DNA of 52,703 nt from Fonticula alba ATCC 38817 (lineage: Eukaryota; Protista; Nucleariida), in NCBI GenBank assembly GCA_000388065.2, contig KB932201.1, one strand, 5' to 3'. This document shows, in pieces, positions 1 through 52,703 of the stretch; position 1 is the stretch's first letter; each line of letters begins with the position of its first letter. A program made the translations under genes and the position numbers. The notes beneath the pieces are model-generated. The model was not told where the DNA came from. It saw only the letters and a list, made by a program, of their open reading frames with translations, and made no database searches.

Positions 1-1564
1 GCGGGCGAGGGCGACGCGCGCTGAGCTTATCTCGCCACCAATTCCCCGCCCGAGTATGCCTGCGCTCTTTCCCCGGGATATGTTCTGTGTGTACCTAATA
101 AATAATATGGCCATTATTGCCCAGCCGCGCACGCCCCCCCCGAAGTCCAAGCGGGGTCCCGCGCGATCCCCGTTTGGCTGGGCACTTTTATCTGGGGTTC
201 CCTGGCGGGGTGGGGGCGCCCGACGAGGGCCACCCCTGGGGGAGAGGGGACAAGTGTCCCCCCACTGCCCGCGCGCGCGCGTTGCATCCCGGCAACCTGT
301 TTGTAAGCGCAAGTGAGCCGGAATAATGGGAGGCGTTGGCCAGGGCTGCACGGAGGGGGGGGGGGGGTGCCCACACCTGCCGAAACGCCAGTTCGCGTAC
401 ACAGGCCCCCCCCCCCCACACGCGCACAGTTTCATGGGGATGCCAGAGAATGTAGCACCACCCCACAGGCGGTATCGCTCCGAGGGGAACGCGCGTCCCG
501 GCGCTTCGGGGACCTTCCGCTATCCCGCGCCCCCCCCCCCCCCCCCCCCCCTTTGCCTCAATTACGCTTATCTCTTCGGGGACAGGGGTCCCCGCCGGGC
601 GCCCCCCGCGCTAGAAGCTCTCCCCATCGGTGTGGGCGCGTGTCGTTGGCTTCCTGCGCCCGAGCGACCGGGGGACCCATCGCGGCGGCCCTTGGGGTGC
701 GCCTCCCCGAACCCCCCGCCCCTCTCTCAGGGGGCGTTTCCGCGTCAAGGCGGGTGAGTGTACGGGCGCGCGGGAGGCGCGCAGGAGGGATGCTCGCACA
801 CCAGCGTCCGGCCGAGGTGCGGCGGCCAGGCGCCCCTCCCAGCCTCCGGCACTCCGGCCAACTTCCCAGAAGGCCTTCTCCGCCCCGCCCCGCCCCGCCC
901 CGCCCCTCCCCCTGGCCTGCTGCAAGTGCATCGGCCTGGGACTGTTACAGCCAAGGGTTGGCTTCACCCCCGGCCTTGTCCCCCCGGGGCCGGGCTCCCG
1001 CCCGCGCTCGTTCCCCGTTCAGGGAAGGAGCCGGGCATTTTTTTTCGGCCAGCCACCAGGGGCCCCGGGCCTGGACCCGGGGATGTCTGCTTTCGGGGAG
1101 CCCTCCCCCGAGCGTTGAGAGCACCAGGGGAAAGCACGAACGTCGGTGGGAACCCCAGGGTGACTCGCGCGTGGGGAGCTCCGTTCACCATGTCGGCTCC
1201 ACCGTGAGAGTCTCCGCCACAGGACGACACAATGGTCGAGCGACGCGATCCCGCTCGGAGCCAGCCGCATGCGTGCGCGCGCGCGCGCCCCCCCCCCCCC
1301 CTCTGCCCGGCCTTCGGGCCTCCCTGTGGCTGTAATCCACTTGCCTTTTCGGTCGGTCGGTCTCTCTCTCTCTCTCTCCCTCCTCCCCTCCCTCTCCGAC
1401 CCTCTCTGACCCTCTCTTCGTCATCCTCCCCGGCCCTCCTCGCCGGCCGCCCCGTTACCCATTCCTGCCTGGATGTCAGAGGGGGACCCAATGCATTTGC
1501 ATGCCCGTTCGGGCATGGCCACGAGGAAACGGGGGGCACCACCGGCCAGACGCTCACGACCCCC

Positions 1565-2312
1565 TTAATCCTGCTTCGGACCGGCGGGAGTGGCGGTGGC
1601 GCGCGGCTTGTTGCGAGAGGCCGACGCGGTGGCCGCCGCAATGCGCAGCCGGCAGGCGTCCACCGATGGGCAGGTCGGCGGCGGGGCCAGGCTCTGGGAG
1701 GCAGCCACACCGGCAGCCATGCCAGCCAGCACGCCAAGCATCAAGAAGGACACGGTCACAGCACGGTGCTGATCCAGAGAGGCCTTCAGATCGCTGACAA
1801 ATGTCTGGTACACACGGTGCAAGCGAACGCTCAGCGGCAGGGGAGGCGGAACCGGGGTTCCCTCAAACTCCTCAAAGCCCCCGGTAATGAAGTGGGAGAT
1901 GGATGCCACATTGCGCTGGCCCATAAAGCGGTAGTACTGGCCCTTGTGGAGGCTTTGGCCACCAGGGCCAGGGGAGGGAGGAGGGGGGGGGGGAGGAGAC
2001 ATGTCAGTTCGAGGGGGCGCCGAGGGCAGGGTGGAAGTCAACAGGGGGCAGCACGCACTGGATGAGAGCCGGGACGGAAGTGACATTGAAGCGGGCCTTG
2101 GTGTCTGTGGTTGGGTGTGTGCGGGTGAATAAAGCGGAGGGCGAAGAATAAGGGGGGGCAAAGCGGACCGCGGGAGCAGCCCGGCGGCCCGGCGCGTGAA
2201 CATACCGGGGGAAGCCGAGATATCAAGGCGACCAAAGTTCACCTCACCGAAGTGGCTGCGCATGTGTGAGGTTCGGTTTGCAGTCAGGAAGATGTTCACC
2301 TCCATGCACGGG

Positions 2313-2345
<33 letters not shown>

Positions 2346-3043
2346 GTGTGGCGATGGGAGGGGCGGTTCAGGCGTGAACTGTGTCGCGGAAAAGGCAAAG
2401 CGCACTTGTGGGACAGCTCCTCAAGGGTGGGCATGACGTTGAGGCAGTACGGGCACCAATCGGCATAGCTGGGGAGGTGGCGAGTCAGAGGACAGAGGCG
2501 CCAGAGGGAGGGAGGGAGGGAGGGAGGGAGGGAGAGAGACGAAGGCAGAGGGCGGAGCATGGAAATGGATCAAATCGTTGACGAAAGCCCGAGGGGAATG
2601 ACGCACAAGATGACAAACCAGTCGCCCGTGGTCGAGCCAGTGTACGCCTGAGTAAGGCTCTCGAAGTTCCCATCATCCAGGCTGACCATGCGGTTGACAA
2701 CCTCCGCGACACCGGCCGCCGCGTCCTCATTGTCGGCGTCAACCGCGGCGATGGCATCATCGTCAGCCCCGGCGACAGCATCGTCCTCCTCGTTGTCGGC
2801 GTCGCCGGTCACGACGGCGGCTTCAGCATGGCCATCCTCATCGTCGAGGTTGTCGGCCACGGCCACAGCGGCGGCAGCGACCTCGGCGGCGGCGGCATCG
2901 CCAGGCGTGGCGATGTCATTCTCCACCACGTCGGCCGTGGTGGCACCGGCGTCCGGGGCCGCAGCGGCAAGCACGCTGAAGAGCGCCAACAGAGCCACCA
3001 GCAGGAGGACAGCCCTGCGGGGGAGTGCAAGTCCGAGAGACAT
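1565..3043 (-). CDS. Thioredoxin-domain type I membrane protein (TMX/PDI-like): signal peptide, acidic region, WCPYC thioredoxin fold, C-terminal TM helix. Exons 3043-2607, 2468-2406, 2255-2206, 2104-2059, 1952-1565
   Basis: Manual splicing gives MSLGLALPRRAVLLLVALLALFSVLAAA (signal peptide), a D/E/A-rich stretch, then LDDGNFESLT...DWFVIFYADWCPYCLNVMPTLEEL...VNFGRLDISASPDTKARFNVTSVPALIHLHKGQYYRFMGQR (thioredoxin fold) and VTVSFLMLGVLAGMAAGVAA (TM). All four introns are GT..AG with consistent phases. Confidence 0.88.
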
Positions 3044-3060
3044 GACGGTTGATTCGGTGT

Positions 3061-3109
<49 letters not shown>

Positions 3110-4333
3110 NNNNNNNNNNNNNNNNNNNNNNNNNNNNNNNNNNNNNNNNNNNNNNNNNNNNNNNNNNNNNNNNNNNNNNNNNNNNNNNNNNNNNNNNNNN
3201 NNNNNNNNNNNNNNNNNNNNNNNNNNNNNNNNNNNNNNNNNNNNNNNNNNNNNNNNNNNNNNNNNNNGGGGGCGGCAGCGACGTAGGCGTGTGCGGACAG
3301 GGGAGGGGAGAGATAGCAAAAGGGGCAGCGGTAGCTGTGGGTGTGGGTGTGTGTATCCCACAGGCGGGGGCCTGTGGCTGGCCGCCTGCCGGCCGAAAAG
3401 ATGGCCGGGGCCGCGCTGACCGTCGCCCCTCGCCTCGGCCGTCAGGGCATGGGCCGGGCGAAGATTGCGCCGGAGCATGCCCCCAGGCGCTAGTCAGCCC
3501 AAGCACATATGCTGTCTGCCGTTGGCAGTCCCGAGGCCTACTGCTTCATTGTCACCTGGGGAGCACCGCGCATCCGGCTGCCCGCGGGGCCCCGAGGCGT
3601 GCGCACGCATGCATGCGTGTGGCAAGCGCGACGAGAGGAGGCCCATCAAACTCCGAAGGTGCCAGAAGTGCCCTTCCGCGGGCATGCCAGCCTTCCGCGG
3701 CCAGCAGGCCCACCACATGTGTTTTTCGTGTCCCGCCCGGCCCGGCAAGGGCGGGGCGCGCGCGGGGGGGGGGGGGGGGGGGGCACACGGGGGGGGTCCG
3801 GCGGGGGGGGGGCGGTTCCCGCCCGAAGAGGAAGGCGGCTGGTGCACGGAGGCGGGGGGCCTGAGGAGCGCCTGCCTGGAGCGGGGCTTCCGAACAGCCG
3901 GGGGCGGGCTCGGATCGCGCCCGGCCCTGGCCCCCTCGACCCGGGCAGGCGGACGGCACACACCGGGTCCTCGGACGGGTGCGATGACTCCGGGCAAGGG
4001 CGGCTGACCATTTGCCCGTGCCTCGTGCCGCGTCGCCGACGATGCCTGTCGAGGGCCGGTCCGCATGGGGCGACGTAGGCCCTGGCTGTGCGGGGCACCC
4101 CCCCCCCCCCCTCCCCCTTGCCCCCTCCAGGCCGGGCCTTTTGCGACACCCCCCATCTTCTCGGCTCCCCGGGCCGCTTTCGACACCCTCTCCCATACGA
4201 ACCTACCACTCACCATCTCCGCTCTGTCTACCTCCTTCTTTCCCCTCCTTCTTCGTCCCCTCCTTTCCCTTTCCTTGCCTTCCCCCTCCCCTTCACCCCT
4301 CCCCCTTCACCACGCCACCCCACCGTAGCAGCC

Positions 4334-7128
4334 ATGTTTAGTGCGCTGAAAGGCAACTCCTCCAGCGACAAGAACGATGCCAACTTCGGTCTGGACTCCT
4401 TCGAGAAGGCCACCGAGTCGCTGAAGTGCGTTCCCTCTCGGCGTCTCGCTCCGCTGTTCCCCTCCCCCCCCNNNNNNNNNNNNNNNNNNNNNNNNNNNNN
4501 NNNNNNNNNNNNNNNNNNNNNNNNNNNNNNNNNNGGACGATGGCCAACTCCAAGTACTCGGGGCCCCTCTCGGAGCTGTACCAGGAGACCATCATCACCA
4601 AGTCCGCGGAGGAGGCACTCATGATTGACCAGCAGCGAGTGCAAATGGCGGCGGCCGACGTCCAGGGAATTCCCCGCGTGCATGAGCAGCACCGGAAGTC
4701 GCTGGAGATCGGCACCGAGGCCTATGCGCAGGCGCTGCAGCGCGAGAACCAGCTGGAGGAGCAGCACCTCCAGAATCGCATTGCCTCCGAGCGTGCGCTG
4801 GCCCTTGAGCGCCTTCGTCGGGAGGAGCATTCGGCCCAGCGGCAGGAGGACCTCCGCCGTCGGACGCTGCAGCACGAGCAGGAGCTCTACCGCGAAACCG
4901 AGATGCAGAAGGTGGCCGCCGAGACGCAGGGCCGCATCATGCAGGAGCGTGTCAATGAGGACCTTCACCGGGATCTGATGTTGCTGGAGCAGCGCGAGCG
5001 TCGTGAGACCGAGTCCAAGCTCATGCGGCAGAAGATCACCGACATTGCGGACGAGGCGTTCGACTTTCTGTCGGATCCCCGGCGCACGACCAACCTGGTG
5101 GTCGGTGTGACGGCCGTCCTGGCCCTGGTGTTTGCCACCCGGGCCTCCATGTCGGTGGTCAGCAGTGTCATTGTCAAGCGCATGAACACCCCGGCCCTGG
5201 TGCGGGACAGCAGCCGCTCGTCGCTGCTGTCGCTGCTGAAGCCACGCCAGGAGGGTGCTCCCAAGGTGTCGCTGCTGTCTCGCGCGCTGGTACGCATGCA
5301 AATCTGCCCCCGCCCCCGCCCCCCCCTGCCCTTGCTCTTGTTCGCCGCCCGCCCGCTCGCCCATCCACCCCTCGACATATCGTCCATTCCTTCTTTTTAA
5401 GTGTCCATGCGTCTCACCTCTTCGCTTCCCGCCCCCCCCCCCCCCCGCCCCCCCCCGTCAGGAAGAGTTACCCACGGACCCTTCCAGGCCATCCGGCGAC
5501 ACCTGCACTCCAAGCCTCTCTCTCTCTGCCCCTCTCTCTCGCTCTCTCGAGCCCGCTCGTCACTATCAGGCTTGGCTTTTCTTTCCCCCTCCCCTCTGAC
5601 CATCCTTCCCCCCCCCCCCCCCCCCCCCCCCCCAGAACACCATGCGCGGGCAGACTGCCTCGCCGCTGAGTCTGACGGCTCCGGTGCTGAATGAAAGCGA
5701 GCGCGAGCGCCTGTCGGTGCTGAGCGTGGCCACGCGCAACAGCCGGAAGAATGCGTGCGTCATGAAGGCCTCTGTCTCTCTCTCTCTCTCTGTCTTCCCC
5801 TCTGTCCCCTTGATGTCCCGATTCCCGGTTCCTCAATGCGTTCTTTCAGCGTGTCTGACTCTTCCTTGCTCTGCCTTCTGCACCTCTCGATCGCCCGCAG
5901 TGCCCCTCTGCGGAATGTCCTGCTTTACGGCCCTCCGGGTACCGGTAAGACCATGTTTGCCAAGGATCTGGCCAAAAATAGTACGTTGTCCTCGGCGAAC
6001 AGCTCCCATGGCTGGCACCACCCTTCCATGCCGCATCCTGGTTGTGCACTTAGCTCACTCCTCTGTTATCTATGGCCCTTGCACGCACGCACGCACACGC
6101 ACACACTCACTCACTCACTCACTCACTCACTCACTCACACACACACGCGACAACAGCTGGCATGGACTATGCCATCATCGCCGGTGGTGACATCCTCCCC
6201 CTCGGCGGGCAGGCGGTCACCGAGCTGCATGATCTCTTTGCCTGGGCTGATCGGTCGAAGAAGGGGACCATCATTTTCATTGATGAGGCCGAAGGTGCGC
6301 CGGGTCATGCATTCCTCCTCATGGTCCCCACATTTCCATCGCCCATTTCTGACCCTCCTCTCCGGCCGACGGGCTGACCTGCCATCCCCCGCCACCGCCA
6401 CCGCCACCGCCACCAGCTTTCCTTCGCCGGCGTGATACCAACACCGCCTCGGAGGATGTGCGCGCCGCGCTAAACACCACCCTTGCGCTGACCGGCGAGA
6501 ATAGTCAGCGTCACATGTTGATCCTGGCCACCAACCAGCCCAGCCAACTGGATGCGGCCATCCTTGACCGCATGGATGAGCTGGTGCACTTCGACCTGCC
6601 CGAGGAGCAGGCGCGTCGGGAGATCTTCGACCGGTACTATCGGATGTATGTGACCGAGGCGCACACCAACAACTTCCGCGTGCAGCCCATTCCCAAGGGG
6701 AAGCTCCCCCGGCCGATCGACACCTCGGGTATGTATTTCGTCATGTCATGGCGCCTCTTTCCCTGTGCCTCCTTCTTGCTCTTTCCCCCCCCTTCCCTCA
6801 TCCCTCACACACCCGGATGCACCCCCCCCCCCCCTCCGTACCGCTCGGCCCAGAAATCATCCCCGAGATGCGCGAGCTCATGCTGGCCCATCTGACCGGG
6901 CTGTCGGGTCGTGCTATCTCCAAGTTCTGCTCTACCCTCCAGGCGCGGGCGTATGCCACCCCTGGCAACAAGCTGACCCGGGCCGCGGTCGAGGAGGTGC
7001 TGGATCACCTCAACGAGCAGGAGGGCCGGAAGCTGGACTGGGGCATTGGCGAGGAGAGTGACGTCGCCACTGGTGGCGTTGCCGCCGCCCCTCCGGCGAA
7101 TGCCAACTCCACCGGCAACACGGCCTAA
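4334..7128 (+). CDS. ATAD3: ATPase family AAA domain-containing protein 3 (mitochondrial). Exons 4334-4425, 4536-5289, 5636-5754, 5901-5980, 6157-6294, 6417-6728, 6854-7128
   Basis: N-terminal FGLDSFEKATESLK followed by a long coiled-coil and a hydrophobic segment (LVVGVTAVLALVFAT); [26 protein letters not shown] (Walker A), GMDYAIIAGGDILPLG, IIFIDEAEAFLRRR (Walker B), LATNQP, AILDRMDE. Splice phases all consistent. Intron 1 contains an N-gap, so the exon 2 acceptor is inferred. Confidence 0.93.
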
Positions 7129-7153
7129 GAGAGCCTCCGGAGCCTTGGGCGCG

Positions 7154-7184
<31 letters not shown>

Positions 7185-10100
7185 GGCCCTCCCCCCCTGC
7201 CCTCGCCTCTTTTTGTCCACTGCGTTCATCCCTCCCCTTTGCATCCCCCCTTCCCCTCCCCCTCTCCCCCTGCCACATACTCCCCCCCCGGGAGAGGAGG
7301 GCGAGTTTGTGGGATCACGCGCCGGCGGCCGGGCGTTCTCTCCTCCGCAGGCGTCCACGCATGCGCACTCGTCTCTACCCCCCCCCCCGCACACAATTTA
7401 TAGATCCTTCTACTACTTCCCTTCCAATGTGTTCTGTGTTTGTCTTCCTGTCCACGGGGCATTGCCAGGCGTTCCGTCCGCTGAAGCTCGGTTGTTTCCT
7501 GCTCTCTCTCTCTCTCTCTCTCTCGTCCTGTGTCTTTTTCTCCTGAGAGCCCCCCCCCCGGGCGCGAGGATGGGGAGGAGTGGTCAGGCCATGCGGACGT
7601 AACTGTGAGTGGGTTAACATTAGAGACGATCTAGGTCACGCTCGCCAGAACGTCATTTAGGGGTGGTCCGGATGGCTTGGCTTCCATCGTTTGCTCGTTG
7701 GCTCGCCGTTGGCTGTCTGGTCCCTGCCAGTTTCTCTTCCGCCGTGGGCGGGCTAGGATGCGCGCGCACGCGGGATATGCGGGGAACCATAGCCAGGGCG
7801 AGAGAGAAATGGCCCGCGTTTGCCCCTTGGAAGGGGGAGGGGGGCCGGATCAGGGCGGCCTCCGCGGGGGGTTCCCGCACAGGTGAGAGCGGTCCTCCTG
7901 CTTGGTTTCTCTCTCTCTCTCTCTCTTGGTCCCGTCATTTGAAAAGGGGACAAGGGGAGCAGGAATGTCCATCGTCGCGTACCTCGGTGCGTCCTCGCGC
8001 GGCATCTTCTTTCCGGGGCGCAGGGACACGGGCTCTGGGATGAGACTAGGTGCCCCTGGACTCCCCAACCAGAGAGGCCGCCGGGTCCTCGAGACTCTCC
8101 ACTCACTTGCCGGCCCCCTGTCGTGTGCGTGTCTCTCTCTCTCTCTCTTTCTCTCTCCAACTGAGGGGAGCCTGTTGTGCCGCTGGCCGTGTGGGTTTCC
8201 AAGTCTGGGCATGGCCACAACAGTTGCATCCTCGCACGGAGGTGGAGCATGGGCGCGGCCATTTGAACGTTCACGCAGAGAACGTTGCGACAGGGGGCGG
8301 ACGCCCTCCTGATGTGAGACAACTTCCCCCCCCCCCCCCCCGTTCCTCGGCTTGGGGCTTTCTACATGATTTGCCAGCGCCCAGGCTACCGGGCCGAAGT
8401 GGCAACAATGTGCATTCCGGTGCCTCCGCACGTCTGCGCCAGTGCCTCCTGTGCGAGCGGGGTGGGGGGGGCGCCGCCTACGTGCCAAGTCCGGAGTGGC
8501 CTGCGGGCGGAGCCTGCGCCGGGAGCCCATCGCAGGCAGGATGGCTGGAGTTGCCTGTGAGACCCATGGATGCACTTGGGCACGGCTCGGTGAGCCATCT
8601 CCAATCAAGGGGATTCGTCCGGTTGTCCTTGGCCGGGCGTCGGGCCGGTCGCCCAGGAGGTGCGGCGCGGCCGGATTGCCTCCCGGCGGCCGGTGCCAAG
8701 AAGGGCGAGCCCTAGACACCCGGCGAGGGCTCTTGCACCTGGCGGGCGCGGGACGGATCCGCCCCGCGCCCTCGGCGAAAGAGAGGAAGCCGTGCCGGCA
8801 GGCGGGCCGGTTTTCGCGACACCCCTCCCCCTGCCCCCGGGAGTCGCGGGTCATCGCAAGCCACCGACGGTCCGTGGCGGGGGAGGGGGCTTGACAGTTT
8901 CCGGGCGAAGTGGCATGCCAAGCGTGACGGCGAGGAGGGAACACACCCGGACAAGGGCTGCCCCATGTGTGAGGCCATGCGCTCTGCCCCGGTTCCTGCC
9001 ATGGAACAATGTGCTGAGGGCTTTGCTCATGGCGCGGCTGGGCCGCCTGTGTCGTCGCCCCCTGCCCCTCTGCCCCCCCCCCCCCCCCCCCCCGGGGTGT
9101 GTGTGAGTGTGGGTGTGTGAGTGGGACCAAACGCCCGTCGGCTGCCCCTCTTTGCGGCCGGGGCTGTTTGTGAGCGCCTCCTCCGTCCCCTGGGCGAAGG
9201 AGATCTGCCCCTCCGCAGGGGGGGGGGGGGGGGGGGGGGGGGGGGAGGGGGGGGGCGGGCCGGTCCGGCGACCGGCTCTGGCGGCTTGGGCTATGAAGGT
9301 CCCTTCGGGCGAGGCCTTGGGGCGGCGGGGACCGCCACCAGCTGCAGGGCATGACCCCTTTTTTGTTCTTTCTCGAAGTCATCTGGCCGAGTGGACACCC
9401 CTCCCGATGGTGTGCTGGGGCCGGGCATTGATCTTGACATGCACCGGCCTGGGGACATTGGCCGGGGCGGGCCCCGCATTCCTGACCACAGCCCCCTGCC
9501 GGCCCACCTGGAGGCACATAGCAGGAAGGCAGGCAGGAGGAGAGGCGGCGCGAGGGCGGGGAGAATGTATGTTCTCGTGCTCGGCGTGCTCCCCCTGTGT
9601 GGGCGCACGCACGCGCATGTGTGCGTGTGTGTGCGCCGATGCCCACTTGGAACTGCCCATATCCGCGGGGCATATGGCAAGTGCAGCCATCATCACCAGG
9701 GGCATATGTGCTTGCTTTTTGCCTGGGTGGATGAGTTCGCGCGAAGGCAGGGCCTGGGGGACGACGTCGAAAGCGAACGCCCCCCCCCCCCCCCCCCGCC
9801 TCCGGCCGGTCGCTGACTCAGGTTGTCGGGGCCGAGGTGTCGGTAGGTGCCCGCCTGTGGGCAATGTTTGTCACGAACAAGCAGGCGAGCCGGCCAGGAA
9901 TGCGACATCTCAGCCCAGCCAACGGGGCACACATCGGCTGCCGGTGTTGTTTTTTTTTGTTTTTTTTCGCCCCCGCGAGCCGGGCAGCCGGGGCTCACCG
10001 CGGTCCAGGGTGAGGGGCCGCGCCGGAGCTCCGTTCGTGGGGAAGGGAGATGGGCGTGCCAGGTGGCGGGAGTGCTGGCTCACCACTGGCGGGGGTATCA

Positions 10101-13100
10101 GCGATGACAGGTCTCAGGGGTGAGGCGCGTTCCGTGGGGCAAGGGGGTGTGGGGGTGGCGGGGCGATCGCGAGGAGCCGCCCGGACGAGGAGCCGGGCGC
10201 ACTCACGCCCTGCGTCGAAGTCTGGCCGCTGACCAGCTTGCCGGCCTGGCCGAAGGATGCCCTTCCGGTCTGTGCGGGCCTGGTCGGCGGGGTTGCGGCG
10301 GTGGGCGCGCACACGCGCATGATGGGCCGGAAGCGGGCGCTTGCGCGTGGAGGCGGCCAGCGCGGCCAGCCCCTTGGACCGCTGGCCCCGACAGGGCGTC
10401 GGGGTGAGCAAGCGCCGGAGGCCAGGAAGGGGCGGGCGAGGGGCGCGGCCATGCTCTCTCTCTCGCGCGCGCACGCGCGCGCGCCCACCGGTGGGCTAGA
10501 GTCCCGATCTCCGCCCGGTCCGGAGGTTGACGGGGGCGGGGGGGCGGGGGGGCGGAGGAGGCTAGTGATTAACCGCTGGCGAGGGATGTCGTCCCCGGAC
10601 CCAGACCGCTGGCGGGACGCCGGAGCAGGTGGGAAAGTGCACCCAAGCGCGGGGAGGCCGACCTCCGGTGGGATGGCCGATTCCCAGCGGCCCCGATGTC
10701 GGCAGGGTCTGCCGGGGACTGTGTGGGAACGGGGCCGTGTGGGAAACATGTGCCGTACCCTGGGTCCTGGGAAAAAAGTTCGTTCCGAAGACCGTTGCGC
10801 GGCGTCGGCCTGGGGTGGCGTCGACCGGCGAACGGCGGCGCCGCGGTGGGCGGCGGTCTCGGCGCCGGCGGGCGAGCAAGAGCCGCCGGCTTGCCCGCCT
10901 CCGGGCCGGCGTGGCGTCGCCCTCTTGGGCGGCCGCGCGTGAGCTCATTTGCGCGCATATTATGGGGCATTTCGCCGAGGCAATCGTGCCCGGGCGTCTT
11001 CCACGGAAAGGAAGGTCGGCCCGATGTTCGAGGGTCCAAACTATCGGCAGCATCGGGGGAGGGGGGGCGGGGGGGCGGGGGGGCGGGGGGGCGGGGAACG
11101 GCAGGACGGGACAGCAACCACCGGCGGCGGGCCGGCGGACGCCACATTTGGCTGGCCCGGTGTGGGTGGCCCGCTTGTGCCCGGGCCAGGCGGCCGCGGA
11201 TCGGCGGCGCCCTCATGGCCGCAAATAATAACAGCGGCTGCTAATAACAACAACAACAGCAGCCGGACCGTGCCCCCCTCCTCCCCCCCCCCCGTGTCGC
11301 CAGTCGCCTCCCCACCTGCTTTCACCCGTGTGGGCCGGGATGTGGGCCACCCGGAACGACCTTTCGCGGGCGCACAGGATCGAGAGGAAAGCGGGCGAGA
11401 GAGAGGAGGAGGGGGGGGGGGGCATCGTGCTATCTCTCGGTGGCAGGGCAGGAGGGGTATGTTCGCCAGGTTTGCTCGGTTGCCCTGGCCCCTGGGTGAT
11501 GGCTCACTGACGAACCCACGAGCGCCTTCTTCCCCTCTCGGCGCCGAGGGCCGCCCAGCCGAACAGCCGGTCGTGTCCTCGCCTGCCCAGCACCTGCGAC
11601 GCCTCGGCGATGAGTGACCCCTCCCCCCGGGCGCGTGCATGTGCGTGTGCATGTGTGCGCCTCTATGAGTGAGCGTCTGCGCATGTGCCCGGTGTGTGTG
11701 TGTGTGTGTGTGTGGCGCAAGCGGCTCGGCTCCCGGCCGGCGAGCTGTTCGCCCCCCCCCTCGCCCGGTGTTCCTTGTGTACCGGCGTGAGCGCCCGGCT
11801 GTACGGCCTCTACCTGCCTCATCGAGGAAGCCGGCCCGCGCTTCCGATCGGGCGCCACCGGGCACGGCTGCCAGCCGGAACGCGTGAGGTGCCATGCTCA
11901 GGGGGGGGGGGGGGCGGGCAGGGAGCGGGAGTATGCCCGGAGGGGCGCACCTCTATCGGTATCCCAGGCGGCGCGCGCTCTCCCCCCCCCCCCTGAGCTC
12001 GGGGTGCCTGGCCCGCCTTCCAGCGTGTGGAGGGCTGACTCATGCCTCCCCCCTCTGATCGAGTTCCTCTTCGCGAATAAGACAGGGGCTAGAAGGCGGG
12101 GATGTTGCGCTAGCCCCTTCAACCGGGGCATGGCCGCGCCGAACGTTTACTCCTGGTGGATGAATAATCTCCCCGCCCCCTTCCTGCAAGAGTTGCCAGT
12201 TGGCCCTTCGCCAGCCGGCTCCCCTTTCCCCCTTCCCCGGGGGGACGGGGGGGGGGGACGGGCAGGAAAGAAGCAAAGAAGGCGGCGAGGCTGTGCGGGC
12301 TTCGGCGCCTGGAAAGGGCGTGCGATTGCGGGGAACTTTCGCGCACATGCGCGAGGCGGCCGGTGTCACTCATCGGCCTCGCCGCCAGGCGGCCGGGCGA
12401 GCACCTTCACTGCCCCCCTTCCCCTGGCGCAAGATTTGTATTACGCAGCCAAGGCGAACGTCTCCTGTCGGGATGATCGGGCATTCGTGCGGTCCGCCCA
12501 GATGCCCCGGCCGGGGGGTCACCAAGGCCAGGAGGCTTCCTCTGGGGCTCAAACAATTCGCCCTCCGCCTCGGCCCTCGGGTGGCGCCGAGCCAACAGCG
12601 CGTGCTTTCCCGGTTTCCGGGTTCCCCACTGGGGTGAATTGCCGGGCCGCCGCGTGAGCCATTCTGACTCGCCCGTGAGTAAGGGTGCCCGGGTGTCGTG
12701 CTAGCATGTCGCGCCTCCCGGGTGCGACTTGGAGCGCCTGCCCGCGCGCGTGCGAGAGAGAGAGAGACACACACACAGGGAGAGGGAGAGGGAGAGAGAG
12801 AGAGACGGAGAATGCCCCCTCCCCCCTCCGACCGTTCCCTGGCGACCGGTGGTCAGTCCGTCTGCCAGTCACTGAAACATTGTCCGGCGACGGTGGGAGC
12901 GTATGGATCTTCCCAGCCAGCCAGCTTGAATGTCTCACTCGAATTGGTATAATGTTGGGAATAATTATCCAGCCATTGCCACTTCCAGCAGGCAGTTCGG
13001 TGGCCCGAGATCTAGCACGCCCCCTCCCCCCGCCTGTGCTCCGGTGGCGCAGCCAGCCGCCGGGGGTGTCCCCCTGTCAGTCTCAGCGGTGATGTGGGAG

Positions 13101-13306
13101 GGGGGGGGGGAGGGAGGGGGGGCCGGGCGCGGTGTCGACAATCATCACCAATTTACCTGCTCCATGCCGGGGCCGTAGCCTCTGCCGGCTCGGCTCCTGG
13201 GCGCGCTCGCCTCTTGCGAGCCGCATGGGCCTCATGGCCGCATGCGACGGCGGATCTGGGGCCTTGCATGGCCCCGGCGGGCCCGGAGGCGTGGTCGTGG
13301 TGACAC

Positions 13307-13339
13307 GGCGGTGGCGGTGGCGGTGGCGGTGGCGGTGGC

Positions 13340-13371
<32 letters not shown>

Positions 13372-13376
13372 TGGCG
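13307..13376. repeat. (GGTGGC)n hexanucleotide microsatellite upstream of the micropeptide TATA box
   Basis: About 11 near-perfect ggcggt units read directly. Confidence 0.9.
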
Positions 13377-13489
13377 GGCGTGGCCGGCCTGCCGGCCTGC
13401 GGGTACAGGGCACCACATATCGCCTCCTCGCCTCGCCGGGGCCCCTCTCGCCGAGCCGCTCCCTCCCGGCTGGCGGGGAGGGGGGGGGG

Positions 13490-13497
13490 TATATAAA
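13490..13497 (+). promoter_or_regulatory. TATA box (TATATAAA) of the micropeptide gene
   Basis: TATATAAAGG follows a G-run in otherwise GC-rich DNA, followed by an AT-rich putative start region and a pyrimidine-rich leader with no ATG before 13605. Confidence 0.7.
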
Positions 13498-13604
13498 GGG
13501 GCGTCTTTCGCCGGATATTTACTATTTTTCTTCAGCAGATAGTTCTATCTCAGTTCCCCCCAGTGTTCCCCCGCTCCCCCCCGCTCTCCTCCCCTCAAGC
13601 CACC

Positions 13605-13804
13605 ATGCAGCCCATCAAGAAGACCTCCAACGCCAACGAGACCGGCAGTACGCACCCTCCCTCCTCTCGCTCTCGCTCTCGCTCTCGCTCTCCCTTTCCC
13701 TCCAAGACCCACAGCCTTCCTAACCCCTCTTCTCCCTCTCCTTCCTCCTTCGAATCGTCTCAGACGATGTTTGCAAGGACCAGTCCGGCTGCCAGGTTAT
13801 GTAA
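13605..13804 (+). CDS. 27-aa CaaX-terminated micropeptide MQPIKKTSNANETGNDVCKDQSGCQVM (a-factor-like lipopeptide precursor candidate). Exons 13605-13647 and 13764-13804
   Basis: First ATG after the TATA box, in GCCACCATG context. The 116-nt intron runs GTACGC...CTAAC (13720-13724)...polypyrimidine...CAG. Phase-1 splice gives ...GGC A|AC GAT GTT TGC AAG GAC CAG TCC GGC TGC CAG GTT ATG TAA. Strong C/G-ending codon bias like the other genes. Confidence 0.75.
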
Positions 13805-16800
13805 ATCTCTGGTTCCCCCCAGAGAGGCACACCCTCGGCTGCGTCCTCGGCCTTCCCTCTCCAGGGGCCTAGGGCGCCCGCTCTGCGCACTTCCTCCGCA
13901 CATTTTTGCGGCTCAACCTGCTTTGCGCGCGTGAGAAGCCGCCGCCTCCCCGGGCACCGTGTGGGCGCCTGAGACCGAAGGGTCTCTCGCTCCCAAATGA
14001 CGATGCACGGGGGGCGTGCGGCCCTCTCCGCCGCTTGCAAGGGCGAGTCTCACCCCCTCCCCCCCCCTCCCAACGCGCTCTCAGTGAGGATTTAGTTTCC
14101 CCCTCCTCCGAGCATTTATCTGACCCAGCGCGACCTCCAGGGGGGATGCAGGCTTGCGCATGTTGCCGTGTTCTCCTGCCGGCGGCCCGCCTTCTCCCGT
14201 TCGCCTCGGCTGAACTGAGGCAGGCCGCACAGACCCCCACGCTGCTGCTCGACCCTCCGCGCCCCTCCCCGATCCCTGGTCAATAAATCGTTTCCCCTCA
14301 AAAGCCTTCCCTTTTTCCTTGTGCCTCCACCGCCCTTCCCCCCCCCCTCTCCCTCCACACTCTTCTTCTCGCCCTCTCGCTGTTCTGTTCCGCTTGTCAG
14401 CAAAAGCATACGGTCGACCGGGGGCAGGAGAAGCACGGGGCAGGCGGCTGCCCGATGCGGAGGGGTGGCGTTTCTTTTTTTTTTTGGATGGGGGCGGCCC
14501 CGAGGATCTCCCTCCCCCCCGGCCCTTGGCCATTTCTCCCGACACCGATGAGAGGCGCTCGGCATCGCGCCCTCTCTTGGTTCATGGCATGCGCTCGTCG
14601 CGCCAGGTGGGGTGGCTGTGCCAGGCCAGCATGCAATGGGGCATAATTGGACACCGATAGGTGAGGCACTCGAGTCAGGCTGAGCTCCCCCGGGCCGCGC
14701 ATCTCTCGCGGTCGCCAGCGGAGCAGCCGCCCGCAGCGCGACAAACCGTGGCAAGACCGGAGGTAACTCACTCCTGCAAGGCAGATGTGCCCAGGGCCCA
14801 GATGCCGTCTTGTGCATCCAAGCATCCATGTACGCTTGCAGAGGACCATACGTGTGGGCCACCTTCCTGGGACAATTCCATCGGCCCAGGGCGACATCCT
14901 GTTTCCCGGGCCCGAGGGGCATATCCAGGCGGACACTTTGGGACCACGTCCGGTCTTCGGCCTCCCTCCCGCCCCCCCCCCGCCTCCCTGGTGGTTGCGG
15001 GAGAAGCCCTCTGCTGGTCTTGGCGTGTGTCCGCCCGCTTTGCGGCGCATGCCCCGCCTGCCGACCCTTTGTCCCTCCCTCCCCCAACGGGATAAGTCAA
15101 GAATACACAGGAGTCGGTGGTGGCGGACACAAGGGGAACAATGCATCCCGCACCGAGTAGGCCAGAGCCGACATGTAACACGCACTGCTCGATGCGGACA
15201 GGGGCATGCGCGAGACGCACAGGGCCACCTGGCCAGCCAGTGGCAGCTGTGCTCCTGGGGCCATGGGGAGGGTGGAGAAGGGCGTCGACAGCCCTGGAGC
15301 CGGGAATGGAGCCGCCAGATCCTCACGCTGGGAGGGGGCACTAGCCCAGGGGGCCGGGTGGGGTGCGCACACCCGGCCGGGAGGTGCCTCCTCCGTTCCC
15401 TGCTGGCGCGAACATTGCATTGGAGGAAATGGCGCCCCGCCCGCATGCGTGCGTCTTTCTTTCTGTCTCCCTCTCTCCCTCTCTCTGTGTCTGTGTGAGG
15501 AGATCGAAGGGGACAGAACGCGACCGGATGGGATCGAATGGGACTGGATGGAGGTGACCAGAGCTAAAGATATACAACAACATCATGCCTCTCATCTACT
15601 TGTGTGCCTTGTACGGGCCCCGGCAGGCGCCCTGAACACTGCCTCCTTGCCTGCCGGAGGAAGAGCCAAAGGAGGTCAAGCGACTGTGTCCACTCCCCGT
15701 CCGCCGCCGATCCCCCCAATGGAAGTGTGTGCAAGGCGGGATGGAGTGGCTGGGCAAGAAGGCCCTGTTCGGTGGCATGGCGTGGCGACATGACTCTACC
15801 ACGGTGTGTTGCTTCCCACGAAGACTGGTCCGCGCGGAGGCGCGCGTCGTGTGAGCCATCCCGGCCGATCCCCATTGGGCGGGTACCCACCGCCGACGGG
15901 GAAGTCCCCGGTGTGGGCGTCGGCGTTCTTGGCCCCCGGGCCCGGGGGGGGGGGGGGNNNNNNNNNNNNNNNGGGGGGGGGGGGGGGGCAAGGGGCAGGG
16001 AGGGCGGGGATCGGTACCTGTGGCCGGTTCCGCGCATTTGCTAGACACCAACGCAGGCTCCGGGCAAATGTGTCCTGCCGAGCACGCCCGAGGGGCGCAC
16101 GTAGCGCATTCCCCCCCCCCCGCCCCCCAGGGGGGGTGGTTGTGACAAAATGGCTAGAGGAAGCTGCGCTGGCCCGCTCGGCACGTTATCCCGGTCACGG
16201 TATTACCGATGGATGTTCGGCAGCGCTCCATGGGGCCCAAATATTTGTGCTGCCGAATCCCCGAGACCTTTTTGGACTTGCGCCGGGCGTTGCATGCCGG
16301 CCGGGGGCCACCGCAAAGGCCGGGAGTGGTGTGGGCTCGGTTTGTCCGTGGATGTGCGCCGCCGGGGCATGCGGGCACCTGGGGAAGCCCTTTTCCTACG
16401 TAGAATGTCTTGTGCTTCGCACGCTTACCAAATGCCCCGGGCATAGACGAGGCGCATGGCGGAGGACGGGCCGCGCGGGTTGGGCGGAGCTCCCCCTGCC
16501 CCCCTCCTCGCCTGTGGGCATGCGGGGTCGGCCCGACCCCTTTTTCCCCGCGGCCCAAAGAGGCAGCCGGGCGTGTTGCCCCCCCCCCCCGCAGCCCGGG
16601 AGAGGCGGCCGAATGCCTGGGTACATCCGAGGTGCCGAGGAGACCGGCGACGGCTGCATGGGGGCCGATCGTCAGCGGTTCCTTCCTGCAGGAGTGTGGG
16701 GGGGGGGGGTGGATGCACCGGTTCGTGAGACCGCAGGAGCCAAGTCGGGAGCGGATGCGTCGCTTGCGGGGTGGGCGGGGAGCTTGGGCTACAGCCGGGG

Positions 16801-17726
16801 GACGCAACCCCGGGCGCCATGTAAAATGAAGGCGCGTTAGAGAATGCGTGTGGCACCGCGTCCGGGGGCCATGCATCTTACTTTGCGCATGTGTCTCTGT
16901 GAGCGCGCGTCTGTGAGCGTGGGCATCAGTGTGTAGGAGCGGGGCCGGGGCGGGTGTCGGCCAGCGATCCCCCGTCCCCCGCCCGCTGGGCATATGCCTC
17001 CCAGGAAATAGGGTGCGATCCGTCAGGGGGCCGGAGGACAATGATGTGGCACCCAGCTAGCCCGCTGACCGGTGGTCGTGCCGGGGACGCCCTGGGAGCG
17101 AAGGGCCGTCCTGATGGTGGCCGACCTCAGAAGAGGGGGGGGGGGGGGGGGGCGAGCAAACGAACGTGTCCACCGCGCCCGAATGCGCGAGAGGCTGGCC
17201 GACAACTGGGCGTGCCCCCCGCCCCCCCCCCCCCCTCCCTCCCCCCGCGTCGCCCTGGCTCTGCGGTTTTTTTCTCGGCCAGCATCGCATTCAAACTGGT
17301 GGCGGTGCCCGGTTTCGTCAGCCCACCAGGTCCGGGCGGTCCTCGTGCGGAGCCCGGTGCCGGGGCTGTGCTCCTCTCATCCCTCCGGCCGCCCCGAGGG
17401 GGCAGGACACGGGGGCCGGGGCGGCGCGGGCGCCGACGGGGGTGGGATTTCGAGCCGAAGTCCAACTACCCCGTTCTGCCCTGATCGACCCCCCCCCCCC
17501 CCGCCCCCACCTACCCCATGCTGCGCCGCATCTCACAAAGTCCCGCCACCGCGCCGGGAGAGGAGACGTGCCCCGGGTCGCGCGGGTGCCACCCCGGGCA
17601 CAGGCCCCCCGACGCGTGGCGTCTGGGACACGACCGCGTCTCAGGCCCCGGGCGCGCGGACACGAGCGAGTCGCTGTGGTACCGACAACAGAGCTGCCAA
17701 CTCGACTTCTCCCACCCCCCCCCCCC

Positions 17727-18623
17727 NNNNNNNNNNNNNNNNNNNNNNNNNNNNNNNNNNNNNNNNNNNNNNNNNNNNNNNNNNNNNNNNNNNNNNNNNN
17801 NNNNNNNNNNNNNNNNNNNNNNNNNNNNNNNNNNNNNNNNNNNNNNNNNNNNNNNNNNNNNNNNNNNNNNNNNNNNNNNNNNNNNNNNNNNNNNNNNNNN
17901 NNNNNNNNNNNNNNNNNNNNNNNNNNNNNNNNNNNNNNNNNNNNNNNNNNNNNNNNNNNNNNNNNNNNNNNNNNNNNNNNNNNNNNNNNNNNNNNNNNNN
18001 NNNNNNNNNNNNNNNNNNNNNNNNNNNNNNNNNNNNNNNNNNNNNNNNNNNNNNNNNNNNNNNNNNNNNNNNNNNNNNNNNNNNNNNNNNNNNNNNNNNN
18101 NNNNNNNNNNNNNNNNNNNNNNNNNNNNNNNNNNNNNNNNNNNNNNNNNNNNNNNNNNNNNNNNNNNNNNNNNNNNNNNNNNNNNNNNNNNNNNNNNNNN
18201 NNNNNNNNNNNNNNNNNNNNNNNNNNNNNNNNNNNNNNNNNNNNNNNNNNNNNNNNNNNNNNNNNNNNNNNNNNNNNNNNNNNNNNNNNNNNNNNNNNNN
18301 NNNNNNNNNNNNNNNNNNNNNNNNNNNNNNNNNNNNNNNNNNNNNNNNNNNNNNNNNNNNNNNNNNNNNNNNNNNNNNNNNNNNNNNNNNNNNNNNNNNN
18401 NNNNNNNNNNNNNNNNNNNNNNNNNNNNNNNNNNNNNNNNNNNNNNNNNNNNNNNNNNNNNNNNNNNNNNNNNNNNNNNNNNNNNNNNNNNNNNNNNNNN
18501 NNNNNNNNNNNNNNNNNNNNNNNNNNNNNNNNNNNNNNNNNNNNNNNNNNNNNNNNNNNNNNNNNNNNNNNNNNNNNNNNNNNNNNNNNNNNNNNNNNNN
18601 NNNNNNNNNNNNNNNNNNNNNNN
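17727..18623. other. 897-nt assembly gap. Other gaps: 3110-3267, 4472-4534, 15958-15972, 33808-33822, 36296-36342, 45426-45630, 47830-48002, 49826-50527, 52086-52095
   Basis: N runs, many flanked by poly-C/G or dinucleotide repeats. Confidence 1.
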
Positions 18624-19167
18624 CCCCCCCGTGGTGAAGGTGAGCGAGCGGGAGAGGCGTGAATGAGTGCGCGTCATACCTCAGTCTCCATGCCTGACGT
18701 ACTCCCAGCGCACCCTGCCCCCGCCCTTCGGCGCCGGCGTGGTGGCAACGCGGGCACTCTTTTTCGGTGACCCTACCCTGCGGCTGGTTGGCCCCAAGAG
18801 GCCCCCACCCCCTCCCCCCCCCCTTCCCCCGAGAGAGGTGTCGAGCGTGCTTAGATCCACTGGCCATCTTCCCCTCCTTCTCCCTCCCCCTCCCGTCATC
18901 CCCCTGCCCCTGCCCCCCCTGCTGGCTCTCCGGGATCTTCGCCGGTGCCGAGGATGAGGACATCCCCGAGCTCGTCGCCCCCCCCTTCGCGGCCCGGTTC
19001 ACTTTCCGCTTCCCGCGCCTCATCCCTTCTCTGGCCCCCGTCCGTGCCCGAACAATGCCTTCTCGCTACGCCAACTGAGCGCACTTTCCTTTCCCCTTCT
19101 CCATCCCCCCTCCCCCCCCTCCCCCCCTTAATCCCCACATTTCTTCCCCTGAGCACGCCCTTAGTCG

Positions 19168-22100
19168 ATGCCTGGGTCCAACGTGCCCCGGCGGCCAGCT
19201 GAGATTGCCAACCTTGCCACTCAGCGCGGCCGGCCTCTCCGCCCGGAGGCGGCGGCGGCGACGGCAGTAGCAGCAGCAGCAGCAGCAGCAGCGACAATCC
19301 TCGATGGCCAGACTGGGGGCCCCCTCCCGGTGAATGCCCCAGCTACGGCCGCCACAGCCACCACTACCACCACCACCACCGCCCCTGCCAACACTCCCCT
19401 TGGCTGGGCAGATCAGCCGCTGGCCGGCTCGACCTCTTGTGAGTCGGTTCTCCCCCGGCGGCCATATCTTCCCCCCGGTCGGCCCCCTCACCAGCATAGG
19501 CATTCCCAGCAGTCCGAATCGTCTCCCCCTGCTCAGCAGCCCCGGCTCAGTCCGTCGACCATTGCCTCGGACCTTTTCCCCTTTTCCTTGCCGGAGTCGG
19601 CCGAGCGGTCCGCCTGTCGGCGGGTGACCGTCGACACTCGGCCTAGCCTACAGACCGATGCCCAGATCAGCGCACTCATTGAAGCCAGCTGGCCGACATC
19701 CACCCTTGGCCCAGCCCCCGAGCGGGGGGACGATCTGTATGTTGTTGCTGCCACTCGGTCCTCGCTGCTGTTGCATTGCTCCGGCATCCGCGGCGGGGCG
19801 CAGGGCTACTCCGTAGCGCCGGGCGACGTGGACGCAGTCAGCCCGGCTGCCCTGGCGCAGCCTTTCCTGATTCGCCTCTTCCCTGTGTCGGCCGACACTC
19901 CGCACCAGCTGGCCCTCGCGCAACTGGAGCACGGTGCGTCCCCTGTCTGCCCTCCATCTGACTGGCTTCCCCTGTTCTGACTTTTGCTCTGCATCTTCCC
20001 TCTGTCCTTTTTGCCTCGCTCCATCTCTTTTTTTTTGCCTCGCTTCGTCTCTTCTCTTGTCTCGCTTCGTCCCTTTTCTTGTCTCGCTTCGTCCCTTTTC
20101 TTGTCTCGCTTCGTCTCTTTTTGCATCTCCTTGTCCCCCTCTGTTTATCTTTGTCTCCATCTCCCCGTCTCCCCCTCCCTCCCCCCTCCAGAGTCCTCCA
20201 TCCTCTCTTATACCTCCGAGCGCGACATCCACCCGCCAGTGCTCGGCATTCTCCGGTACCCACCCCTCTCTTCATCGTGCACCATGCTCTTCTCGTCTCC
20301 TCCCTCGCCCCCCCCCCCTCCCCGTCCTTCCTTTCTGACACCCCCCCTCTCCTCTCCCCCGGGGCAATAGCGATCCCGTGTCGCCTGCGTTACTTTTCGC
20401 CGTGCCGCCGGCCACCTCTCGGTGGCAGTCTTTGACGTCGGTCATTCGCAAGCATCGGCTCCTCACCTCGCAGTTTCTCTCCCTCTCGGTGGCCATCACA
20501 ACCTGCATCGTGGCCCTGCACCTGGAGCGGGTTCGTGCATGCATTGCCTCCCCCTCGGCCCCCTAGCCAGCTTCCTCTGACCTTCTCACTCGCCCCTCCC
20601 CCCTCGACTGCCAGATCACACATCTCTCCCTCTGTCCCGACAACATTCTGGTGGCCTGCAACGATGGAACCCCGGTGGTCCGGCTCATTGGCTTCGAGAA
20701 TGCCTCCTTCATCACAAAGTCCGGGAACATCATCCCCACGGCCTGGCGCACGGCCGAGCATGCCCTGCCGTACATCGCCCCGGAGCAGGTGCTCCGCCTC
20801 GGGGCGCCAGTCAACTTCCAGGCCGATCTCTTTGCCCTGGGGCTGGTCTTTTTCAACATGCTGAGCGGTTGCTTGGCCTTCGTCCCGCCCCGGCTGCCGG
20901 CCTCCCTGTCCGAGGCATCCGTCTGTCTCCTGTGGATCAAGCTCCGCATGGACCAGTCCCCCTGTCCCATCCTCAGCCTGAGCCCGCTCGTGCCACCGAC
21001 GCTGGCTGCCATCGTGGAGACCCTGTCTCGTTGGCATCCCACCAATCGGTATCTCTCATCAATGGGTCTACTGGCGGATCTGTTCACCGCCCAGTGCATG
21101 GTCAAGAAGGATGGCTACGTGCATGATATGCAGCTTCGCCAAAGTGACTTCCCCCAGCATCTGATCCTTCCCTCGCCGCTGCTTGGCTGGGCCACGCTCG
21201 AGCCGATCCTGGCCTCGGTCTTCCTCCGGTCGGAGGAGACTCCTCGGCCTGCGGAATGCCGGTCGGTCCTGATCCACGGCCCGCCCGGGTCCGGCAAGTC
21301 CTCGATCTTGCGGGAGCTCACCCGACGCTACACGCCCACGTCCTACCTGCGCGCGGTTAGCCTGTGCACGGACACCGGCGGGCAGCCCTTTGGCCCGCTG
21401 CTCAGCGCCATCAATGGCATCCTCTCGGAGTTCCTCCACCGTCCGACGGAGGAGCTGTCCCAGCTCAGCCTGCGCCTATCGCTGATGTTGTCCTCCGATG
21501 TGCAATTCCTCAGCCGGCATATTCCCATGCTGGATCGGATCTTGCAAATTGGCAACGCCCTGTCCGGCGACCGGGACTCTGGCAGTCGGCCGGGCACCCC
21601 GGGGCCGGCTCCCCCGACGTCTGGCTCGCCCGCGGCCCCGGACTCCGGGCCTCCCAGGCCCGGGGGGCCAGCCTCCCCTTCCAAACCCCCGGGCATGGGC
21701 GACGAGCCGGTCGACTTCACGCCCGAGGCCCTGTCCACCCAGTCGCACGTGGTGTGCCAGTGTCCGGAGTTTCTCTTCGCCGCGCCGGAGTACTCCATCC
21801 CCTGCACGACGACACACTGCTCGCTGATGTTCATGAAGCGCAGTGACCAGGGGAAGGCCTGCTGCGATGGGAAGACGTGTCCCTTCTGCACGCTGACGCT
21901 GGCCGACATGGCCATCCTGCCGAATGGTGCTGCCTGCCCTGCGCTGACCGGGACACCGCCGCTTCTGGCCGGTGTGTCCACGTCCAGTCCCTTCTCCCAT
22001 TTGCTGTCCGCCGCCTCGCAATCACCGATTGCCTTTGGCCGGTGTTTGTCGCGACTCCTGCGAGCCATCGTCACAGCCGAGCTGCCGGTGGTCATCGCCT

Positions 22101-25100
22101 TTGATGACTTCCATCTGGCCGACACCGCAACCCGGTGCTTTGTTCATTCCTCCGTTCGCATGCAGCTGTGCGTGGCTCCCCCCCCCCCAACACCACCTTC
22201 GCTCTCCTCCATTCAGTTTCTCTAACCGACTTCTGCTTTCCTCTGTCTCCTTCGCCTTCTCTTTCTCTTTCTTCCCTCCCTTCCCCCCCCTCTGTTGTAG
22301 CTTCAACTGGGTGACCTTCATCGTGACCGCCTCCTCTTCTGAAGCCAACAACCCCGTGTGGCTGGACCCTGCCAAGGAGGCCGCCAGTCTTGGCACTGGC
22401 GCCGCGGCTGATGTTCATCCAGGCGCCAACCTGCCGCCACTTGTCCTGCAGATCGCCACTCAGCCCATTTCGCAGGCGGCATTGTCGGCGCATCTGTCGA
22501 GCGTCATGAGATTCGATCCTGCCGATGCTGAGTATCTGGCCGAACGGGTGTGTTTTATTTTGCCACCTCCCTCTTCTCCCCTCACATGCGCATGCTTCCA
22601 AGCGTGTGATGTCCTGTCTCCGTCCCAATATCGCCATCTATGCTTGATCGTCTGACCGTGTCGCTGATATCTCCGTGACTCCATCCCCCCCCCCCCCCCC
22701 CACGTCTGAACTCCAGTCACCTTCTCACCCCCCCCCCCCCCCCCTTCTCCGCTCGCTAGCTTCTTGTCCAAAGCTCCAACAACCATCGGCTGCTACAGCT
22801 GCAGCTCCGATGCCTGTGGTCCTGTGGTGTCATCAAGCCCGACATGGCCACCAAAGCCTGGCACCTGAACCGCGAGCAGCTTGCATCGTGCCCCCTCTTT
22901 GCGAAGCTCCATAATACTGAACCCGGGTCAGGTGCCCCCTCTCCGGCTCCAGTGCCGCCGGAAGCCGGCTCTACTCCGACCCCGGCCCCGGCCCCGGCCC
23001 CGGCCCCGGCCCCGGCCCCAGCCCCGGCCCCGGGCACGGCTCCATCCCAGGAGGACGAGCGATACACCACCGCCATCGTGTCCTTACTGCGACTGATGCC
23101 AAAGCCAACCGTGGAGTTGCTCTACATGTGTTCCTTCCTCAGTGTTCCCTTCCACCTGGGACAAGTGAGCGTCCTGACGGGGCTTTCTTCCATGTGCCAC
23201 CTGGACATTTTGCAGCCGGCCATCGATGTGGGGTTGATTTTCGCCGAGCGACCGACCCTCCAAGCGCGCACCAGCCCCGGGGTGCTGCACTCGACCAGCA
23301 GCGGCTGGCGACTGGCCCCGGGAGTGCTGGCCGCCGCGCCGCTGGTTCTGGACCGGCGAGCGCGTTACATCATCAACCATCGCCTGGTGTTGCGCTTTGC
23401 CCTGAACCGCCAGGCACCAGCGGTCGTGCCGCAGGTCCTGCGCATTTTGGCTCTGGCTCGGACGCCGCAGGTGGCCTGCCCATTGGTGGCCATGCAGCTG
23501 GCGCACATCCTGCACCAATACGCTGGCGAGGCCATCGGCCGGATGGATCTCCAACTGGCGGGCAGCCTGCTACGGTGTGGGCTTGGGCTGCTTCCTTCGG
23601 CCCCGACCCAACGCTGGGGCCCGCACTTCTACCGGGTGTCGTATAACATCCACCTGGATGCGGCGAATCTCTTCTCGCAGATGTCCCTCACGGACGAGGC
23701 CCTGCACCTGCAGCAGACGCTCCGCGAGCATGTGCGCTCAGACCTGGACCGAGTACGTTGAGCTTGCTTTTTCTTTCCCCTTTTCCCTTCCTTGGGTATG
23801 CATCGAATTGGCACATGCCGGGCTGCCTGCTGACCTCCGTGTGTTTCGTCGGTCCATGTGTGTGTGTGTGTGTGCGTGTGTGTGTGTGTGTGTGTGCGTG
23901 TGTGCGCCTCCGCTTCGCACCTAGATCGCCGTTGTTTCTTCCCAAGCCTTCCTGCTCGGGCGCCTTGATCGTGTGGACGAGATCCTGGAGGTTTGCTCAT
24001 CGACCCTGCTGCAGTGTGGCATTCCGCAGCAGTTCTTGCTGCGCGGCGCGGCCATCGAATCGCCGGACACCCTGTTCCAGCTGATGCGTGTTCGAGCCCT
24101 GCATGTTGATCGGCTGATCGGGTTTGTCGGCGGGCCCCAGTCGCTTCTGCATCTCCCCCGAATGACCAGCCCCTACCATCTGCTGCTGATGGAGGTGCTC
24201 TTCCATGTGCGTCCTGCTTCACATGCGCCCCCTCATTCCTGCCTCGCTGCCTGGGGCCGCCCCCTCTGCTCTGGGCCTCCTGGCGTGTCCTGCCTCTGAC
24301 TCTTTCCTCCTCCCCCTCCTGCCCGTGCTCTCTTCGCCACCAGCTATACCTCTCCCTCTTCAGCTCCAACATGTCGTATCTGCTGAAGTTGACTGTCTTG
24401 AAGATGGTCGAAACAAGCATCGTCTTCGGGAATTGCGAGTTCTCCGCCTTCGGCTACGTCCTCTTCGGCATCCGGCTGACGACCTTCAAGTCCCGGACGT
24501 GTCCCTTCGAGTTGGGCCGGGTGCGCAAGCCTACTTTTGCGTTTGGTGGACCTCCTGTCTTCTTTCTCTCTCTTTCTCTCTCGTTCCCTCGCCCCCCTCC
24601 GCTTTTCCCTTTGTCTTTGTTGACATGGGGCATCTTTATCTTGCTCCTCCCCCACCCCACCCCTCCTCGCTCCATGCGCGACCACGCGGCAATACCAGTC
24701 CGCGGTTGTCCTGGCCAATCAGTTCGACAACTCGCTGGTTAGCTCGCGCACCTTCATGACTTTTGGTTCGTGTATCAGTTGGCGTCGCGGGTCGCCGCAC
24801 ATGGGCATCTACTACTTGGGCCTGGCGGCGGAGATGGCGCGCGATCACGAGGACGTGCCCTTCCTCTTTGGCGCAATGACCTTCCTCATATGCGACTCGG
24901 TACTGCTCGGGCGCTCGTTGTCCGAGGTGTTGGACCTGATTTTCCGCATGGATGACATGATCCTCCTCCTGCGTACGCGCCCCCCCTCCCCCTTTCCCTC
25001 CCCTTCGCTCGCCGGTGCCCTTTGTTCGCCTTTGCCCCCCCCCCCCTCCCCCCCGGCCATGTCCAGATATTGACCATTAGCGCGGTGTCTTTTTTGAGCA

Positions 25101-28100
25101 GCCCGTGCCAGTCAGCGCGTTTTCATCGAGTACTTCGAGTTCCTCCACACGCTGACCGGGTCCACCACGGCGGTGGACTATTTGCCGGTTTTCTTCGATT
25201 CCTTCTTTTCCAGCCCAGGCGGCGACTCGGAGGATGATGCCGATTGGGGCAGCAATCCCAGTCGCCCGGGGTCCTCAGATGGTATCAGCAGTGTGCCTGG
25301 CGGCCCGACCGAAGCCGTTGCCTGGGAGCTGTCTTTCAAATCGATGGCGGCCTCCGAGGCCGGGACCACAGCCGCCGCCGGTCGGGCAAGCCCGGCTCGC
25401 TCTCCCCGGCCGAGTGTCCGGCTCCCTTCTTCCGATCCAGCCAGTCCCACCGGCAGTCTGCCCGATGATCCGGCCGGCTCGGTGGTCCCTGCAGCATACT
25501 CTCCCCAGTGGCAGGCCATCTACAACATGTTCCTGGTTCAGCCGCTGCCCGTGTCAACGGAGTTGCCGGTGTCAAAGCTGTCGGCATCGGCCGATTCCTG
25601 CACGGCTCCCTTCGAAGGCCTGACGCTGGGTGTGGGGCTGGTGCCTCCCTCGGCTCCTGGCCCCGGTCCCAGCCCCGGCCCCTCGGCGGGTCCCGTCCCG
25701 GGATCGGCCTCGGCCTCGGCCTCGGCCTCGATCTCCTCCGGCTTTGGGTCGGTCTCTCCGCCCGGGTCGTCGTCCTCCGGGTCCCCTTCGCCGCCGGGGT
25801 CGTCGTCCGGCTTCTGGGGCACCGGGTTGGACCACCTCGCCGGTAGCAACCCCAGCCTGACCAATACCATTGACGATTTGTCCAGGCAGGCTACCCTCCC
25901 CTCGGCCCTGCGCACCTCGGACTTGGTTATGACGCGGCTCTTCCTGTGTCTGGTGGCGGCGCTGCTGTTCGACGATTACCGCCACTGGCGCCGGCACATG
26001 GATTCCCTGCGGTCGGTGATCATCTTCCGGTCGATGACCCTGTCCGGGACGTGCGTCTGTGTCTTCGCGGCGCAGTACATGGTGGAGATCGTCGAGCGGG
26101 GCCTGGTCGCGGCCGGCTCGGAGGAGGCGCGCCTCTTCCAGGCCAACATCGCTTGGTATACGGAGGTCATCCGGACCCTCTCCCTGACTAATGGCTACTT
26201 TTTGTCCCTCTACCTCATGGTGGAGGCCGAGGGCTTGCGCCTTTCCGGGCAGTGTGCGTCCTTGCCTCGTGTGCATCCCCGCCTCATGTGCATCCCCTTT
26301 TTCTCCCTTCGCCCCCCCGACCCTCGCCCGTTGTTCGGTCTCTCTGACCTTTCGATGGGGGGAAAATGATGACGATGATGCCGGTACACACGCGTGCCTC
26401 TCTCCTTCTCCCTCTCCCTCTCCCTCTCCCTCTCCCTCTCCCTCTCCCCCTCTATCCCTTCCCTCCTGCCCCCCTACACAGGCCCTCTGGACACGTACAT
26501 CAAGGCTCTCGCCCACGCACGAGACATCAACCCCTTCTTCGCGGGCTTGGTGTGTCAACGCGTGTGCTCGCTGCTGGCCCGGCAGGAACAGATCAACACC
26601 CCGCTCCTATCGCAGGCCATCCTGAGCTGCATCCAGTGTGCGTACTTTGGGGGTGTTTGGCTTGCCTTCCTCTTCTGCATTCCCCCCTCCCCCTCCCCCC
26701 CAGCACATGGGCATCCTTGGAACTGACACGGTCTCCCATGCATTCTCCTCTCCTGCTCTGGCGGGTCGACATGCACTCAGACTACTCCAACTGGGGTGCC
26801 GTCGGGTGTGCCCGACATGTGCGGGCCCAGTACGAGTCCTTCATCCCGGAGTCCGACTCGGTTCTCTTTGGCGACTCTTCGCTGGGTGGCTCGGGGCTGG
26901 CCGGGCCGTCACCGCATCACCCCGCGGCTGCCACCAACAACCCCTTTGGCAGCTTTGGCCAGCTCTCCCCGCGGTCACCGCCGCCGGGTGGGAGCGTCGT
27001 GCCGCCGGGCAGCCCGCCGTCCGGCCTGCGGAGTGGCTCCTTCAGGCGCCGGTGCCGGCGCCTCCTCCCGCCGAATCATCCTCGGCGGCAGTTTTCCTTC
27101 TACTCGCCGCACCATTGGCCGCTCCTGGCGCCGGAGAACAGTGGCAGTCTCTTCGTCCGGCCGGTGCACTTGGCCCAGCCCGGCGATCAACTGGCCGACT
27201 CGCCGGACTTTGCTCTCAGTCGTCCATCGGTCAACTTCCCGGTGCCGGCCGCGGGCCTGGGAGATCACCAAGCCTGGCGGGTGGCCCGGCCGCGCAGCCG
27301 CCCGCAGGACTTCCCCCGGCAGCCATCGCCGCCTCTTCCCGCGGATGGGCGTCTGGGCATCCAAGACATGATGTCCACCTTCAGTGCACAAACGGCCGCC
27401 GCGGCCAGTGCCATGACCACGCACGAGGGGGTCCCCCCCTTGACGGCTGCCGTTGCTGCCATGGCCCTTGCTGGCACCCCTGGCAATGGGAGCCCCATGC
27501 TGTCGGGAATTTGCCCACCCGCCTCCGGGGGGGGGGCCTCCTCGCCGCTGGACTCGCCGCCTACTTACCCGGAGGATGACATGGCCCTTCGGTCCTTCCG
27601 CACGGTGCGCCCCTTGCTGCCAGAGGGGCTGGCATCGTTTGACCGGGTGCCGGGCTCGCCAGTGGCGCCGGCCGCCCCGGCCCCAACGGCCGCGTCCATT
27701 GTCCCGCCAATCTCGCCGATTCCCCCTCCCATGGGGCCGACGTCGGACGCCTCGCCCCCGCCCGAGGCCTTTTCGGCGGAGGACTTCTCCCTGGCGCACC
27801 TCCTGGAGGTGGACCCGGGGATCAGCCTGCTGTTGGATTCGGCGGTTTGCGGATTGGTGGGAAACCCCATTGCCGAGGTGGCCGAGTTGCTCTTCTATGA
27901 CCCGAATGTCCAGCGTTTTTCCTTCCCCTCACAGCGCCACGCCCAGGCCGGCCCCAGCAGTGGCCTGGGTTCCAAGCTCCTCCATCCGGACGCGGCCCCC
28001 ACCGCGGCCCTTTCTGCCGTGGCCGGGGATGCCTCCACCACACCGCCGGCTCCGGAGCACCGCAGCCGCCCGGCCATTCACCTGTCAGACACTTCGCCCT

Positions 28101-30961
28101 ACACCACGCCCTCCCCCTCGCCGCCTCGGCCGGAGTTGGTGTTCCCCCGGATGCCGGCCCCTCCGCGAGCGCAGGTGCCTCTTGCTTCGCCGCCTTCGCC
28201 GCTGAGGCCGCCTCCCCCGGCGCCACCCTTGCCACCTCCCTCGGGCGGCCGGGACATCCTCCAGGACCCTGGGATCAATCGCAGCGAGGCAGCCTCCAGC
28301 CCGGTCGGCGGGGGGGGCGCCTCATTGCTTGGTGCTCGGCGGGCATCTCTCTCGGATGGCATGGTGTCGTTGCTTCCGCTGCACCGGGTGGCGTCGGCCC
28401 CCTCCTCGCTAGCGGCGGCGGCTGCCGCCTCGGCGAAGATCGACCAGCCCACGCCCGCGGCCTTCGACACCGGGGTGCCCCTGTCGGCCACGGCCAGTCC
28501 ATCGCTCCCCGGGGGCATGTCCCGGGAGGCTGACTTCTCGACGGTGGCGGCCTGTGAGCCAGGTGCCCCGGTTGGTGGGATCTCGGCCCCGGCCATGCTC
28601 CAGCCGCTGGACATGTCCCTGCACTTTCAAACCGCCATGAGCTTCGCCGAGGAGCAGGACTCCGGCCGACTGCTGACCCTGCTGATGGATGCCCTCCTGG
28701 CCCAGACCCATGCGCAGAAGGGGGTTGTCCTGTTGGAGCGTGGTGCCCAGCTTCTGGTGGAGCTCCTGGTCACCCAGGGCCCCGGGGTGTCGCGGACGTA
28801 TGATCGCCCACGCTTGGCGGACTTTCGCCGGGTGGCCGCCAGCTCGGTGGTCAACTACGTGCGCTGCACCCAGGAGAGCATTTGGTTCTCGGACATCCTG
28901 GCCGAGAGTCCGCTGGCCATGGACCGGTATGTCCAGCGTCACCAGGTGTCCTCGGTCATTTGTGTGCCGCTGCTGGCTTCCCGGCGGCTGCTGGGGCTCG
29001 TGTATCTGGAGCTCAATCACCCGGGGATGGCCTTCCGGGCCGAGCACTTCCGCTTGGCGTCCTTCCTGTGTGGCCACGCGGCGGTGGCCATCCGCAATGC
29101 CCTCTCGCTGTCCGAGTTGCAGGAGCGTGTCCAGCGCCAGGCCCGGCAGCTGGAGGAGAAGGACCGCGAAATTGAGGCCCTTCGCTCGCGGCTGCAGGAC
29201 GGCGCGGTGGAACGCACCCGCCTGGAGGAGGAACTCCAATCGGCCAAGTCCCATGCGCTGCAGAATTCCCTCTTCAAGACCCGGTATTTGGCCAACATCA
29301 GCCACGACATCCGGACCCCCATGAATGCGGTGCTCGGTTTGGCGCAGCTTTTGGAGTCCCTGGACTTGAATCCCGTGCAAAAGAGCTACGTCGACATGAT
29401 CCAACTGCAGGCCTCCTCGCTGCTGGGCCTGATCAATGACATCCTGGATCACAGTCGCATCGAGGCGGGTCTGGTCCAGCTGAACCGGGTGCGCTTCCGG
29501 GTGAGCGACCTCCTGAACCATGTGGCCACATTGCTGCGGGTGCATGCCGACCAGGGTGGCAATACCATCCTGGTGTCCATCGGTGCGGATGTGCCGCCGG
29601 TCATCCTGGAAGATCTCCCCTGTCTGCGGCAGGTCCTGGTCAACCTCGGGAGCAATGCCAACAAATTCACCAAGGCCGGCACCATCACCCTCGGGGTGGC
29701 CGTGCACTCGGCCACGCCCAGCGGTCTGGAGCTGCTATTCAGTGTCCGGGATACCGGGTGCGGCATTCCGGAGTCCTGTTTGACCAGCATCTTTGCCCCC
29801 TTCACGCAGGTCCGCCAAAGTGACTACACCCCGGCCGAAGCGGCGGCCATGGAATCGGCCACCGGCGATGGCGGCGCCGGGGCCGATGTCGCCGGTGTCG
29901 CTGCCCATGACACCGGGGCGGGGGCTCCTGTGGATGCCGGCCCCGAGGGGGCGGGAGCCCCGGCCAGCCAGGCCTCGCTGATCCCGGCCCCGCTGGTCGA
30001 CCCGTCGGACATCACCTACAGCCACGCTGGCACGGGGCTTGGGCTGAGCATTTGCGAGAGCTCGGTCAAGCTGATGGGCGGCCGGATTTGGGTCGAGTCG
30101 ACCCTGCGCCACGGGTCGGTCTTCTACTTCATCATCCCGACACAGCGCCTGACGGCCGAGGAGTATGAGCTCTCGTCGCTGATTGATCCGGCGTCCCCGC
30201 TGCCGACACAGCACTTCGACCGGACGGAGTCCCTGTCGGACTTGATCTTCGATGGAGGGGTCCGGCCGTCTCTCGGCGGCGAGGGGCCCATCGGCCAGGC
30301 TGGCCCGGATGCGGTGGTCATTCCTGCCAGCAGCGAGTCGGTGTCAGCCAGTGAGTCCCCCCCGGCGGCGCTGGTGTCCGATGCCTGCCAAGGGTGCGAC
30401 GACTCGCCGGTGCCGGCCGTTGCCAGTGTCGTCGCCACCGCCATTGCGGGCTCCGGCACAGGGCCCGGTGTGGCCGCTGCGGCGACCGGCGCCAGCTCCT
30501 CGGTGCCCGCCTCGCCCGGGTCCCTGTCGATCTTGGTGGTGGAGGACAATCCGGTCAACTCGCTGGTCATTCGGAAGATGCTCGGCCTGCTGGGGTTCCA
30601 TGATGTGACCTCGGCCGCCAATGGCAAGGCAGCGCTGGATGTCCTGGCGCAGCGATCCTTCAGCCTGATCCTGATGGATGTCCAGATGCCGGTGATGAAT
30701 GGGCTGGACGCGACGCGCATGATCCGGGCGCCGGAATCCAAGCTCATGGCTCCGGAGCGCCGGCCGACCATCATTGCCCTGACCGCGTCGGCGATGCCCA
30801 GCGAAAAGGAGCAGTGCTTCGCCGCCGGCATGGACGACTTCCTCAGCAAGCCCATCCGCATCACTGACGTCCAGAATGTCATCCAACATTGGTTCCCAGA
30901 CCTGATTCCCCCCCCTCAGCCGGCTTCTTCCTTGTCTCAGGGCGACAAGCCGGCTGCCTGA
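19168..30961 (+). CDS. Hybrid sensor histidine kinase, S/T-kinase-like + AAA + helical region + GAF + HisKA + HATPase_c + REC (fungal group X / Chk1-Mak2/3-like architecture), about 3334 aa. Exons 19168-19933, 20192-20255, 20371-20530, 20615-22167, 22301-22547, 22760-23752, 23925-24206, 24344-24520, 24699-24972, 25102-26253, 26482-26637, 26781-30961
   Basis: The 12 exons sum to 10005 nt, a multiple of 3, with consistent phases. Motifs: ITHLSLCPDNILV / VRLIGFENA / LPYIAPEQ / DLFALG (kinase-like); LIHGPPGSGKS and VIAFDDFHLAD (P-loop ATPase); YSNWGA; GAF (SVVNYVRCTQES...SVICVPLL...GLVYLE); LANISHDIRTPMNAVLG (H-box); QVLVNLGSNANKFT, VRDTGCGI, GTGLGLSI (N, G1, G2 boxes); VVEDNPVN...LILMDVQMPVMNG...IIALTA...DFLSKP (receiver). 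The start codon is uncertain because of the upstream gap. Confidence 0.92.
20030..20120. repeat. About 21-nt tandem repeat (cttgtctcgcttcgtcccttt-like) in intron 1 of the histidine kinase gene
   Basis: ctcgcttcgtc core repeated 4 times at roughly 21-22 nt spacing. Confidence 0.8.
22977..23032 (+). repeat. (CCGGCC)n coding repeat giving a (Pro-Ala)n linker in the histidine kinase
   Basis: Translates in frame as TPAPAPAPAPAPAPAPAPG. Confidence 0.85.
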
Positions 30962-31001
30962 GTGGCGTCTTTTGCCCGCTCCTTCTCCTTAGAAAATGGG
31001 A

Positions 31002-31035
<34 letters not shown>

Positions 31036-31556
31036 CCTCCCCTTCCCTTGGGGTGTTCCCTTTGTCCTTGTGTATAGTATTTATCTTCCTCCCTCTCTCC
31101 CTCCGCTCAATTTTCACCAATATAGTTCCCTCTCCTTGACAGTGTGTCTGTGTGTCAACTTGACCGCCGTCCTTGTTTGTGGAGGCACATGAGCAGCGAC
31201 CGAAAGGATATGCAGGCGATTGTGACCCCACAAGGTTATGGTCAGAAGGAGAGAGAGAGAGAGAGAGAGAGTCGCGAGGACGTGTGTATGAGGGGATTCA
31301 TGTGCGCCTGGCCGGATGACAGGGTCTGCCTTTCAGGAGACAAAGGGGGAAAGAGAGCGAGGCAAATGCGATCCTCGCCCTATGGGAGGGGGGGGGGGGG
31401 AGTATCACCAGGTGCTGGAGCATGTCTGCAAACAGGAGGGGGAAGGGATGGCAAGGCGCGTGGGACAGGGGAGGGGCGAACAGGAGGAGAGGAACACGGC
31501 GCTTCAGCAAACATGGCAACACCACCAGGCCAGGCGAGACTCCACCCTGGGCGGAT

Positions 31557-32525
31557 TTAGAACTTCGAGGGCATCGGGTTGAGGATGTTCTCCATTGTAC
31601 GCATGGTGGGCAGGGCCGCGCGGTCGGTGAAGAGAATGCCATCCATATGGTCGATCTCGTGGCACACAACCGCCGCGGGGAGACCCGTCAGGGTGGCCGA
31701 CACCGGGACCAGGTCCAAGTTGACGGCGTCCAGACGCACGGCATCCGGCCGGGCCACCATGGCCGCCATGCCGGGAACCGAGAGGCAGCCCTCAATGTTG
31801 TAGGTGACATGCGTCAGGGAGGTCGGCGTGACGGTGGGGTTCAGCAGGAAGACCGGCTCGATGCGAGCCGGGGAATTGCGCGGAGTGATGGAGGTCCGCC
31901 GGGAGGAGGCAGAGGGGCCGCCGCCCAGGGGCCCGGTCTCCTTCAGGGACAGGGGCTTGATCAGGCGCTCGTGGAAGACCGGGAGCTCCAGGTTCTGGCG
32001 GCTGTTGTGATAGTTGATGTGGAAGCACCGAATCGGCATGCCCACCTGCACGGCCGAGATGGCGGTCAAGTGGAAGTCCTCCATGTCGTAGTCGAGCTTG
32101 AATTTCATGGCGTGCACCGCACGCACCATGTCCTCCGACTGGTAGAAGGTCGTATCCACCGGGAGGCTGCGCTGGCGGAGAAGCGGATGGCCGATGGTCA
32201 GGCTGCGCGGCTCCTTGAGCGTCAGGGTGTAGAAGCCCAGATCATCCGGCGTCAGCTCGGAGTACATGTCCTGCAGGCGCTTCATCTTCTGCTGGAAAGG
32301 CCCGGGGTACTTGTTTGGCGAGCGCTCGAACTCGAAGAGGGCCCGGTCAATGCGCAGAGACACCTCCTCCAGGCGCTCGATGATTTCGCGCCCCTCGGAA
32401 GAGGCGCCAAGCTTCAGCGCATCCTGGTAGGCCAGCGTGCGCACCGACCCCCGGAGGCCGATGTTGGCGTACAGGGCGAAGCGCAGGCGGCTGGCCACGG
32501 AGAGGGGCGTGCTGAGGGTGGACAT
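31557..32525 (-). CDS. PDF: Peptide deformylase (organellar type) with long N-terminal extension and atypical motif 1; intronless, 322 aa
   Basis: IGHPLLRQRSLPV (GDPxLR-like), FLLNP, EGCLSVPG (motif 2), CHEIDHMDGILFTDR (motif 3, HExxH). Motif 1 reads LTAISAVQVG. The Ser/Arg-rich, acid-free N-terminus is consistent with a mitochondrial transit peptide. Confidence 0.9.
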   Translation of the reverse strand: MSTLSTPLSVASRLRFALYANIGLRGSVRTLAYQDALKLGASSEGREIIERLEEVSLRIDRALFEFERSPNKYPGPFQQKMKRLQDMYSELTPDDLGFYTLTLKEPRSLTIGHPLLRQRSLPVDTTFYQSEDMVRAVHAMKFKLDYDMEDFHLTAISAVQVGMPIRCFHINYHNSRQNLELPVFHERLIKPLSLKETGPLGGGPSASSRRTSITPRNSPARIEPVFLLNPTVTPTSLTHVTYNIEGCLSVPGMAAMVARPDAVRLDAVNLDLVPVSATLTGLPAAVVCHEIDHMDGILFTDRAALPTMRTMENILNPMPSKF

Positions 32526-33745
32526 GGCTCAGACGAGGAGGGGGGAGGTCCCGAGAGAGAGAGAGAGGGAGGGAAATAAAAAGACGGGAAGGGGGTACTG
32601 AGCGCCGGACGGCAGTGGTGCGGATGGGCGACCCGGTGTGTGTGTGCGTGCGTGCGTGCGTGCGTGCGTGCGGGAGGAGAGGGGAGAGAGAAGCCTCGGG
32701 GAGGGAGGCGAATGGGAGGGAGAGGTGTGGGGGTGCCCGTGAGGAAACCCAACCGCCGGCATGCCCCGGTTTGAGATCTCCGCGTGCACATACTCCAGAA
32801 GCAAGGGCCCCCCATGCGCGCACACCCACACCCGGTGCACCAGGGCACACGCGTACCAATCCTCCTGCCGCGGCGCGTATGGGTGTTCTTCGACACTGGC
32901 GCCCGTCTGCGCGCTGGACCGGCCCCCCCCCCCCCCCCCCCCCTCCCGTGCTGACGCGGTCCACCTGGCCGGGCCCCGTCCGCGGAGCACGCCCGAGTGC
33001 CGGGTCTCCTTCTCTCGGATGTGCAGATTCACGGGCACACCCCGGGCGCCATGCTGGCGGGTCGCGGCCGGAGCGGCCAGGGGGGGGAGGGGGGGGAGAT
33101 GGCTGGCAGGCCGGATGGCGGGGTGCGCGGCACCATGCGATTGTGTCCCGTGATTCCGTCGTGTGATATACGCCACAGCTGAGAGGTTGTGGGTTCCGGA
33201 ATGTGACGTGGAGAGCAGTAACTTTACCCACAAGAGCCCCGGGTCTTGTCTGGGGCTGCCTGTTCCGTTCTTGCACGGCGGGGTGTGGCCTCCAAAAGCC
33301 GGCAGCTGCTCGCGAGGCACCATCAGCGCTCTTGGTCTTTCCGCCCCAATTTCAGGCTTTTACACATCCTACCCAGCTAATGTGCCTTCATGCTGCCCAT
33401 ACTTGGAATGTGTGTATGTGTATGTGTGTGTGTGTGGGGGGGGGGGGGCATTCATCCCGAAAGGGGTACTGGAACTTTGGGACCGGCCAGGCCTAAAACC
33501 GCGAGGAATCCATGCTTTCCCGAACTCTATCGTTGGAGGAATCCTTTCTCCCGGGTCCGGCGCCTGTCCTCGGGCCACAGCCATCCCCGGAGATATGTTG
33601 ACCCCGGCGTGTGGGCAGAGGGGCGCGGCCTGGCCTGACTCACCCAGCCACCCCCGGGCGGCTGGCGCATCCTGCCCTCACCCCCCCGCCGAGGGGCGCA
33701 CTTCTTAATCCATCACCAGGGACAGGATGACCGGAGGCGGCCGTC

Positions 33746-33746
<1 letters not shown>

Positions 33747-33807
<61 letters not shown>
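33747..33807. repeat. At least 61-nt poly-C homopolymer abutting a gap
   Basis: Read directly. Confidence 0.95.
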
Positions 33808-36076
33808 NNNNNNNNNNNNNNNCCACACGAGCGCAGGGGGGAGGGGCGGCATGGGGCTTGACTTGGTTCCCGGATCGGCGCCCTGAGGACGGATCGGGCG
33901 ACTGAGGGGTTGTCTGGAGGTGATGTGTCCCCGAAGCGTGGCCACCGTCCGCCGGCCCTCCCTGGCGCCCCCGGCGCCCCCGCGCCCCGGTCAGGTCGCT
34001 GGGCGCTTATCTACTGGCACCTGCCAAGACATGCGGCTCTCTGCCCTGCATCAAGCCGGTGCACGAAGTGAAGGGGAGCTGTGGAGGCGCACGGCCGTCC
34101 CCGGTGCAAGAGCAGAAATGGACCAAAATGGCGGAGCGTTCCTGGCAGGCATTCGGCCCCGAAGGCCGAGGGCACCCGGCGCATGGCGGGGCCCTCGGCG
34201 TCGGGTGGCTCTCATGCCGTCCTGGCTTTCTGAGTGCCTGAGCGGAACCGCGGGGGCAGGGGGACGGCGAGCGGGGGAAGGGGGGCAGCGGGGGCACATT
34301 AATTCCCGGTCCAAGTGGCACACATGTTCGAGACACGCCGATGCTCGCTAGGCGGGCTGCCTGCGGGCCCTCGCGCTATACCCCGCGCTCTTTGCGCGTA
34401 CCCCCCCATCCCCGGCTGTGGCTCCGCCTCCGCCGCCATGAGCCTCCATCTCGGCCCCCTTGCGCCACGATGGGTGTTTTTGTCAGACCGTAGTACGAAT
34501 GCCACCATGGGTGTTGGCCTTCCGCCAGACGGGTCACGCCTGGCCAGGGCCCAAGGCGCAACGCCCCGAAGACCCGGGTAAACCACGTAGCGAGGGAAGC
34601 ACACACTCATACACGCGCGCTTGACGCCAGATGGAGCCTCCGCCATGAAAGGACCCCGCTTGGGCTTTTGTTTGCCGCCACTCGGTCCATCTGGCGGGGG
34701 GGGGGGGCCTCTTTCGGCCCGGATGCCTGGCGCGGGCAAGCTGACGAGGGCAGGTGGCCGGGGGAAGCCGGGCAAATGAGGGGGAGAGGCGTCAGGCATC
34801 TGAGAAGCCACAGGGGGACGCATGTTCCCGGAGGCGCATTTAAAATGCCCCAGACCCGGCCTCGTGTCAGGCGATGGGGCTTTTCCGAGGCTCACGCATC
34901 GAAGGCCAGGCCGACCTCCCTGGTGGGAGGGGCAGAGGCCGGGTCTGGACGGGAGCCGCCAGGGTGGGAGACGAGAGGCGTGCGATTTTGGCCGTGTCTC
35001 GCACGCCAAGATCCCGCGGGAGTGCCACTTGGGGTCATCTTCGCTTGCGCACGCTGACCTTCCCACCAAGGGGTGGGGGAAAAAGTCAAGTGAGAGAGAG
35101 AGTGAGAGAGAGAGAGAGAGAGAGCCCGAATGTCCGGAATCGGCGAAGGGCTGGTAGATTGCCACCGCTTCTGCTGCTGCTCCTGCTGCTCCTGCTACAC
35201 TCATGGGGAGGGAGGGGATCGATGCGTCCACTTGGCCCCCCCCCCCCCCATTCAGGGTCTTCCCAAGAGTGGTCAGCCTCCGTGTGCTGTGTCTAGGCTC
35301 CGGGGCTGGCGCGACTGCCTGGAGCAGGGGGGCAGGCAGACAAGGGGCCTACCAGCCGGTGCGGCAACATGTGGCTTTCTCAGTGCGCCGGTCGTGCCGG
35401 GATCAGGCCGCTCGGCATGTTCATCCGCATGCGCGCGCACCTTGGCGGTCAGGCGTCGGTGTGTCGTGGTGCCAGTCGTTCACGCCACGGTGAGCAGCCC
35501 AGGTCATCCGGCCGACCGTCTGCAACCGCACAACTCTCGGCCGGCGCAATCACTAGCCTGCTGGCTGGATGACCCGACTCGAGAGGGGTTGACACGCAGG
35601 GGTCCCTGTGAGCACTCGTGCGCATGCTCACGCACATGCAGATGTGCGTGAACATACGTGCGTGCGTCCATGCTGACAGAAGTAGGTCGTTCACTTGCAT
35701 GCAGCATATGCCCCATGTTGCATCTGTCTGCTGTTGCACCCACCGCGGCACCTCTCGGCCACCATGTCCCGAGGTCCAAGGCAGCATGGACCAGCCAGAT
35801 GTGTGCCAAGATACCGGCAATGCAACCGCCACTGGCGCGGAAAGGCCTCGCCCTCGGCGAATGGCCGACCCCGAGGGGGAAGGCACAGGAAGGAGTGGAA
35901 ACTTCAAAGGGCAGGCTTCAGCTTGCCGTGCCCCTCGCGCCGGTGCATTTCCTCCTCCCAAGCTCCCCACCACGCCACTGATAATCCCACCCGCGCATCT
36001 GCCATCCCCCCTGTGCCCGTCCTGTGCCATCCTCTAGTCATCTAGTCTGGCCGTTTCTCCCTATCGCTGTACCCTC

Positions 36077-36121
<45 letters not shown>

Positions 36122-36362
36122 CACTCTCGCTCTCTCAGTTGGTCGCTCGGTCGGTGGCTCCCCCTGCCTCCCTTCCCCCTCTTCGCTCCCGTTTCCAGCG
36201 TCCTGGCTACAGCAGCCGCGCCCGGCATACGTGCTTGTGCGCGTGCGCGCGCGCGTTCGCCCCCGGCCCCGTCCTATACCACCCCTCCTTTCGCCNNNNN
36301 NNNNNNNNNNNNNNNNNNNNNNNNNNNNNNNNNNNNNNNNNNCCTAGCCATCCGCCTCCCCG

Positions 36363-37541
36363 ATGCCTACTCTGAATCCACGCCAGTGGCTGTCGCCCAA
36401 CAACATGCCGGAGCTACAGGCCAGCCCTCTGGCCAATGGCATGCTCAGGTCCGATGTGGCGCTCATTTTCTATCTCGCCGTGCCGGCGGTCTTCCTGGGC
36501 CTGTACATGAGCCGGCTGCGACATGAGCCGATCCGCACCCGAGGCGTCTTGTCGCACTTGATCTCCAACATCTCCGGCGGTCTGACCGTGGCCGCGGTCT
36601 TGGCCTCTCTTCACCCCATCAGCTGCCATTTTCCCTTCATCTTCATCAACTCCATGCCCACGCTGTGGGTGCTGGTGCGTGCCCATCGCCCGGAGGCCGG
36701 CCTGCCGCCCTGCCGACATCGCCGACGCATCTTGCCTTGCCTTGCCTTTGGAGCGCCACCCGCCGGCCACTCTTCGGCACCCGCTGCCAGGCGCTTTTCG
36801 CGCGCCACGGGCCCGGGAGATGCCCGCGACCTCCCGGTCGGTCGGTGCCCTGATAGCGGCAGTGAGTCGGGAGCAGCGGGGCCGGAGAGGGGGAGGCGGG
36901 GGAGGCCTGTTCAGACGGTTTGCGAATTTGGCCTTTTACTCGCCCCACAAGCCGCCAGTTAACCCGAGCCCGAGAATAGCCCCTCCTCCTGCGCGGGCTC
37001 TACCTCTACGCGGACCACGAGTTCCATGCGCTTACATTTAAGCTGCAGCATCTCCTGCCGCAGGACCGGATCTATTCCTCGGCCCGGCGGAAGAATGTCG
37101 ACCACTCGTCCGATACATTGGCCTTCACACGGCAATCCAGCGTACACGACATCAAGCTGCACCAGCTCCCGGGACCGGGGTATGGCATGGACGGCATGGC
37201 CACCTCGCAGGCCACCGAGGGAGCGGCCGGGGCCGGCGGCCCGCCCATCAACCCGGCCCCCTCCAGCGGGTCCATGGCGATCATCATGCGCGAGAAGGCC
37301 CTGCTGCACAAGGGGTCGGCCGGCGGGTCGGCCGCCGATGGGGGCTTCCACACGATGACCTCCTCCTCGTCCTCCTGCGGCAGCCAGCACTTCGAGGGGG
37401 ACTCCTCGGGCTTGACCTTCCTGGACTCGAGCAACATCTCGGAAACCGAGTGCACCCTGGCACCCCTGGATCGCCCTGGGCGCCGGGAGGGGGACCACTA
37501 CCGCCGCGGGTCCAGCCACACAACCAGCAGCATCGGCACCA

Positions 37542-37582
<41 letters not shown>

Positions 37583-39836
37583 CCGGATGACGATGACGAT
37601 GACGACGAGCCGAGCACCCCGGGCCCCGGGGCCCTGGGGCCGTGTGGCCCGGGACCGGTGGTCGGCGGCGCCTCGAGGCCCCGTGGCAGCGGGGCCGCCG
37701 GCGCGGCCTTCACCCTCGGCCGGGGCGAGACCCTGTCCAATGGCGAGCCCTCGCGCAATTCCAGCATCCTGGTGCAGCTTCGCCGCGCGGACAAGCTCCG
37801 GCGCATGGTGGCCCCCGGCTGGCCGCAGATGGTCATCTTCCTCCTGGCGGTGGCGCTCAACGTCAGCCTGACTTACGCCCTGAGCCCGGTCTTTCCCGGG
37901 CGCTCGGGCCGGCCCCGGTACACCGACGATGGGGGCGGCTGCTCGGCCTACATGCTGCCGGTGCTGGCCATCTCGGCCGGCATCCAGGCCATCTTCGGCG
38001 TGGTGATGATTTTCCTGCTGTGGACACGCAAGGACGCCTATCGCATCCGCACGGAACTCGCCGTATGTGCCTGGGGACTCTGTTGCCGGCATCGGGGTGG
38101 CCCTTGCTTTTCCTTTGGGTGCCCTGGTGTTGTGGGCGGGGGAGGCATTTGATGACGCCCCAAGCGTGTCACCGGTGGATTGGTCCGCCGGGGTGTCCTT
38201 CACTTTGTCCCTCCCCTTGTGGTGTTGCCTCTCCCCGCCGGCTCGTACGCTTCCTGACATGCCCTGCGTCCCTGTGGGATTTTTCCCCCTCTGCACCGCC
38301 CCCCCCCCCCGTGAAGGTCTTCGGCTTCTTTGCCACGGGGGGCTTTTTTGTCTTCGTCCTGGCGGCCCTGTATCAGGACCCGGTCTTCTCGGCGGCCGCC
38401 ATGCACACCGTGTGTGCATGCATCTCCGGATCGACCCTCTGGACGAATGTCTTCCCCTATGCGCTGTCCTTCACCAAGTTCTTCCGGCGCCTGACGTACG
38501 TGTGCCCGTGCTGTGGCGGTGATGGGGCCGGGGGTCTGGCCTATGAGTGGAGTGGGCGTCCAGACGAGGAGCCAGAAGCAGGGGAGGCCGGCCCGAGCCC
38601 TTCGCCGTGCCCCACGGCGAAGGGCGACCCCCAGACCTGGCGGTGAGGACTGGCAAGCGCCAGGGCCCGGGAGGATATCGATCTCGTGTCGGCATAGTGC
38701 ATGCGCGCGCGCACACACATTTAGATGGATAGATGTGGATATCTACCGATCCAAAAGACACCCTTTCAGATGCCCTCACATATCCTGGCTACTCGGCTCT
38801 CTTAGCCCCGGCCTCCTGCCCCGGCCGCCCTTTGCCGCGCGCTCTTGTCGGCCTCCGGGTGACGGCAGGCATGGGGAGCCGAGGCGAGGGGATGCGAGGG
38901 GCTGGGCGACGCGGCCCTTCATGTAATAACACATACACACTCCCATGACCCACCTTCATCCCCACTCCCTCTCTCTCTCTCTCTCCCTCCCGGTGTCTGC
39001 CTCGCCTCCGCCCTGTCTCTCTACCACCGGGCCGTGCCCGGGCGCATATCATCCCTTGCACAGCTTCTTCGCGGATGAGGCCCGGCGTCAGCGGGCCTAC
39101 AACGCCAGCCGGCCGCCCAGCAGCCGGCCGCCCGGCGAGCAATCCAACTACACCCTTGCCAGCGGGGCGACCACTACCACTACCACCACCACTGCCCGGC
39201 AGTTGAGCTCGGCCGACAGCCAGTCATTTGGCGGAGGCCTGGCTCCGGACGTCGTGGATGGCGGCCACTATCCGCTGGCATCGGCCCTGGCCGACCTGCC
39301 GGAGGGCCTCGGCCCCGGGAGTCCGATCAGTCCGCAGTACTATCTCGGGCCATTGAACGACGCCATGATGGCCCCGGCCGATGCCCTGGGCGGCGGTGGC
39401 CCCGGCGGCATGGGAGCAACGGCGGGCTCGCATTCGGACTCGTCGAACCTGGTGGAATTCTCCGGCGACATGAAGAGATTCACCTTCTCCATGTTCGAGC
39501 GCCACTCCTCGCCCGAGGGGCTGGTGGGCTTCTTCAATTTCTGCACCCAATCCTTCAACTCCGAGCAGATGTACTTCTGGAAGCGCGAGACGCACTACCG
39601 GAAGTCCTTCTCGGAGAAGTTTGTGACCAGCCGCAAGTTCCTGGACCGGAAAACCTACTATATGGTGCGTGGCCTCGGCCCTTGTGGGCATCCAGAAATG
39701 GTGTGGCGGGTGAGCTGTGAGAGATGGAAGAGGGATGGAATGAGAGGAATGAAATGCGAGAGATGGAATGAGAGGAATGAAATGCGAGAGATGGAATGCG
39801 AGAGATGGAATGAGAGAGATGGAATGAGAGAGATGA

Positions 39837-39867
<31 letters not shown>

Positions 39868-42221
39868 TTTACAGAAAGTGAGGGGGAGACCACGGCCGTC
39901 CTGTGGCCCTCTTCTCAGAGGGCCTCCATGCACGGGTCTGCTACGGGCAAATTGGCCAGTGCCTGTGGGGGGGGGCCTTCTGTAACCAGCAAAAACACCT
40001 CTGCCATGGTCAAAACCACCCTACACGTCCCTGATACTCATAGCACGCTCGCATACGCCCACCATGCTCCAAGGTTGAGCGCTACAAGGAGGCCCTGCAG
40101 ATCATCCTGGTGTTCATCCTGCCTGGCGCCACACTTTAACTGAACATCGATCACGCGGCCCGGGCCAAGATCATCGAATGCATCCGGGAGATCCCGCCCC
40201 CGGCCGAAACGCCGGAACTGGCGGACTTCATCCAGAAGGTCTTCATCAAAATCGACGAGGCCATGTCCCTGCCAGATGCCGGCACAGGCGGCCCCGGGCA
40301 CGGGCAGGGTGCCGCACACCACCGGTACTCGGCACGCCGGGCCCCCTGGTCCAAGGCCCTGAGCACCTTCAGCGGGGCCGGACGCCGGCGCCAGAGCGCC
40401 ACGCCTTCTTACCGTCGAGGCTCGGCCACCGGGCCTGGCACCCTGGGCCCGGCCCATGCAGGCCCGTCCGAAGATCCGGAAGCCCGCATCGGTGGCCCCG
40501 GGGTGGTCGACGGCGGTGCCGGGGCCCGCGGCATGGCGCCCCTGCATGGGGGCGGGGCCGGTCCTGCCGGGCGCCTGCCAACCGGGCGCATGGTCGGCGA
40601 TCTGGCCGTCATCAATAGCGCGTCACCGATCCTCGGCACCGCCGACTCAAGCCTCCACGCATCGGGGGGCTCCTCGCAGACCAGCATGTCCAGCACCAGC
40701 GGCACGGTCAACCCGCCCGCTGGCAAGGCCGCGGTCTTGGTGGCCGAGGGTCTGCACTCGGCCAAGCAGCCGCCCAGTCCAAGCCCCCAGTCGCCGGGGC
40801 TCGGCTCGGACGCCGTCACCCTGCCGTACCCGGCGATGCCACCGATGGTGGCCGGCCACTCGCCGGCACAGCATAGCGCACATGGCGGGTCGCCGCCGGG
40901 CTCGCCGCCGGCCCCGGCCTCCCTCGTGGGCCCGGGCTGTGCCTCGGCCTCAGCCACGGCCTCCCCCCGCCTGGACCCCGCGCCAATGGCCCCGGCCGCC
41001 GCGCACCCGCCACCGCGATACCTGGAGCCGCTGCATGACCTGATGCTGTACCGGCTCTTTGGGGACCTTCGATATGAAATTGGCAACCAGCTGTCGCACC
41101 TGCTCTGTGCCTGGGGCGCCAGCGAGGGCAAGCGCGAGGTCGAGGATGCCATGATCCGCAAAGAGCAGCACGACTGGCGGGCCAAGCAAAAGCAGCTGGA
41201 GCGCGCCCGGCGGGCTTCCACCGTGGCCGATCTCGGCGGCTTGGGCTCGGCCCCCGGGGCGATGGTGGTGCTGCAGAGCCCGCCCCCGGCGCCGCTGTCC
41301 CCGAGCATGCGACGGATCCGGTCTTCGGAGTCGGTGCTGGTCGGCCTGCCAGGCGTCCGGCCGCCACCGCACGCCACCGGCTCGGCAGCTGGCAGCCGGC
41401 AATTCCACCCCCATCCCCACTCGCATTACCACCACCACCACCACCACCACCACCACTCGCCGGCGGATCTGGGCAGCACCTTTGGCGACCATCGGAGTAT
41501 TGGGCTCCATGCCTCGCACTCGGGCAGCTTCTTCGACCCGGCGGCCGATGGCGCCCCCACGGCCATGGGCGGCTACGCCGAGGCCGGCTCGCCCTTTGAC
41601 ATGATGCGGTCCGATGGGACGGATGGCGCGGAGCACCGCGGCGAGCCCGGGCCCATCTTCGCCTCGCTCGTGGCCACCGGCAGCCCCATCGACATCGAGT
41701 TCACCCTGGCCAACCCCACCGCCACCGGCGGGCTGATGGCTCCCAGCCCGAGGACCATGGCTTCGTCTTCCTTCGGCATGTATGCCCCGGCCGCACCGGC
41801 AGACCCTCCCCCCGGCCCACGGTCGCCCGGGGAGGCCGGCCACCCTGGCCGAGCTTTCCAGGCAGATGTCCTGCCAGGCACCGCTGGACATCCTGCAGGT
41901 CGACGCGGCTCCGCCACCACCCCGGGAGTTGCCGGCGGCGAGAGCACCTCAGCGGATAACTTGCCGGCGCTCATGCGTCCCGGCCAGGACTTCGGTCAGG
42001 ACGGCCAGCACACCGGCGACAGCCCGCCCGGATCGGACAACTACACCACCATGAACCGCCTGGCCTCGGCGTCGGCTGAACTTTTGACCATCTCCCAGTT
42101 TAACCCCCCTCTCCGGCGAACCAGCCACTTGTCGATCATGGACTTTGAGCAGTCGACAGTGCCCACGGCGGCCACGGCTTCGGGGCAAGTGTCAGGAAAT
42201 GGCTCCCCTCGTGTGGCTTGA
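36363..42221 (+). CDS. 7TM-RGS fusion protein with in-frame TAA at 40137-40139. Exons 36363-36674, 36980-38062, 38317-38495, 39064-39664, 40074-42221
   Basis: Seven hydrophobic segments (VALIFYLAVPAVFLGLYM; VLSHLISNISGGLTVAAVL; FIFINSMPTLWVLPLLLRGLYLY; MVIFLLAVALNVSLTYAL; MLPVLAISAGIQAIFGVVMIFLLW; VFGFFATGGFFVFVLAALY; AMHTVCACISGSTLWTNVFPYAL), with HEPIRTRG after TM1 and KDAYRIRTELA before TM6. RGS box: LVGFFNFCTQSFNSEQMYFWKRETHY...EALQIILVFILPGATL*LNIDHAARAKII. The ATG lies 20 nt after a gap, so the true start may differ. Confidence 0.82.
39716..39866. repeat. Degenerate GAGAGATGGAAT(GA/GC) minisatellite plus (GA)n in intron 4 of the 7TM-RGS gene
   Basis: Repeated gagagatggaatg / gaggaatgaaatgc units read directly. 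Confidence 0.8.
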
Positions 42222-44484
42222 CGATGCGGTAGTGACCGTCGCACTTGGCTGGCACCTCTCCCGCTCTATCCTCCGTTCCGATGCCTCTTTCGGCAAGGGG
42301 CGGGCGAGGGGAGGGGGGGAGGGGGGGGGGGGGCTGGGCGTGTCATATAAAGGCTTCAAACAACTATCGAGCGCGGTATGACTCAACTAAACATTCCATC
42401 CCTTCTCCCCTCCGCCCTTCCACACACACCCACACATACATACACATACATACACGCGGCTACAAGGCCACAAGGCCACATTGCCACATTGCCAGCCACC
42501 AGACCTTGTGATAATACATGCGGCCGATTTTTCCATCCTACCCATGCGCCGGAAGGGGCTTTGGAGAGGCAAGCCGCAGGACATCCGCTGGTCGCAGGAA
42601 GAGCATCGCGGGCGGGCTCCGGGGTGCTGTACCACAGGACATGAGCAGAGGGGCTGGCCGTCGTATTAAAAAAAAAACAGGGACACGCGAAGACGTACCA
42701 TGCAGGCCAAGAGAGGAGGATGGAAAAAGATTTCATCGGCACATGGTGAGGGCAGCAGGTGACAGGGCATTCGCGGGGCGGGCCGGCGTTCGAGGCACCT
42801 GTCCAGGAGGCTGCATGCCTGACCTGGTCGAGTGTCTTTGGATCAGCCACCGAGGTGGTGAATCATGGACACTCCGGAGCGTAGCTAGGTAGGCCAACCC
42901 CCTGGCTCGGCCCGGTTGCGCGCGATTGCCACCGGCAGGAACGACCCGACGGCTCGGGGGGCGTGGGCTTCGGAGAGGGGCTGCAGATATCCCGGCCGGA
43001 CACGGCCGACCAAGCGCACGTTGCGGCAGGTCGTGCCCTTTGTGCACACTGGCACATGCAATGTATATCGAAGTCCCGCGCCCCATCCTGGGAGAAGTGC
43101 CCCCGGCCACAGAGCCGGCATGCTCGAAATGCGGGCGTCTGGTACCGAGCTCACCCCCTTTCGATTGCCGCGCATTCCGACAGACCCCTGGCAAGCGGGG
43201 CCACCCCGGTCCCGGGAGAGGGCATCGGGCCGGCGGCCGGCCGGCCTCCTTTCCTCGGGGAGTCACCTCCCCGGGGCGCATGGATTTGCATGGGCGCTGC
43301 TGTCCCACGACCAGCAGCATGGACACCTACACCCAAACGCATCGGGGAAGAGTGGCCCTCATTCCCCCGAGAGGGCTGTGCACTCAAGACGCCTCGCCAG
43401 GCGGGCGGGCGTGCTTCTGCCAGATGGCCTGACCAGGGGGCACCTCCATGCCAAGGCCGGATAGTGCATGCTCGTGGACAGCCCCACCAGCACGGCCCTG
43501 CCTTCGGGCCATCGCAACTCCCGTGCATCTGAGCATCTGATGCTTACGCCTTGCCAAAGGGGAGGGCTCATGGATGGGCGTTCCCCCGCTCGAGGATCAC
43601 GCATTCTGTCGGGTGTCCCGAGGCCCCTCCGGGCCCAGGGTGCCGGATCCCGTCGAGCCGGCCCGCGGGCCTCCGGTTCGCCAGCAGCGACGGGCATCTG
43701 GCTGAGACAGCCGAGTCACGCAGGGTGCCCCGGCCCGCCCCCGGTATTCCATCCTACGTGGGGATGACGAACCAGCCAAACAATGGGGTGATGGGGCACC
43801 TTGCCATTGTGCGGGCAATGGGGTGCGGGAGCAGCCCGGCAGGGGACCTCCCCAGGGGTACCTTTGCAGCGAGAGGCCCCTTGGCTGGCAAGGATGGAGG
43901 TGCCAGGGAATGTCGCCGCAAGGGCCATCCTCCGGCTTAGGGCCATATCCCGGAAGCAGGGCAGCAGCAAAGCAACTTGGCGCGGGCAGTCACCCGCACA
44001 GCGGCCTGACAATCCACTCGGCTGGATGCTGATGCTGCAACCTTCGAAGGATGGGGTCGCGCAGAATGGCTGTGTCAAAGCCAGGGGCCATCCAACATCT
44101 GGCAAGATCATGGAGCGGCCGGCTCCCCTCCCGAGTTCGGGCACACCCCGAAGGAAGGACCGGGACAGGACAGCACCACCTGGCCGGGCCTAAGCGAGGA
44201 GTTCATCGGTCTGGGAGAGTTTCCCGGTGGTCCGTCAGCTGCTCCGGGGGATTGTGCGTGGCGGTCGGGCCGCCAAAGCCTGAGTCCCGGTCCAGGAGTG
44301 GTTTCAGAAGAACTGAGGACCGGCAGTCAGGTCCTCAAGCAGCAAGGCTTTTTTTTTCGCACAGACGCGGGCATGCGTCCCGGGGATTGAAGACTTCCAG
44401 CCGGAGTGCGCTGGTGAAATAGGTGCGCTGCTGGAGGGAGGGAGAGAGAGGAGGGAGGGAGGGAGAGAGAGAAAGAGAGAGGAG

Positions 44485-44518
<34 letters not shown>

Positions 44519-47500
44519 GAGGGAGGGAGGGAGAGAGGCCCGCGCATGCCGCGGGCGGCCTGCTTATCACCGAAAGGGCTTTGACATCGAGCCAGAGCCG
44601 GAGTGTCTAACCATCCTACATCGATGCCCCTCGGCGAGCAGGCAGCGACAAGGGGTGATCGGGGGGGGGGGGGTGATCGGGGAGCGATCCGAGGCGCGAT
44701 CCGAGGCGCATGATAGGTCCCGTTCGCAGCGCAGCGCACTCGCGTCCCATCATGTCACACGCAGGCCGCCACGGCCGTCGTCGTGTGGGGAGGGACGGGG
44801 AGGGGGGGGCGGTCTCCCCCATGCGGGACACCTGCACTGCTGCTGGTTCGGTCAGGCAGCGCGATGAGCAGACGCGGGAGGATCGCGGTGCCTGGACGGC
44901 ATGGCCCGCGCCCGAGGGCAGGCGATGGGCAAGTCGTCAGATGAGAAGGAGTTATGTCCGTGTCACGTGTCGTGGCTGCTCTGCAAGCGTTGTTTAATCG
45001 ATAGTCACTGCCTCCGCGAACACCCGCCCGGGTGAGGAAGCGGCTCGGCGTGTTGTTCAGTTTAATCGTCGATGACGATCCCGTGCCATGGCCAATGGTG
45101 TTTTAGTACTTCGATAGGCGACACGTGTCTCTTGGCAATAAACTCCGGAGCACGCTCTCAATGCACCTCACACCCAACTTTCCCCGTCGGAGGAAATGGG
45201 CCATGAGGGGGGGGGGGGCAGGGGGACAACGCACGGGTGCTGCGCCTTTTGCCCAGCCCCCTTCTCTACCCCCCGCACACACACGCGCCCGACCGTCTGT
45301 TTCTCCTGGCCCAGCCCACGCCAGGGGGAGGAGGCCGAAAGAAGCGCCGTGCTCCGGCCCCCGCCGAGTGACCCTGGGCGGGTCGCTCGCCCGGCGAGTG
45401 TCGGGGGGATGGGGCGCTGCGCTGTNNNNNNNNNNNNNNNNNNNNNNNNNNNNNNNNNNNNNNNNNNNNNNNNNNNNNNNNNNNNNNNNNNNNNNNNNNN
45501 NNNNNNNNNNNNNNNNNNNNNNNNNNNNNNNNNNNNNNNNNNNNNNNNNNNNNNNNNNNNNNNNNNNNNNNNNNNNNNNNNNNNNNNNNNNNNNNNNNNN
45601 NNNNNNNNNNNNNNNNNNNNNNNNNNNNNNGGGGGGGGGGGGGCTGACGACAGCGGCAGACCGGAGGCCTTTTCACGTTGAGAGGCCCTGCTCGCGGATC
45701 GTGAGCGGTGCATTAGGCCTGGTGCTGTGGATGATGACGATGACCTGGATGGTGGTTGGTTGTTTCACGCGGGCCTGGGGCCTGCCTGATCGGCGGGGTC
45801 CACCCCACCGGCGGGCTCTTTCTCACCGGCGGTGGGGGACCGCCGCCGATTGTGTGATGGAGGCTCGAAAATACCTGGCCCGCCCTGTCCGACGGGGGCG
45901 AGGGCGTGCCAAAAAAAAAAAAAGGAAAGGCACGACCTCCGGCGACAGCAGGGCCGAAGGTGTGAAGATGGACATGAGGAATATAAATGGCCGATTAGTT
46001 GGTAGATAGAAGACTGCTGGCAGAAGGGCCGAGAGACACCCGGGGTGGTTCTCGGTGGGGGCGCTGCCGGGGCCGGCCGCGTCAGCCGACCGGCGGCCGA
46101 TTCGTGCCGCCCCAGTCCCCCCCCCCCCGGTGTCTCGTAGGTGACTTGCTTGTTTGCCCGCGGCCATGGGCGGGATACCCGCCTCGGCTCGCGGGCGTGG
46201 TGTGTCCACAGCACCGGGGTGCCCGCGAGCACATATGAGAGCTGGGGGGCAGGGTGCACGCGGTTCCGGGGGCGGAATCCTTGGGGCCGCCCCGTGGGGC
46301 GGCCGGGCGGGCGGGCAAGGGGCGACGCCCGCGCGGCCACCGTCGGGCATTCGATCACCCATCGGCCACGGCTCCGGCCAGGAGGGGCCGGCCCCCTCTC
46401 ACGCACCGCCCACCCGCGAGGGGACATCACTGGCGCTTTGCCTCTCTGCCCGACAACCGGGGGCCGGGGAGGGGGGGGAGGGGGGGGGGAACATCCACGG
46501 GCGGCTGGGGTCCCTGCCAGGGGTCCCACGCCGGAGGGGCCTGCACCCGGGCCCTCGGTTGAGACCGGCATGGGGAGTTGCGGCCTCGGCCACGTCCGGG
46601 CCAGGAGCGGGGGGAGGTGGGCCTGGTCTTGGGGCCCAACCGGCGGCAGCTGGAGCGACCCTGCCAGGCCCGGGACCCTGCCACGCCCATGGGGCGCCCC
46701 GCGCGGCCACGCTCACGCCTCCGCCCCCCTCCTCGAGCGCCGCCGGTCCGCCCCCGGGGGAAAGAAACGCACGCGTTGGGCCGGCCCTCCCCCGGTCCCG
46801 GGACACGAGCCTGGGCGGCCCCGGATGCTCGGTGCCTTCTCTCCCATGCGCGTGTGTGGGTGCGTGCGCGCGCGCCTGCGCTTGGGATTCGCTGGGCGCG
46901 TCCCGGCCCTCCCCGGGGCCTGCTTGGGGACCCATTGTGGCGGGATTTTCTTTTGGGGTGCCCCCCGAGGGCAAGGGCGGAGAGGCCTGGATGTTTCTGC
47001 CCAGTCCCCGGAGAGCGGCGGGTCCCTTACTTTGCTGGTGCCCCCCCCCCCTCCCCCCCCCGCTGGAGCGCTGGGGCCCGGGGACCCGGGCGTCGACCCA
47101 GGCATGCCCGGACCGCGGGCGAGGCGCCTGATGGGAGATGTGCGGGCATGCGGTCGCCCGCCGTCGCTTTGGTGTGCGCTGCCCCGCGAATGGGCCGGAC
47201 CACCCCACGCCAGGCCACCAACCGGGGGGGGGGGGGGAGCCATAGCAGCACGCCCGTGCACACATGTCCCCCGGATCTGTGGGGGGCCTGTGCCTGGCCA
47301 TGGGGCCTGCGGCTGTCTCTTTTGGGCTTTCCCCTGCGCTCGCCCTTTTCTCGAGGCCCCGAGCCTCGCGCCCGGCCCCTGGCTCGCCTTCGCGGCCCTC
47401 GGGTTTGCACCGAGTGTGTGGGGCAGGCAGGGGATCGGGAGGCCCAGCCGTTACACGCCTGACCCGGCCGGATATCGCCTGCTGGCTTAGGGGCTTCTGG

Positions 47501-48473
47501 GCCCGGGGGATGCTCGGCGCCGACAGACCCAGGCATTGGGGGGGGGGACGCCCCCGACACGATCGGGGTGTCCTGAGAGCCCGCTGCACACTGCTGATCG
47601 GCAGGGGGCGGCGGGAGGGTGACTTGGGGGGCGGGAATCATCTCCGCGGCGGCCGTGCGCCTTCCCGGAGGGGAGGGGGTATCTTTGCCTCGGTGCCCGG
47701 GCCTCGCGGAAGCTGCCACCCGCCCGCAACAGGGGCTCGTTCATTGTTTTTTCCGCCGCCGCCCCCCGCCCCGAGTGACCCCCGACCCGGCGGCGCCCCA
47801 CGCCTCGCTCGGCTGAGGTAGCTCGGTCGNNNNNNNNNNNNNNNNNNNNNNNNNNNNNNNNNNNNNNNNNNNNNNNNNNNNNNNNNNNNNNNNNNNNNNN
47901 NNNNNNNNNNNNNNNNNNNNNNNNNNNNNNNNNNNNNNNNNNNNNNNNNNNNNNNNNNNNNNNNNNNNNNNNNNNNNNNNNNNNNNNNNNNNNNNNNNNN
48001 NNCGCTGCCGGCCGGCCGCGAACACCCCCGGGCGAGGGGGGGGGGGGAAGCCTGGCACTGGGGCGGCAGGAGGGCCACCCCCGCCCGCCGGCCGAAGAGC
48101 CACCTCCCTGCTCGCAGCCCCGGCGCCCGGGGTCCGCTCCAGCTGTCACCGCCACATTTACTGCCATCCATCTTGTCATCTTCCTCGCCCATCGCCTCGC
48201 CTCTCTGCGCCGCCCCCTCCCCCTTGGTCTTCTCGCCTCTGCATCGCGCGCATTCGGCACGGCTTCCCCTCGTTTCTCTCTCTCTCTCTCTCTGCCCGAG
48301 TGCCTCTCCAGCCGAGCCAGGTGCGTCTCCTCTCCATGGCTGTCTTCCCTCGGGAAAAAAGCCTCCCCAGGGAGCACTCAGCTGACTTGCCCCCCCCCCC
48401 CCCCCCCCCTCTCCCCGTCCCCGCCAGCCTCTCTTTCTGCCCCGTGCCCTTTCTCCTGCGCCTGCGCGCGCGA

Positions 48474-50827
48474 ATGTCCCCCCTGCTTGACATGCTCCAG
48501 ACATCAGCCACCATTGGGGCAGAGGCCGCCCTCCGTGGTGTGTCCACTTCCACCGACAGCGGCCGGCCTGATGACTCGCTGGCGCGGGGCTCCGTGCTGG
48601 AGGACCGGTCGACCGGCCTACGCAAGCGGCCTCCGACCGACGCGCGCTCTGCCCCCGCCCTGCCGGTGGCCGGCGACCTGAGCGATGATGACGCCCCGGC
48701 ATCGGGCCATGACCATGGCCATGGTCCCGCCGGCGGTGATCACGACGACGACCTGGCGCACGCCTCCACGGCGCCGGTGTCCTGCGACAATTCCGACAGC
48801 GAGATCTCCCCCATTGAGGGGGGGCCCTTTTTCCAAAATGACACGGCCGCCACCGCGGCCGCCCGACTGGCCTCTCGGCGGCGCAACTCCCTGGCCAGCC
48901 TGGCCCCGGGGTTGGTGCCCGTGATGCCGATTCTCACCGGCGCCCGGGCGCCGCTGTGCTGCCCGCCCGATGAGGACCCGGACGCGGCTCGGCACCACCA
49001 TGCCGACCGGCCGCGCCATCGGTTCCCCCTGCTGGCCATCGACGAGTCGGATTCGGTGGATCCGCTTCCCCTGGCCGAGCAGCGCCGGGTGTTGGGCTGC
49101 TGCGATGGCAGTCCCGGCAACTCCTGCTGCGGCCCGGAGGCCGCGGCCGCGGCCCTGGCCGCCGATGAGGCCGCCGCCGATGCCGGTGTCGACGAGTACG
49201 ACTCCGATGACTTCTACAACATGGACATCGAGGAGAGCAGCTCCTCCCCTGCCAAGGGCGCGTCTGCTTGCAGCCCGATGCCGCTGCGCGTCCTGCCTGC
49301 CTCGGCGCGCTTCGACGTGTCCAAGATCCGCGGCGAGTATCGCGGTCCGCTGCTGGAGAACCACCGGATCCTCTTTGACATTGAGCAGGTTCCCGGGTAT
49401 CTGGCCTGCAATCCTTTCATCCTGACCGGCTACCGTTGGAGGTACACCTTCTCGGCCTGCCTGCGCAGCGCTTTCACCCTACACAATGAGACCATCAACA
49501 TCTGGAGCCATCTGCTGGCCGTGCCGGTGGTGTGGTACATGTTCTTCGATCGGCTGTTCAATGTCATGCTCCCGCTGCAGGCCAGTTGGGTGGATATCAG
49601 TGTGCAGGTTCTCTATTTGATTGGCATCACGGTGCGTGTCGTCTTGCCTGGCCTTTTCTCCTCCCTGTGCATCCTGCTTCTCTCTCTCTCTCTCTCTCTC
49701 TCTCCCTCTCTCTCTCTCCCTCTCTCTCTCTCTCTCCCTCTCTCTCTCTCCCTCTCTCTCTCTCCCTCTCTCGCCCTCTCATTGAGGTGGCTTCGCGCGC
49801 CCTCCTTCTGATGACCATGCTTGCGNNNNNNNNNNNNNNNNNNNNNNNNNNNNNNNNNNNNNNNNNNNNNNNNNNNNNNNNNNNNNNNNNNNNNNNNNNN
49901 NNNNNNNNNNNNNNNNNNNNNNNNNNNNNNNNNNNNNNNNNNNNNNNNNNNNNNNNNNNNNNNNNNNNNNNNNNNNNNNNNNNNNNNNNNNNNNNNNNNN
50001 NNNNNNNNNNNNNNNNNNNNNNNNNNNNNNNNNNNNNNNNNNNNNNNNNNNNNNNNNNNNNNNNNNNNNNNNNNNNNNNNNNNNNNNNNNNNNNNNNNNN
50101 NNNNNNNNNNNNNNNNNNNNNNNNNNNNNNNNNNNNNNNNNNNNNNNNNNNNNNNNNNNNNNNNNNNNNNNNNNNNNNNNNNNNNNNNNNNNNNNNNNNN
50201 NNNNNNNNNNNNNNNNNNNNNNNNNNNNNNNNNNNNNNNNNNNNNNNNNNNNNNNNNNNNNNNNNNNNNNNNNNNNNNNNNNNNNNNNNNNNNNNNNNNN
50301 NNNNNNNNNNNNNNNNNNNNNNNNNNNNNNNNNNNNNNNNNNNNNNNNNNNNNNNNNNNNNNNNNNNNNNNNNNNNNNNNNNNNNNNNNNNNNNNNNNNN
50401 NNNNNNNNNNNNNNNNNNNNNNNNNNNNNNNNNNNNNNNNNNNNNNNNNNNNNNNNNNNNNNNNNNNNNNNNNNNNNNNNNNNNNNNNNNNNNNNNNNNN
50501 NNNNNNNNNNNNNNNNNNNNNNNNNNNCACACACACACACACACACAGGATGTCTTCCTCTGGCGAATTGTCATCTTCCTCTGCCTGCTGACAATTGGCG
50601 GGGTTTTCTTCGTGAGCTACTTCCCGGAGCGCTGTTGCCCTGGGACGTTCGACATTTTCGGCGCCAGCCACCAGTTGTGGCACATCGCCATTGTCTTTGC
50701 CCTCTCATGGTGGCAGTACGTCGGCGTTGAGTGGTTCCGGTTCCATGCCCTCCGGGCAGCGGCTGCCGGCGCGGCGACCGTGGCCGTCTCTGCTGCTGCC
50801 ACGACGGGCTCCCCCTTCGTGGTTTGA
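48474..50827 (+). CDS. PAQR / adiponectin-receptor / Izh (haemolysin-III) family 7TM protein. Exon 1 48474-49631 and exon 3 50549-50827; exon 2 is displaced to 52252-52593
   Basis: PGYLACNPFILTGYR...SAFTLHNETINIWSHLL (PAQR N-motif) and FFVSYFPERCCPGTFDIFGASHQLWH (C-motif). The missing SxxxH/D segment is found in the displaced exon. The exact start codon is uncertain. Confidence 0.88.
49773..49825 (+). repeat. 53-nt exact direct duplicate of 52096-52148 (contig overlap)
   Basis: gccctctcattgaggtggcttcgcgcgccctccttctgatgaccatgcttgcg ends one contig at a gap and starts another after a 10-N gap. Confidence 0.97.
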
Positions 50828-51764
50828 AGGGGCAGGCGTTTCTCATCGTCATGGCCTCATCAACTCCGCCTCTTCTCCATCCCCCTGTCCTTGTCCATTG
50901 AGAGAGAAATCGCCCTTGTCCGCCGGCCGGTCTTGGAGTCCCGATACCCTCCCCCCCCCCTCTTGTCTTTTCCTCCACATAGAGTCTCCCCTTGCCTTCC
51001 TCTCTTTGGTTTGTGTGTTGCCACGTCAGCCTACTGCCGTGTTCAGATCCTCCCTTTTGCCTGCCACATGCATCCGTGTGCGTGTGTATACCCATCTTTC
51101 GCAATACCACCCCTGTCAGTCGGGAGATTAGAGCGCACAAATGGCGGGACGAAAAGAAGTCGCAAAGACGGGACGAGGGCAAGAAAATTATCCCGGCGGT
51201 GGGCATGAAAGCGCGCATCGTCTATAACGCTTCCTATGGTTTGCACCTCCAAACATTTCGCCCCCCTCCCTCCCCCTCTTTCTCTCTCCCTCTCTCAATT
51301 ACACATTTACACACACACACACACACACACACAACAAGCATGTTGTTCCTCACGACACCCCCCCTGTATGTTCCAGTGTGAGGGCTAGGTTGTGCTGATG
51401 TCAGCAAAAACCTGGCAGTAGGTGCAGGAAAATGAAGGGAATATTAGTGTATGAAGAGGAGGGGGGAGAGGGAGGATAGTGTACAAGATCCCTTCTTTTC
51501 TGTACATGTGCAGGACGGACAGAGGGGGGGGGGCAGGGGAGCAGAGGGAAGGCAAAGAGGAGAATGGGAGGGGAGAGACAGTTCGCAGGAGGAGAGGAAA
51601 ACGGCAAATGACGTATGCGTGTGTGTGGAGGGGGGGGGGGGGAGAGGAGGAAGGCGACTGCAGAGGGAGAGTGGCGGAGGATGCGCAGAGGGATGGACAG
51701 CGAGGAAGGACGGCCGGGAAAGCAAGGCGAGTCGGGATACCCGCCCTCCTGTAAGCATGTCGGC

Positions 51765-52036
51765 TCAATGGTCCAGGATCCGCAGGTGGCCGGTGACGAT
51801 CTTGTTCTCCAAGATCGAGCCATTGGGGATGTCGATGCGCTGGCCATGGGTGGCAACAATGATGACAGTCCCACGCAGGGTGACGCCGGAGCCAAAGTTC
51901 ACATCACCGGTGACGGTCAGATGGTCGAGCTCCAGGATGTCCGGGATTTGGGCAAAGCGCGACAGGTAGTCCGACACGCGGCCAAATTCCGAGCCAAGCT
52001 TGATCAGAGGGAGAGTGCTGACAGCGCGATTCTTGT
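51765..52036 (-). CDS. UGP2: UTP-glucose-1-phosphate uridylyltransferase (UDP-glucose pyrophosphorylase), terminal exon only
   Basis: [81 protein letters not shown] matches the conserved UGPase C-terminal beta-helix. CAG acceptor at 52039-52037; upstream exons are not in the window. Confidence 0.93.
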
Positions 52037-52251
52037 CTGTACGCACGTGTGTACGTGCGTGCGTGCGTGCGTGTGTGTGTGTGTGNNNNNNNNNNGCCCT
52101 CTCATTGAGGTGGCTTCGCGCGCCCTCCTTCTGATGACCATGCTTGCGATTGACATCTCGGGTCCCTGCTTCTCCTGTGCTTGATCTCTCCCCCCCCCCC
52201 CTCCCCCCTGCTTTCTCTGTCCCTCGCGGACTGCGGCTCTCCTGCATGCAG

Positions 52252-52593
52252 AACTGCTTCCTCAGCTCTGCCTTCTATCACCTGCTCTGCTGCCGGACCC
52301 ACACGGTCTATGAGCAGTGGCTCCGCCGGGACTTCCTCGGGATCATCCTTTGCACGATTGGTTGCTATGTACCGCCATTCTTTTACGGCTTCAACCATAT
52401 GCCGCGCGTGCAGGCCTTGGTCCTGGTGCTGACGGGCCTGCTGGCGGTGGCGTCCATTCGCATTGGTGTCGACCCGCGCGCTGCCACCGAAGAGTTTGCC
52501 AGCTACCGGACGGCCCTCATCACCGGCATGATCCTATTCGGGACATTCACCTTTAGCTTCTGGTGCTTCTTCGTGGCGATGCCGGGCGAGTTG
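52252..52593 (+). CDS. Displaced middle exon (exon 2) of the PAQR gene
   Basis: CAG|AAC TGC TTC...NCFLSSAFYHLLCCRTHTVYEQWLRRDFLGIILCTIG...GEL|GTGCGT. Phase 0 at both ends, joining LIGIT (49631) to DVFLWR (50549). Confidence 0.85.
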
Positions 52594-52703
52594 GTGCGTT
52601 TGTCTCCCCCCCCCCCCCCCCCCCGGGGAGGCATTTTCTTCGAGACAGGCCCCAACACAAGCCTCTCTCTCCCTTGTCTTTCCTCGCTCTCGATCTTCTA
52701 ACC

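Follow-up and report, generated by a model that had tools for sequence, protein, structure and literature searches.

Does the in-frame TAA that interrupts a predicted receptor gene of Fonticula alba belong to the organism, or only to the sequence deposited for it? The stop lies in the contig KB932201.1 of strain ATCC 38817 (Opisthokonta, Rotosphaerida), of which a stretch of 52,703 nucleotides, called the window here, was analysed. It falls inside an RGS-like domain, at a position where a reading made from the sequence alone had expected GAA or CAA. That sequence-only reading had left four options: a base-call error, a nonsense allele of the sequenced strain, programmed readthrough yielding a short GAP-less and a long GAP-active isoform, and U-to-C RNA editing.

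As far as the deposited sequence is concerned, the stop is where it had been claimed to be. Both the window letters and their translation place TAA at 40137-40139 on the plus strand, followed by C at 40140; the gene, at 36363-42221 (+), has five exons, and the stop comes 22 codons after the start of the last one. The letters around it read CCTGGCGCCACACTT TAA CTGAACATCGATCAC, and the translation of 40074-42221 runs through VERYKEALQIILVFILPGATL, the stop and then LNIDHAARAKIIECIRE, continuing without interruption to the next stop, a TGA at 42219-42221. Comparison of window positions 21557-42525 with scaffold KB932201.1 of the GenBank assembly GCA_000388065.2 gave no mismatch over 20,969 bases, the T at 40137 included, indicating that this T was already in the deposited record and was not added in the analysis. 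A preprint gives this accession for the F. alba assembly (10.1101/2023.12.07.570557). The window carries ten runs of N, each between 10 and 897 bases long, which marks the scaffold as one of draft quality. A minus-strand open reading frame also overlaps the site, and a change from T to G at 40137 alters its product from Leu to Phe.

It had further been claimed that TAA is a true stop in four other genes of the window; this holds for at least one of them, the peptide deformylase gene at 31557-32525 (-). This single-exon gene encodes 322 residues with a PF01327 match and ends in TAA, and an identical gene was found on a Logan contig of another run. TAA is thus an ordinary stop in the F. alba genome.

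To rebuild the gene model, all three frames of the plus strand were combined with the splice signals, the exon joins being predicted from the letters (Table 1). All four introns of the five-exon model are GT-AG and all phases fit, giving 1440 codons with the TAA position counted.

Table 1. Predicted exons and other features of the interrupted gene (window coordinates)
Feature	Position	Strand	Boundaries and basis	Content
Exon 1	36363-36674	+	ATG start; 104 codons; donor GTGCGT at 36675; GenBank gene also starts at 36363	TM-like segments 1 and 2 and start of 3 (hydropathy peaks)
Exon 2	36980-38062	+	361 codons; AG acceptor 36978-36979, phase 0; donor GTATGT at 38063	TM-like segments 4 and 5 (hydropathy), preceded by a long loop of low complexity with poly-Gly and poly-Asp
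(CGG)12 repeat	37546-37582		Tandem-repeat scan	Within exon 2
Exon 3	38317-38495	+	AG acceptor 38315-38316; donor GTACGT at 38496; phase fits exon 4	TM-like segments 6 and 7 (hydropathy)
Exon 4	39064-39664	+	CAG acceptor 39061-39063; donor GTGCGT at 39665	Low-complexity linker, then N-terminal half of RGS-like domain, about 39470-39625 (marginal Pfam/PDB matches)
Intron 4	39665-40073	+	409 bases, GT..AG, phase 0; splice predicted from sequence	
Exon 5	40074-42221	+	Translation; ends TGA; GenBank gene also ends at 42221	C-terminal half of RGS-like domain, 40074 to about 40262, motif ..FILPGATL[E]LNIDH..
Exon 5 tail		+	Up to TGA	About 650 low-complexity residues

Several features of the locus were observed beside the exons themselves. 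A run of N at 36296-36342 lies 20 bases upstream of the ATG, so that the promoter and the 5' UTR are incomplete in the assembly. Intron 4 carries, at 39719-39867, about 4.7 copies of a 28-base tandem unit (GAGAGATGGAATGAGAGAGATGAAATGC), itself built from a 14-base sub-unit, and then (GA)13; the contigs of both DNA runs described below break at this tandem array.

The hydropathy of the upstream exons suggests a membrane protein. When exons 1-3 were scanned exon by exon on the Kyte-Doolittle scale, about six clear hydrophobic segments were seen; of the remaining TM-like segments one spans the junction of exons 1 and 2 and one is a weaker seventh, which makes about seven in all, and a loop of about 250 low-complexity residues separates the third from the fourth. 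None of the pieces searched matched a GPCR family in Pfam.

The RGS-like domain was recognized through marginal matches of exon pieces that were searched separately. The exon-4 piece matched the Pfam RGS family PF00615 over its N-terminal half only (E=0.023; 15.5 bits, below the cut-off of 23.9), and its best PDB matches were the RGS domains of RGS7 (E=0.035), then RGS9 and RGS14, with E values up to 0.98. The C-terminal pieces from exon 5, searched alone, had no match in Pfam, PDB or the ESM Atlas. No orthologue came out of an exhaustive HMMER search with exon 4 against a library of 1.84 billion proteins; it returned two matches, one a repeat protein and the other a short fragment of bacterial appearance, and both were judged spurious. 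Word searches with the 693 residues that follow the stop, used whole or cut to residues 1-60, found no relatives within a length limit of 381-1213 residues, a range that excludes the 1430-residue product annotated in GenBank. A degenerate pattern across the site, written to match either base, hit none of the metagenome contigs. Overall, the predicted exons have the look of an ordinary 7TM-RGS receptor that ends in a long tail of low complexity.

Within this domain the stop occupies what we take to be the position of the Glu in E126-V127-N128 of RGS4 (..KEVNLD..), in the alpha5-alpha6 loop; no significant alignment of the C-terminal half of the domain was obtained that would confirm this correspondence. 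RGS4 N128 contacts switch I of G-alpha.

We then compared the window with public runs over 36400-42300, using two DNA runs (X1 and X5) and two RNA-seq runs (X18 and X22). The base evidence consists of Logan contigs and not of raw reads, and such contigs lose rare variants. X1, a run of 2012 with a depth of about 140-160x that is flagged as a possible source sample, reads G at 40137 at a depth of 142.5/142.5 in its contigs. The X1 contig that covers the site is 1616 bases long and unbroken over 39878-41415, and the change from T to G at 40137 is its sole difference from the window; over 5.9 kb the X1 contigs differ from the window by none or one position each, with this change as the single difference listed. 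X5, a run of 2025 from another study, also reads G (5.88/5.88 in its contigs), at a thin depth of about 6. No contig bearing T at 40137 was present among those of X1 and X5, within the limit that contigs lose rare variants. In addition, X1 retains a minor branch at 38172-38231 as separate 60-base records with a depth of 6 against 120.7; since a branch of 6x is kept elsewhere while the contig across 40137 is unbroken, this argues against a T allele of appreciable frequency in X1.

With G at 40137 the codon changes from TAA to GAA (Glu), the residue that had been expected from the family, and the motif runs ..GATL-E-L-N-I-D-H.., which resembles the E-V-N-L-D of RGS4. The check that had been suggested, a look for G or C in the reads at this base, therefore gave G in two runs from two studies, at the level of contigs, and points to an error of the assembly.

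Five further positions (38179, 40858, 40979, 40997 and 41285) separate X5 from the window, and X5 hence represents another allele or strain. One of these SNPs lies in intron 2; the other four lie in exon 5, where three are synonymous and one exchanges His for Arg. Few as they are, the three synonymous changes among four are consistent with a constrained coding frame on either side of the site. Public data thus hold a second F. alba allele or strain, with about 0.1% divergence across the locus.

A separate irregularity was seen further downstream, where an X1 contig passes from 41257 straight to 41804: 546 bases are missing, 7 other letters stand between the two sides, and the shorter side has only 24 letters. 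The place lies in the Pro/His-rich tail, close to the (ACC)n poly-His stretch at 41428-41456, and repeated or low-complexity sequence is the most likely cause of such an artefact, with a length variant as the lesser option.

These results indicate that the stop belongs to the deposited consensus and not to the main genomic sequence of the organism. The base-call option of the sequence-only reading is the one that the contigs of both DNA runs support, and we consider it very probable that the T at 40137 is a single-base consensus error in GCA_000388065.2, or at most a variant too rare for contigs, and that the gene is intact. With G as the genomic base, the codon would be GAA, and no stop would interrupt the last exon between 40074 and its terminal TGA (42219-42221). 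The five exons, together about 1440 codons, would then most likely encode an intact 7TM-RGS protein, with roughly seven membrane segments, a long disordered tail and, between them, a cytoplasmic RGS-like domain whose coding sequence intron 4 divides. Canonical splice signals and open frames can be read directly from the letters; splicing as modelled, a working GAP function of the RGS-like domain and a behaviour of the protein like that of other receptor-RGS fusions are inferred.

The GenBank annotation of the gene appears to have been affected by the false stop. The annotated gene spans exactly 36363-42221, and its product of 1430 residues, with no Pfam hit on record, is ten codons shorter than the 1440-codon model although the start and the stop are the same. 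An annotation ten codons shorter must bypass the TAA through other splice sites. An enumeration of GT/GC-AG introns that would give a 1430-residue product found no solution with a single intron and 1430 solutions with two introns, so that no particular structure stood out. Probably, the annotated exon structure was bent to avoid the false TAA and the RGS domain was damaged thereby. The HMMER search with exon 4 missed the annotated protein, a sign that exon 4 may be absent from it or be read there in a different frame.

The alternative that survives best, unlikely as we judge it to be, is a real nonsense allele, minor or specific to a lineage, present in the DNA preparation or sub-clone that dominated the assembly consensus, while the main population (X1) and other isolates (X5) would carry GAA. 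One receptor-RGS paralogue would simply have lost its function in this variant, and no special mechanism would be involved. The T does stand in the deposited GenBank record, contigs cannot show the absence of rare variants, and three more runs from the same sample as X1 (X2-X4) contain fewer of the sampled words (0.86-0.87); a T allele is possible there. However, X1 equals the window over the covered 5.9 kb save at 40137, where G stands at full contig depth with no second branch, although the same run does keep its 6x branch at 38172-38231; the independent study reads G too. The nonsense allele proposed for the sequenced strain is thus not supported by the contigs, from which a rare T could have escaped.

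Slightly less probable still is that there is no functional RGS gene here at all, the stop being part of non-coding or pseudogenic DNA in which high GC keeps the frames open. The family support is weak, with a Pfam RGS match below the cut-off over the N-terminal half only; neither the word searches nor the exon-4 HMMER search found relatives, and the annotated product has no Pfam hit. Moreover, the two RNA-seq runs X18 and X22, which carry the species label and of which 1.0-1.9 billion letters were read, gave no read on the 5.9-kb gene; either the gene is not expressed in those conditions or the runs contain few sequences of the organism. However, every join of the five-exon model keeps the phase and uses canonical GT-AG sites, from an ATG to a stop that the GenBank annotation also uses, and about seven hydrophobic segments lie upstream of the domain. 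RGS comes out on top in Pfam as well as in PDB, the SNPs of X5 are mostly synonymous, and with G the reading frame is without any defect.

We regard it as very improbable that a genomic TAA is bypassed, whether by readthrough in the TAA-C context, by U-to-C editing or by an acceptor that skips the codon, so as to give a short GAP-less and a long GAP-active isoform. What invites this explanation is the C after the TAA, the long open frame downstream in the window and the conserved-looking LNID motif directly after the codon. All three routes require a genomic T, however, and two read sets show G; the stop is likewise absent from the second strain or allele, in which X5 reads GAA. An acceptor downstream of the codon would, furthermore, cost exon 5 its first 22 codons, all of them within the RGS-like domain. 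Programmed readthrough with two isoforms finds no support, as there is no stop in the X1 or X5 contigs to be read through, and U-to-C editing fares no better, as the DNA itself reads G. Since readthrough, editing and a nonsense allele each need a genomic T and the read sets are without it, none of them is needed. A T allele present in part of the ATCC 38817 culture or DNA preparation, leading to a truncated receptor or to partial TAA-C readthrough with GAP-less and GAP-active forms side by side, is equally improbable.

We therefore return to the consensus error as the preferred explanation. There is no biological novelty in this gene, and nothing in it calls for a new mechanism. The practical value of the analysis is the correction of a wrong base in KB932201.1, at window position 40137, which breaks a 7TM-RGS gene; surveys of G-protein signalling in Holomycota that use this proteome could miss or misread a receptor-RGS gene.

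At 21557-30961 (+) of the window lies another annotated gene, a very large one whose product has 3334 residues and which runs past the 20,969-base locus that was compared with GenBank. Its last exon (26366-30958) contains GAF, HisKA, HATPase_c and response-regulator receiver domains, and an open reading frame upstream of that exon, at 20651-22222, matches AAA_16. This gene looks like a fungal-style hybrid histidine kinase; a look-up of the exact product of the histidine-kinase open reading frame had no hit.

Proteins that combine a 7TM region with an RGS domain are known from Arabidopsis (AtRGS1), Naegleria fowleri (Nf 7TM RGS1-4) and Trichomonas (PMC9283941), where they work as receptor-linked GAPs for G-alpha subunits; the GAP activity of the Naegleria RGS domains was assayed with BODIPY-GTP (PMC9283941). 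The F. alba gene is similar to them in its predicted layout, with about seven N-terminal hydrophobic segments followed by a C-terminal RGS-like domain. In contrast to them, it has a loop of about 250 residues between TM-like segments 3 and 4 and a tail of some 650 low-complexity residues, and its RGS similarity is marginal, for pieces searched apart, with no orthologue recovered. Programmed stop-codon readthrough is resembled only by the appearance of the deposited sequence, in which TAA-C is followed by a long, conserved-looking open frame; the stop that defines such a case is absent from the reads and is not conserved in X5, and the locus is therefore not a case of it. A close likeness is that to the consensus errors of draft assemblies that produce false internal stops. 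Here as there, a single substitution stands in a gapped scaffold; deep reads of the probable source sample contradict it, as does a second study, and the corrected codon brings back the residue expected from the family, with no notable difference between this locus and such errors.
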